Below the pieces are notes generated by a model that saw only the letters and a program-made list of their open reading frames with translations, had not been told where the DNA came from and did not search any database. A stretch of 63,997 bases of DNA, filler included, from Asterionella formosa (Eukaryota), in NCBI GenBank assembly GCA_002256025.1. It is 6 parts of 6 records of this genome, joined end to end, with 100 filler letters (N's around TTAATTAATTAA, not from the genome) between each part and the next. Parts side by side here need not be neighbours in the genome. Positions count along the whole stretch, not along the records: positions 10,819 to 21,540 come from NKIB01009211.1; 5 more parts are not named here. One strand, given 5' to 3'. Position 1 is the first letter of the stretch. Every line of letters begins with the position of its first letter. The translations under genes were made by a program, and so were the position numbers. This document shows positions 1-63,997 of the stretch, piece after piece.

Positions 1-1577
1 TTCGTTATATCATCTAATAATTTTGATAAATGCCTTTGTAATTTAAATAGTAACCCTTTTGACTACATATATTTAATTATTATATGTATTGTTTCTATTT
101 GATTCCTGTATTCGAATTTCTTGGTAGAATAATGTACCAGTTCAAGTAATGTAATTTGGCTCGTCATTTCCATCCGCCCATCATCACTCCGATTTTTGCA
201 ACAACAACGAAATACTAGCGATGACAAGCGGAATGAATGTTTGCGATAACGTCTTCAATTTGTTGGTCAAGTGATCTTTATATCTTCGAGTAATCGTCAT
301 GTGCAGTGAACCTTTGTTCATAATCATTCAATTAAGAGTTTACAGGAGAGAAGAAACCATTCGAACTCGTAATGTTTCCGCACACAGCGCACAAAGTATA
401 TCCGTTTCGTCCACTTCAGCATGACAATCTCGCCAATCAACCTGTCCAGTAAACAAACACATTCTACTTGTTCTCGTTGACATTTTCAATTCTCACATGA
501 TACTACATCTACCTTCTATTGAGATTCAGCATAGAAGGAGATACGAAAATGCATTTCATTTTCATATTGCTCGCTTGTTTCTGCATTTGGTATACTGTAC
601 TTGAATTAACTATTGAACTTGTCCGCATCTTTGATACCATCAAGCAAGAGAGCGAAAGGAAGTGGCTCTTTTCATTGTTGTTTGCTCATAGGAAGAATTT
701 GATATCTGTATCGTCATTTGCTTGTTGGAATTGTCCGTTGCCTCAAACTTGCTTGGAGTGTGCGTGCACACACTGTCGACTTGTTGTTTTCATTGGTATG
801 TTGTTCTTGTATTCACTGTTGAACTTGTCCGCATCTTTGTTACCATCAATAGAGCGACAAGTGGGTTTCTTCATTGTTATTTGCTCTTGGAAAAGTTGGT
901 GTCCGTGTCATCCTCATCATTTGCTGGAAAAATTGGTACTCGTGGTATCATCATTCGCTCGTTAGAACCACTATCCGTTTCCTCAAACCTGATTAGCGTG
1001 TGAGTATGTGCACTGTCGACTTTTGTACATTACAGGCGGAGTGACTTGTTAGCTACTAAATTGCGTGATATAATAATATACCCCCTAGCACGATGCATTA
1101 TACAGTTGCTTCCCAATCATCTCATCATGATTGATAAGATGATAACGTGATATCATGATAGCACCAAAGTATGATACGTAATAATTAATAAAGTACATCA
1201 CATAGCTATGATGCAGCGATCATAGAACTGTGATGATTTTTTATAATGTATATGATATCATTTTGATCGAAATATAATTATGTTAAAATAATACAATGAC
1301 AATAAAATACGATAAAATATGTACGCAAGTGTTACCAAAACATCATAGGTTAATTAATATATATGTTTGTCGTTTAATGTATATAGTTAAAGTCAACACT
1401 TAATATGATAGTATTATACAATGGATAGGATCTAAGTATACGGATGCGTTGATATGTACATCACTATAATATGATTTGTGATTTGGATTGATGCATATCA
1501 CATACCGGTATCCTCAACAACCAGCCATCACGTTCATTGTCGTGTCGTCTTTCCTTGTTTTAGCTATATAACGGTAT

Positions 1578-3954
1578 ATGCCGGCATGTGTCTCGTGTAA
1601 ACACGACGCTGGCGGAACATGCATATTACACTGTGCTCTGTTCAACAATTACTACACTCGGTTACCATCACACCAGTTCCACCTCCACAAGCGCCGCAAT
1701 AAGCTCCGCGAAAAGCTCCGCGTTTCCCTTCCCCTGTTTTACATCATTGTCTTCTGGCCCTTTGACAACTTTCCAAATGGCTTTTCTTGGATTTCATGCA
1801 AAGGATCAGTCAAACAAGAAACGAGACTTACTTCCATTGTTTACACTACACGACTTTACGTTTTCGGAAAAGAAGATGAAGAAAGTTATGAAATCAATCG
1901 AAGATTTGCTCCTTTGAATACACTCAGAGATCAAATGAATTTGAACAGATTCATAATACTCCAGAAAAAATAATGAAGCAAGTATGCCAACCGATACAAT
2001 AGTGGCTGAGATTGAAAAGAAGGAAATATTGCTTTCGAAGAGGAAACTCAAACAGTTGGTCTTTGTGGATGAAGACTCTATTCGTACAGAGTCACAGTTC
2101 CATCATCCAGTGTCGTATTTTGCTCCTCATTCTCCCGAAATCGCTGATAATGAAGAAGAACTCAGTGATTCTCATTCATTTGATGAACAAATTCATGCGA
2201 TGAATGAAAATATCGGCGGAAATGTGGCAGACAACACTTCAGAAGTAGAAATGGAGCAAAACCAAGAAACATATCTCACTATCCGTCCAGAACATCAAGA
2301 TGAACATCATAAAAGCAGAGAAACTATTGCATTTCTAAAAGAACAGATATTCAAGAAAAAGTCTGAGCTAGACCAAGACATCGAATTCAAGAAGATCAAT
2401 GCAGACAGAGATGTGATGCTGGCTAAGGCAGTTGATGCTCTGAATAGGGAACGAAGTCAGAAACACAAAATTGAATCTTTTTCCAAATCATACATGGAAG
2501 AAAAAGAATTTCTTTGTAAAATCATTGAAAACAATCCCGAAGGCAGCTACTTTTGTGAAGAGTCGACATGTGAAATGTGTAGAGTTATTATGCCAAGAAA
2601 GCAAACGGCATTTTCCTTGAGTTTGCCGAAATCGCGTGGACAACTAAAATTGTGAAAAGAGTTGTACACTCGTAGTCTACCCCACAAGATATATGCAATT
2701 ACGCCTCTGTATTTTTTGGAGTCAAAGGTATCAAAAAATCATCTTCAGATTTTAAAGATCTTGCATGTTGAGACCTTGAAACAATTATCTTGCTCTATGA
2801 TCCATTATATAATTCATGAACTTCATCCAACTGATGTAAAGGTTATACTATATTTGATCTGTATGAGAACCCAGAAAAGGGTAATAACAAGAATCCATAT
2901 ATATACCAAGGTGATTGTCATCCACTTCATCACGAAAGTAACTATGTGCTAATTGTGTATTGCAAAAGATCAGATGAGTAGGAAAACAATCATTTTGTGC
3001 ATTATCTTTTTTCTATAAATGGCTGATGGATTATGTCAAGTCCGTGATCCAGGAAAAGATGCAAGTTTTGATGAACATTATGATCAAGTATTTCACCTTG
3101 CCCGTAAGTACTGCATCATCCCCGGATGCAGAAAAGAATTGGAATTGTTATGCACCGATACAGGATATCTTCCACAAGAATGACATCCCATATACCTAAA
3201 GAAATTGGGTTCTAGGAATCTTTCTATACTGGCAGCAAAGCACGCACCATTGCAGATCAGCATGGCAACTGAACATGATTCCATGTTATTTCAACCAGAA
3301 GATGACAGTGGATGGTCATGTGGACCTTTTACAATTGTGAAAGTGTTGGAAACTCTATTGCAATTAGAAAGGAATGGCAAAACCAAATTTCTTGGCAAAT
3401 GGGCACATTTTCGTTTGGAGACTGAGTCCTGGAAATTTTTAAAACGTCAGGTGGTAGCGAACAGACGATTTCTTATCCATTACATCTGACCCATCAACCA
3501 AGTCAACATACTTTCATCTTGGAACAGTTTTACCTCAAGTGACAACGAGAAGCAAATTCTCGTGAGCAGGATATCATGTTTCAGTTGGAAATAACTGTTC
3601 TTCAATTTTGTATTGACAAAATTTTGACATCCTATTTAGATTTAAAAATGTTGAACGAAGTATTTGGACGAGTTCCTTGCAACTCTGCCTTCTTTCAAGA
3701 AGGATGATGTTGTCTACGTAAAATCCATGATACAACAAAGTAATGAAAAACTTGCTCCCTTCAAATGGTATAATCCTGCACCTCTGCTTGGCCAAATTTC
3801 TGGATGCATTAAAATTGACAAAAAGTTGAAAAATAAATTGTATCTGATGATGGCCTTTCTGGAATCAAATTGGAAAAGTTTACAGCCTTATATCGAACTG
3901 CAGTTGAAAAGTGGAGAAGCAAAATTTCGGACGAAACGAGAAGGACCATCTTAG
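1578..3954 (+). pseudogene. Degenerate element gene with an acidic/coiled-coil region and a C48/Ulp1-like cysteine protease domain
   Basis: Chain of frameshifted ORFs (1578-1973, 1984-2655, 2662-2952, 3205-3489, 3664-3954). Catalytic order His (NNHFVHYLF, codon 2991), Asp (QVRDP, codon 3046), then Gln..Cys (FQPEDDSGWSCGPF, Cys codon 3319) matches clan CE proteases. The TAG at 2979 is GAG in the 21061 copy. Confidence 0.6.
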
Positions 3955-4115
3955 GTTCTTTTGGAGTGAAAAAGAACAAATAATGGAACATTGGATAATC
4001 ATTTCTTAGGAAATTGTAGTTTGTGAAAACCTCATAATAACCAATTTAGTATGCGAAACTATATTGTTACCATTATCATTTATATTATTCTTTTATATTT
4101 ATCAACGTTCGTTTG

Positions 4116-7100
4116 TTATTTTTTTTTCCCACCCGATTGATTTCCATAAATTACGTGGAGGCATGGCAACATAAAAATTATCTTTCCGTATCTGTTCCAA
4201 AACTTCTTGCAGCCGGTTTCAGAGATTTCCTTGATTCCTGTGGTTTCAAAGCAGGAACAACAAATGCTGCCGAAAGTATGTTATGAAATTCAACAACGCT
4301 CAATTCAGTTGTATCATTGCATAAGGGAGAAACTTGATCCATCTCCCTTTTCCCAGTTCACTTGGACCCAATCAAGCCATTCACTACCAGAGATTCCTGC
4401 ATTTGAATCAATATTCCATTTCCGTTGGCATCTGAAAATAATAGTAGTTTGGCCGGGAACGTTACTTTCAATTTTAACATGATAATAAAAGTCAATCCTT
4501 ACAATGGAAACAGGCCCAATCCCATCTTCAAGACTTTTGATTTTTGCTATTTCTATTGCTGAATTCGCAATGCTCTTTACGTAGTTGGCCCCCTTCGGTA
4601 AATCAGGATGAACCAATTGAGACAAGGGTGCATCCTTTCTCCGTGATACATGCCCGATCTTATTAGGGACACTTGCTATAGTCCATTGACCATTTGATGA
4701 TGAAGCAGAAAATTGAACTTTAACAGGAAGGGCTGGTAAATGGATCTTGGTAGGCGATATTCCAAAATTTTCAGGCGACCTACCGGGCAACATCATTGTA
4801 TCCGGAATCATTCCTTCGAAATCAATTTCTGTTGAAATACCCTCATTTACATTGATGGTATTTTCTCTACTCATCTTCTTTTGTTTGTTTTCTGTATGTA
4901 ATGAATCACTTACAAAAACAATTTTTCGTGCTAAGGCAAACTGCCTTGTTTCATATGACCTTGTTAAAATGTCATGCTTTAATCGATGTAATTGTCCATT
5001 GACACGCTTACTGGGTCGTTTCAAATTGTCTTTCAAAAAAGACTCCAAATATCCACCAAAGAAATTAAGAGGAGATCCGAACTTCCTAATCAGATGAGGG
5101 TAATGTTTCATTCCATGAAATTTTGTCATTCGTAAGCCAATTTGAGATATCATTTCCTGTTGGGGACCAATCATAATCTTAGTAACTGACATAAATCTCT
5201 TCACCCTTTCCTCTAAAATATCAATACATGTTGATGTATGTTGTGGTATGAATAAAGTGTCATTGATAGATATACATCACCATAACAGCAATGTGAAATC
5301 CTTTTCTAGGTTCATGTTCTCTGAACCCATCATTATAGCCACCCATTGAAAAAAAAGTTAACTGACATAATCCGGGAATTTCTTGCCCTGACATTTTTGA
5401 CAAAACTGTCATCCCAGATCTGTATGACAATTTTGGAATATCACGATCGCTTTGCCTTTCCAAATGACTATTGATATATCTAGCACTTTGTTCGAAGTAT
5501 AGTTTTGAAAATACATTTCTGGTGCTGGTACAAGTGTTGGGTCTTGATTTTTGCCAGTAAAAATATTTTTGATAACTGGTGCATGTGTCCTTTTTGGTCT
5601 TTGCCGTTTCTTCGGTTGCTCTTGATCAAGAAAAGCAGAGTCTGTTGTTTCAGTGTTACGTTTATGATTGGAGATGTTTACTGGAATATCTGGAGATTTT
5701 CTTTCTTTAAAAAAACATGTTAATGTACTTAAATATTCCTAGTAGTAATTGATCAAGAACCTCAAATGGAGTTGCATCAAATAATCCTTCTCAGTCACCA
5801 CCAAAAAAATGATTTATTAGTGCAGGCATAATAGGATTATGCGATATAACACACATGGCACCACTCGTTTGCTGTTGCGAATTTGCCATTAGATTGGGAG
5901 ACACAATGATACTCAGGTGTGATACATGGTAATTTTCCATCAGGATATGCATTTTTGTCAAGAAACTTGTTTAAAAACATTTTAACATCTGACACTTTAC
6001 GACGTTCACATCCAATATCAGGATTATCAGCATCCTCAGTTGAAACCAGGAAATCACGACAAACATATCGTCGATATAATCCATTACCACCCCTGAAGCC
6101 ACAAATTTTGTTGTGTTCTTCTGTATCACCAATGATAATTCCAATCTGAAAATAAACTTTTGTCATACCAAGACCATGAACCCAAATATCGTATGACTTG
6201 TTTGGATCGCTCTTCGAAAGGCGACAATAGAAATCCTGTAACAGAATGTTATAATTTGAGTCTACATAAGGAGGACAAGTTGTCACCAGATAACTTATTA
6301 TTCATTTGTTTTTAGATCACTGACTTCAATGTCTGGCAAAAGAGATACTAATTGCCATCCATCAACTTTTTTTCTTCCTTCTAACGTTAAGTTTAACATT
6401 GTCAGCAAAAACGGGTGCTCGGAATTTTTCATTTGTATATCAATAGGTGAACCAACACTGAAAACTGCTAGGGCAAGAAATAAACACCCTGTCTTCAACA
6501 CTCCATTTTCTGATGCAGGAGAATTGTTGAATGCATTTTCAAACCAAGTTGCAGAAGTTACTTCGTCATATATGCATGTATTCTCCACAAGTTGAAATTT
6601 TCCTTTGTGGGTGACATACAAAATGTTGCATGATATCGGAATCACGTAGCAATCCTGCCATGAGCTGTACTGGTTCGAAATCATGGAGTGTGCGTGGGAT
6701 GATCATATTTGAATTGTTATCAATCTTTATTTGTTTGGTCAACAGTTGACCACCAGCTAATGTTGGTGGAAATGAAATATCCATGCGTTTATTCAAAGTC
6801 TGGTAGGATGGAGCTTGATACCTTCCATCAAAATATTTCATTGCTTTTGCCTTGATCAAAGTAAACTGGTGGAAGATAATTCTCGTTGAAGAATAACATG
6901 AGTTCTAATGTAGTGATTAAGTTCATTGACCAATTGATAATATCCTTTGGCAAGTGCAAAATGTTTTTCCCTCAGTTTGTCATCTACTTGTTGGTCCGTG
7001 CTATTAGAAAATTTATGATATGGTACCATGTCGTCCATCTGAATCCTGGAGTTATTAATGTCATCATCGACAGGAGCCATTTTTCTTGTATCAACAACTG

Positions 7101-7350
7101 AAGTAGAAACGTCATCATTGCTGTCAGTATCAATTACGGGATCTTTTGTACTAGTAGCTGATGGTGTCCCCATCGACGATGGGGTATTACCCCCAACGTC
7201 TCCCAATCGCCGATTGGGTTGCTTTGGATAATCGCCTATTCGCTTTTTCTTTGTAAACTCATTTTGGAACTTGCTTCTTTGTTCAATACCGGCAGTATTT
7301 GCCACATGTCGCTTGTTTCCATGAACCTCTTTATGGTTTCTTGACGACAT
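4116..7350 (-). pseudogene. Plavaka-family (CMC/EnSpm-related) DDE transposase, fragmented
   Basis: Ordered motifs across broken ORFs: YDEVTSATWF; LALAVFS(V)GSPID...HPFLLTMLNL..EGRK...WQLVSLLP; IIIGDTEEHNKICG; ATPFEVL(D)QLLLGIFKY (~5725-5785); RQSDRDIPKLSYRSGMTVLSKMSGQE; TKFHGMKHYPHLIRKFGSPLNFFGGYLESFLKDNLKRPSKRVN; FRCQRKW...WLDWVQVNW; terminal AFVVP...AMPPRNLWKSIGW. Multiple stops and frameshifts. The N-terminal 6910-7350 may belong to another gene (see findings). Confidence 0.75.
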
Positions 7351-7408
7351 TGTACTACTTGATAACTGTTGTCGTTGTCTTCCTTAAAGTTCGATGATCT
7401 TAAATTCA

Positions 7409-7597
7409 TTTACTGTCCCGCTGCAGTAGCAGCAGTCATAGACATATGGTGTTCTATTGCTTGCTTATTACTCCGACTACCGCTTTTCAGTTTCCCGATC
7501 ATACAATCCTAAAACTATGATGATTTACTATCCCACTGCAGTAACAACAGTCCTGAACATATGGTGTTCTGTTGCTAGTTTACTTCTCCGACTACCC
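7409..7597 (-). repeat. ~1.6 copies of the 115-bp element repeat upstream of the MSSRNHKEV ORF
   Basis: Reverse complement of the unit tandemly repeated at 56536-56995. Confidence 0.9.
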
Positions 7598-7969
7598 CCA
7601 GTATATCACTTACTACCTGGCTGCTACTGGTACTATATATATATATATATATATATATGATATATTGTTATTGTCATATGATGTACCGGTAAACATGAAG
7701 AGCTCCCAACCAAAAAAGGGGCTTAAACAATTTGCTACCAAAACCCTTGCGGCAATTGAACGGTCTAACTAAATTAGTTTCAACGGACGTAAAAAATATC
7801 GATGCAAACAAATTTCAGAAATAATACCGGTACAGGTAGTCATGGAAAACAATAGACATGTAGTGCATTGAGTATTTTCGAATTATGTATATGCGAGCAT
7901 GATCATCCCAACCATATCAGATGTTCCATATCGAGAGCGCCTTTGAATTTTATAAATATATAACACTTC

Positions 7970-8003
<34 letters not shown>

Positions 8004-9706
8004 TTACAAATTTTATTACTATATCCATGGCATATATATTTTTGAAATCGTTCTGTCATGTTAACAAACAATGCCTGCTGCTTCATGAAAAGATACGCAT
8101 GTCGTAGTAAAGCACATGACAAGAAAAGAAAGTTTACGCAATACATAACGAAAAACATTATGACTTCGACACATTGCGAATTCGAAGGATGGAGAATGTT
8201 TAAGGTCATGAAGCCATCAATGTGGTACTTGGATGACAATCGTTGGGAGACAGGCAGCACAACAACAAATTGTTAACTAAACACACTTTTCCTTTTTTCT
8301 TCAGTTGATTCAACAGCTCGTTTCGCTTGTTGGGGAGCACCAATGTAAAACAAAACCAAATTGCGTAAGTGCTCTTGTCGCTCGTTGGACCTATTCACTT
8401 CTGTTGGAACAAAACTGACAAAAAATTGACCATCTCTCAAAGTTAGGCTGACAAAAATGAACCGGTAAGTTTTATTCGACAACATTGGATACCCGAAACT
8501 TACTTATTCAAGAATTTGGCTTACTGACAAGTTACTATTACAGACTTATGCATCCTCAGTTGCATTGATTTGTGGTAAGTGAAGCAAGAGGATACGATGG
8601 AATTGCGTATTTTTGTGTCAATGTAACATGACTAGCTAACAAATCATCCTTCTCATTGTAACTGTAACTGCATGCATAGGACAATAAAAACAATCAAACA
8701 ACGGAATAGTCGGCAAGTTCAGAATGACACTTACAGCAGGGAAAAAGACGCAGCATCAGTAAGGTACTGCCTCGCACACAATTCAGAACAGAGGAAGAAA
8801 GAGTGAGAAAGGAATATCCATTGAGACGAGTGAAGAGGTGAGAAACATTCCTCGGGTAGCTGTCGAAACAGAAATATCATTTGGTTAAATTTGATAGTTA
8901 AATTACGATCTATTCCAATCCTTTTTTAACAATCCTTGTAATTAGAAATATGATCATGATAAAGATAGATATACGATGAAACAATTCAAATGATAGCATA
9001 TAGTTTAGCTGATTTTAGGATGCATTGTAGTTATAATTTACATCGGGCGATCACGAGAAGTGAAAATAATATGAGAAGGTTTATGATATTGACGAGAAAT
9101 GTTGTTGATCAGTTTATATACATTGTGTGATGATTATGTTCTTATTATCATTATACTTCAAGGTTGGTAAAATATTAATAAATCATCATAGTTACAAGAT
9201 ACCTTGATCATATTTTTGATCCAAAAATTATCATATATACGAAAATCCTGTGCCACTTAGGGTCGTTCTTATCATTCCGAATTTGCTGTATCATTTCCGG
9301 GTTGCGGGCAAAAAATGACGGTTGGTATCAAAACACGGTATCAGCAACGGTAACTTGATGGCATCAATTTTGTATCATTGATACAAAATTGATACCTTTT
9401 TTACCCCCTCCAAAAACGGTATCAGTGATACTGACGTTTTCATGTGGGTATCGTTTCCGTTGTCACTAATAAAATAACCGAAAATAAGCCTGCAAGGCAA
9501 GGCACCAGTGATAATATTAATGGCATATACTATTCCTTCAATTTTATGCTGGCTGCTTACATCGTCCAAGCAACACCATTGATACAATTATACAGCACCA
9601 GACAGAAAGTTATACTTGGCGATCTTATAACCCCCAAGTGTTTTTGTGTATTTGTTACTACAGATCAGTCATTTGAATCTCCCTGAAGATACTACAAGCA
9701 AGGCAA

Positions 9707-10407
9707 ATGGAACCGCATAGTATGGAACCAGTCACACAAACGCAAACAACAACTGTTGATGTGGAGACCACTGTATATCAAGATCGACCCACCACCTTCA
9801 ACGATACAATGCAATCTTTTGCTACAGATACTGAAGTCGATCGATTTGTTGACTCCCTCATACTTCCTGATGAGTTTGTGCTTGATAGTGAAAGGACAAA
9901 GGTGATTTTCATCAAAAGTGTTGCAATGAAGCAGATCTCGGTCAAGGTTCTCCGAAAAATTTGCGTCAGATACAAAGTTTCTGGATACAAAAATGCGAAG
10001 AAGGCTTTCACTGTTGCTTTGATTGCTCGACTTTGTCATCAAAATCAAAATCTTCAAGCAATTTCAGTGTTAGAAAGAAGGGAAGACATGCAATCTTGAC
10101 GCAAAAACCTACATCATCTTCTCAAAATCTTGCAATTGCATTGGAATCATTTGAGAAGTCAAATGTTGCAAAACTCAGACTGCTAGAGTCTACAACTGCA
10201 CCACGCAGAGAAAATGATCTACTGGATGTCTTGGATAAGTATAAGGTCCGACTAAGAGTTGCGCGGGAGGAACTGGAAGAACTCGAAAATAAAGATTATG
10301 ACTCTTCAAGTTCTGACATTGTCCAAGCTCGTTTAGAAATTGCATTGTGTAAAAGAAAGCGTGATCAGGTCTTCAATCTCTTGTCTCAAGGTGACACATT
10401 GAAATGA
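9707..10407 (+). pseudogene. Putative Harbinger accessory DNA-binding ORF, frameshifted or internally deleted
   Basis: ORFs 9707-10099 (LRKICVRYKVSGYKNAKK helical motif) and the distal part of 9961-10407 (coiled coil) are out of frame; convergent with the transposase end. Confidence 0.45.
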
Positions 10408-10435
10408 ATATTTTTTTTCAACAATCAATTATAAT

Positions 10436-10717
10436 CTACATTAAATTTAATTCATGTAATTCCAACCTTTTTCTTTCAATATTACCTGGAGGTCTTTGCA
10501 AACCCATGTTAGCAATTCTTTCAAGAATAACATCTCGAATGACAGAAGTACCAGGCATTACATCCAATTTCTCAACCGTTGGCAAATATCCCCAACCAAG
10601 TGGAGAATTGTAGACTGGGGTGATTTCAGCTAAAATCTCCTGGATGTCATCTGCCTCATCACTTCCAGGTAACCCAGAAATATCCTTATCAACTTTATTT
10701 TCGTCTATGACATAATT
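10436..10717 (-). CDS. C-terminal fragment of a Harbinger/HARBI1-like transposase (5' partial; absent from the ORF track)
   Basis: Open frame from the scaffold end: NYVIDENK...GWGYLPTV...GTSVIRDVILERIANMGLQRPPGNIERK*. Resembles the LHN-to-GLxRP tail of stramenopile Harbinger transposases. Confidence 0.6.
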   Translation of the reverse strand, partial: NYVIDENKVDKDISGLPGSDEADDIQEILAEITPVYNSPLGWGYLPTVEKLDVMPGTSVIRDVILERIANMGLQRPPGNIERKRLELHELNLM

Positions 10718-10718
10718 G

Positions 10719-10818
10719 NNNNNNNNNNNNNNNNNNNNNNNNNNNNNNNNNNNNNNNNNNNNTTAATTAATTAANNNNNNNNNNNNNNNNNNNNNNNNNN
10801 NNNNNNNNNNNNNNNNNN
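10719..10818. other. Artificial scaffold spacer (44 N + TTAATTAATTAA + 44 N)
   Basis: Exact 100-nt pattern with stops in all six frames; identical at five places in the window. Confidence 0.98.
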
Positions 10819-10930
10819 CGGGTAGACTACCGCAGCACAACAATTGAGAAGAAAGCCTCGCCGGCCTGTTTCCTACCTCTAGTCACAGTAACTCATTCTA
10901 AATCCATACTTCTTGCGGTCCTCTCTGAAC

Positions 10931-11815
10931 ATGTCTGCAAGAAACCTGGAGGCCTTGCTGGTCAATCCAGAATATACTCGAAAGATTTTCGAACTTCGAG
11001 ATGGACGGAAATTAAGCTATTCTGAATGTGGAAACCTTGACACAGGCCTTCCGGTGCTTTTTCAGTTTGGCCTCATGGCCAGCAGTCTCGCCGTCATGAT
11101 GTTTCATATAGAATCCATCAACTTGGGTCTCCGAATTATTGCTGTTGACTATCCGGGAATCGGAGAATCCTCGCCTGTTCTGGATCGCACACTTGTCGGA
11201 TGGGCCGTTGACATGGATGAATTCTGCGAAGAAATGTTTGGGGATTCAAGAATAGCTCTGTTGGCGCATTCCATGGGAGGAACCCATGCTATTTCTCTAC
11301 TTTCTCATGCTCGTTTGAATCAACGAATACGATCTGTCACGCTAGTATCCCCCTGGCTGCCGTTCGAAAATTCTACAGATACACCTTGGTTTTTAGATGT
11401 CGCTCGCCAACTACCAACCGTATTCCAAGACAATTTTATCCCATTTTTTGCTACTACAATGACGACTTCATCGCTTTCCATGGCTGGTACCGTTGCCATG
11501 TGTTCCAAGAGTGCCAAAATGTTTGTGGTCCAAGAAATCACAGGATATGGCAAGTTCCAAGGGCAAGCTGGCAACAGACAAATGGTTCGACTGGCATTGG
11601 ATCCTATTGATATCGACGCCCTTCCTTCTCATATTTCCGTGTTTGTTTTTCACGGCAATAAGGATAACTTAGTCCACGAAGGAGCCTGTTTACAGCTGAT
11701 CGAATCTTGGATGGACAATTCGCCTACTTTTGTAAGCTTTGAAATGGCAGATCACAATACTGTCTTGGCGAATGATAATCTTCACACCATTCTAGCAACT
11801 GTGGTGGGAAAGTGA
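10931..11815 (+). CDS. Alpha/beta-fold hydrolase (Abhydrolase_1-like)
   Basis: LRDGRKLSYSECG, AVDYPGIGES, nucleophile elbow AHSMGG, FHGNKDNLV (Asp), ADHN (His); ATG at 10931. Confidence 0.9.
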   Translation: MSARNLEALLVNPEYTRKIFELRDGRKLSYSECGNLDTGLPVLFQFGLMASSLAVMMFHIESINLGLRIIAVDYPGIGESSPVLDRTLVGWAVDMDEFCEEMFGDSRIALLAHSMGGTHAISLLSHARLNQRIRSVTLVSPWLPFENSTDTPWFLDVARQLPTVFQDNFIPFFATTMTTSSLSMAGTVAMCSKSAKMFVVQEITGYGKFQGQAGNRQMVRLALDPIDIDALPSHISVFVFHGNKDNLVHEGACLQLIESWMDNSPTFVSFEMADHNTVLANDNLHTILATVVGK

Positions 11816-12912
11816 ATTATGGAAATAATGGGCGCATATACATGCATCCAAATGGAATGAGAGTTTCATTTGCACTGTCCTCTATTACACAGGTTTTAAG
11901 CGCAACACGAGCACTGCTGCTCAATAACCGCTTACAATATGACAAAAGGGAGACTTAAAAAGAAATGGCAACATTGATGAAATACTCTCAACATACCAAA
12001 AGTACTGGTATACTGTCTGGGAATAAGACTGCAGGTATAGTTAACCTATTACTACAAGGGCTTGCTGTGCATAACTTGAATGGCTGTGCAGGTTTGTGTT
12101 GGCATTGGGGTTGATGTCAGAGAGATTGTTTGCTACCATTTTCAGCAATAATGCACACAAAGAAGAAGCCGAAATTTAGAGGTGATCTGACCAACCTGGC
12201 ATCCTGACATATTTTCGAGTTTACCTTGCAGTACATTCCTCTGTAGAAGGTGGGGAATTTTAGGTTAGTTTAATTGCCCCTGAGGGTCATTTTAGGTTAT
12301 TCTGCACCTAAACTACAGGAAATGATAGAGATTAATTTCTTGTCCTACAGATGAATATTAGTAAAAGGCTACAGACAAAGTTAAATTTTCATTTCAATTC
12401 TTAGAATTTTTGGTGTGGGAAAAGCCAATAATGACTTGCTGGCTTCAATACTTTGTACAGTGTGAAATGGATGACAGATTACAGTACAGTACCCCAGTAC
12501 ATAAATTGATATTGGTATGTGATGCATTGGGCCTAGCACAGTACCAGTACCTGGTGAAGTATCAAACTAGGGCAGAAGTAGTTGTATTTGTTGAATATAT
12601 GAGTTTATTACTTATTCTTGATATGAAAGTCATTCTGACAGTTGACACTAATGTATACAATAGGCGGTGTTAGTCGAGTTCATTCATCATTGAGTTCTGA
12701 TATATATGATATAACCCTTTCCCTATATACATCGTATTGATGAGCGGGATCGCTCACCTGGTACTAGGGACATCTGGAAAACGTGTAATGGCAATAATTA
12801 TGGGGGTTCAATTTTATTAGTAGCTAACTATCCAGAACTTGAAATATATATTGAGAGCGCGTCAAGCAAGGACTGGCACGCTTCCATCTTGGCTTGTGCT
12901 CTTGACCCTTGC

Positions 12913-13003
12913 TGCTTAAGTTGAAAGTAAATAAGCGATTGGTGCTTAAAAGTAATTAAGCGTTTGGTGCTTAAGTTGAAAGTAAATAATCGTTTGGTGC
13001 TTA
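12913..13003 (+). repeat. Short tandem repeat, 25-30-nt units (GCTTAAGTTGAAAGTAAATAAGCGATTGGT)
   Basis: Three imperfect consecutive units plus a partial fourth. Confidence 0.8.
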
Positions 13004-16000
13004 TTAGGTAACTTATTTCCAAAGCTACCTTGCTTAATGTAGGATTCCGTGTTGACTACTTAGAATACAGCAACAAGCACAAACCCAGCCAATTACTCTC
13101 ATCTTCGAGTCAGCATATATTGCGGATGGCCGTGTTTAAAATGTACTCTGAGTATGGTGACTTGGTGGCAGAAACAACAATATGACCATGACGATCACAT
13201 GATCCAACAATTCTAAACAGATAAATAATGAATTTATAGTGAATTATTTATCATTTTTTGGGCCTGATCCCTTATAGACAATGGAGCATTATAGAACGGC
13301 GCATATGTATGACTAAGACTCGTTTCAATGCAACGACGAGGCATCGAGATATCGTCTTTGTTGTCAAGCTCACTTCTTGTGGGTTTCCGATTTTACTGTT
13401 TCTGCTATATCCAAACAAATGTAGTAGCTACAAGAATTAAAATCGTGTACTATCATACGCTAGCGACTATTTGATTCTATTTCTTTGACTAGTAGTATTC
13501 AATAACAAATGAGGGGAAGAAGGCATGATCATTGTCGTCGAATCGTCAGAGACGTGTTGTAGTTGTTGATGAGATTATTACATTGTTCATTATATTTTTG
13601 TCGTCACATGTCACAGTCGATGGGTGGCTGACAACGTTTAGGTTTTCCGGGAGAAATTTTTACTTCTGAACACGACGAGCTCCATCTAGCCACCGGTGGG
13701 CTGAAAAGACTTTCCCTATCCCTAATGTAATCAGAAGTTCATTTCCTGCATAAGTTTAAGCAAGAAGTCAGTTTCCTGCTTAAGTTAAAAGTTTTCTCGG
13801 TTGGAAAGCCGGCGAACGTGCATTTCGCCATGACAGCCCATCCCAAACGACGTTTAAGTATAACGCCTTTATTTTTTGCGGCAAATTTTGAAATGTGTAT
13901 CGAAAATTCACTTCGATGCGTACAAGCATGTTTTCAGTATGTCCGACTTTCATCCATACAAGCGTGATCAGCGAAAAGTAAATTCGCTTATCCGATTCAA
14001 CACTTACCTTTTGATAGAGCATAGCAGCAATATTGAAACCATGTGCTGCTCCAGTGCGAACATCACCAGCAGACGAGGAAGATGCATATTGCTGCCATGG
14101 TGTCTTCAACTATACATAAATATGATTTTTCTTTGTCTTTGTCTAAATCTAATAATGATAAATTATAGTGATCATGTTTTTATTAAAATTGAAATTAAAT
14201 TTTATAGCACATTACTAAAGCTATCCAATAATCGCAATCATGTCCACATTTTCAATGGAAGCAATGAATAACGGCTTTTTTCGATTGTACAGTACATCGG
14301 GCACTGTCTTTTCGTCAGCCGCATACCCCGGAACCCTAGGGACAACATGAAAAAGACAGGTGAAGGAAAGGAATCAAACCCGCCACTGCAGAAGGTGTCC
14401 TAAACAGTAAGCCATTCCCCAGTGATCACGTGTTTACTAAATTACATAGATGCTATTGCACACATTTTAATTCATGCCGTATGCAGTATAAAAACTTTGT
14501 TTTGTTTTGACTTTTTGTCCAAGTTTCAAGGCAAGTTTAAGAAAGACTACTACAGTATTATAGCGCTGATGACAGAATTTAGTGGTACATAAGCTACAGG
14601 GACCTCCGGGTTCCGAAAGTTAATAAATCCTAAAAACGACCAATTCACCATGACAAAAGGCGCTATCCAAGCGGCCAACCAGTCAAAGAAAGAACAACTC
14701 ATACATGTGGGACAGCACCATAGGATAGTAACGAAATCTGACGGAAAGAGAATGCAGAAAGAGGATGAGATGGAAAAGCAAACAAAGATTAATAAAGGAG
14801 CGGTGAAAACCAGCAATTGCATGGATGTTGATTTCGCGTTTTCCACAAACACTTAACACAGTTGGGTAATTCACAGCTATGGAATCCACACAATACGAAC
14901 CAGGCAAAGACAGTATCAAGAGAGAAGAAGAGAAGAAGTTTAGCACCTTTTTCACTGTACTAGTGAGCGCTACTACAAGCAAGAAGCAGAAGAATACAAG
15001 AATGGCGATATGCCAAACATGAACAAGAATAAAGAAGAAGACAGAGAAATGAAGAAGTCACTGATGAAGAAATTGCGCCAGAGCTGGATGGGCTGCTCAA
15101 AGCAATAATTTTTGTGATAACGAAGACAATGAAGACAAAGAAAAAATTAGTTGGAAGCCCTGCAATCACCAATTTTTATGGAGACTTCAAATTGAATCAC
15201 CAGAATTGGGGCCAAATGGTAAATCATTAACCCAATCCACATTCACCATCCTATTCTCCGGCTGACATGAGAAGTACAGTCATAGAGAACTGAACCAAGA
15301 ACAAACCACAATCTTTTTAAACTACTTCCACATGAGGAAGTGACTACCAACCAACCCTCTCCACCGCCCCACCTTATATGGGCCATGGAGCGCAGTGACG
15401 GCAACTCTAGAAATAGAATAGTAAGACTGCGCAATAAAAATGATTAAAATATAAAAGCTTTGTTTGATAAAAGTGTGAAAAAATCTCAAAAGAATGGAAT
15501 TTGTGGGAAGCATTTTCAGGGAGGTATGGGAAACTCTTTACTTCCTTGCTACATTGTACACAGAACACGCTTTTTTTGTGAAATATATTGTGAAATTATA
15601 AAAACAAGTTATTTATTAGAGCATCTCTACCGCATCGACCAAATACCGAAGCCAAACACAGTTGAAAATATCAAAACACGTCATTTGGTCGAGAAATTCT
15701 TAATCAATAGTCGAAATTTCATATTTTTCCCAGCACCGCATCGACCAAATCCTAAAATAGTCAAAAAATAGAGCTATTTTGTCTTTATATGTGTATCATT
15801 GATATAGCGGTACGTACTACATAGCTATTTAAACTCAAGACACTAAGTATGCGAGAAAGTTTTTTGGCACATGCAAATTCCGATTCCAATATTTTGGCAA
15901 CTGTTGAAAAAACCGATCAGGTCGACTTTTTGGAGGTCGATTGCTCTACATCTGCGGGGTTTCATGAAGATTAAAGTAGATAGCCGTTTACCCCATAACG

Positions 16001-16117
16001 TCAGGAGTTAACTTCTGGAGAGAAACTGCATTTATCTCTTGTGGATTTTTAAAAATCCTTTATAGCCCCGCCTGCAAATAAAAACTATCATGAATATAGG
16101 ATCAAGGGTATTGTACG

Positions 16118-18234
16118 CTAAGTGGCACAGGATTTTTACATATATGATAGTTTTTCGATCAAAAATATGATCAATGTATCATATAATTATGATCATGCAT
16201 GCAGTAAACTTTTACCGAGCTTGAAGTATGATGATACTATCATAGTTATAATAACATTGCATCATATAATTAGTTGATCATGGTCCTATGATTTGTATAC
16301 TTTTGTCATACATCTATCTCAACATGATCGTAATTCTCATCGAAATCACTGTCTAAAATAGGATGAAATTGATCGAAATTTAGAACTATATTTAGTTAAG
16401 AATGGTTCCATGTTTCTATATCTTGAGTGGCTACAGAATGGTCTACAATGCTCTCATCGCAATGATTGGTGCTTCAGCTTGCTTTCACTTCCACCTTCCC
16501 CCCAATCCAATTCTGAAGGTTGTTGTACTAGTTGCCTTGCCGTTGTTCCTCTGCTTTGTTCCATTTACTCCTGACGGAACTGAGTTTGCATTCACGCATT
16601 TTCTCATTACTATTGAATCCGTTTCATTGTTCCAATCAGCCATACTAACAAGGAGAAGCAATTCATGATTGTTAGCTGTTCATGTTTTGCTTTTACAACA
16701 ACATGCCTTTCGCTTCTATCTACACTTACCACAAATTGAGGAAGTAACTGATGCATATTTCTGTAAAAGAATGTGTCAGTTGAAGATTGAATGAGAAAGT
16801 ATCGATCAATAAATGGTCTCCAATGCTGCTGTTGTCTGTAACTTACAAATACTGTTTGTCTACCATTATCCTGAAAGAAGCAACACAAATGTGTCAGTTT
16901 TTCTAACAGTTGTGGATTGATCCAAAGATGATAGCACTTACCGATTTATTTTGTCCACATTGATGGTTGGCCAGCCACCAAATCGAAACAAAGGAGCTAT
17001 TGAATCACTGAAAGGGGACGAGTCATTCCGTATTTGTAATCCCAACAATTGATCATCCTGGCATTTGCTCTTGACATGCCGTGACACTATGCACAGCTTG
17101 TTGATTCCGCCCTTCTCCATCATATTCACTCCTTCTTAGCCGCATAGTGTATCATCGTGTTTTCTTGTCACTTCAGTTTTTCGCGTCATGTGTTGCTTAA
17201 GATCCTTCATTTCAGGAAGTGTATGCATGACAAGGAACATGTAAGGCATTTGCTCTTGACTTACCATCAGCCAATTGATCCCGCCCTTCTCCTAGTCACT
17301 CCTTCTAAGCCGGTTGCAAGTATCATTGTACTGTATTATCACTTTCGTTTTCCGCGTCATCATGTGTGATGATCCTTCATTTCAGGAGCAAAGTGTATGC
17401 ATGACAAGGAACATGAAAACATGATTTCAAATGTTTCAGCCATGTATACGTATATAAAGATTTGTAAAAAGTTTAAATGTATATATAGTTGAACATTTGC
17501 ATAGTTTTAAACATGCTCATTATATGGCACATCCTTTGTATACTATCATCAATTTTGATTATACATAATTCAAATATATACAATGCATGATGAGTTCATA
17601 GTTTTCCTCAACCTGATGAATTTGTCAATTTAATTTATGTCAATTCTTGTACCTACAAGTCCCCTTAATAAACAGGAGTCATCACCAATTTTTCAAATTG
17701 TCGAAATCATACATTTATGTATATAGACACATTGACCTTATACATTCGAAAAATTCGTATGGCCTACCGATAGTACTGTATACTTGCTGGGTATTACTTC
17801 TATCATGGGAATACCACAATAGTGCAGCGGAAAACTGAATATGCTCATGTGTTTAGGATCATTTGATCATATTTCTAAGATCAATTAATCCTTATTCCTA
17901 AAAATAAATGTTGATCTTTAATTTTCTCATCAACAACACCATTTATCATAGCTATGATCAATATGTTATGATCAAAGGTACAGGATAAACAAATAAAAAT
18001 TTATTGATTGAAGATCATAGTTTACTGAAGGTAATACACGACCGAGGGTGGAGACTGCCTGCGAGTATTTTTGTGTTCGAGGCTTGGGAGGCGCGAGCAG
18101 GTTGACCGAACAAGTGGTGCCCCCGGCGCTGCAGGAAGGTCGACCTGCGAGGGTTTCCCAAGCCGAGTACACAAGATTACGAGTAGGTACACTCCTACCG
18201 AGTAGGGTATTACCTAGGCAATTCACAAACTAGT
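16118..18234. mobile_element. Probable non-autonomous relative of the scaffold-1 element, ending in a long hairpin
   Basis: 16118-16235 matches revcomp 9145-9260; both flanks are AT-rich and TGATCA-rich; degenerate minus-strand ORF pieces; ~180-bp tandem duplication (17060-17244 / 17245-17416). Boundaries are approximate. Confidence 0.4.
18029..18215 (+). repeat. 187-nt imperfect inverted repeat (rod hairpin) with four CGAG/CGAG motifs
   Basis: Arms 18029-18107 and 18138-18215 pair in register, e.g. AGGTAATAC/GTATTACCT, GGCTTGGGA/TCCCAAGCC, GCAGGTTGACC/GGTCGACCTGC. Confidence 0.9.
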
Positions 18235-19789
18235 TTTTCGCCACTACATTGCCCTTCCAGTTAACATTGAAAACCTATTTTAGATAGTTTGTATGTTGGA
18301 TGCAAACCAGCCAATTGCCCATCATATAAAACATACTTTGTATATTTCATATGTACAGTTTTTGGATTACTCAATCCTGCAAATGCCCATCATATAAAAC
18401 ATATTTTGGATATTTCATATGCTCCGTTTTTCGACTGCCAAACTACCTTCAATATTTTCAATAGCCCCTAGATTTTATTGCCGAAATCGACTGCCGTTTA
18501 TTTAGGAGAATTTGATTACTGATATCTATAGCCCCTCAATTAACCGCCGTTTACTTAAGGAAAATCGACTGCCGAAATTGGACGAGAGTATGAGGAGCTA
18601 TATGAAGGCATGAAATGATGGTTTTCTTGAAAGTGTCGACGGCAATTCCACTCTTAACATCCCTGCTATCTTCCAGCATGCTCCGATGTATACAAAATCT
18701 GGTCATTGATGTCTCAATTACTGACTCTTCATCAAATGGATCTTGCTGGTTGTTGGATATTTCGATTTCTTATGGGATTCATATCGTTGCATCGTGCTTG
18801 CTTCGTCACGGTGGCGCCAAAATTTCGGTTCCCCTTTCTATTGATTTCCGATAGCCTTTCCGGTCAACTCCTTCGCTAGATTTGATATGTAGTGATAAAT
18901 AAATTAATGATTGTTCAAAAGCGACATCAATCAGTCGTTGAGTATCAAAACTCAAAGCGTTATGGTAGGTCAAAGTTAGGCTTCCATCTCGCCATTGAAC
19001 CGGTATTTTCGTCAGATATGATCAGCTGTTAAATTTTAACTATTTTCTACGTGTTCTACACTATCTCAAATCAGATCTTGGCAGGAAGTTTTAGTTCTCA
19101 CGTGTTGGATTTTTTCCGCTGCCCTACAATAGCATTGTTTCATTGCTTTCTAATCACAATATTACTTTTGTTACTTCTGCATAATCTTCCACAATGACAA
19201 ACAAAAAGTTGTCAATCTCAATGAGCTATCGCAAACTCCGCAAAGCAGCCGGAAAATGATGGTACCGGTGTTCTGCATTAACTCGTATTCAACAAGGAAG
19301 AGAGGACAGGTCTGTGCTTGTTGATAGTTGTTGTTGTATTCGATTTCCCACTATGGTCGAGTATACTAATTATGAATTTTGATGAAGGCTATTGTCATGT
19401 TACTCCTCCACTTCCTGACAATGCAAGAAATCAGTATCCACTGGTCAAACCAGCTTGTCCAACTAGGTGAAATATGTTGCCAGTCGATTGTTGTTTTCAC
19501 GTGGTACACACCGACATTATTCTTTTCCTGTTTCCCAACGCTGCCTAGCAAGCCACTTTTATCGAAACTCGCAAGAAGATTGCCAAGTCTCCAGGTCGCA
19601 AACAATGTGGGCAACATATCTTGCCAGCACCAACAACATATCACTCCATTGCTCCCTATCAGCCTAATAGAAAATTTCCTCCTCAATTTTCCATTTCACA
19701 AACACCCACACACATCAGCCAGTAAATTTTCGACGCATCCTGCTCCTCCTCCTGCCGGATATTAACGGAGTTCTGCACCGCCAGCTCGC

Positions 19790-21540
19790 GGAACATGCAT
19801 ATTACACTGTGCTCTGTTCAACAATTACTACACTCGGTTACCATCACACCAGTTCCACCTCCACAAGCGCCGCAATAAGCTCCGCGTTTCCCTTCCACTG
19901 TTTTACATCATTGTCTTCTGGCCCTTTGACAACTTTCCCAATGGCATTTCACGGCTTTCATGGAAAGGATCAGTCAAACAAGAAACAAGACTTACTTCCA
20001 TTGTTTACATTACACGACTTTATGTTTTCGGAAAAGAAGATGAAGAAACTTATGAAATCAATCGAAGATTCCTTTGAATACACTCGATAGCAAATGAATT
20101 TGAACAGATTCATAATACTCCAGAAAAAATAATGAAGTGAAGTTTGCCGATACAATAGTGGCTGAGATTGAAAAGAAGGAAAGATTGCTTTCGAAGAGCC
20201 AAGGAAACCCAAACAGTTGGTCTTCGTGGATGAAGACTCTATTAATACAGAGTCACAGTTCCACCATCCAGTGTCGTATTTTGCTCATTCTCCCGAAATC
20301 GCTGATAATGAAGAAGAACTCAGTGATTCTCATTCATTTGATGAAAAAATTCATGCGATGAATGACATATCTCACTATCCGTCCAGAAAATCAAGATGAA
20401 CATCATGAAAGCAGAGAAACTATTGCATTTCTAAAAGAACCGATATTCAAGAAAAAGTCTGAGCTAGATCAAGACCTCGAATTCAAGAAGATCAATGCAG
20501 ACAGAGATGTGATGCTGGCTAAGGCAGTTGATGCTCTGAATAGGGAACGAAGTCAGAAACACAAAATTGAATCTTTTTCCAAATCATACATGGAAGAAAA
20601 AGATTAGTATTTCTTTGTGAAATCATTGAAAACAATCCAGAAGGCAGCTACTTTTGTGAAAAGTCGGCATGTGAAATGTGTAGAGTTATTATGCCAAAGC
20701 AAACGGCATTTTCCTTGAGTTTGCCGAAATCGCATCACAACTAAAATTATGGAAAGAGTTGTACACTCGTACCCCGCAAGATATATGCAATTACGCCTCT
20801 GTATTTTATGGAGTCAGAGGTATCAAAAAATCATCTTCAGATCATTTTAAAGATCTTGCATATTGGGACCTTGAAACAATTACCTCTATGATCCATTGTA
20901 TAATTCATGAACTTCATCCAAGTGATGTAAAGGTAATACTATACTTGATCTGGATGAGAACCCAGAAAAGGGTAATAACAATCCATATATATACCAAGGT
21001 GATTGTCATCCACTTCATCACGAAAGTAACTATGTGCTAATTGTGTATTGCAAAAGATCAGATGAGGAGGAAAACAATCATTTTAAACGAAAAAATCATC
21101 AGTCCATTGATCAGTAAGACCATTTGAAACTGAACTTTCTTCCCTCACACTTTTTTAATAAGTGGTTTCCCACCAATGTCGACAAAATCGGTAGAATGAC
21201 AAATATCGTTCTCTGAAATTTCATGGGCATCTGGATTGAGACCCAAATATTTTTGTTGCAATCGGAATTTTCCTTTCAGCACCAAGAAGCAAAATGCTTC
21301 TGTACTGGCATTGATCAGCGAACCAACAAAACGTGTTTGCAATTCACACTGTGCCCTAAGACTGAGTTGAAATTTGGTCACACCAGATTTGTCTCCTGTT
21401 AAAAATGGTTCTCCACGGCTTGTCCTGCCTATAAAATACACCGGATCAAGAACATCACGCCAGACTTGGTATCCATGCTGGCTTCCCCTGTCAATGTCCT
21501 TTGACTGCGCAAAACGATAAAGCGTCAACGCCCACCTAAT
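19790..21540. mobile_element. Second copy of the element: Ulp1-gene 5' part (+, 19790-21085) joined to an ORF-X fragment (-, 21086-21540)
   Basis: Near-identical to 1614-2995 (with a ~60-bp deletion) and to revcomp 60803-61260. Confidence 0.85.
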
Positions 21541-21640
21541 NNNNNNNNNNNNNNNNNNNNNNNNNNNNNNNNNNNNNNNNNNNNTTAATTAATTAANNNN
21601 NNNNNNNNNNNNNNNNNNNNNNNNNNNNNNNNNNNNNNNN
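21541..21640. other. Artificial scaffold spacer
   Basis: Same 44N-TTAATTAATTAA-44N pattern. Confidence 0.98.
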
Positions 21641-21855
21641 GATTACATTTTGGAGCCAGTTAATCAAGATCAGACTTTCATGGGGTGATGGTAAATCCTC
21701 ATGCCAAGAATAGTAAGAGTGCCAGTAGTCTACCTGACTATTTACTACAAGCAGTTACTATACTGTGTATACATATAGCAAACCCCAATAAACGGAACCA
21801 GAGCATGGAGAAAGAGCCATTCATGCGTGGGTTGTTACTTATTAGTAGTTGTTGT

Positions 21856-22221
21856 CTAATAGTCGCCACCTCCACCACCTCCTTCATCTCCACCAAACAT
21901 ATCCATACCACCCCCAAGGTCCATTTCTTCTTCTTCTTCCTTGACTTCCTCCTTGACTTCAGCAGCAGCACCTCCAGCATCGGCTGCTCCAGCACCGCCG
22001 CCGCCACCACCACCTCCACCGCCACCGAATTTAGCCAAGGATGCTTTACCAGTAGCAATCACTTCATTCAAGTCTTTCCCTTCTAATTCAGTCAGGAGTG
22101 TTGATAAACGATCATCGTCTACTTCAACACCAACTTTTTCAAGTGCTGTTTTAATATCATCCGCTGTAGGTGATTCGGTTCCACCAAGTTTCAACAAGAG
22201 GTAGGCTGCTAAGTGCTTCAT
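21856..22221 (-). CDS. RPLP2: 60S acidic ribosomal protein P2
   Basis: [14 protein letters not shown]...[23 protein letters not shown]...[14 protein letters not shown], Gly/Ala hinge, acidic tail [20 protein letters not shown] at 22221. Confidence 0.95.
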
Positions 22222-23624
22222 GATGAGTGTGTTTGGGTTGTCTATCACAAAGAAATGAGTGAGTATGAGTGGTGCATATATAGTGGTAATATACTTCTCC
22301 ATCCCAACGACGCGTTGCATCACAACACACACGACGACTCGCAATAGCTACACGTGCCTTTCTACGAACGGATCAGTTTTCAATCGTTTTCTCCTCTTGA
22401 TCGTTCTCTCACATTCTCTCCTTCTCTCTCATTCACATACATGTATAATGATGTCAGAATCATGGAACTTACAATGGGTTCAAGTACTACAAAATGTCGA
22501 AACGCTACAAGCCTGTTTAAGAAATACAAAATTTCCGCAAGTAGTAAGAAGACAATGGCGGTAAACTCTCCAAAGTCAATCATCCCCACCGGTTGTCTAC
22601 CACTACCAGTATTACCTGTTACCAGGTACAGGTATACACCGGTATACACTCTCTCACGATCACTCATGCTGATGCTTCTTCAAATAATCACATGTAGAGA
22701 GTAGCAGGTACCAGCTAGACTACTTACTACTGTATATAGAGACACGCCAGCAGTACTGGTACCAGGGTACCATCATCATGTATGATTCGTGTACACCCAT
22801 ACCGGTAGTTTGTGTACACTACCGGTATGTATTCATACGTAAAAACATTTATTCCTTATGATACACATATGTACAAGAAATACTTATTTTAAGCAAATAT
22901 CTGTATGTACTGGGATCCGGCGACTTCAAAAATTATTGATTTCAACATATTTAGCGGTGGTTGGACCACACGTCTGTCTGGCTGCCCAATCTGTACCAAT
23001 GGTCCATGCCAGGGTACCTGGTACTAAGAAAATCGGTACGGTGGCAGGTAAATAGGTATAATGGCATAAAACTCCACCATTCTTTAAATCATGTGACCGG
23101 TACCTGCAAGTTGCGGTATTTAGCTTTCTTCATCCCAGATTAAAATATTAGTTTAAGCAAAATGACCGCAACTTGCTGGTATTAGGGTGCGGGTAGAATA
23201 TATACCCCAAGAACGAACGGTAAGGCAAACTGTGTCAAAAAAACAAATAAATCATCATCCTGCGTGGTATCTTGCGCTGGTGCTCCATTCACATGTTACT
23301 AAGGTACCTACAGGTGTGCCGGTATGTACTTGGGCTTAACCCAAGACTGACAACCGGTTCTCCCTTGCTTGAGCCGCAGCGATTCAATCATGCATGACTA
23401 GTTATCAAGAGTATGGTACCTGGTACCAGGTACTGCACAAGTACTCCATTTCAGGTAGCAACAAGAATGCACACACACCGGTAGATTCTAAATACATACC
23501 GGTAGGTAGTAACGATTCGACGGGAAATATAGATCTGTTTATTTGATGGCAGTAACAATGATCTGTCGCATACCGGTAGTCGCATAATTTATTTTTTACA
23601 ACTATTTCGATATCGCCCACTTCA

Positions 23625-24317
23625 ATGAACGAAAAAGACCCCCAAACGGACGACCCACCCAGTAACATGCAGGGGAAAGATTTGGAATTAGAGCCAGGTG
23701 GTGGTGATACCTTGCCCAGAAGCTGTCTTGAGGACTTTCGTGATAGATGTCGTGCCAAAGCCGGTCCCCTTTTTGGATTGTTTCTTTTGATGTTCATACC
23801 TACTTTCTCTATTTGGATAAAAGGTTATTTCTCTCCTGATAGTACTCTTGCTCCCCTGCCGTCACCTCGTCCGCCACCTTACCCGAAGCGACCAACATTT
23901 TCCAGTCTTTTAACGGGGGGAAATACTGCTTATCCATCACTCCATGCTCCCTCACCAAGTAGCTTGACATTCCCTACTGCCGCTTCTCCTCCGCATCAAG
24001 TCCAAGGCAATTCTCCCTTCATCATTTTTTCTCCTCCTTCTGCATCTGCTCCCAATCCCTTCCAAGGTAGTCCATCCCCATCTATTACACCTATTTCTCC
24101 TCCTAGTACCTTCCAGGGTAGACCTTTCCCACCTATTGCACCTTTTTCTCCTCCCAATCCCTTTGAGGGAAGTCCTTTCAGGGTATACCTTTCCCATCTA
24201 TTTCATCTTTTTCTCCTCCCAATCTCTTTCAGGGTTGTTCATCCCCGCCTATTGTACATGTTTCTCCTCCCAATCCTTTTTTTGGAATACGGACATGTAT
24301 GGTTTGATTTCAATTAG
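23625..24317 (+). CDS. Pro/Ser-rich single-pass membrane protein with 17-aa repeats; likely frameshifted near 24175
   Basis: Hydrophobic segment LFGLFLLMFIPTFSIWI followed by PNPFQGSPSPSITPISP-type repeats. Confidence 0.55.
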   Translation: MNEKDPQTDDPPSNMQGKDLELEPGGGDTLPRSCLEDFRDRCRAKAGPLFGLFLLMFIPTFSIWIKGYFSPDSTLAPLPSPRPPPYPKRPTFSSLLTGGNTAYPSLHAPSPSSLTFPTAASPPHQVQGNSPFIIFSPPSASAPNPFQGSPSPSITPISPPSTFQGRPFPPIAPFSPPNPFEGSPFRVYLSHLFHLFLLPISFRVVHPRLLYMFLLPILFLEYGHVWFDFN

Positions 24318-24482
24318 TATATATATATAATGGTGTTGTATAGTATAAAGCTATAGATTAAAAAATGTATAAATGTCAACATAAATTTAATTAATATCAC
24401 AAAATAGCAAACAATGCAGCAATGAATGCATCCTCCGTGATGACAATAGATCATACACACAAATCTTGCGTTTTTACTGGGT

Positions 24483-26343
24483 TTACTTTGACCCTATTAC
24501 AGTCAATGTCGAACCTTTCTTGGTTGATGCATGAGCTGTTTCAATTGAATTTGCAGCTGCCCTAGCATCCCCTGATGATCTAGAACTTATGCTGGATAAA
24601 TCGGAGAGTATTGTTCCAGGGGACATTTCTGGCATTTTGTACCTATTTGGATCTGTTGCCCATTTCTTGGCTGCCATCGCTTCATCTACAGATGATTTGT
24701 GAGACACCCTCGATCCCACCATCATGATGTCACCTGGTTCATTGTCTGACATGGGTGGATAGTATGCCCCACCATGAGATTGATCTGAATACTTTGCCAA
24801 TTTCTTGGCTGCCATGACTTCGTCCACCGAAGATTTGTGCGACACCCTAGAGCCCGTCATCATGATGCCATCGGGTTGATGGTACCCACCATGATGAGAT
24901 TCATTATAACGAGCCATTTCGACAGGATCGTGAGAATCAACAATAGATGGTTCTGGAACATTTATACCTTGTTCCGATAACATAGAATCTTTATTTCCAA
25001 TAACATTAGGATCTTGATTGTTCTGTGATCGCCGAGATGAGAAATACTTTCGTCCAGTAGGTTTCCGATGTGACTTACTACTGATGGACGAATTGACACT
25101 GGATGAAACAGATCTTGATGAAGCCCTGCTGTCAGCCTTGTCATGAAGTCGTTTAAATAAGGCATCTAGATCTTCTTTCTTCTTCTGCTCTGCCTTCATT
25201 GCATCTGCGATAAGGTCTTTCTTGAAAATCTTTTGGACTGCAGCTAACAAAAAGAAGACCACACCCACTGCCATCATAATTAAGGAGCTGTATACCATCG
25301 TCATTTGTGCCTTGGAATGGTACGGGGCAGTAGAAACAGCATTGAACTTCTTCTCACTCCGTTTCTTGGTTCCAAATGGGTCAGGACAGACCCCTGGATA
25401 TTGATCAACGGAACATGACTTGCTGTAGTATAAAATCGCTTCGGCGTCAGATCCATACCCAAGGTCCCGACGATTGCTGCCTAATACATTGACATCGTAG
25501 TCCCAAATCTTGGTACAAGTAATTTCCTCCATATTGGCGTTGTAGTCTTCCAGCACATCTACTCTGAATGAGTATTTGTTTCCGTCACAATACTTGCCTT
25601 GAAAGGCGTCGTAAACAAACTGCCCCGCCACACATCCGGTCGTGGTGCTCATATATTTCTTCTGGTTGTTGTTATTGTTATTGTCGCCACCACCTTGGTA
25701 ACTATTCGAAACTTGTACATTACTGCAATAGACAGTGGCCATGTCGTCCCCAAATCCAAAGGCATTGGATATTGTCATGGCACCATGGGTAGTAAAGAAG
25801 GAATTGATGTACGTTGCCTTGGAGCAAAGTTCGCGTGACTTGAAGCGTCTATTATCATTTGTGTTTTCATCCGGAAGCAAGATTCCATACAACGAAAAGG
25901 CAGCGTTGGCTCGAAAGCAAGGAGTACTGCCCATGTACCAATAATGATCATCATTGGCACCCGAACCGCCAGTACAGGCGTAGTCAGAGGAATCCGGTGC
26001 GTATGGACTCCAACTGTATTTGAGGAGTTGAGTTTGTATTTGTGTGAAGGTTTGGAAACAACAGAGTTTGAGTTTCAAGAACCTTATCAAAGAATGAATA
26101 TGTCATATAGTATTTAAGCATGTCAAACCCTGGGTGGGGGTGTATTTGAACTTACACACAACTATGATATTTGATGTAAAGCGCTTGAAATTTTGTCAAA
26201 TCGTGAAGCACATTAATCGCATCGTTCCAAAACATCGGGTTGTTCTCATTAGGATTACTACCCCAGGGATAGTAGTTGGAATCCTTCTCAGCTGAAGTAA
26301 CCGCTGCCAAGAGAAGGACGGGGGCGACAGGAATCCACTTCAT
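24483..26343 (-). CDS. SAP-like (silicalemma-associated) type I membrane protein; two exons 26343-26156 and 26013-24483, 572 aa
   Basis: Signal peptide MKWIPVAPVLLLAAVTSA. GTAAG donor (26155) and CAG acceptor (26014) join YIKYHSCV|WSPY in frame. Cys-rich luminal domain (WYMGSTPCFRANAAFSLYG, YINSFFT), RXL motif (RRDL), LYYSKSC...YPGVCPDPFG before one TM helix, then a Ser-rich tail. Confidence 0.75.
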
Positions 26344-27633
26344 CGTATCTCAGTTTTGTTTCCATGAACAGTGCCCACAGAAATGATGATAAAAATCTGA
26401 ATCGTTGATCGCATGGAACCAGCATTGTTGCATAGAATACACATACCTACTGTGTGTAAATGTACAGCATGGCGATGGGCGAGCATTCAGCCGCGTGCCC
26501 TCAGGCAGTATGAAGTTTATATGGATTGTAGGAATTTTTAATTATATAACGGTATATACGTATATTAAGAGCATTTACTTTCTTATCATTGGATTGGCAT
26601 CAACTTAGCCTTCCTATTCACTATGGCAGGTGCATCGCTAGTTGGCGATGGAAACGAAAAGAATATAGCCATTTCAAGTAATAAGTAATAAAATAGTCGA
26701 GAAAAACCCTGTTGTTGAGAGGAAGACAAGCTCCCTTATTAGTCGCGTGATATTTCATCTCTTGGTACATATAGAAAAAAGGACACAGTGTGTAGAGAAG
26801 GAATCAATACTCCGTCCAGTATCACACAGTTTGTACATTCTACATGCCGTAAATTACGTGGTAGCACTCCGAGTTCGCCGTAGTACTCGAGCGCGCTAGA
26901 TTTGAAATACATCCGTCTCGATCAGCAGCACCCTCAATAACAAGGGCGACCTAAATAATCATACCTGTAGATTGTACAAATGCAGGCATGGTCATAGTCT
27001 ATGTTGAGACTGTGATGGACTCAATATATTTATCACCATTGCTTGTTACCAAAGGGAAAATTAGTCATGACTGTTTCTATCTCAAAAACTATGCAGATTA
27101 ATAGGGTATTAGATTTCCAATGGAGCAAAAACTTCGAGTCACCAGATAGAAAACATTCATTGATGATATGCTCCAGCTGGCTGGTTTTAAAATGCACAGG
27201 ATCTTACTTCCCTCTCACAGGAAGAACAGGGACACTAAAAGACATTCAAACTCTTGCTTGTGGACCAAGAATGGTTTCTAAGAAATCAGCACTTTTATTC
27301 CAATTCCCTAGCTGCCACAAACCATTTAGCAACATGAATTTTCCTCCATTGCTCTCCTCATTCTAGAGCAAAGTGACAACCAACAAAATATTCACTGCCC
27401 CACCTAATTCAAATCTAGAGATAGGCTGCTAGCTAAGATAAAGGCACTTTAGAAATGATAGATATTTAGTCAGTTCATGATTGTGAATACAAATTTGTTC
27501 TTAACAGAATGCATATTGTATGATAGGCAAAATGTAGGAATATTCAAACATGAATCCTAGTAATACATACAGAAATGCTAATTGTTAATCATTGAATTCC
27601 AATCTGCATGTGACTTGTTAAGGTGTTATACCA

Positions 27634-30600
27634 CTACAGTTCTCCAAAATCTGCAGGTACTGCTCCACTGAATGTATTGTTACTCAATCTTAGCGCAGTG
27701 AGATTTGTCAAGAGTCTGATCTCCATAGGCACAGTACCTGTGAATTTATTATTATGTAACTCAAGCTTGGTGAGACTTGTCAATAGTCCAATCTCTGTTG
27801 GAAGTGTCCCAGTGAACATATTGGAGTCAATATACAGATATCGAAGATTTGTCAATAGTCCAATGTCTGATGGGAGTGTGCCATTGAAAGTATTGCTGAA
27901 TAAACCTAGATATGTGACACTTGTTAAGAGTCCAACCTCTGTTGGTAATTTGCCAGTGAAATGATTTGACCCCAAATGTAGCTTATTGAGATTTGCCAAA
28001 AGTCCAATCTCTGTTGGGATTGTGCCAACAAAATTGTTGCTGTCCAAAAATAGATACTCAAGACTTGTTGATAGTCCTAGCTCTGTTTGGATTGTGCCAG
28101 TGAAATTATTGTTGTTCAATGTTAGGTAAGTGACACTTCTCAAGAGCGCAATCTCAGTTGGGAGTGTGCCAATAAAATTATTGTTGTCTAAAAATATCAG
28201 AATAAGACTTGCAAGCAGTCCAATTTCAGTGAGGAGTGTGCCATTAAAAGTATTGGAGTCCAATTGTAGAGTATCGAGACTTGTCATTAATCCAATCTCT
28301 TTTGGGAGTGTCCCAGTTAATTGATTGACGCTCATAGTAAGAACCATCAGATTTGTCAAGAGTCCAATCTCTGTTGGGAGTGTGCCAATGAGAGTATTAT
28401 CTGATAACCATAAATATGCAAGACTGGTCAATAGTCCAAGTTCTGTTTGGACTATTCCAGTGAACATATTGTATTCCAAACCTAGAGACTGAAGACTTGT
28501 CAACAGCCCAATTGCTGTTGGGAGTGTGCCAATGAAAGAATTGTCTGACAAATATAGAGATTGAAGACTTGTCAACAGCCCAATTGCCGTTGGGAGTGTG
28601 CCAATGAAAGAATTGTCCAACAAATATAGACTAAAGAGATTGGTTAATGCTTCAATCTCTGTGGGAAGGGTTCCAGTGAAATTATTGTGCTCCATGAAGA
28701 GATAAATGAGACTTGTCAAAAGTGCAATCTCTGTTGGAAGTGTGCCATTGAATGCATTGGTAGACAAATCTATACCAATGATACCTGTCAAAAGTCCAAT
28801 CTCTGTTGGGAGTGTGCCACTGAAATGATTCATGTACAAGTTTAGTTCAGTGAGGCTTGTCAAGAGTCCAACATCTGTTGGAAGAGTTCCATTCAGGAAA
28901 AGATTACTCCCCAAGTTCAGGTATAATAGATTTGTCAAAAACCCAAGATTGTCCCACTGTGCACCACTTAAAAGATTTCCAGCTACATCCAAATGTGCAA
29001 GGCTCCTCAATTTCCAAATCACAGAGGGTATATTTCCAGTCAAGAAATTATCATTGACAGCAAAGACTTGTAATCGAGTTAAGCTTCCAATCTCAGTTGG
29101 GATTTCTCCAGACAGCTGATTTCGGCCAATCGACATGAAGGTTAAGCTAGACAAGAGTCCAATCTCAGTTGGAATGGTTCCAGTCAGATTATTTCTGACT
29201 AGAGGACTTCCCTGTCCAAGATTCAAATGTCCTGAAATGATAGTATTAAATTAAAAGCACATCATTGTGAGTCCTTCTGGTTTGGTAAACAACAAAGACC
29301 ATGCCATTTGTAAAAACTAGTTATAGCTAGTACTACTCACGTAGTTTTTTCAATGTAGTAACAAATTCAATTCTTCCAAATTGCAGCAAAGGATTGTCAC
29401 CGAAATCCAATGAGTCTGGACAATCACAAATGCAGTGAGAAAATTAAAGCTAACATCCAATCATTTTAACCATCACATCCTGTGCTTACATAGAAGTGTC
29501 ATATTGCCAAGGCCAGATGGTAGTTGTGCAAAACTATTTGATGAGCAATTTAGATACTCTGGCAGAAAGCAATGAAGAAACAGTGTACTGGCATTAGAAG
29601 ATAATTTTGTGCAATACTGCTGAAGCAAAACTTTGACATTCCTGCAACTCACCTAAGTGCACGAGCTGATTGAAGGTGGTAGGTAGCTCAACAATTGAAT
29701 TGCTGCTAATGTCAAGGCGCCCTGCTCAAGAAATAACAAGGCAAAACAAAGAATTAGATTGAATGAATACTTTGGCAAAAGAACAAAGGATTGGAAATCT
29801 AGCCTTACTCAAGCTTTGACCAAGAGCTGCTATTTCTGGAGGAAGTGATCCATCAAGCTTCTCCCCACTCAGTTGCAATGATGTAATGGCTGTCCCATTG
29901 CAATCAACGCCTCGCCATTCACAATAGTTGTAGACTTTATATTTATTCATCTTCAACCATTGCTCATTCATGGTACTGGATGGAGAAACAACATTTGTCC
30001 ACGAGTAGCCTTTCATTTCAAAATAGAGTACCGCCAAGACATAGAATTGAAGCAAGTCGTAGTCCATGGAATGTCCATCTAGCTCTGTATTCAACCAATT
30101 CAATGCCCTTTGTTGAGACGAGTCTGTAGTTGCAAGTGCCAAACCACCATCAAATGTATTGGCAGCCAAGAACCCAAACAAATTGGTAGTAGGGCTTGCT
30201 GATGGATGTTCTGACGGTGCTAATGATGGAGTACTCGACATGGTTGGTGATATTGTGACAACAATTAATGGTTTTGGTTTTGTGAGCTGAATGGGAGTAG
30301 CAATTATGGCAACCAATATGCCAATCGCAAAAAATAACCTCAAGCCTGTTCTCATTTGAAGTTGATGCTTAGCTTTTTCTTCTGCTTCACAGTCAACAAT
30401 AGAGGCATTTGCGACTGCAGTATCATCCACAAGGATGGCATTGAGCATTGTTGTTGCAAGTTCTTGCTGGCCATGTTCACCCTGGTCTTCAATAGGGGCG
30501 AGAGTGGTGTCGCCATGAAATACGGATTCATCAGTGGCAATGAAACCTGGTCTTCCTACTGCAAAAGCTCCATGACGCATGTGTTGTGGTGATAGTGCAT

Positions 30601-31267
30601 CAATTTCTTGAAGATAATGGGTTGACGAGACCACTGGGACAACGTTGTCAGGAGAATGAAGGTTGGCATCGTGAGGCAATGTTACACTCTCCTCAAAAGC
30701 AGTTGCCTTCCGCTCATCTTCTTTTGCAAATGGAGAAGCATGGGGGCCAGCAGCAATGACGGCAGGGTTACTTGAATCAGACTCATGGGTTGAGACTCCA
30801 GCACTGCTGGCATCTGGAGCCTCATAGCCCGAAGATCCAGGCGTTGATTTCTCGGCCATATTCTTGGATCCCCGCCTTCTCTCAGCGATAAGGCGCTTCT
30901 CAGTGAGGAAAGTCGATTCTTCTCCGCCCTGAGAGCCCACAGCAAAAGTCTTTTTCCCATGCATTGCTGTGGGACTTCTCCCAGCGATAAGGCGCTTCTC
31001 AGTGAGGAAGGTCGATTCTTCTCCGCCCTGAGAGCTCACAGCCAAAGCCTTTTTCATTTGCTTTGATGCAGTAGGGCTTCTGCCTGCGATAAGGCGCTTC
31101 TCTGCGAGAAAAGAAGATTCTTCTCCACCACAATCTTGGGGAGTCGACAAGGCTTGGGGGTTCTCCTCATCGAAACCCCGACCGTCGATTTGTTGTCCGA
31201 TGGTTACCCTCACCTTTCCTCCACTGTCGCCAGTAACTTCGCCGTCCTTGTTGTTATTGCTTGACAT
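27634..31267 (-). CDS. Diatom-type membrane-anchored leucine-rich-repeat protein; exons 31267-29809, 29721-29653, 29558-29490, 29415-29341, 29231-27634
   Basis: Cytosolic N-terminus with a GAFAV motif, TM helix, PSxxPS stalk, QQRALNWL/LQFYVLAVLYF cap, CEWRGVDC, then >20 plant-type LRRs (GTLPTEIGLLTSL). All four introns are GT-AG and keep frame (3270 nt). A further 3' exon cannot be excluded. Confidence 0.9.
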
Positions 31268-31415
31268 ATTCTGGTTGTTCAATGATATTTCGACAAAAGT
31301 TTATTTCTCGAAAACTATGTGTCAACCGGTACTAGTACAATGTGTTATCAATGTATATAGTGGGAGTGTATCCAAAAATAGGTGAGAAAAGCTCCTTGCT
31401 TCGCGTCCAAAGAAT

Positions 31416-31570
31416 TCGATCGAACACAAAAACCATCAAACTAATGCATATATGTACTCGCGTGCATAAATAAATTCTTTGTATCATGCTGCTGACATAA
31501 GGAACAAGAAGTCGATCGAACACAAAAACCATCAAACAAATGCATATGTACTCGCGTACATAAATAATCT
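31416..31570. repeat. Direct repeat with ~96-bp period upstream of the LRR gene
   Basis: TCGATCGAACACAAAAACCATCAAAC...ATGTACTCGCGT.CATAAATAA occurs twice. Confidence 0.8.
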
Positions 31571-32355
31571 ATTCTTTTACGTAGATATATAAATATCCAA
31601 TTACCGCGGCATTCCTTAAGTTCTTTGCATCATGCTGCTGATATACCATACTAAGAATCAAGATTCTCGAGATTCGGAAAAGTCCCAACCTGGATGTGGA
31701 GTCCTGATAAAAGGTGCTGAAAACACGTCATCATGGAAAAGACGAATCTTAGACTATCTCTCCCCCACCTTGATAGTTTTTCGATATTTCCTGTGAGGTA
31801 TTATACAATATATTCATTTATAAGAATTCATATATGTGAGAATATTCGAAGTTCCTACGGGTGAATAGTCTTACGATCCCGGTATGAAAGTATCTGATGG
31901 GTTTCCGGGTTTGTTTTCGGTTATTGTTGGATTCGATTTGTAACTTGCTTCAGGTGCCGATGCCGTTTCCATCAAAGCTGCTGGGTCCTCCTTGACGATG
32001 TTTGGTGGCGATCTCAGTATCGATTTGAGAGGTGGTATGGGCGATGTTCCAGGTGTCATTCATGTATATTCGAATGTTCCCGGTCTTCTCTTGTTGCCGT
32101 TTTGTGAGCGATCCAACTGATGGTTGATGAGTTGCCTTTTGTGGAAATGACGATACTATCTCATATAACTAAAATAGATTCGTTCGATATTGATCCTGTC
32201 TTATTGGTTATTAAACTACGTTTATTTGTATTTGATATTCGGTGGTTTCCCTCACGCTTCCCCTGCGCTTACAACGACAAAACGTCGTCTCCAGATTTAC
32301 TTCTAACATTCTTCGTCGATCTCCTCGACTTCGCGGACTCGCTCCCAACATGGCT

Positions 32356-32455
32356 NNNNNNNNNNNNNNNNNNNNNNNNNNNNNNNNNNNNNNNNNNNNT
32401 TAATTAATTAANNNNNNNNNNNNNNNNNNNNNNNNNNNNNNNNNNNNNNNNNNNN
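32356..32455. other. Artificial scaffold spacer
   Basis: Same pattern. Confidence 0.98.
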
Positions 32456-33800
32456 TTGAAATTATCTGCAACGAAGAAAGTTTAAGTCGTGGCACGTCTT
32501 GCATCAAACCATATCACATCTTAGCTTTGGAATCAAACAAGGGAAAATGGTGATACCCTGCCTGTGGGAGCTCCCAACATGACATGACATGATTTGTTGT
32601 TGTTGCTTTGTTATTACATAGTAATAGGTCTAATTGTTTGCTTGCACTCATCATTGTTTACTGGTGCTGGGTGATGCTGTGGATTCCACTGGAGACACAA
32701 AATACAATTGTCATGACCACCAGGTTGACAGATATTGCTAGTATGAATACTGGTAGTTACGGTCGAAGTTTGCACCAAGGCTAAAACGAGATATAGTTTT
32801 GTCTGTGCCTAACATGACTTCAATTATGTTAATTTCCAGGGGTCCTCTGATATTGCCCATCATAAAAATAGATTTTGTATTTTTCATTAGCTAGCATTTT
32901 CGCAGCATAATTTGCTTCAATTGCCCCTCACTTGCATTTACCCTTTGACTTGCCTTCCCACCAGCAGCCTTCCTTGACTTTTTACTTCTCGTGTCGTTTC
33001 AATCATTTCAAATTCCGAATCTCGCATTTGATTTTACCTTTGGTGTTGGCTAGTATTACTCTTGACGCAAGGTCATCAATCAATTCCGACATAGCGAGTT
33101 AAAGGTAGAATTATTTTCAACATTAAGGGTATCATGCCAGCATGAATGTCTCGCACCTAAAATCGTCATCCAGAATACACCAACATTAGCAGGCTGCAAT
33201 AGATGATGTTGTGTTTGTATAACTTGCAATTGTGGGTATTAGATTCCAAGTAATCCAAGTCTCCGTTCAATGATGAGTGAGTGCATTATGGAATTCTTGC
33301 CCACCATGGATTCTATTCATTCATATTGAACTCAATTCATCAAGTTCCTGATTCGAATGGCCCCTGCCTGATGAGATATCAAATAGGTAAACAAACTTGA
33401 AAGGTTTAGGTATTATTATTTAATCATAAATTTTCTCTTCGAATTGACACAACCATATGATTATTGTTCCAGAAGCCATCATTATTTTCTCCATAATCAA
33501 AGTAAGTATACTAAGGAGGGCGAATTGTTTTGGAAAGCAATGGGTTTAGCTTTCTCAGTTCCATGAATATCAATTGCTCATCACCATATTTTAAGCCCAG
33601 CCGGTTGCTATTGACTGTCTCAAAAATATCATCATCAGTGTGTGAGATCTAACAATATTCTCTATTACTTTAATATTAATGTTGAATCAACTCTCGTCAA
33701 TATAAAATTATAAGGTTGGTGTAACGACTGCAAAACCGGCGCCTTGATCGCTTAGCACGGTCAAGTACTTTCTCAATTTTGATTAAATAAAAGGGTTTGA
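32456..33800 (-). pseudogene. Degenerate IS630/Tc1/mariner-like DDE transposase
   Basis: Minus-strand fragments in order: TVNSNRLGLKYGDE; YFDYGENNDGFWNNNHMVV; PFKFVYLFDISSG..H; MNRIHGGQ; WEGKSKG; and an H.EL..G-like remnant near 32555-32585. Many stops; not in the ORF track. Confidence 0.6.
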
Positions 33801-34973
33801 TGCATGATCTCATACAGAAGGAGGCAACCATATCAAGCTTACAAGGAATACAAAATCACTTGCTATAGAATGAAGGACATCCTTTGTTTCCTGGAAAGGC
33901 TGCTGTTGAATATATTATCCGAGTAAATCATGAAAATGTAAATGAAAACAGCAAATGGATGAATAATATTGGAGCGAGCAGCAATAATACATGCTTGCTT
34001 GTATTGTCACTGTCAGCTGCAGAACAGCTGTGTTATTTAACCCATGGGTTCCCAGAATGTTAATACATCAGGAATAGAAAGAAATGATCCAATAGATTTT
34101 TTGTTGACAATGCAACATCATCATCAACTGAAACATCAATGGAAGGTTGAGACAGCAGTAACAAGCAAAACGAAAACGAGTAATATTCATCTTCATCATT
34201 ATCATCAGTCTACCCATCAGATAGAATTCCGGACCGCAAGGAACGGCTTTTTTCCTAAAAACTTCTAACAGAGCGAGTAACCACCCCCAAATGGAATTCT
34301 GGTACTACAGTAAGAAATGGTTTTTTGTTTGCTTGGCACCGGAAATTCACTGCTCGGTCAGAATTCCACTGAACTCGAAATATTTTTAAAGTTTCCGAAT
34401 GCGAATTTCCGAGTGGTAGCTATGATAAGCATGCATGTTCATGTATTTGAAACCCTAGGCAAAAATTAAAATATTGTTTAGGGTTGTCAAAATTCCCTGG
34501 AACTGGGAACGTTTATGTGCTTATTTTGAGTAACAATGATGATAACAATTGAAATATTCTAATCAGTGAAAATTTACACATACATACATAGATTCCTTCT
34601 TGAATTTGCTAAATATCTATATATGTATACATTCTCCATCGTTCAATGTATATATACTCTATACTCCGATCAACAATTTTATGTCAAACAACCTGATAGC
34701 CCAGCAAATATTTGTTGATGATTGCATCACCAAAACACAACCATCAACTATGAGTGAAAGAACACATCATGAAGGCAATGACGATGCTGGCCAATCTCTC
34801 TCTAACCGAATTCACTGGGTCTTCCAAAGAGACATGGTGTCCTGCAAAATCGGCACTAAGTGATTCTGATTCCAATATTTTGGAGACAGTAGAAAAGGCT
34901 GATTTTGTTGATTTTTTCGAAAAAATGATTGCTCAACATTGGCTGGGTCTGAAGGATTATGAGATAAATAGGC

Positions 34974-35158
34974 CAACTCTATATGACATCAGAAGTTAAC
35001 TTCTGGCAAGAAACTGCAGAAAGGAACTTGTGTTTTTTACTACCAGGATGCCAAATAAAACTGATTGCCCCAAATTTTACAGCATAGTAGTAGTTAAAAG
35101 CCGAAGTTCCTTTCTACAGTTTCTCACCAGATCCTATATCTGAAGTTGTATAGAGTTG
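34974..35158. repeat. Imperfect inverted repeat (~56-bp arms, 34974-35029 / 35104-35158) in a dispersed repeat also present at ~15880-16030
   Basis: CAACTCTATA...AGAAACTG(C/T)AGAAAGGAACTT on both strands. Confidence 0.8.
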
Positions 35159-35688
35159 ACTGATACCTAATACTGTAATACTTTGACCAATTTCTGTATC
35201 TAAGCCTATTTGGAAAGGGTGTCCGATGGTGAAAGCGACACTTTTCTTTACTCGCAAGAAGTGTGTGTTTGATTACTCTGACTCAATATTACTATTTTAA
35301 CCCTACCTCGAGCTAGGGGTTCAAATCCAGGAACCTTACTGTACGCACTACCGGTATGTATGATTGACGATGGTTCTGTGAACAATGATAGATGTACCGG
35401 TATATATATAATGGGTGAGGAAATGACGACCTCTCTACCGGTAGCTTCGTAGTACATAAATTTTATAAATTCTTTTTTTGCTTCACACCACACTTCTCTC
35501 TCTCTCTCTGTGCAATCTTTACGCCAAGTGGAGTAATTATTATTATTTCTTCACAAGTAACATCGCTTATCTAATATAAATATATTAATAAACACGGTAG
35601 CTCCTGCGTATACAACAACCAAACCAACCAACCAACTATCAAGCAACCAAACTATTATTATCCACAACCACCCACCCCCACAACCACC

Positions 35689-36492
35689 ATGTTTTCATTA
35701 TTATCCCATTTACGTCGAACGAACAAGTTACAAGATGCCACCAATCGAATGGACGATGAGGTCCGTACAACGTTGGCCAATGATATTATACTTGTCACAA
35801 CAGAAAAAGAAGAATTAGATACTGAATTACAACAAGCTCAGAATATGTTGGAAGATGCCATTGAAAAAGAAGCCTTTGTTGCCATGCGGATTGAGAAATA
35901 TGAAACAACGTTGGCAAAATTGAAAATGTCAAAGAGAAGTACCACTGCCATTGGTAGTAGTAATGGTACAACAACAACAAATGACAATGGTACAACTGCA
36001 ACGACAATGATGAATCATAGTGGTGGTGATGATAATGATGATGATGATAATGATGCAAGTAACGAAAAACATGTGAATGAGCATTGGACAGATGAACCGG
36101 GAATTAATGGTTGTGACATGGTTGACAATGCTGGAATATCAAATGACGATGAAGAAGAAGGAATAGTAAATACGGCAACTGATGATGTTCGCTTGATGAA
36201 ACTGGATGAAGCATTAAAAGCAGCCAAGGAAGCGCACGAGGGGTTCAAAATGAATGTTTCGTCACTTCGGACGATTGTGACGCAATTGCATTTGAAACGA
36301 AATGTCATGGGTCATCATGATGAAGATGCCAAAGAATTTTTAGTTGCAGTGGCAGTGGCCAAGGGGACTGAAGAAGGACAAGGAATAGTACAAGATGCTG
36401 ATATTGACAGAACACCAGGAGAGGAGAACGATGTGGAAATGCAAGGTGTTGTTGCACAGAACCAAGTGGAAGGAGACAATCTTGTCACGTAG
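35689..36492 (+). CDS. Hypothetical acidic coiled-coil protein
   Basis: 267-aa ATG-initiated ORF with heptad-like helices and Asp/Thr/Asn-rich low-complexity linkers. Confidence 0.7.
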   Translation: MFSLLSHLRRTNKLQDATNRMDDEVRTTLANDIILVTTEKEELDTELQQAQNMLEDAIEKEAFVAMRIEKYETTLAKLKMSKRSTTAIGSSNGTTTTNDNGTTATTMMNHSGGDDNDDDDNDASNEKHVNEHWTDEPGINGCDMVDNAGISNDDEEEGIVNTATDDVRLMKLDEALKAAKEAHEGFKMNVSSLRTIVTQLHLKRNVMGHHDEDAKEFLVAVAVAKGTEEGQGIVQDADIDRTPGEENDVEMQGVVAQNQVEGDNLVT

Positions 36493-36764
36493 TAATGATA
36501 ATGGAGCAGAAAAAGTCAAATTTACTGCTGACACGAAATCTCAGTGAACACGGAAAGAGTCTAAGACTATGGAATGAATCATTTGCTGACCAATCACATT
36601 GTTTGCCTTTTGAACATTCCAACCATTCCCTCGTACTACAAGATAAATAGATATATGAAACAATTTGAGTCATACTTTATTTAATTGTTTCACCTAAGAT
36701 TAAAATAAGTGGTCCCGAACTCAATCTCCTTCCAATTTGGAAGTGAAATTGCTAAACGTAAGGG

Positions 36765-37880
36765 TTATCCTTCCTCCAACAACTCTTGCACCTTCTGTTT
36801 GAGGGACTCCACAAAGGATCCAGCATCTTCGTCCAAAACAAGGGTCAGTTCTTCTAATAATCCGTCCCATGATTTTTGATCCAAAACGTACTGCCAACAA
36901 AAGTCAATCAGAGTCTTTTCTTCTTCTCCCAAATATTGCAAAATTTGGGAGGCAATAAACGTCCGAAGGATTGGTTTCATCTCTTCAGTTAGTGTCGTTG
37001 CAGCCGCTTTTAATTTCTTGACAGGAGGTTCTGAGGGCAATACTAATGGTAGTACAGTAGTATCGAGGAGTAATGGTGGTGGCGGCGGCAACATGGGAAG
37101 TGGTGGTGGTGGCGGTGGCAACATGGGCAATGTTGGTGGTGGCACGTCCAATGATGGTGAAGTCATTGACAAAAGTGCATATTTTGTTCGTTCCTTCAAT
37201 GCTTGTTCCAATCGTTCTTGTACGAATTGAGCTCGTCGGCGTTGTTGTGTCGTTTGCGAAGTTTCCAAAGACTTTCTGAATTGTTGCACCAACTCCAACA
37301 CAGCTGGGGCATTGAGTGGATCCGCATCTTCATCGTAATTGTTCCCACCAGCCGCTGCTGCTACTTTACTCAAGGATAATGATTTGGTGGAGGATGATTG
37401 GAATTCTTGGTACAATGTCATTAGGGACTGTACTAGGATATCTACTTGTAGCGGTGGTGAGTGTTGTGCAACTTCTGACTCCAACAATACGGATGGTGAT
37501 GCTGGAACTAAATAAGCCGTCATTGTCAAAGGGGCATTCTGAACAGCGCTAACAAGTTTCCATGCTCCATCTCCATGCATCATGGTCACCAGAGCAGTAA
37601 AAGTCTTGATTTCCTTGTCGGTACTGCTACTACTATTCTTTGTACTCATTTTGTCCTCATTCTTGTTCTTGTTCTTGGCAAGAATAATCGGTTCATATTT
37701 CAAAATGGTTCGTGCTGGACCACACGGAGCGATCCATTCGCGTAAGCAGTTTGTCAAGAAGGAAGGGACATGAGTCAAGAGAACTACATTAGAGGATGGC
37801 AACGAGAGAAGAGGAGGAGGAGGTGGTGGTGGTGGTAGTGGTGGCAGTAGTGGCGGTTGTGGAATAGTAAGACTCGCCAT
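36765..37880 (-). CDS. Proline-rich PWI-domain protein (RBM25-like C-terminus)
   Basis: C-terminal LRTFIASQILQYLGEEEKTLIDF...LLEELTLVLDEDAGSFV matches the PWI fold; poly-Pro tracts; ATG at 37880. Confidence 0.8.
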   Translation of the reverse strand: MASLTIPQPPLLPPLPPPPPPPPLLSLPSSNVVLLTHVPSFLTNCLREWIAPCGPARTILKYEPIILAKNKNKNEDKMSTKNSSSSTDKEIKTFTALVTMMHGDGAWKLVSAVQNAPLTMTAYLVPASPSVLLESEVAQHSPPLQVDILVQSLMTLYQEFQSSSTKSLSLSKVAAAAGGNNYDEDADPLNAPAVLELVQQFRKSLETSQTTQQRRRAQFVQERLEQALKERTKYALLSMTSPSLDVPPPTLPMLPPPPPPLPMLPPPPPLLLDTTVLPLVLPSEPPVKKLKAAATTLTEEMKPILRTFIASQILQYLGEEEKTLIDFCWQYVLDQKSWDGLLEELTLVLDEDAGSFVESLKQKVQELLEEG

Positions 37881-38731
37881 GGTGCTACAGATGTAGATCA
37901 GCCAGCTGATGAAACTGTGAACAAGCAATGATACTACGAGATACCGGTACTAGTAGGTATATATCATATATATCATCATGAAACCATCAACGATCGTGCT
38001 CCTGACAAGAGCAGCCCCTCATTTGTACATACAGGTAGTACCGATTTATCATATCACGATATGCACATAAATACTGCTTATATTATGGGAGCAACAACAA
38101 GCCCTGCCTCACATCAAGTACTGGTACCAGTACCAGGTACCGGTACCTGGTACTCCTACGAGGTACGTAATCATGGACGAACGTGCTCCAATTGTCCTTC
38201 TGTTCGCCTGTCATTCGCTGCGGTCCTGGGAAGGGACCCTACTACCGGTACCTGGTACCAGGTACCGAGAGTACCTCATGGGTACAGAAAGCACTGTACG
38301 GTATATCAGTCAGTCACAGCAAGCCTAGAAATGTTTTTTTGTTGTTGCACATCATAATACCACATTGAGCTGCTATTACCCTGTTGATAATTCATATAGA
38401 TGAAAAGAAACAAAATAATGAGGTGGCTGATACACTTTGACTGCAGCTAGAAATGTTTAGATCACCAAAGAGATGACCCTCGAATGCCCATGATGATTCA
38501 TTTCTGAAAATCTTGAGATTCTTCATGGAGATTGAAGCCAAAGGTATGATCCCATACTTCATATCACTTTCCTATACTTCAACAAAGTAATGTATATTGT
38601 ACAACGAGAATATCATTGAAAGTCAGCTCATTGGTCCTGATTGCTCAAACAAGATAATGGTAGTATTGCTACTGCACCGCACTCCATGAAACAAATCTGA
38701 GTTTTGGCACTGAAAGTTACATAAGTATTCC

Positions 38732-39655
38732 TTATTTCCATGGTGCCTCTTGTAGAGAAACATACTTTTCCTTCCTTCCCCAAAGTAGTTCATGTAGCAA
38801 AACGATAATTACATGCAAAAGTAACAACAATGGCCTGAGAATGTACAATCCCACCAACTCCCCATACTTGTCTGATATAGCCTTCAATAGTACCCACAAC
38901 GGTCTCATGATATTGATGATTCTCATCACAGATGATGATAATGATATGTGTGACATGTAGTCTCGTTGATACCTTTTCCCTTCCCATTCTAATGCCGATG
39001 CATAGGTCGCCCCCAATAAATTATGATCACGTATTGGATCGCCAATACGTGGTAATAAAAAACAAAATTCTTCATTTTCTCCAACAAATCCAGATCTCAG
39101 CGCTTGTGCTGCAGAGGGGACTAACAATAGCAATGGATCATTGACAGAATAGTAATTGATACATCGACAAAAGGGTGTCATGGGTGTTTTACGAATGGCA
39201 GCCGCACCACCAAACGTCAATACTTCAATTCGAGACATTTGTAGTGGAGTTAGTTGTTGCGAGGCCAAATGCGTGAGGAGAGCACCCTGTGAATGAGCAA
39301 TGTGTATGACTTTTCCCATTGGCCCCACGGCAGCAACCGCCTCTTGCAAAAAGGTTACTAGAGCATTGACTTCGTCGGTGATGCGACCCAATTTTTGCGT
39401 CCCGGCTTGTGTAAGGTCACCAATGTACCCCAAGTAGTCTTCGTCGGAACTCATGGCAGTTGGGTTGTGACAGTAAAGGACTGGAGTTCCTCCAAAGTAA
39501 TGGCTAATGAAGGCTCGGCCCAACTCCATATGTTCCAGATTGTGAGCGATACCATTGACCCATGTAAGGCGCGTCTTCCGGGCGGCGAGAGTGTGAGGAA
39601 GAAACAATATACAAAGGATCGATAGCAGTAGTAGTAATGATGCTGAGGACAGCAT
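38732..39655 (-). CDS. Signal-peptide alpha/beta-hydrolase-like protein with a hydrophobic C-terminus
   Basis: Signal peptide MLSSASLLLLLSILCILFLPHTLA; WVNGI; IAHSQGA nucleophile elbow; TFGGA; NYYSVNDPL; IRDH. Confidence 0.75.
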   Translation of the reverse strand: MLSSASLLLLLSILCILFLPHTLAARKTRLTWVNGIAHNLEHMELGRAFISHYFGGTPVLYCHNPTAMSSDEDYLGYIGDLTQAGTQKLGRITDEVNALVTFLQEAVAAVGPMGKVIHIAHSQGALLTHLASQQLTPLQMSRIEVLTFGGAAAIRKTPMTPFCRCINYYSVNDPLLLLVPSAAQALRSGFVGENEEFCFLLPRIGDPIRDHNLLGATYASALEWEGKRYQRDYMSHISLSSSVMRIINIMRPLWVLLKAISDKYGELVGLYILRPLLLLLHVIIVLLHELLWGRKEKYVSLQEAPWK

Positions 39656-40216
39656 GTGACAATAATTATTAATTGGATGAATTATGTGTAGAGTATTGGT
39701 GATTGAAGGAAGAGTATTACTGGGTATTTGCATCGAACACTTTTCTGCCAGAGTTATCAATCAGCCTTACATACCGGTATATGAAGTGATTAACGGTACT
39801 ACCCGTATTATATTAAATACCACGATCGTCGGCATCTTGTCCATTATTTGTATTCATAGTCCACTTGGTATTTTATTATGAAAAAGATCATAGCTCCTGA
39901 ATTATTGGTCATCATCCAAAAGCTGAACATTGCTTGCCGCGCTAGTGATGGTAGTGTGAGCAAAATGACCGCTACCTGGTACTCCGTTGCTAGGTGGAGT
40001 ACCAGGTATGGTACCTTGTACCATACAAATGCCGGTTGTAACGCTGGTAACGGAGATAATAACCGTTCAAATTCAAATGGTACCGGTACCGGGATATACC
40101 GGTAATATCTACAAACAAAGTGCACATCTGACCTGCCATCATTGCCGATCACATCAAACATCAAACCATTGTCTTTCTTATTTTCTGATAAAATATATAA
40201 TAATAGATTATACGAC

Positions 40217-40966
40217 ATGTCTCTCCTTCCCCCCTCGTCGTCCTTGTCGTTTGAGTTGTCATCCGCCGACAACCACCACAACGACATGATGAACAAACGT
40301 TCTCATACGGCAACTACTTCATCTCATTGGCAAGAACTGTTTCAAACACTTCAACACGAACGAGTGACACAAGCGGAAGCAAATTTGGAATCATTTTGTC
40401 AAGAATCTCAAAAACGAGAAAATGCACTCAAGGCATACATTTCGCATTTGGAACAAGAAGTGAGAGAGGCGAAAAAGAGAAAGCTTTGTGATGAGCAAGA
40501 CTTGGAAAACAAGTTACTGGCAAATCAACAGCAGCAGCAGCAAGAGAAACAAATATTGGAAACCAAACTGGACGAAACGAATCGAGAATTAGAATTACAA
40601 AGACTCGCCTTTCAGAAATTAGAACAGAAGGAAATTGATGCAAAAGAACGAATTCAACTGCTGACCAATCAACAGAAGGAGCAAGAAACTGTCTTGAACT
40701 ATTACAAGACCTTGACCGGAACGACCATTAATATAACGCAACACAACGACACCAATGCCATGGAATTACAAATGACCAACTGTGAAAAGAACACGACCAT
40801 CAAATTCAAACTCACCGAGCTAGACAATGCAACAGATTTCAATTATGAACCCATAGACAATGTCAAAGGAGTGATACCTAAGTTTCTTCATCAAGCCATA
40901 GAATTCCCTAAATCAGATGGACCATCGTTTTTGAAACTTTTGCTTCAGGGTGTCTTTCCAGAATAA
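40217..40966 (+). CDS. Coiled-coil protein with a Csm1/Pcs1 (monopolin; plant TITAN9-like) C-terminal domain
   Basis: Long coiled coil, then YYKTLTG...IKFKL...FNYEP...IPKFLHQAIEFPKSDGPSFLKLL. Confidence 0.6.
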   Translation: MSLLPPSSSLSFELSSADNHHNDMMNKRSHTATTSSHWQELFQTLQHERVTQAEANLESFCQESQKRENALKAYISHLEQEVREAKKRKLCDEQDLENKLLANQQQQQQEKQILETKLDETNRELELQRLAFQKLEQKEIDAKERIQLLTNQQKEQETVLNYYKTLTGTTINITQHNDTNAMELQMTNCEKNTTIKFKLTELDNATDFNYEPIDNVKGVIPKFLHQAIEFPKSDGPSFLKLLLQGVFPE

Positions 40967-41143
40967 TGAAATATCTATTGAATCATGCACTATAACTATT
41001 CATGTGTCGACTATAAATGTATCCAGTATTGGGGCCATCTGCTTTCTTAAACTACACCTACATAATCAATTTGAAAATTTTTCTCTTGTATTTGCAACAC
41101 GATCGTCCCGGCTACAGCTACTGCTATAGAGTACATGAAACTA

Positions 41144-43168
41144 TCACAATTTCAACTTGAGATTCTCCATTTCCAACGACACAGCCCGATCAGCGCATCG
41201 CAATGATAAGACTGCTGCTTCCATTCCAAACTCTACTGCCTCCTTTTCACTCTTACCATTTATCAGTGCATGAACAAAAGCACCACACAACGAGTCACCA
41301 GCTCCAGTGGAATTGACTACCACCACTCCCTCCTTTGCTGGAATATGATCCCATGTGATTTCTGGATTATTCATTGTCTTGCATCCCAACAACACACCAT
41401 CACTCCCCAGCGTAACGATCAAACATGCATTCGCGTTTGGTGCCATGGCATTCAATACTATTGTTGCTGCTTCTTCAACTGATGGAACGAAATCACTTTT
41501 CAATGTCGACATCAATTCCATGGCCATGCGAATACATTCATCACGATTTGGAAATGCATACTGAATATGAGAAATCCATTCCATGACAACGGTAGCTTTG
41601 GGAACTGACGTTGGTTCAAAACAAATAGCCGTATGAGTCACAAAGGCATGTTGTATTGCTTGTTCCAACGATTCACGCGAGGCGTTGCCATCTAGTATTA
41701 TATGAGAAGCATGTTGCAGTTGTGAAATGGTCGGAGCTGGAATATATGACAATATATCCATATCTGCAACTGCTGTGTGCAAATCCCCAGTATCGTTCAA
41801 AATGGACAAATATGTAGCAGTCCGTTGTCCTTGAATGACTCGTGTCCCCTCTCCATTTTGTTGTAGCAATCTTTGACCTCGATCATCATCACCTACGGCA
41901 GTCAAAAAGAGAACAGGTGTTCCTAATCGTGTCAATGTTTCGGCAATGTTTCGTCCCACCCCACCATTTGTTTCTACCATGGTTCCTGGATTGGAAGTGT
42001 GCAATTGCAACAACTCCTTTGGCTTTGCAATCATATCAATCACAGCACCACCCATCACGACAACTCTTGGTGATAATGTGGATGGAATATGATGGAATAT
42101 AGGTTGTTGATTTTCTTGATTGGCAATGGCAATGGCAATATCAGCCCCAACCTTGGCATTGTTCATAACCAGGGCAACATTAGCAGCTAGGGAGTCTCCT
42201 TTGGTTTGTTCGGCGACACGTTTTAAAAGAAAGGGTGTCAAATCCCGTCCAGAGATTTCCAACTGCTCACTTTCTATCAATGCGGCTTGAATAGCCGATT
42301 CAATATCTACCCCATGCTGAATGTTGGTAACAGGAGGAGGGACTGCTATTAGCATACCATGCTGGAGTTGCAATTGTCGTGCCGAATGATAGTAGTTTGC
42401 AATATCTGTGGCGTTGTCGACTCGAGCGGGCGAGTCAATTCCTGAGGCAGCATGAAAGAATGCTGGAAATTCGTTACTTCGAAACGTCAAGACTGGAACT
42501 CCCAAGGTTTCTAATACTTCCAATGTTTTTCGAATATCTAAAATTGATTTAATCCCTGCCGATACCACCACAATAGGAGTACGTGAAAGTTCTGTCAAGT
42601 CGGTTGAAATGTCCATGGTAAGTTCCGCCTTGCGATGGACACCCCCAATCCCACCCGTCACAAAGGTAGCAATAGCACCACTCGCAGCAGCATGTGCCAA
42701 TACCATGGTCGATGCAACAGTCGTTGCACCCCATGATGGCTGTGATTGTGACGAATGGTGTTGTCCCAAAAGTATCGAAAGATCCCTAGTCGAACACTTC
42801 ATGGCCGCTGTTGCGCCTGTCTTGGCTAAATCTTGCAATTCGTCTGGAGACAAACCAATTTTAGGTCGTCCCTGATGTATGGCAATCGTCGCTGGAGTAA
42901 CTCCCACATTGCGAACCAATGTTTCCACATTTGTCGCTACTTGGAAATTGGTAGGAAAAGGCATCCCATGAGCGACAATCGTACTTTCGAATGCAACTAT
43001 TGGTTCCTTATTAGCAATAGCGGATCTTACTTCGTCAGAGTAAAGAAACAAATGAGAAGAAGATAACGAGCGCCTTGATACGTTGTTGTTGCAACGACCA
43101 CTTATAATGGGAATCTTGTTGCAAATGTTTGTTCGACTTGTCCACAGTTTCAATCGACTCATCCGCAT
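41144..43168 (-). CDS. Bifunctional pseudouridine-5'-phosphate glycosidase / pseudouridine kinase (PsuG/IndA + PfkB fusion)
   Basis: VAFESTIVAHGMPFP, ATTVASTM, FVTGGIGGVHR, DISTDLTEL, TPFLL; PfkB signatures GGVGRNIA and NSTGAGDS. Arg/Ser-rich N-terminus resembles a mitochondrial transit peptide. Confidence 0.95.
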   Translation of the reverse strand: MRMSRLKLWTSRTNICNKIPIISGRCNNNVSRRSLSSSHLFLYSDEVRSAIANKEPIVAFESTIVAHGMPFPTNFQVATNVETLVRNVGVTPATIAIHQGRPKIGLSPDELQDLAKTGATAAMKCSTRDLSILLGQHHSSQSQPSWGATTVASTMVLAHAAASGAIATFVTGGIGGVHRKAELTMDISTDLTELSRTPIVVVSAGIKSILDIRKTLEVLETLGVPVLTFRSNEFPAFFHAASGIDSPARVDNATDIANYYHSARQLQLQHGMLIAVPPPVTNIQHGVDIESAIQAALIESEQLEISGRDLTPFLLKRVAEQTKGDSLAANVALVMNNAKVGADIAIAIANQENQQPIFHHIPSTLSPRVVVMGGAVIDMIAKPKELLQLHTSNPGTMVETNGGVGRNIAETLTRLGTPVLFLTAVGDDDRGQRLLQQNGEGTRVIQGQRTATYLSILNDTGDLHTAVADMDILSYIPAPTISQLQHASHIILDGNASRESLEQAIQHAFVTHTAICFEPTSVPKATVVMEWISHIQYAFPNRDECIRMAMELMSTLKSDFVPSVEEAATIVLNAMAPNANACLIVTLGSDGVLLGCKTMNNPEITWDHIPAKEGVVVVNSTGAGDSLCGAFVHALINGKSEKEAVEFGMEAAVLSLRCADRAVSLEMENLKLKL

Positions 43169-43169
43169 C

Positions 43170-43269
43170 NNNNNNNNNNNNNNNNNNNNNNNNNNNNNNN
43201 NNNNNNNNNNNNNTTAATTAATTAANNNNNNNNNNNNNNNNNNNNNNNNNNNNNNNNNNNNNNNNNNNN
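43170..43269. other. Artificial scaffold spacer
   Basis: Same pattern. Confidence 0.98.
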
Positions 43270-43611
43270 GGTACAAATTTGGTTTTTTCTATGTGGAGAA
43301 TGAATATTTTCAGTTTAAATCAACTAGCTGTTGCATGATACCTTTTCAAATATTATGATACCCTATCCAAAATGATAATAATGCCCCCTAAGCCATTTTT
43401 CAATGGATATTTAGTTTAGAAATAGCTTCCAACAACCTAACCCATGAATAAACAGCAGACTTATAGCTTCAAAGAATATATTTTACTGCAAAACAGCGGC
43501 CTGAAATAAGAGTTGTGCACATGCAAAAGCATGGGCTCAGCTGCAGAGTTACATTTCGAGTTGAGCCGGAGGGTATGTGTTGCAATCGTACCACATTCAT
43601 GATCACCTAAA

Positions 43612-45279
43612 TTAGGCCTCCCGTTGAGCCCTTCCACTTCGTGATTCAGAGGGTGGCTGAATTTCATCGTCATGTACCAAACCCTCATGTTTGTATCGTA
43701 AAAGTTGGCTATTGACTCCTTCTAGACCCCCACTGTGGACATACATAATTTCACGTCCAGCGATGGGGTCGCTTTCATCAAAAGCTGTTGTTGGCGACGA
43801 AGACGATCTCCAATGACGCAAAAGCACAGCCCAAGCCGGGCAGCCATAAAGAAGATCCAAGACAACACCGCAATCGTTGCTCATCTCAGAGAATGTTTCC
43901 AATAAGGCTGCATCAGGTTTCCCAAACGAAAAATATTTCAATTCTGTTGAGGCTTGTCCAAAGTATGATGAGCCCAACGCGGATGGATTTAAAACTGTGG
44001 GTATCTCCGAGCTGAGACCAATCCCTCTGTTCTCAATGCTGAGGGCCATCATCTGCCTTCTCGCATATGCATCATCCCCAACACATGGAATGACGATAAC
44101 TTGGATATCCATCGCAACCAACATTTGATCCAATAAATTGTGTATCTCTTGATGTAATATCAATGCGGTTGTACATGTACCACCAGGTACACAAACGGAA
44201 AGAGGTCTTCCTTGACCTTGCGCCTGCCAAAAGTAAACGATTTCTGATGCAAGCATTCTACCACCAGAAACGGCTACTTGACATGCACCTCCTTGAGGTA
44301 TCCAGAGCGATCTACCCGGAATCGGGGGGTCAAGACCAGGAGGCGCTTCAGGTTTACCACCGGATTCACCGCCAAAGTGTGCCATATAATCTTTGTTTGA
44401 CAATTCGACGAGTTCCATACCAAGAAGCTTTGCACGGAACAAATTCCCATTGGGGTTGGCTCGCAGAAATCGAGGGAGCTTTTTGGTGTAGTAAACAAAG
44501 CGTTTTAGTTGTGTCACTTTATTAGCGCCTTGATCGGTGTCCACTGTTCCATTCTGGGCTTCGTGTTTGCGGGAGAATTCGGAGGCTGTCAGGAAGTTCT
44601 CAATGGTAATCGCTTCTCCAGCTTGGATTGATTCCACGGTCTCGCCTTTCAACTCAACGTTTTTGCTATGTACTATGGCTGCAAGCGCAACCATAGCATT
44701 GGATTGTGGACCACCGTGGCTCACAACACAATCTGGAAAGTCTTGAGCGGGGATTTGATTAAGGCCAAGCAATTTACGGGCCTTGTTTCCACTAACATTG
44801 CTCCCTTTAAGTCTTAGCAAGTCATCACGTTTCAAATATACAAGTCGATTTCTCACGAAGACTGTCTCTATCGGGGAAGGTTTGTCAGGAAACGAAATGG
44901 GAATAAGATCTTCTTTGTTCGCCACTTTGAAAATGTGGTTTGAGTAATTAACACCCTCAACATAAATTGAGTCAAAGTCTACTTTGGCCCAGCCTCGATC
45001 TTGTGAGAGTTGTGTAACTCCTGGTGAGGTAGATAAGTCAAAGAGAAGATTATCCACATTGGCGATGAGGTCGTCCAGTGACTCTGATGCTTTGCCCATT
45101 CGTTCGCGAGAGCCCAGAATATGACTGCCGTGCCAGCATGACGACGACTTTATCCCATTTTTCATTCGACGCAAACGCATCGTTCTTAATGCACCGGCGC
45201 TCATTGTATGTATGATCAGAAGTATCCCTCGTACTGTCATCAATGGCTCTGTTCGTTTTGAACGTTTCTTGACTTGCAT
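43612..45279 (-). CDS. PLP-dependent D-cysteine desulfhydrase / ACC-deaminase-like protein
   Basis: YLKRDDL, SGNKARKL (PLP lysine), SHGGPQSNAM, IPQGG, VPGGTCTTA, LDLLYG, YVHSGG. True start uncertain. Confidence 0.9.
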   Translation of the reverse strand: MQVKKRSKRTEPLMTVRGILLIIHTMSAGALRTMRLRRMKNGIKSSSCWHGSHILGSRERMGKASESLDDLIANVDNLLFDLSTSPGVTQLSQDRGWAKVDFDSIYVEGVNYSNHIFKVANKEDLIPISFPDKPSPIETVFVRNRLVYLKRDDLLRLKGSNVSGNKARKLLGLNQIPAQDFPDCVVSHGGPQSNAMVALAAIVHSKNVELKGETVESIQAGEAITIENFLTASEFSRKHEAQNGTVDTDQGANKVTQLKRFVYYTKKLPRFLRANPNGNLFRAKLLGMELVELSNKDYMAHFGGESGGKPEAPPGLDPPIPGRSLWIPQGGACQVAVSGGRMLASEIVYFWQAQGQGRPLSVCVPGGTCTTALILHQEIHNLLDQMLVAMDIQVIVIPCVGDDAYARRQMMALSIENRGIGLSSEIPTVLNPSALGSSYFGQASTELKYFSFGKPDAALLETFSEMSNDCGVVLDLLYGCPAWAVLLRHWRSSSSPTTAFDESDPIAGREIMYVHSGGLEGVNSQLLRYKHEGLVHDDEIQPPSESRSGRAQREA

Positions 45280-47461
45280 TTGAACTTAGTCAGTCAGAGC
45301 CAGAAGTATTCGTCATAGGAAAGAAACAAACAAACAAAGGAGGAACTAACTGAAGGCAAAGGAATGGCCTTTTATCCGTTCTGAATGGCGAGACTGTCGA
45401 TATAATCTACCACATCAACAATTACAAATTGATATGGAAAACTGTCTCGTCGCTCAGTAGCCAGTCTTTTACGGCTACCGAAATGTTAAGGTTGACGCAA
45501 ACGGGAACCTACTGGACCCAATTCTCGTATTCTTTCGAGAATTGCTTCACATCCTACCCTCCAGGTAAAATACACGCACTGTAGAAAAAGTTTGTAAAAG
45601 CCGGGATGTTTTAGCCCTTTTTCCTATGAAGGTAAAACTTCCTCTTCGAGTTTCACCGAAATTTTAGTGGTGTCTCTCAACAAATGCCTACCGGTACTGG
45701 TGTAGTCCTTTATGTGACTCCTTGCTTATTTTGGAAAAATCGGCCTTTGAGATTACCCCACATGAATGGAAAGAATTAGTACTGGTTTATCTATTTGTTT
45801 TTTATAATCATTATAATTTCAACATGGCTATTATGCCGACATTGTGTTTCTTGATAATCCTTGAGTGATATCAACAATGTGTCCAGCCTTGCTTGGAAAC
45901 AACATTGGTTGTCATGGCAACTAGCCACCAACCACCTTGCTAGCTGCATTGTGCAATGAGCTTGTATCCTAGTTCTTTTCCAGTTCAGAGATGAGCACAA
46001 CTCAGAACAAGCAAGCCCATGCAAAATCTTCGATTGTCATGTTCAGGAAATTTCATTCCCTCCTCACAGTCCTGAAGATTAAAATAATACTTAAATCCAT
46101 ATGTCAAAAGACCCAACACAGTATATGAAATCATGTTTTATATTTTCAATCGTCTTCAATCTTTGTATTTTGGGCACCAGCCATACTAAGCTTTGGCCTT
46201 TTTGAATAAGTGATATTACAGGAATTATTTTATGATTGTATTGTCTGTCTTGCTTGATATATGTAGCAAATAGGAAGAAAGCATCGTTCTAAATTTTCAT
46301 GGAGGTATTCACTAATTTTGTCATGGTCAGCAAGGCTGAAATGACATGATGCAGGATTCTTCCAAGCCAAGCACAAGTCATTGCTTCTCTGCAAATCCGA
46401 GTCGGTTTCAGTGAGGACTGCACCATCTGCAAATCGCCATTGGTCAATAATAGTATCCTAAATTACTTGAAGAAATATTTGAAATCGAAAGCTGGCCTAT
46501 CTCACCTGGCAGACGACATAAAATGAATCATTGGGAGTGAGTTGAAACTGAAAAGGTGCATTACCAGACCTTGCTGGCACTTCAATAAGTACCAGGTGGT
46601 ACCATCAGGATAAGAGAAAAGGAAGAGAATTGAAACCGTTAAAGTGAGTTGTACTGATACTCCCCAACATGGACAAAAATAGTTGTGGCAATTCTTAACA
46701 TTTCTCCAGAGTCATTTTGACACGTACAATATTCTCCCGCTTTCGCGTTGCGCCTAGCTACAGATTCATTTATAACATATATGTAGTTTATTTAAAATTG
46801 GCAAATACATTTCAGCAAGGTTTTGGAGCTTTCGATTTTCACTTTTGGCCATCTTGAGCAAAATGCAGATACATAAAGGACCCATTTTTCTTCAAACCAT
46901 TTATTCTCAACATATATACAAAGTAGGATATAACAGTACTAGAACAAGCAAAGGTAACTAGCATTCAATTATGGAATGCGCAACCATGGCGAATAGTTTA
47001 GTATCTGGTGGCATGGTCCATGTAAATGTAACAACCATAGAATGTATATGGAATGACTGTGATTCTAGTAATATAGTACTAATGATAGTATCATGCTTTA
47101 TTCAGTTTCCCACAAATGTTCGAATGGCTGGCTCATTCAAAATGGCTTTTGGTGATAGGTACATGTACCGAATGAAATTATGTATGTTAGATGCATATAA
47201 TTTAACAAGTGATTGAGAGTTTATACTATGTGTTTGGAACACATGATATAAATGCATTTTTTGAGAAATCCGATCCTCACATAGAAAAATGGTGCATGTT
47301 TTCTAGGTAATCCGTCCTATAATTAAGCTGATCGGTATTTGAGTCCCTGCAAATCGCAGTAACCATTTCCGCCCTGATGTGGTAGAGTACCAGGTACCTG
47401 GTACCAGGTACATTACCGGTTCAGGTACGGTAATAATACCGGTATTTTGATTGAACCCATC

Positions 47462-47727
47462 NNNNNNNNNNNNNNNNNNNNNNNNNNNNNNNNNNNNNNN
47501 NNNNNNNNNNNNNNNNNNNNNNNNNNNNNNNNNNNNNNNNNNNNNNNNNNNNNNNNNNNNNNNNNNNNNNNNNNNNNNNNNNNNNNNNNNNNNNNNNNNN
47601 NNNNNNNNNNNNNNNNNNNNNNNNNNNNNNNNNNNNNNNNNNNNNNNNNNNNNNNNNNNNNNNNNNNNNNNNNNNNNNNNNNNNNNNNNNNNNNNNNNNN
47701 NNNNNNNNNNNNNNNNNNNNNNNNNNN
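47462..47727. other. Intra-scaffold assembly gap (266 N)
   Basis: N run without the TTAATTAATTAA core. Confidence 0.97.
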
Positions 47728-47769
47728 CATAAGTTTCAGCAATTCGATCTTTGCTCCCTCACTGAATTC

Positions 47770-50367
47770 ATGGAACGTCAACAAACATACGAAATGTTGG
47801 GAGCCCCCGTGGTACTATATAGGCACAAACCATCACATCTATTGGGTTACCATGGGAAAGGTGCATCTTACAGAGAAAAATTCCGAAACGTAGAGGGCTG
47901 GAAAGAACGTATGAATGCCGCGGCTCGAGTTCGTTCCCGGTGGTATTATGAGCTGGATCAAGAGTCGCGGAAGGAATTGGAAACGAAGAAAAGAAAATAC
48001 TCGCGGCAGGAAAAGAAACGAACTTGCGAACGAACACAAGCCACTTCGCCACAAGCCGAGGACAGCAAGGAGAATGGAGCCTCTGACGCAAGCAACGATG
48101 AAAGAGGTCCTGACGACACCTTTTGGGACAACAGTGAGTTTCTTGACAGTCGAATACGTCCAATATTGCTCCAATCGCGGCAGGAGTTGCTTGCTTCGGA
48201 TCCTGACATTCAGATGTTTCTTAAGCGCTACAAACTATTGGATCACTCATACGTTCCTGGACAAGAGTCTTGCGCGCGGAAATCATTCATGAAAGGATCT
48301 TTTCATGTGGATCGTTGGAATGCTAGCAGAGATTTCTGCATGGAACGGCGCAAAGCAGACCTTTCCTACTTGGCTCCTTTCAATACCGCCGCCCTGGTAG
48401 AATGCAGTGAACTTGCGCCTGACAACGAAATAATCTCAACAGAAAAAGGAATGGAATATTCTCGTTCGTTAGACGAATCAAGTCCACAAGTGTTCGGTAA
48501 TTGTTTGGTTTGCCTGCCCTGTCACTGTTGTGAAGGTAGCTGGTTTCTCATTCATCGTTCTGGAAATAATTTGTCCAAAGTATGTGTCTCAAAGCTGAAC
48601 ATCCCGCAGAGCCTGTGCGCAACCCCCAAGTCTGGTGTTGAGACATCTTCAGTTGATGTTGGAAACAGGATCCTCCAAATTTCTGAATGTGGACCACGAT
48701 ATGTTGTGGTTAGGACAGCATCGTCAGTTTCTTTGTTTCTGCTTGTTTTCAATAAATCAGAACATGGAGAGAATCGAAGCTGCGCATGTGTCTCATTATT
48801 GAAGTCTGTTTCTGAAATAAACTTGCAATCCTTTCAGTCTCTCACTTCACTTGATATAGCATGTCACCCAAAATACGGAAATGACCTTGTAGGTCCAAAG
48901 CTCGCTGTCCTTTCCCGTTCACTCGAAAGCAATCGTAATTTTATTCATCACGCAATGGGTATCGAAGAACCAACTGAACACTTGATCAGAAACCTGCGCA
49001 ACATTGAGTTGGTGGACTTTTCCTGCTTTAACCCTATGATTCTCTGGTCAGCTGCGACATCTTATGTGCGTCCAGCACTTGTTGAAGATTATTGCACTGC
49101 AAGGTTAGCATTTGGACATGGCAGCTCCTTATTTTCAGTCGATCTTCGTTGCAACAAAGGAACTTTCCAGTGGAGTCCGTCAGAAGCTGAGTTTGTAACA
49201 GAATGCATTCACTCAATCAGTGGCATTCATACTGACTGGCATCGAACCACCACAGTTTGGGTATCTTCAACATCAGCAGGAAAACTATGGGAGATCGACT
49301 CCAGAATGCCTTGTCGGGAAGTTTCAAGCTGGTCGATGCCAGGACTAGTAAAAGATAGCAGCACTGTTATGCCTAAAATGGGACATCATGGAAGTGGAAC
49401 ATTAATGATTCAACCAGCATTGCGGTACTACCAGTGCAATGGTAATGTCAATCCACCTATCTTGTTGATTGACAAAACACCTGGAAGTGTTATTGAAATA
49501 TATCAACAAGCTGAATCTGGACCTCGCTTCCAAACATCAAGTCTTGAGAGCTCAGCTGCACACAGCCTTTCATCCTTTAATGGTGAATTTTCCAGCATTG
49601 CATTCAGCTCAGTTTTCCCGTTGACTGACTCTTCTGAAAATGTGTTTTCCTGTGGTCTGGCATGTTTTCGAACTCGAACGTCTGATTTCCTGACTGACGC
49701 TCAAATGGCTGATCTTGGTCTTTCGAATCACCAAGGCAATGTTCTCTGTACAATCACGACAACTAGCAAAGGCGATATCTTCTCACAATCATTACTAGAA
49801 AGCAGCGTTATGGAAGAGCAAAAAAGAGTTGCCCACCAAATGCTCCCAATTGGGAGTTCCATGTTGGTTGTTCCAAATGTAGAATCAAATGGACAATTGG
49901 GTTATGGGACCTCTGGAAACACCCTTGGGATAACAATCAGCAACAGAGTTGAAGCTGCCATTGACACAGAATTGTCTGTTGTCATGAATCGAAGTGAGTG
50001 TAGACATTTTTCAGCAAGTCGAATGGAGCAGCTATCATCACAATCAGCAAATGAACAACTGTTGGTTGAACCTGACTTGCTTGAAATGATCTTACATCCC
50101 ACAGTCTTCAAAGTTGCAAAGACAAAGGATGCCATTTACGACCTAACAACGGTGAAAGTAGGGTCCAGCTTGATAAGAGAAGCATTAAGTAATCAATCAC
50201 ATGACCTTCCTGGTTTGATATCATCATCATTAGAGGCAAATGACATTGGCCGGTCAGATCTAAGCCATACTCTTTTGAAAACACATGAAAAGAACTGGAA
50301 CAATCCACTATTGGCCACTCATGAAGAAGCCTCAAAATCAGGGGCTCCATCCCCTGTTAGAAAATAA
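47770..50367 (+). CDS. 865-aa protein with a probable beta-propeller; TAF1C/RRN6-like (RNA polymerase I core factor) candidate
   Basis: Long intact ORF with beta-strand-rich blocks and motifs RILQI, VVVRT, FSVDLR, LWEIDSRMP..VSSW. Confidence 0.5.
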   Translation: MERQQTYEMLGAPVVLYRHKPSHLLGYHGKGASYREKFRNVEGWKERMNAAARVRSRWYYELDQESRKELETKKRKYSRQEKKRTCERTQATSPQAEDSKENGASDASNDERGPDDTFWDNSEFLDSRIRPILLQSRQELLASDPDIQMFLKRYKLLDHSYVPGQESCARKSFMKGSFHVDRWNASRDFCMERRKADLSYLAPFNTAALVECSELAPDNEIISTEKGMEYSRSLDESSPQVFGNCLVCLPCHCCEGSWFLIHRSGNNLSKVCVSKLNIPQSLCATPKSGVETSSVDVGNRILQISECGPRYVVVRTASSVSLFLLVFNKSEHGENRSCACVSLLKSVSEINLQSFQSLTSLDIACHPKYGNDLVGPKLAVLSRSLESNRNFIHHAMGIEEPTEHLIRNLRNIELVDFSCFNPMILWSAATSYVRPALVEDYCTARLAFGHGSSLFSVDLRCNKGTFQWSPSEAEFVTECIHSISGIHTDWHRTTTVWVSSTSAGKLWEIDSRMPCREVSSWSMPGLVKDSSTVMPKMGHHGSGTLMIQPALRYYQCNGNVNPPILLIDKTPGSVIEIYQQAESGPRFQTSSLESSAAHSLSSFNGEFSSIAFSSVFPLTDSSENVFSCGLACFRTRTSDFLTDAQMADLGLSNHQGNVLCTITTTSKGDIFSQSLLESSVMEEQKRVAHQMLPIGSSMLVVPNVESNGQLGYGTSGNTLGITISNRVEAAIDTELSVVMNRSECRHFSASRMEQLSSQSANEQLLVEPDLLEMILHPTVFKVAKTKDAIYDLTTVKVGSSLIREALSNQSHDLPGLISSSLEANDIGRSDLSHTLLKTHEKNWNNPLLATHEEASKSGAPSPVRK

Positions 50368-51455
50368 TCCTCTCTGTTCCATGGTCCTTGCAAGCAGTCA
50401 TTCTGGTAACATGGCAACTCCAACGTGATTCTGAAATGAATTGTTCTTTGTTCCTTGGAGGTGAGGTTTTAATTTGTTCAAAGAAGTAGCAAAGTAGATT
50501 ATATCCTCTTCTTGCAACATATATATTCACCTAGCCTACTGGTAGATAGATTCTAGGACATAAATGTTCCTTGACTGAATACTTCTTTCAGGTAGCTCCA
50601 ATAGGAAGATTTGGTTGTTCCTCAATTCTTTAGACAAAACTGATTAGCTACTCCAATCACTCAGTTTAAGGTTAGGTGAACTTGTTTGGTTGAACAATGG
50701 GGAAACCAACATTTGAGATTTACTATCAGTATTGTCACTTACCTGCATAGAGTACACCCTTCAACATTGTCCTCTATTAATGTCCGAAGGTTATTTATCT
50801 TGGTACATAATTGTGTGTTGTTCCATCAATCACAACAACACTACCAGGTACCGTAGTAGGAAATGTTGTCATCACACGAAAGTGGAGACCTAATTGGGCC
50901 TATTATTGTATGTAGGATGTACAGGGAGAAACACCTGTGTTTGAACTCAAGATTATTAAATCCCAACACCATCAAAGGAGCAACAACAGCATAGCAACTG
51001 CCATCAAAGTGGAGTTGTCCGTTGAAATGAAACGAATTCAGACCCTTTATCATCAATTCGCATGGAGCAGCCAGCTTCGCCGCAAACTCCACTGGTGGTC
51101 CCCCTAACTTGCTTGCAATGATCTGACTTCCTGAAGTGAACAAAGTTACAAATCCAATCATGCCCTTCATGATGTGACACGAGTGAAGGAAGGACCCAGC
51201 TTCAGCATGGGGTCATCAACCACATGGCGTTGCTAACTGGAAGCCAGCATCGCTTTTTTGAGGCAGGTGGCATTAGATGGGTGAAATCAACCCCATACTC
51301 TTTGTTTGAAGCAATGTGCAGAACTGGACCCCCCCCCCAGCAGTTGCCACTAAAGTGGAAGCCAGCAAATCAGGGGCTTAGTTCTCGTAAAAAATAGCAA
51401 ATGGTGATTCTGGTAATCGAAACACTAAAGTTAGGAATTTTGTAATAGTCTCCTA

Positions 51456-53743
51456 TCAAATGGTGCTATTGTCGAGAGAGAGACACCGCTCCGAACCCGA
51501 AATGCTGAGGCACGTCCCTGCTAGCTCCACGCTTCGTGCCAAATGCGCAACAGAGTATCGATTGTCCAAGCCAAGGATGTATTGGAGCAATTCTAGGCGA
51601 AGACATGGCGAATGCATCCGAGAAACAATCTCATGAATGGCTTTGAGGAAAGAAACATCCTGAAAGCTTGTGGCTGAAGCAGCACTTCTAAGTTTCATAG
51701 CAAATACCTTTCGATTGGAAATTGCTTTGTTGCTGCATGCATTGAAAAACCAGGAAGTTAGAGCGATCGCACATTCCGATGATAAAAAAGCATAACGTGA
51801 AGATAGGCGTACCTTACGAAAGCCAGAAAATTAGAATCATGTTCCATAGCAATTTTCAAATCATCTTGCGCAACTCTTTGATCTCGCCACGATGCCAATC
51901 GGAAAGCAACGGAGTTTTCGCCGTGTTCAATCCATTCATCGATGGCGTTCACACATTCCAGAACCCTTTTTTGTGCTCCGCCATCTTGCATCGCCTTCAG
52001 TACTTGGGCAGCCCCGAGAACCGCGAGCAAACCATCAGAATTAGTTGCGGATCTGAGTCTATCAGTATCTAGAGGTGGCGGCGGTGGAGGATGCGGGATT
52101 GAATGCTTGCATAGACTTCCATCGATAGGATCTCGTTTGATAACGCTGTTACAAAAGGCGTCCTCCACATTTTCTCCCTTGATTTCTCTTCTCTTCGTAG
52201 TTGGACTTGCACTACTTTCCATAACACGAATCCCATCTTGATCCTCGATCTCGTCGCCCTTGGCAGCTACTAACGTGTATAAGATGAGTAGTTGCCGGGA
52301 CGTATGATAGTCGCCAGAACGAACTGCAGACGCCAATGCCTCATTGACAATATCCTGCAAATGATGACCATGATCATCAATACCTGACTCGTTGTTAGGC
52401 AGTACTTTGTCTTCTTGCCTCGCTTCCATCAAGAGCTTAGCCACGCTATCATCTGTTGCCCCGAAGCCGCCAGCTAATCGAGCTCGCTCCTCCGGTGTCA
52501 AAACCTCTTTGATATGGTCGGAGTCCAAGTCCAAAAGTTCCTCCTTCTTCTGCTGCAAATGTTCTTCACTGTTCGATTCCATTTGAGTTTTGTGGGCGAG
52601 GTGGGGGTTCTGAAATGGGTTGAGCGATTTTGAAACAGTTTTCATTAGCATGCTTTCCAGCCGTTGCGTCAAGACGCGTACGCCAATGACTGGCGACACG
52701 AGAAGAAGCGGCATCTTCTCGAAATGTTCCTGCCCCAATAATCGCGATACCCTGGCTCTTGTTCGTAGCAACGAAACTAAGTGGCCAAACGTTGGCTCCC
52801 TAACAAATAATGCAACAGGGAGTCCAACTCCTCTTTCCAATGTTCGCGTCAGTTGCATTCCTGTCGTAATATCAACTCCTTCAATAAGGCGCCCTAGACC
52901 CCCAACTCTCAAAAACACTTCATTGTAGGGAACCATGCTGAGACCCCCTTTGATCATGCGTCCAGCCAATTCGTAATCCTTTGAGTGTACGTATTCATGA
53001 TTGTGTCGTCGTAATCCGCTGAGCGGAACGAGGGCTTCTTGCCTCCCATTGATCAATTGACCTCTGGAATCAATATTGAACTCTGTTTTTGCTGCGTATC
53101 CCGATGGCCACGCCCATGTATTGGTCCGGGCTACCGCTTCGTCCTCCGATTCGCCTTCGTACAAAGTAGGGAGGGCAAAGACAACCCCAGTTGTATATTC
53201 CTTGGACGATCCATAGCATCTCATCTTTTTCCCACTTTCAGGAAGCAATGTTGTGGAAGTCACGAAAGAATTGAATGCAAAGTTATCGTGAGCGCTAATA
53301 TCATCATGAATGCCAGGTGAATGATGATCCATTTTCTGCGAGGTCAAAAAGCGACGCAAAAAGTTGGTCCAGTCACTGTTTTTGAGTGTCTTGATGCAAG
53401 CAAATTGCGTTGCTAGGAGCTCCAAAACTTCTCGTTCGGCCTTTGAAAGTTCGTGATCTTCAATGGGCTCGAGCAGCTCTTGAAACTGATCGTTTGCTGA
53501 CAATTCCAACGGGGGAAGAGGCTGAAGAATGGGTTGGAAATTCGCAATCGAAACACTGTCGGAAGTGCTCGACTCCGAAGCTGCCGAAGACTGACGACTT
53601 AGAGACTCCCGTCGGATATGATCTCTAAAGACAATCGAACGTGCCGATTCGTGGTACACCAAGACAGCAGGGGCGATAGGTTTGTCAACTGGATTCGAAT
53701 CATCAGAACCGAAAGATCCCGATCTCCTATGGGAGCTCCACAT
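51456..53743 (-). CDS. Hypothetical protein; exons 53743-51813 and 51732-51456 (735 aa)
   Basis: An 80-nt GT-AG intron joins NFLAFVS|NKAISNRK in frame to ORF 51456-51698; probable ATG at 53743 (MWSSHRRS). Function not recognised. Confidence 0.75.
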
Positions 53744-53973
53744 GATGTATGGCAAGACAATAATTGACCAATGTCCTGTCGATGCTGTTGATGCTGGGAA
53801 TAGAAGCTGACGCAAGCCACCAAGTGAGGTGTAGTACGACAAAGAATCAAGTTTCGTACGAGTGTGCCCACGGAGCAGCAAGACACGCCGCGCAAGGCAA
53901 AAAGCAGCAATCGCAGCAAGCCATCGGCAAACGAATCCTTGACCTTCCAAGTGAAATAATTGCATGAGCAGAC

Positions 53974-54073
53974 NNNNNNNNNNNNNNNNNNNNNNNNNNN
54001 NNNNNNNNNNNNNNNNNTTAATTAATTAANNNNNNNNNNNNNNNNNNNNNNNNNNNNNNNNNNNNNNNNNNNN
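53974..54073. other. Artificial scaffold spacer
   Basis: Same pattern. Confidence 0.98.
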
Positions 54074-56468
54074 TTGGGATGGAGGCGGCGCCATCTGCTC
54101 ACCAAGAGGAGCAGAATTGCCAAGCCTACTAATCTTCGCTGTCGTCTCCCCCAGTTTCATAGGTGTGGGTTGAGACAACTCTGCTGCTGAGATTTGTGAG
54201 ACAGGGGGTGGAAGTGAAAGACTAGTTGCTGGCGGATATTTTCGGAGATGGCATTGCCAAATTCAGAGGAATTGATTGTGCTTGATACCTCTCTTGTAAT
54301 GAGTGCAGAGAGTTGAGGGAGTACCTCTTCCTGCAGGGAAACTTTTATGGTGGCTTCAATGGCTGCGCGGAGAGTGGAGAGGGAAAAAGGCGGTGTTGAG
54401 TGCTCCAGGCTTATGTCTAATGCTGCGATATCAGTGGTGTCAGAAGTGGGAGTGGGGGCAAGAGAAACTTGAGTAGCAATATGAGTGGTCAGGGTGTCAA
54501 CTTGGGCTTGAAGCGTTAATAATGTAGTTGTCAGTTATTGGAGCTCAGAGTTTGTGGTGGTTTCAAATGCTGTGGATAATGTGCTACTGGAAAGTGAAGG
54601 TGGAGAATTATACCATGGATTGGGGGTCAGGGCCGGATATGTTGTGTCAGAGGGATGAGGGTGATTGGATGAGTGGGCTGAGGGGAAAGGGAGGGGTCCT
54701 CTATGGTTTCGGCGCCCTCTGCTGCCTTTACCATAGCGTGAGACAGGTCGTGACCTATTGTGGGAGGTTGGGTTGGGGAGAGCCGGCGTGTCAGAAAGGC
54801 CATAGGGGGTGAAATCGAGAAGATGAGAGAGAGTTGTGTTGGAGTGAGAAAGGAGGTCTTCCAATGTTTGAGTGGTGTGGTGGTGGTCGGGTGCCAGCCA
54901 CACATCTTTGGGGGTCAGGGTTGGATAGATTTGTCTCAGAGTTGGAAAGAGAGTTTCTATAAGAGATTCTAGGTAGCTAACATTAGAATAGTGAGTGCAA
55001 AAAAAGAGTACAGATGGATTGGCTGGATCTGTTTCAATGCTACGGAGAAGATATTGGGAGCCTGGAGAGGGTTCAGGGAAGCTAAGAAGTGCGCCGCCTA
55101 AGGTTTCAAATGTGTCAGGAAAGACATGTGTGAGGGGAAGGAGACCAGTGATGCGGACTGCCTCTTCATTGGCTTGAAATTCTTGCTGCTCTTGCATCTT
55201 TTGAGCATATGACTGGTCTGATAAACCTAAAAAGTGTGGTGAAAGGAAAATCATGGTGCGTTGGAATGGGTACCTGGTGGGGAACTTTGACTGTTCATCA
55301 GGTGACAAGATTTCTTGGAGAAGACAACGTGCATTGGACTGATAGGTGGGGAAGTGCAGATAACAATAGTATATGTGGAGATGGAGGGATAACGACCAGG
55401 GCCATTGACTTGTCTCCAAAGGCAGACAAAAGGGATTGCAATCTGTAGCTCTGCCAAAGCCAGTGCTGTTATTTGCGATTGTATAGCGAGACGATTCATC
55501 TTTTTGGACAAGTATAGTAGCCAACCACAGTCAACCGGGACATCTCCATGAAATTGGTCGCGCCGCAATGTCCATTGAGGGTAGGAAGTGGTTACTGTAG
55601 TTAGAAGAGATTGAATGGGTTGACAGGTACAAAGATGAATTCGGCCTTTGACTACATGGTCTGGGAGTGTGCGACCACCATGGAGAAGAGACGAAAAATT
55701 GTTGAATCGGATAAATGATTGAAGCGAGGCAACTGAAGTGGGTATTGGGGAGTCCCGAGTGATCTGCTTGTCAGGTTTTCCAGTGACAGAGAGTAAGAGA
55801 GCATAGCTGTCATGGAAGAATATGGCAGTGAGGAGGGATTGGACTGTTGTTGCGATTTGATCAGAGGAATAATTGACTGGAAGTGGAGTGATCTGTGGGA
55901 GGGGAACACTGAAGAAGAGCCAGGCTTGAAGGAATGAGGCTTCGGGAGGAGAGTTGGCGGTGCTGGGTGGAGGGAGAATAGAAGGGGAAGTAGCAGTAAA
56001 TACAGTGCCACCAGTGGAGACAGCAGAGTTGCGCTTTGGAGCAGGATTGGGTGATGGATCACTGGTGGTTCCGGCCGTTGCGGTGCGCTTCTTCGTGTTG
56101 CCATGATCAGAACGAGAGGGGGAGGTAGGAATGGGCTCTGGGCAAGAGGGGAGGGTCGATAATGAAAGCGGCTGGCGCTTAAAATAAGTATTACATGTTG
56201 ACTGAACCTTTTTTTTCTCTTTGTGAGGTTGGTGAGGGAGGATTTCGATGGGGTTTTCTTCTGATTCACTGTGGGGGTGGGGGTGAGGTATACAGAGGGC
56301 AGCGGAGGGGGAGGGATAGGAGCAGCCGATGCGGCGTTGTCCGAAGTGGACATGATGGAGAGAGTTTTGGTCAGCGGCAGCGTGTAGCAGCGCCCGTAGA
56401 CTGAGTACTGGAGTGAAATGTGTTTTAGAGAAGTAGGAAACCCGGAGGTGAGTACGCTACTATGTTGA
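54074..56468 (-). mobile_element. Probable 5' portion (ORF1 region) of a degenerate non-LTR retrotransposon
   Basis: Strong purine/pyrimidine strand skew; broken Pro/Ser/Thr-rich ORFs 55652-56353 and 54535-55524 with a following coiled coil; sharp junction with the 115-bp-repeat element at ~56470. No RT or endonuclease domain in the window. Confidence 0.4.
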
Positions 56469-56535
56469 AACTATAACAATATATCATATATATATACAGA
56501 GTACCAGTAGCAGGTAGTAAGTGATATACTGGGGG

Positions 56536-56995
56536 TAGTCGGAGTAGTAAACTAGCAACAGAACACCACATGTTCAGGACTGTTGCTACTGCAGTGGGAC
56601 AGTAAATCATCATAGTTTTAGGATCGTATGATCATAAAACCACACAACAATAGTCGGAGTAATAAGCAAGCAACAGAACACCATATGTTCATGACTGCTG
56701 CTACTGCAGCGGGACAGTAAATCATCATAGTTTTAGGATCATATGATCGTAAAACTAAAAAGCGGTAGTCGGAGTAATAAGCAAGCAACAGAACACCATA
56801 TGTTCATGACTGCTGCTACTCCAGCGGGACAGTAAATCATTATAGTTTTAGGATTGTATGATCGTAAAACTGAAAAGCGGTAGTCGGAGTAGTAAGCAAG
56901 CAACAGAACACCATATGTTCAGAATTGTTGCTACTACCGTGGGACAGTAAAGCATCATAGTTGTAGGATTGTATAATCGTATAATTGAAAACAAG
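56536..56995 (+). repeat. Tandem array, 4 x 115 bp
   Basis: TAGTCGGAGT starts at 56536, 56651, 56766 and 56881. Confidence 0.95.
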
Positions 56996-59900
56996 ATATG
57001 CTATCACTCAAACTTGGTTCTGATTTTGTATATGATAGTGAAAATAGCACTGTTGGTCTTATGGTATCATAATATGTAGACAGCGTAAAATATTATTTGT
57101 AGTGGCTGATGAGGATTCATTTCATTGTAAGTAGCAACACCTGAATTTAAGATCATCAAACTTTAAGGAAGACAACGACAACAGTTATCTAGTAGTACAA
57201 TGTCTTCAAGAAACCATAAAGAGGTTCATGGAAACAAGCGACATGTGGCAAATACTGCCGGTATGGAACAAAGAAGCAAGTACCACAATGAGTTTACAAA
57301 GAAAAAGCGAATTGGCGAATATCCAAAGCAACCCAATCGGCGATTGGGAGACGTTGGGGGTAATACCCCATTGTCGATGAGGAGACCATCAGCTACTAGT
57401 ACAAAAGATCCCATAATTGATACTGACAGCGATGATGACGTTTCTACTTCAGTTATCGATACAAGAAAAATGGCTCCTGTCGATGATACCATTAATAACA
57501 ACTCCCGGATGCAGATGGACGACATGGTACCATATCATAAATTTTCTAATCGCACGGACCAACAAGTACATTAAAAACTGAGGGAAAAACGTTTTGCACT
57601 TGCCAAAGGATATTATCAATTGGTCAATGAACTCAATCACTACAAAGGTCGTAATTCGACTTCGGTTCAAAACTCACTTGTCCATACGAGGTTATCAAGA
57701 CTCTTCAATTTCAGCAGCCTTATCAGAACGTCGTTCTCTCTTAGCTAAAATTGATCCATCAATTGTCACAAAGGTTGTGAGTTTTATTTTCAAGACCAAG
57801 AAGTTTTATGTGAACAAGTAAGTTTGATGTGAAACGGATATACTTTGTGCGCTGTGTGCGGAACCATTACGAGTTTGAATGATTTCTTCTCTCCTGTAAA
57901 CTCTTAATTGAATGATTATGAACAAAGGTTCACTGCACATGAGGATTACTCGAAGATATAATATAATGATCACTTGACCATCAATTGAAGACGTTATCGC
58001 AAACATTCATTCCGCTTGTCATCGCGAGTATTTCGTTGTTGTTGAAAAAATCGGAGTGATGACGGATGGAAATGACGATCCAAATTACATTACTTGAACT
58101 GGTACATTATCCTACCAAGAAATTCGAATACAGGAATCAAATAGAAACAATACATATAATAATTAAATATATGTAGTAGTCAAAAGGGTTACTATTTAAA
58201 TTACAAAGGCATTTATCAAATTATTAGATGATATAACGAAATATTATGATCAGATGATCATAATCCTATGATGCAAGATGGAAATATGTTAGTTTTTATT
58301 TGCAGACGTAGTACTTGTTGGTCTGTACGGTTAGAATTTTTTTGATATGGTACTATGTTATTACTCAAACTCTGCTAAATTTGATAGTTGAATTATGATC
58401 CTTTTCAATCTATTTTTAACAATGTTCAATAGCACTGAAAATGGATAACTGTAAACTGAGCCCTTGCATGATTTGCATTTACCAACTCAATGAAGTTGCC
58501 TTCACCAAATCAAAGATGCTGACAATCACAGCAGTGTTCATAATTGCCATTTTGGATATTTTTACCTACTTCCCATGTCACTTGTTGCACCATAACATAC
58601 ACCATATCATACCCAGTCTCCGCTACTATCTATAACAATTGTCCGAGAATTATGATTGGTATTCATTAGCCCTTATGGGACATCTTCTTTGGTATATGAT
58701 CCAAACTGTTAGTGCAAATTCTCCATTGGAAGATTGATGAATCTTCCAATGATATTCATACAGGAAAAAGTAGACAACTCTGTACATCATAAATTCCCAA
58801 ATGAGATGCATAAACATTATTTCCAAAGCCAGGAGATCTTGCAAAGAATGCATTGTGAAATGCCAGCAACAAGCCAGTGACCCAATGTTTCTCTCTCCAC
58901 TCAGCTCAATGTATATTTTTCCTGTCTCGCCCTTTTCTTCCTCTATTCTGAATTTTGGGCGATGCAGTGCTTAATGTCTTGTCGCTCTCCCTGCATTTAG
59001 TAACACTCTGAACTCACCGACTATTCCGTTGTTTGATCGGTTTTATTGTCCTATGCAGTTACAGTAACAATGTGAAGGAATTTGTTTGCATCAATATTTT
59101 CTAAATCCGTTGGAACTAATTATTAAGACCATTTACTTGGTGTAAGTCAAAACCCATTTGTATCATTATTTATAAACAAGGATTTTGGTGGCTAACCATT
59201 TAAGCCCCTTTTTTGGCAGGAGTTCTTCATGTGCTGTACATCATATGATCATAACCTTTTATCATATATTTACAGGACATCTAATACCGGTAACAGGTAG
59301 GAAGTGATATACTGGGGGTAGTTGGATTAGTGAGGGAACAACAGAGCACCATATGTTCAGGACTGTTGGTACTGCAGTGGGACAGTAAATCATCATAGTT
59401 TCAGGATCGTGTGATCGTAAAATTGAAAACAAGGTATGCTTTTACTCAAACTTGGTTCTGATTTGTTTGTACATGATAATGTAAATAGCACTGTTCTTGG
59501 TCTTATGGTATCACATCTAGACAGCGTAAAATATTATATGAAGTAGCTGATGATTCCTTTCATTGTAGCAACACCTGATTTTAAGATCATCGCACTTAAG
59601 CAAGACGACAACAACAGTTAAGTAGTCCTAGTAGTACAATGTCTTCAAGAAACCATAAAGAGGTTCATGGAAACAAGCGACATGTGGCAAATACTGCCGG
59701 TATGGAACAAAGAAGCAAGTACCAAAATGAGTTAAAAAAAGAAAAAGCGAATAGGCGGTTATCAAAAGCAACCCAATCGGTGACAGAGAGTCGGTGACAG
59801 AGAGTTAGTGGGGGTAATACCCCATTGTCAATGGGGACACCATGAGCTATTAGTACAAAGGATCCCGTAATTGAAAGTGACAGCGATGATGACGGGTTTT

Positions 59901-60304
59901 TTCAGTTATTGATACAAGAAAAATGGCTCCTGTCGATGATACCATTAATAACTCCCGGATGCAGATGGTCGACATGGTACCATATCATAAATTTTCTAGT
60001 CACACGGACCAACAAGTACATAACATACTAAGGAAAAACACACTTTGCACTTGCCAAAGGATATTATCAATTGGTCAATGAACTCAATCACTACAAAGGT
60101 CGTAATTCGGTTCAAAACTGGTCCATACAAGGTTATCAAAAATCTTCTATTTCAGCAGCCATATCAGAACGTCGCTAAAATTGAACCATGAAATGTCACA
60201 AAGGTTGTGAGTTTTATTTGCTGTGAACATGTAAGTTTGATGTTATAGTTTATGAATTTCAGGTTCTGTAAAACAGACAAAATATCAATCTAATATGCTT
60301 TTTC

Positions 60305-61484
60305 TTGTCCCAAAAGAGAATCAAACATCCCGCCCTATCTGGTCCAAGTAGTATGAAAGGCATTTCCTATCACAAACAGGATTGGTTTGCTGAATGTTGC
60401 TTAACTCGGCTATACACAGTGAAACCGGAGTTAGGCAAAGAAGTGGAGAGTGACCCAGAGCTTGCCGATTTCATATGGAATGGTTCTGATGCACTACTTC
60501 CGATGAATCAGACCATTGAACATATCAACAAGGCATGTTTAGATTACATCAATTCAACATTTGGTGGCATGTGCATTCTTAAAAAGTTGAAAGAATGTCA
60601 GAATGTATTGATTTATCCATTTAAAGGAGCGAATCTTAGGTAAGTTCTTGCAGGGAGATGCTCCGAAAGCATGATGTTTTGAGTCGGTGATTATATTCTT
60701 ATCAGATATGTTTCAATTTAAAAATGCTAACATAATTCGTGACACACCAGCTGGTCTAACAGAATATAGCTAACTTCCAGACTATAGATATTGATGACTT
60801 TATGAGGTGGGCGTTGACGCTTTATCGTTTTGCGCAGTCAAAGGACATTGACAGGGGAAGCCATGGATACCAACAAGTCTGGCGTGATGTTCTTGCTCCG
60901 GTGTATTTTATAGGCAGGACAAGCCGTGGAGAACCATTTTTAACAGGAGACAAATCTAGTGTGACCAAGCCAAATTTCAACTCAATCTTCGGGCACAGTG
61001 TGAATTGCAATGATCACGTTTTGTTGGTTCCCTGTTCAATGCCAGTACAGAAGCATTTTGTTTCTTGGCTGGTGCTGAAAGGAAAATTTCGATTGCAACA
61101 AAAATATTTGGGTTTCAATCCAGATACCCATAAAATTTCAGAGAAGCAACGATATTCGTCATTCTACCGATTTTGTCGACATTGGTGGGAAACCACTTAT
61201 AAAAAAGTGTGAGGAAAGAAAGTTCAGTTTCAAATGGTCTCACTGATCAATGGACTGATGATATTGATTTACTCGTTTATTATAAGGAAATCTACACTGG
61301 ACTTTCACAAAAGAATCTATCTGAATATGAAAGGAATCCTAGTGGAGTTGCTACTTCCACCACAAATATCATCTGCCCACACTCTTTTGTTGAACCACTT
61401 CAACCAAATGTTCCTGAGAAGAAAATTGATTACAATGACCGCATTAATCAATGGGACATTGATGACGATGTTGATTTTGAATGA
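60305..61484 (+). pseudogene. ORF-X: element-borne gene of unknown function, fragmented
   Basis: ORF pieces 60305-60643, 60802-61212 and 61209-61484; second copy at 21086-21540 (-) shares RWALTLYRFAQSKDIDRG..VWRDVL.PVYFIGRTSRGEPFLTGD. Confidence 0.55.
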
Positions 61485-63997
61485 ATATAATAGAATCCGA
61501 TGCATACTTATTTGCATAAGAAATATAGTTAGTAAGACTTTAAAATTTCAAACCATATCATAAATGTTTCGAAAACATTGACGCTGATCTATACTAGTAG
61601 TGCTGCCTGTACTACTATGTAGCGATATTCCTCCATTTTTACTACTATGGTGTAGTGATAATTTCATGACTCTGTATTGTTCAACACAGAATTTCATTTC
61701 ATTTTCATTTTAACCTGTTCATATCCTGACTTGGTAATCATTTGAAATTTTCAATGTCTTTGCGGACGCTGCAATGGTGTTATCTGTGTAACTACAAATT
61801 TCGGAAGAACAAATCCCCATCTGAGTCTCACAATCGAAATTGTAGCAACCGTGTTTTTAATGCATTTAGTCACTGTCAACATTGCATACAAGAACATCGA
61901 GTTCTTGGAATACATAATGAAACTATGTATTGCGGTAGTGCATCGAATGTTGGTGTAACTGCAGCATTTCGAATTGCAATAGAGTTTCCAACACTTTCAC
62001 AATTGTAAATGGTCCAAATGACCATCCACTATGAGCTTTTTGCGGCGCTTGTGGTGGTGCAACTGGTGTGATGGTAACCGATTGTAGTAATTGTTGAACA
62101 GAGCACAGTGTAATATGCATGTTGCGCCAGCGTAGTGTTTACACAATACATATACCGGTTTTTATATTACAAGGAAAAACGACATGACGATGAACATGAT
62201 GGCTGGTTGTGGAGGATACCGGGATGTGATATGCATCAATCCATATCACAAATCATATTATGGTGATGTGTATATCAACGCATCTTTATACTTCGATCCT
62301 ATTCACTATATAATACTATCACATTAACTATTTGCTTTTACTGTATACATTAAAAGTCGAATATATAAATTTACTAATAAGCTTGATGTTTAATTAATCT
62401 TTCTTCTATCTTGATGTATTGATAACACTTGTTTACATATTTTATCGTATTTTATTATATTGTATTATTTTAACATGATCATGTTTTGATTAAAAATATA
62501 TCATAAACATTTTAAGAAATCATCATAGTTCTATGATCAATGTATCATAGCTATGTGATAAACATCATTCAATATTACGTATCATATTTTGGTGATGTAT
62601 GAATCGAAGTAACCCTGTCGTAAAATTACATTATCATCTTATCAATCATTCAATGTTGATTGGGAACTGTATACTGCTTTGTTCTACGGAGTATGATATT
62701 AAAACACTTTTTTTAGTAGCTAAGTCACTGCTGAAATGTACACAAGTTGACAGTGTACGTACACACATTCTAAGCAGGTTTGAGGCAACAGACAGTTCTA
62801 ATAAACAAATGACAATACCGATATCAAATTTTTCCTGTGGCAAACCATAATGATAATGATGAAGGACGTTCCTGCCTCTATTGTTGATGATCCAGGAGCA
62901 AACAACAATGAAGAGAGCCACTTGTCGCTCTATTGATGGTAACAAAGATGCGGACAAGTTCAACAGTAAATACAAGTAATACAAGTAGTACAGCATGCCA
63001 AATGCGGAAACAAGCGTTTTGAAAAAGAAATTGTAATCAGAATCATTCTAGTATAACTATGACTATAACTATGTGGACAGCAGTCTGTTACATTTTCGTA
63101 TCTCTTTCTATGCTGAATCTCAATTGTAGATGTAGTATCATGTGACGTAAAAACGTTACTTTTAACGGTTTCATGTGAAGTTTTCACAATGAATTTTGAA
63201 CGCGAGACTGAATTAGTTGATGTTTCAAATAATTCATTTGAAAGTTCAACTAAGATCCTGCTCTTGAGGCTAATACATTCACAACACGCATTTTACTTAA
63301 TGAAATAGTAAGGATATTTGTGGTGTCTAATGTCATCCATCTGAGATCAAAGTTTTACGGTTGTACACATCACATGAAGAACTCACACTTACCAGTAAAA
63401 AAGCTCCCTCTTCCCAGTTTTCATGTTATGTAGGTTATTACCGGTACTAGGTAAATGTACTACTAGCCAGTGGTAGGCAACCCAATTTTTTACGTAACAA
63501 TATATGATTCAATCTCAGATTCAAGCATCGCAGACATCATCAATGGTAGCGACTTCTCGAAGAGATGGACGACACCACTCTCAAGACCCCCTTGCAAAAT
63601 TCCTGAAACAATCGCCAGCAGCCATTGATTTCGTTCAAACAGTTTGTTTTGATGCCGATGACTATGATAATGGTATATTCCTTGATAGTTTAGTAGATAA
63701 TGATGCTGCTGCTATTAATGTTCCAATCATTCAGAACGGAGAAATAAACGACATTATAAACCCTACCAACTTCCGATTTTGCGCACAAAGTATATCCGTT
63801 TCGTCCACTTCAGCATGACAATCTCGCCAATCAACCCGTTAACAGACACATTCTACCGGTACTTGTTCTCGTTGAAATTTTCAATTCTCACATGATACTA
63901 CATCTACTATTGAGATTCAGCATAGAAGGAGATACGAAAATGTGCGTAACAGACTACTGTCCACATAGCTATAGTTATAGAATGATTCTGATTAGAA

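Follow-up and report, generated by a model that had tools for sequence, protein, structure and literature searches.

Does a long hairpin in the genome of Asterionella formosa mark the end of a mobile element, the residue of an old inverted duplication or a structure kept by selection? The hairpin lies at 18029–18215 of the window, the whole 63,997-nt stretch of DNA that was analyzed. The original prediction, made from the sequence alone, took its regularly spaced CGAG/CGAG oppositions as the sign of a selected single-stranded DNA or RNA structure, and pointed to the CTAG-T that follows it as a feature of Helitron 3′ ends. The reading that we prefer, tentatively and a little short of calling it probable, is that of a selected strand-specific module, more likely working as RNA than as single-stranded DNA, that stands at the start of a dispersed, LTR-like repeat in a freshwater diatom.

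Architecture of the hairpin

The hairpin is a GC-rich island, as predicted, with a GC content of 0.53 at 18000–18199 against 0.29–0.36 in the adjoining bins. Its two arms pair in the proposed register with a single 1-nt bulge: the outermost helix (18029–18036/18208–18215) lies at i+j = 36244 and the CGAG pairs all lie at i+j = 36245. Four CGAG sites face four others exactly where they had been placed, at spacings of 19, 16 and 16 nt. Sheared tandem G.A pairs classically occur in the CGAG/CGAG context. Two metagenome contigs, L030 and L036, bear a 78%-identical relative of the hairpin, and L030 has five CGAG/CGAG pairs. The features of the module are:

18026–18234, + strand: whole hairpin module, rod plus 3′ tail to CTAG-T, from the folds; the repeat unit described below opens with these ~210 nt
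18029–18107, + strand: 5′ arm of the rod, from the pairing register and folds
18138–18215, + strand: 3′ arm of the rod, from the pairing register and folds
18043–18046, + strand: CGAG motif 1, facing CGAG 18199–18202, with C.T on its outer side (18042/18203); kept in L030 and L036
18062–18065, + strand: CGAG motif 2, facing CGAG 18180–18183, with G.T on its outer side (18061/18184); from the register and three-copy alignment
18078–18081, + strand: CGAG motif 3, facing CGAG 18164–18167, with T.T on its outer side (18077/18168); this pair was preset by the metagenome search pattern
18094–18097, + strand: CGAG motif 4, facing CGAG 18148–18151, with G.G on its outer side (18093/18152); its 3′ side is TGAG in L036
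18111–18135, + strand: decayed fifth motif pair, CAAG 18111–18114 and CAGG 18132–18135, flanking the apical hairpin; intact CGAG/CGAG in L030 and L036
18114–18132, + strand: apical mini-hairpin of 8 pairs (3 G.T) with a CCC loop, from the register and three-copy alignment
18216–18234, + strand: conserved 3′ tail, single-stranded, that closes the module with CTAG-T; from copy comparison and folds

The loop refolds as predicted, with 5 Watson-Crick and 3 G.T pairs in the apical hairpin, and CTAG-T is present at 18230–18234, the base of the rod lying 14 nt before CTAG. The remaining irregularities had been described as six G.T pairs. Six G.T pairs do lie within 18043–18107, but in this register there are, in addition, eight true mismatches that had not been listed (18042 C.T, 18048 G.A, 18049 T.T, 18054 A.A, 18055 C.C, 18068 T.T, 18077 T.T and 18093 G.G); A.C oppositions number zero in the window rod. 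Immediately 5′ of each 5′-arm CGAG stands a non-Watson-Crick or wobble step (18042, C.T; 18061, G.T; 18077, T.T; 18093, G.G), and the recurring motif is therefore one of five positions: N.N′, C-G, G.A, A.G, G-C. Across the window and L030 the outer-side position is never Watson-Crick, being a G.T wobble in 2 of 9 motifs and a true mismatch in 7 of 9. The rod measures 187 nt in the window copy and 239 nt in L030, and the longest helix without interruption is 12, 13 and 12 bp in the three copies.

The extra length of L030 comes from a 5′ extension. On its reverse strand, positions 410–433 are complementary to 625–648 at 22 of 24 positions, which brings the palindrome to 239 nt: the L030 equivalent of the window tail (18216–18234) pairs with an additional 24 nt that the window copy lacks and of which L036 has a shorter, damaged version. 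Penelope-like elements carry inverted 5′ copies and 30–40-bp ‘tails’ (PMC8557442). A Penelope-like origin of the extension was only a thought, and reverse transcriptase, pseudo-LTR and hammerhead were none of them seen.

Departure from chance and from random decay

The hairpin is real and lies far beyond chance. The pattern CGAG-N12-CGAG occurs four times in the 64-kb window, always within the hairpin; shuffling leads us to expect 0.37 in the window, and none of 100 shuffles reached four. The original prediction held the pattern to be unlikely from random decay of an inverted duplication. We simulated such decay by fixing the 5′ arm and giving its perfect complement 27 random substitutions, the number observed. 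In 200,000 trials four facing CGAG/CGAG sites never arose, and the maximum of two was reached in 41 trials, in agreement with that claim. Opposite CGAG, moreover, an inverted duplication gives CTCG and not CGAG.

Three full copies (window, L030 and L036) define a set of 74 consensus pairs. Among these, 49 are invariant, 10 carry one-sided changes, 6 carry double changes and are still paired, and 9 include an unpaired or gapped cell. The six double changes compare with a mean of 2.0 after shuffling (6 is reached in 2 of 500 shuffles) and with 0–2 in six slid controls, as compensatory change would have it; this covariation rests on two lineages, since only three full-length copies were alignable, two of which, L030 and L036, agree at 92%. 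All ten one-sided changes exchange G-C with G-U or A-U with G-U, and these ten changes keeping + strand pairing stand against 2–3 that suit the − strand. In the apical hairpin none of the 8 pairs is lost in any of the three copies, the single difference being C-G to U-G. The CGAG positions themselves are conserved between the window and L030, being identical at 37 of 40 columns against 121 of 167 other aligned columns (Fisher one-sided p 0.004), with 2 of the ten CGAG motifs (the motif 3 pair) and 13 other columns preset by the search pattern. Because all copies seen descend from one family, the shared CGAG sites partly reflect shared ancestry. Processes acting on DNA, for example repair of one arm templated by the other, can also preserve the pairing of a palindrome without RNA function.

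Folding favors the + strand

The rod had been predicted to be strand-specific, and the + strand folds better than the − strand under both DNA and RNA parameters. With RNA parameters the window + strand reaches −108.7 to −108.6 kcal/mol (z −8.50) and the − strand −72.1 to −70.4 kcal/mol (z −2.79), neither being equaled by any of 200 shuffles. With DNA parameters the values are −43.3 to −42.6 kcal/mol for the + strand (z −4.46; 0/200 shuffles as good) and −29.7 to −29.1 kcal/mol for the − strand (z −1.25; 25/200 shuffles as good). The + and − strands of L030 give −151.7 and −123.1 with RNA parameters and −74.2 and −66.4 with DNA parameters, and those of L036 −113.2 and −90.8, and −53.1 and −47.3, respectively. 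The gap between strands is smaller with DNA than with RNA parameters in each of the three. Likewise, the copies hold 9, 10 and 10 G.U pairs against 0, 2 and 3 C.A oppositions, and a covariance model built from them scores the window at 219.6 bits on the + strand and 56.3 bits on the − strand, finding no second copy inside the 64 kb.

Copies in sequencing runs and metagenomes

The locus has copies in public sequencing runs and metagenomes, as a member of a repeat family should. Part of the stretch, mostly a small share, is contained in 23 of 24 listed runs, whose labels are mostly freshwater or riverine. Contigs were aligned for X2, X3, X4 and X19, and we base no claim about habitat on the others; contigs matching 17400–18900 number 44, 1404 and 103 in the DNA runs X2, X3 and X4. 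At 18070, 18118, 18155 and 18197 the run copies mostly have C, and at 18190 G, each of which restores a Watson-Crick pair in register; 18134 is A in other copies of the public runs.

Pattern searches were more restrictive. Our metagenome scan returned 8 loci, of which L030 and L036 are the only relatives; the six others (L031–L035 and L037) are chance pattern matches without a hairpin. A structure-only scan of viral contigs for six CGAG at the observed spacings gave 29 loci, none a relative and each a simple tandem repeat with a period of 8 or 16. Three family-specific patterns had no match in genome contigs, nor had two of these in viral contigs.

The module is also present in contigs of an RNA library. 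In the metatranscriptome library X19, four contigs (263–2779 nt) span from 18023/18025 to 18121–18196; these contigs carry no strand, and DNA carry-over is possible, so that they are no proof of transcription. Summed contig depth in X19 is in the thousands over 18012–18215, zero in most bins leftward and tens to a few hundred rightward. We dropped a selective build-up of hairpin RNA as an interpretation, as contig depth cannot rank the parts of a stretch, and the profile may simply track conservation across species because the high-depth contigs are just 82–87% like the window. Bins with no coverage carry no weight as evidence.

The rod stands at the left edge of a repeat unit

The original prediction asked where flanking homology stops relative to CTAG-T, with the idea of a terminus in mind. 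Comparison of the copies places the hairpin at an edge of the repeat; however, homology ends at the hairpin 5′ base and not at CTAG-T. The features of the unit are:

18022–18026, + strand: left boundary of the repeat family, the unit beginning with TG at 18026; from run contigs and BLAST to L030 and L036
18235–18860, + strand: continuation of the non-coding unit 3′ of the hairpin, mapped this far, in all three copies; from DNA-level homology and many DNA-run contigs
18312–18434, + strand: two ~68-nt tandem repeats, each with TATAAAA (18325–18331 and 18393–18399); from repeat search and copy comparison

Unlike sequence precedes the boundary in 14 contigs at 18023 (X3) and in 12 at 18022–18025 (X19), among the matches listed. 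BLAST homology to L030 and L036 begins at 18022, and the upstream flanks of these two contigs are unrelated to each other. From the hairpin 5′ base (18025/18026) homology among the copies continues for at least 0.7–0.8 kb of non-coding sequence. The window is collinear with both contigs over 18022–18224 (78%) and 18314–18430 (77%), and homology as far as ~18860 is found in all reading frames and is thus homology at the DNA level. A fragment homologous to the 68-nt tandem repeats lies elsewhere in the window, at 32831–32929. The L030 upstream flank is faintly like the interior of the unit (59 nt at 66%, E 0.002, plus a 15-nt exact match to window ~18472–18486); a tandem arrangement is too weakly indicated by this likeness to be called.

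This geometry bears on the Helitron-like reading of the hairpin and CTAG-T. In a Helitron 3′ end, CTRR is preceded at a distance of a few bases by a short hairpin rich in GC, and insertion is before T. Here, too, CTAG with a T after it comes 14 nt beyond a hairpin, and a rolling-circle enzyme would be well served by a hairpin that forms on one strand. The rods here, however, are 187–239 nt long against some 16–20 nt in Helitrons, and the reading fails because homology among copies runs straight through CTAG-T: L030 and L036 are 91.7% identical over 719 aligned columns downstream from the hairpin base, a stretch that passes their CTAG/CTAC by ~500 nt, and both are collinear with the window. Nor was the expected linkage to HUH/RepHel or tyrosine-recombinase genes found, none of the 31 window ORFs having such Pfam families, RepHel included; non-autonomous copies would lack the gene anyway. 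A first-pass cue of this kind, a hairpin plus CTAG-T, can thus mislead without a comparison of copies.

Several traits of the unit are instead weakly suggestive of a long terminal repeat. Its boundary is TG at 18026–18027, which makes TG/CA on either strand. An LTR is closely followed by a primer-binding site (TGG...) or preceded by a purine tract. A candidate CA stands at 18807–18808, ~780 nt into the unit, with TGGCGCCA 3 nt after it at 18812–18819; the TGG-led stretch at the matching place in L030 differs from the window TGGCGCCA. The TATAAAA boxes lie ~300–370 nt into the unit on the + strand. Paired direct copies around gag/pol were sought, and the 64-kb window has one unit only, which a solo or truncated LTR copy would still fit. 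That the sequences before the L030 and L036 units are unrelated, with the units themselves 92% alike, also weighs against an LTR. The window likewise gave no convincing target-site duplication (4–6 bp in LTR elements) or left-flank similarity downstream, and no match to a continuation of the upstream repeat that might serve as an insertion footprint. No gag, pol, reverse transcriptase or integrase appears by Pfam among its 31 ORFs, whose matches are to ordinary genes far from the hairpin.

Searches for known RNA families and genes

At gathering score the whole window has no match in Rfam 15. With E up to 1, positions 15000–21000 yield only Histone3 at 16019–16063 (20.6 bits against a threshold of 34). 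L030 and L036 yield four sub-threshold matches, the best over the hairpin being mir-941 in L036 (20.7 bits against 60, E 2.6). ARAGORN found no tRNA-like gene in the window. A B-box-like GTTCGAGGC lies ~50 nt from the left boundary in all three copies, with no convincing A box, and a run of T after CTAG (TTTTT, 18234–18238) occurs in the window and is absent from L030 and L036.

Being multi-copy, with compensatory changes, conserved CGAG sites and no Rfam match, the hairpin agrees with the central claim of the original prediction, namely a selected single-strand structure of a repeat family rather than random decay. A strand-specific rod with regular G-A motifs, conserved at the front edge of a repeat, looks like a selected structure of an undescribed kind.

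A proposed RNA module and its alternatives

We propose that a non-coding repeat of at least 0.8 kb, dispersed in a freshwater diatom-like alga and its relatives, opens with the module as its first ~210 nt, and that the module would work only when the + strand folds. The unit would be built like a long terminal repeat, with a TG start, two 68-nt repeats with TATAAAA, and CA followed by TGGCGCCA. The working form would be a folded single strand, with RNA likelier than DNA: a rod of ~75–95 pairs with an oriented five-position motif every 15–19 nt. The phased motifs may be the contact sites of a protein that coats or reads the rod, in the manner of the internal loops of the CTE (discussed below) or of a packaging signal. 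They would also hold uninterrupted helix to at most 12–13 bp, so that the rod could be very stable without being perfect double-stranded RNA.

Alternatively, the working form may be single-stranded DNA, as a replication or transposition intermediate, which we consider unlikely. In one version the unit is a − strand LTR ending in CA at 18027–18026, the hairpin is its R-U5 leader and the + rod is minus-strand strong-stop cDNA. In Tf1/sushi-type self-priming of LTR retrotransposons the 5′ end of the transcript folds back onto the primer-binding site, and L030 might do likewise, with the 24 nt outside its TG/CA end complementary to the far side of the hairpin. This complementarity (22/24 in L030, damaged in L036, none in the window) and a boundary that can be read as TG/CA on either strand speak for such a leader; yet it needs a − strand element where the structure favors the + strand, is intact in one of three copies and comes without a linked reverse transcriptase. 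Past the 24-nt stretch, moreover, the L030 and L036 flanks are unrelated, although with units 92% alike the internal regions of such elements would be expected to resemble each other. In another version the hairpin is read by an HUH or rolling-circle enzyme, but HUH, helicase and reverse-transcriptase genes are found in none of the 31 ORFs and homology continues beyond CTAG-T. As to the rod itself, the + strand beats the − strand under DNA parameters as well, and G.T pairs and tandem sheared G.A in the C-GA-G context are stable in DNA too. Against this, RNA parameters widen the difference between the strands 2- to 4-fold, and the good TATAAAA boxes are on the + strand.

It seems improbable that the locus is a MITE-like foldback hairpin, transcribed into a hairpin-RNA or miRNA-like precursor for the small-RNA machinery. 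Like MITE and foldback hairpins and hairpin-RNA loci, the rod is a multi-copy, near whole-length palindrome in repeat-rich DNA and is present in RNA-library contigs. Here, however, the palindrome makes up only one end of a longer unit, and its mismatches are non-random, forming one conserved oriented motif in phase. Copies differ in the left flank alone, their right flank being conserved, so that the hairpin is no self-contained MITE, and a foldback element was rejected, the left-flank duplication not being found downstream. Helices of at most 12–13 bp with conserved interruptions in three copies would be the opposite of a good Dicer substrate, and the sole miRNA match in Rfam, mir-941 on L036, is far below threshold.

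A stand-alone non-coding RNA gene, for instance a polymerase III transcript copied together with its flank, could account for the B-box-like sequence, for the TTTTT after CTAG in the window and for the hairpin being the best-conserved part of the unit between subfamilies. We regard it as highly improbable, given that the T-run occurs in one of three copies, that no convincing A box accompanies the B box, that ARAGORN and Rfam are negative and that the conserved unit extends more than 600 nt beyond the rod. Barely credible is a neutral relic, an old inverted duplication amplified in the repeat with its pattern inherited from a founder copy: all copies seen are of one family with two lineages sampled, as it would have them, but the decay simulations, the CGAG in place of CTCG, the six compensatory pairs, the better-kept CGAG columns and the bias of one-sided changes toward the + strand all stand against it.

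Discussion

Among known systems, the preferred RNA module most resembles in architecture the CTE of type-D retroviruses, a ~130-nt 2-fold symmetric stem-loop at the genome 3′ end, both lobes of which bind NXF1:NXT1 (PMC4330390). As in the CTE of MPMV and SRV-1, a long stem-loop of what would be retroelement RNA bears repeated symmetry-related motifs, each of them a protein site in the CTE; the likeness is one of architecture only. The two have no sequence relation, and the rod has five small tandem-G.A motifs where the CTE has two large loops. The host here is a diatom, and the comparison is only one of how the rod may work. The sequence G.A then A.G, closed by C-G and G-C, recalls kink-turns of the L7Ae/15.5K type, but the rod sites are not kink-turns, as their loops are symmetric with no 3-nt bulge at any tandem G.A. 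Viroid and delta-agent rods are also very stable, with helices broken at short regular intervals; the rod here differs in lying in nuclear-type DNA as a repeat module of ~200 nt, with no sign of circularity or of a ribozyme.

To our knowledge, and in Rfam, there is no other case of five tandem sheared G.A motifs in phase on one rod. A bolder form of our proposal, which we put forward as speculation and think somewhat unlikely, is that the rod represents a class of structured RNA not described before, a ‘phased tandem-G.A rod’ with five motifs, one per ~16 nt, on a ~90-bp helix. It would be a protein-read cis handle of diatom retroelements, serving export, packaging or protection from silencing, and would turn up widely in the transcriptomes of freshwater diatoms.

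Little has been charted of diatom mobile elements or of the RNA biology that goes with them. We know of no structured cis element described from a diatom repeat, and the results listed by a full-text literature search included nothing specific. As a candidate for a new module of protein-RNA (or protein-ssDNA) recognition, the rod is clean and open to test. If its motifs are binding sites, it would offer a natural array for the structural study of sheared G.A recognition, and it could also open a way to study the export or packaging of diatom repeats or their protection from silencing.

A strand-specific rod with phased tandem G.A sites

Folding places one long rod on the + strand of the window (18026–18234), with the paired arms, refolded apical loop and trailing CTAG|T that the original prediction had described.

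18029–18107, +: 5′ arm, pairs with 18138–18215
18138–18215, +: 3′ arm, pairs with 18029–18107
18114–18132, +: apical part, refolds on itself
18043, 18062, 18078 and 18094, +: CGAG sites of the 5′ arm, facing CGAG at 18199, 18180, 18164 and 18148 in that order
18230–18234, +: CTAG|T

All four CGAG/CGAG oppositions lie, as predicted, in a single register (i+j = 36245), with a one-base shift in the outermost helix. The hairpin is indeed a GC-rich island (0.53 versus 0.29–0.36 in the surrounding DNA). Its fold is strongly strand-specific under both parameter sets. With DNA parameters the + strand reaches −43.3 kcal/mol (z −4.46; none of 200 shuffles equally good) versus −29.7 kcal/mol for the − strand (z −1.25; 25 of 200); with RNA parameters the values are −108.7 (z −8.50) versus −72.1 kcal/mol (z −2.79). 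The predicted list of non-Watson-Crick positions was correct for six G.T pairs but incomplete, lacking eight plain mismatches; the window copy has no A.C oppositions.

The pattern CGAG-N12-CGAG occurs four times in 64 kb, every time within the rod; shuffling gives an expectation of 0.37, and four were reached in none of 100 shuffles. Opposite CGAG, an inverted duplication would place CTCG rather than CGAG, and simulated decay of a perfect complement with the 27 substitutions observed produced four facing CGAG/CGAG sites in 0 of 200,000 trials. Random decay of an inverted duplication is thus as improbable as originally proposed.

The rod begins a dispersed non-coding repeat

The hairpin is single-copy within the window, where a covariance model built from three copies (the window and two relatives introduced below) has its sole match at 18013–18234 (219.6 bits on +, 56.3 on −). 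Some of the stretch is present in 23 of 24 listed public runs. Contigs matching 17400–18900 number 44, 1404 and 103 in the DNA runs X2, X3 and X4, respectively, so in these samples all of 17400–18900 is repeated DNA. Of the X3 contigs, 14 carry mutually unlike sequence directly before 18023, and in 7 the repeat preceding the hairpin runs on beyond 18024 into another, well-conserved sequence (agreement 0.99), together placing a family boundary at 18022–18026. The DNA left of the hairpin (17400–18024) is itself a very abundant repeat in X2–X4. Since it continues otherwise elsewhere, the hairpin unit abuts or interrupts another repeat; the alternative continuation was searched for in the window and is absent there.

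Most other copies have C at 18070, 18118, 18155 and 18197 and G at 18190, each of which restores a Watson-Crick pair in the window register, so the typical rod of the family is better paired than the slightly worn window copy. In the metatranscriptome library X19, four contigs (263–2779 nt) span either the rod or its 5′ half; the sequence is present in an RNA library, from which neither transcription nor strand follows.

A metagenome scan with one pattern anchored on two motifs returned 8 loci, two of them true relatives (contigs L030 and L036, both read on the reverse strand), with rods 78% identical to the window. The 5′ arm has five CGAG in both contigs. In L030 all face CGAG on the 3′ arm, for a total of five CGAG/CGAG pairs; one 3′ site of L036 is TGAG. 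Their RNA folds favour the + strand, as in the window (+/−: −151.7/−123.1 for L030, −113.2/−90.8 for L036). The two contigs are 91.7% identical from the rod base through 719 aligned columns downstream, to the contig ends, and have unrelated upstream flanks. The window is collinear with them at 18022–18224 and 18314–18430, with DNA-level likeness in every reading frame up to about 18860. The rod thus makes up the opening ~210 nt of a non-coding unit measuring at least 0.7–0.8 kb. A ~99-nt fragment at 32831–32929, homologous to the part with the 68-nt repeats (77% to L030 reverse strand 758–853), has no hairpin alongside, so pieces of the unit also occur separately.

The structural CGAG-spacing pattern was also run on viral contigs, where loci L003 and L021 proved to be the same CGAG-containing 8-nt tandem repeat at both ends of one 59-kb contig; this is a structural-pattern match only, unrelated to the hairpin.

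Conservation of the structure

RNAalifold of the three copies gives 74 pairs.

Variation at the 74 consensus pairs
Invariant: 49
One-sided variation only, all G-C/G-U or A-U/G-U: 10
Both sides changed, pairing kept: 6
With an unpaired or gapped cell: 9

The compensatory changes sought between copies are present: there are 6 double changes, where 500 shuffles average 2.0 (six were reached in 2) and slid controls (n=6) give 0–2. Each copy has more G.U pairs (9, 10 and 10) than C.A oppositions (0, 2 and 3). The CGAG sites are likewise conserved, with 37 of 40 columns identical between the window and L030 versus 121 of 167 other aligned columns (p 0.004); the search pattern itself fixed 2 of the 10 motifs, without which CGAG identity works out at 29/32, and, L030 and L036 being close kin, the conservation and covariation figures rest on two lineages.

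No CGAG pair has a Watson-Crick pair directly outside it: that position is C.T, G.T, T.T or G.G in the window and C.A, G.A, T.T, G.T or A.A in L030. What recurs is accordingly a motif of five positions with a fixed orientation, N.N′, C-G, G.A, A.G, G-C. Helices run uninterrupted for at most 12, 13 and 12 bp in the three copies.

Reverse-strand positions 410–433 of L030, the 24 nt that precede the shared boundary, are complementary at 22/24 to 625–648 on the rod's other side, which makes the palindrome 239 nt long. The version in L036 is short and damaged, the window has none, and X3 sequences before the boundary share no common extension (agreement 0.39). The extension could be a longer rod specific to a subfamily; it could have arisen when a free 3′ end snapped back at the foot of the folded strand and was extended; or, should the unit be a − strand LTR, it could be a self-priming site. 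Farther upstream, L030 reverse strand 305–373 bears a faint likeness to the unit interior (59 nt, 66%, E 0.002), and the flank also has a 15-nt exact match to window ~18472–18486; the likeness hints at a tandem or nested arrangement.

Element class and genomic setting

The unit begins with TG and contains the following features.

18325–18331 and 18393–18399, +: TATAAAA, one in each of two 68-nt repeats
18807–18819: CA, three bases, then self-complementary TGGCGCCA (18812–18819)
18829–18839, +: pyrimidine tract TTCCCCTTTCT, after TGGCGCCA

In layout the unit resembles an LTR whose U3 would open with the rod, "LTR-like" being a label for the layout and not for membership. On + the TGGCGCCA/TTCCCCTTTCT region might serve as a primer-binding site, on − as a purine tract; the corresponding sequence of L030 is not the same. 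Against LTR membership, the window holds one copy only and the TGG-led stretch of L030 is a different one; no target duplication was found, nor gag/pol among the 31 ORFs scanned. Nothing in Rfam fits the hairpin in the window, L030 or L036; with family comparison covering Rfam, a described diatom repeat could still match the unit. A self-contained MITE is rejected because the right flank is conserved. The proposed Helitron-like end fails because homology among copies continues beyond CTAG|T, and the linked HUH or recombinase genes looked for did not appear: none of the 31 ORFs, which include 14 lying a few kb or less from the hairpin, matched transposase, HUH, helicase, recombinase or reverse-transcriptase families. 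Absent bulges dismiss a kink-turn array, and a T-run in only one of three copies dismisses a polymerase III gene.

The window is ordinary eukaryotic nuclear-type DNA.

21856–22347: acidic ribosomal protein P2-like ORF, named by eye
41144–43168, −: pseudouridine-5′-phosphate glycosidase (Indigoidine_A)/PfkB kinase fusion gene

The best named relatives of the fusion are from diatoms (Seminavis, Discostella, Thalassiosira, Mayamaea; 45–49% identity). One unnamed protein is 97% identical and the next are 60% and 57%, a drop indicating that the source lineage is poorly sampled. No fitting tRNA was found in the window, and a sub-threshold histone 3′ stem-loop match at 16019–16063 (−; 20.6 bits versus 34, E 0.045) is probably chance. 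Other repeats include a tandem duplication (17101–17241/17275–17415; step ~174 nt, 78% identity), a long pair (19784–21084 versus 1608–2996) and a long inverted pair (21095–21500 versus 61262–60842), the latter two within 91–93% identity and with ORFs lacking Pfam matches. At 21541–21640, N runs flank TTAATTAATTAA, which looks like an assembly gap carrying a stop-in-all-frames linker; the window would accordingly be a scaffold rather than a single continuous read.

How the rod may work

One-sided changes are almost all of wobble type on the + strand, a single fixed purine-purine motif stands in for mismatches, and double changes preserve pairs, all pointing to the folded + strand, not duplex DNA, as the target of selection. 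RNA parameters widen the strand gap two- to fourfold relative to DNA parameters, and this, with the RNA-library contigs, tips the balance modestly toward RNA as the working form. The motifs are spaced 15–19 nt apart, about one and a half helical turns. Such regular spacing, together with the fixed orientation and higher conservation of the motif, suggests a rigid rod that proteins contact at repeated sites. The constitutive transport element of retroviruses is described as a 2-fold symmetric stem-loop, each lobe of which binds NXF1:NXT1 (PMC4330390); the diatom rod may share its logic of repeated protein contact sites along a rod. The five-position motifs would also cap perfect duplex at 12–13 bp, so enzymes that require long stretches of perfect double-stranded RNA would be expected to act on the rod poorly.

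The rod is a real, selected, strand-specific structure heading a dispersed diatom repeat, and its phased tandem-G.A architecture is unusual. For function and element class, we infer that a mobile repeat carries the rod as a structured cis element.
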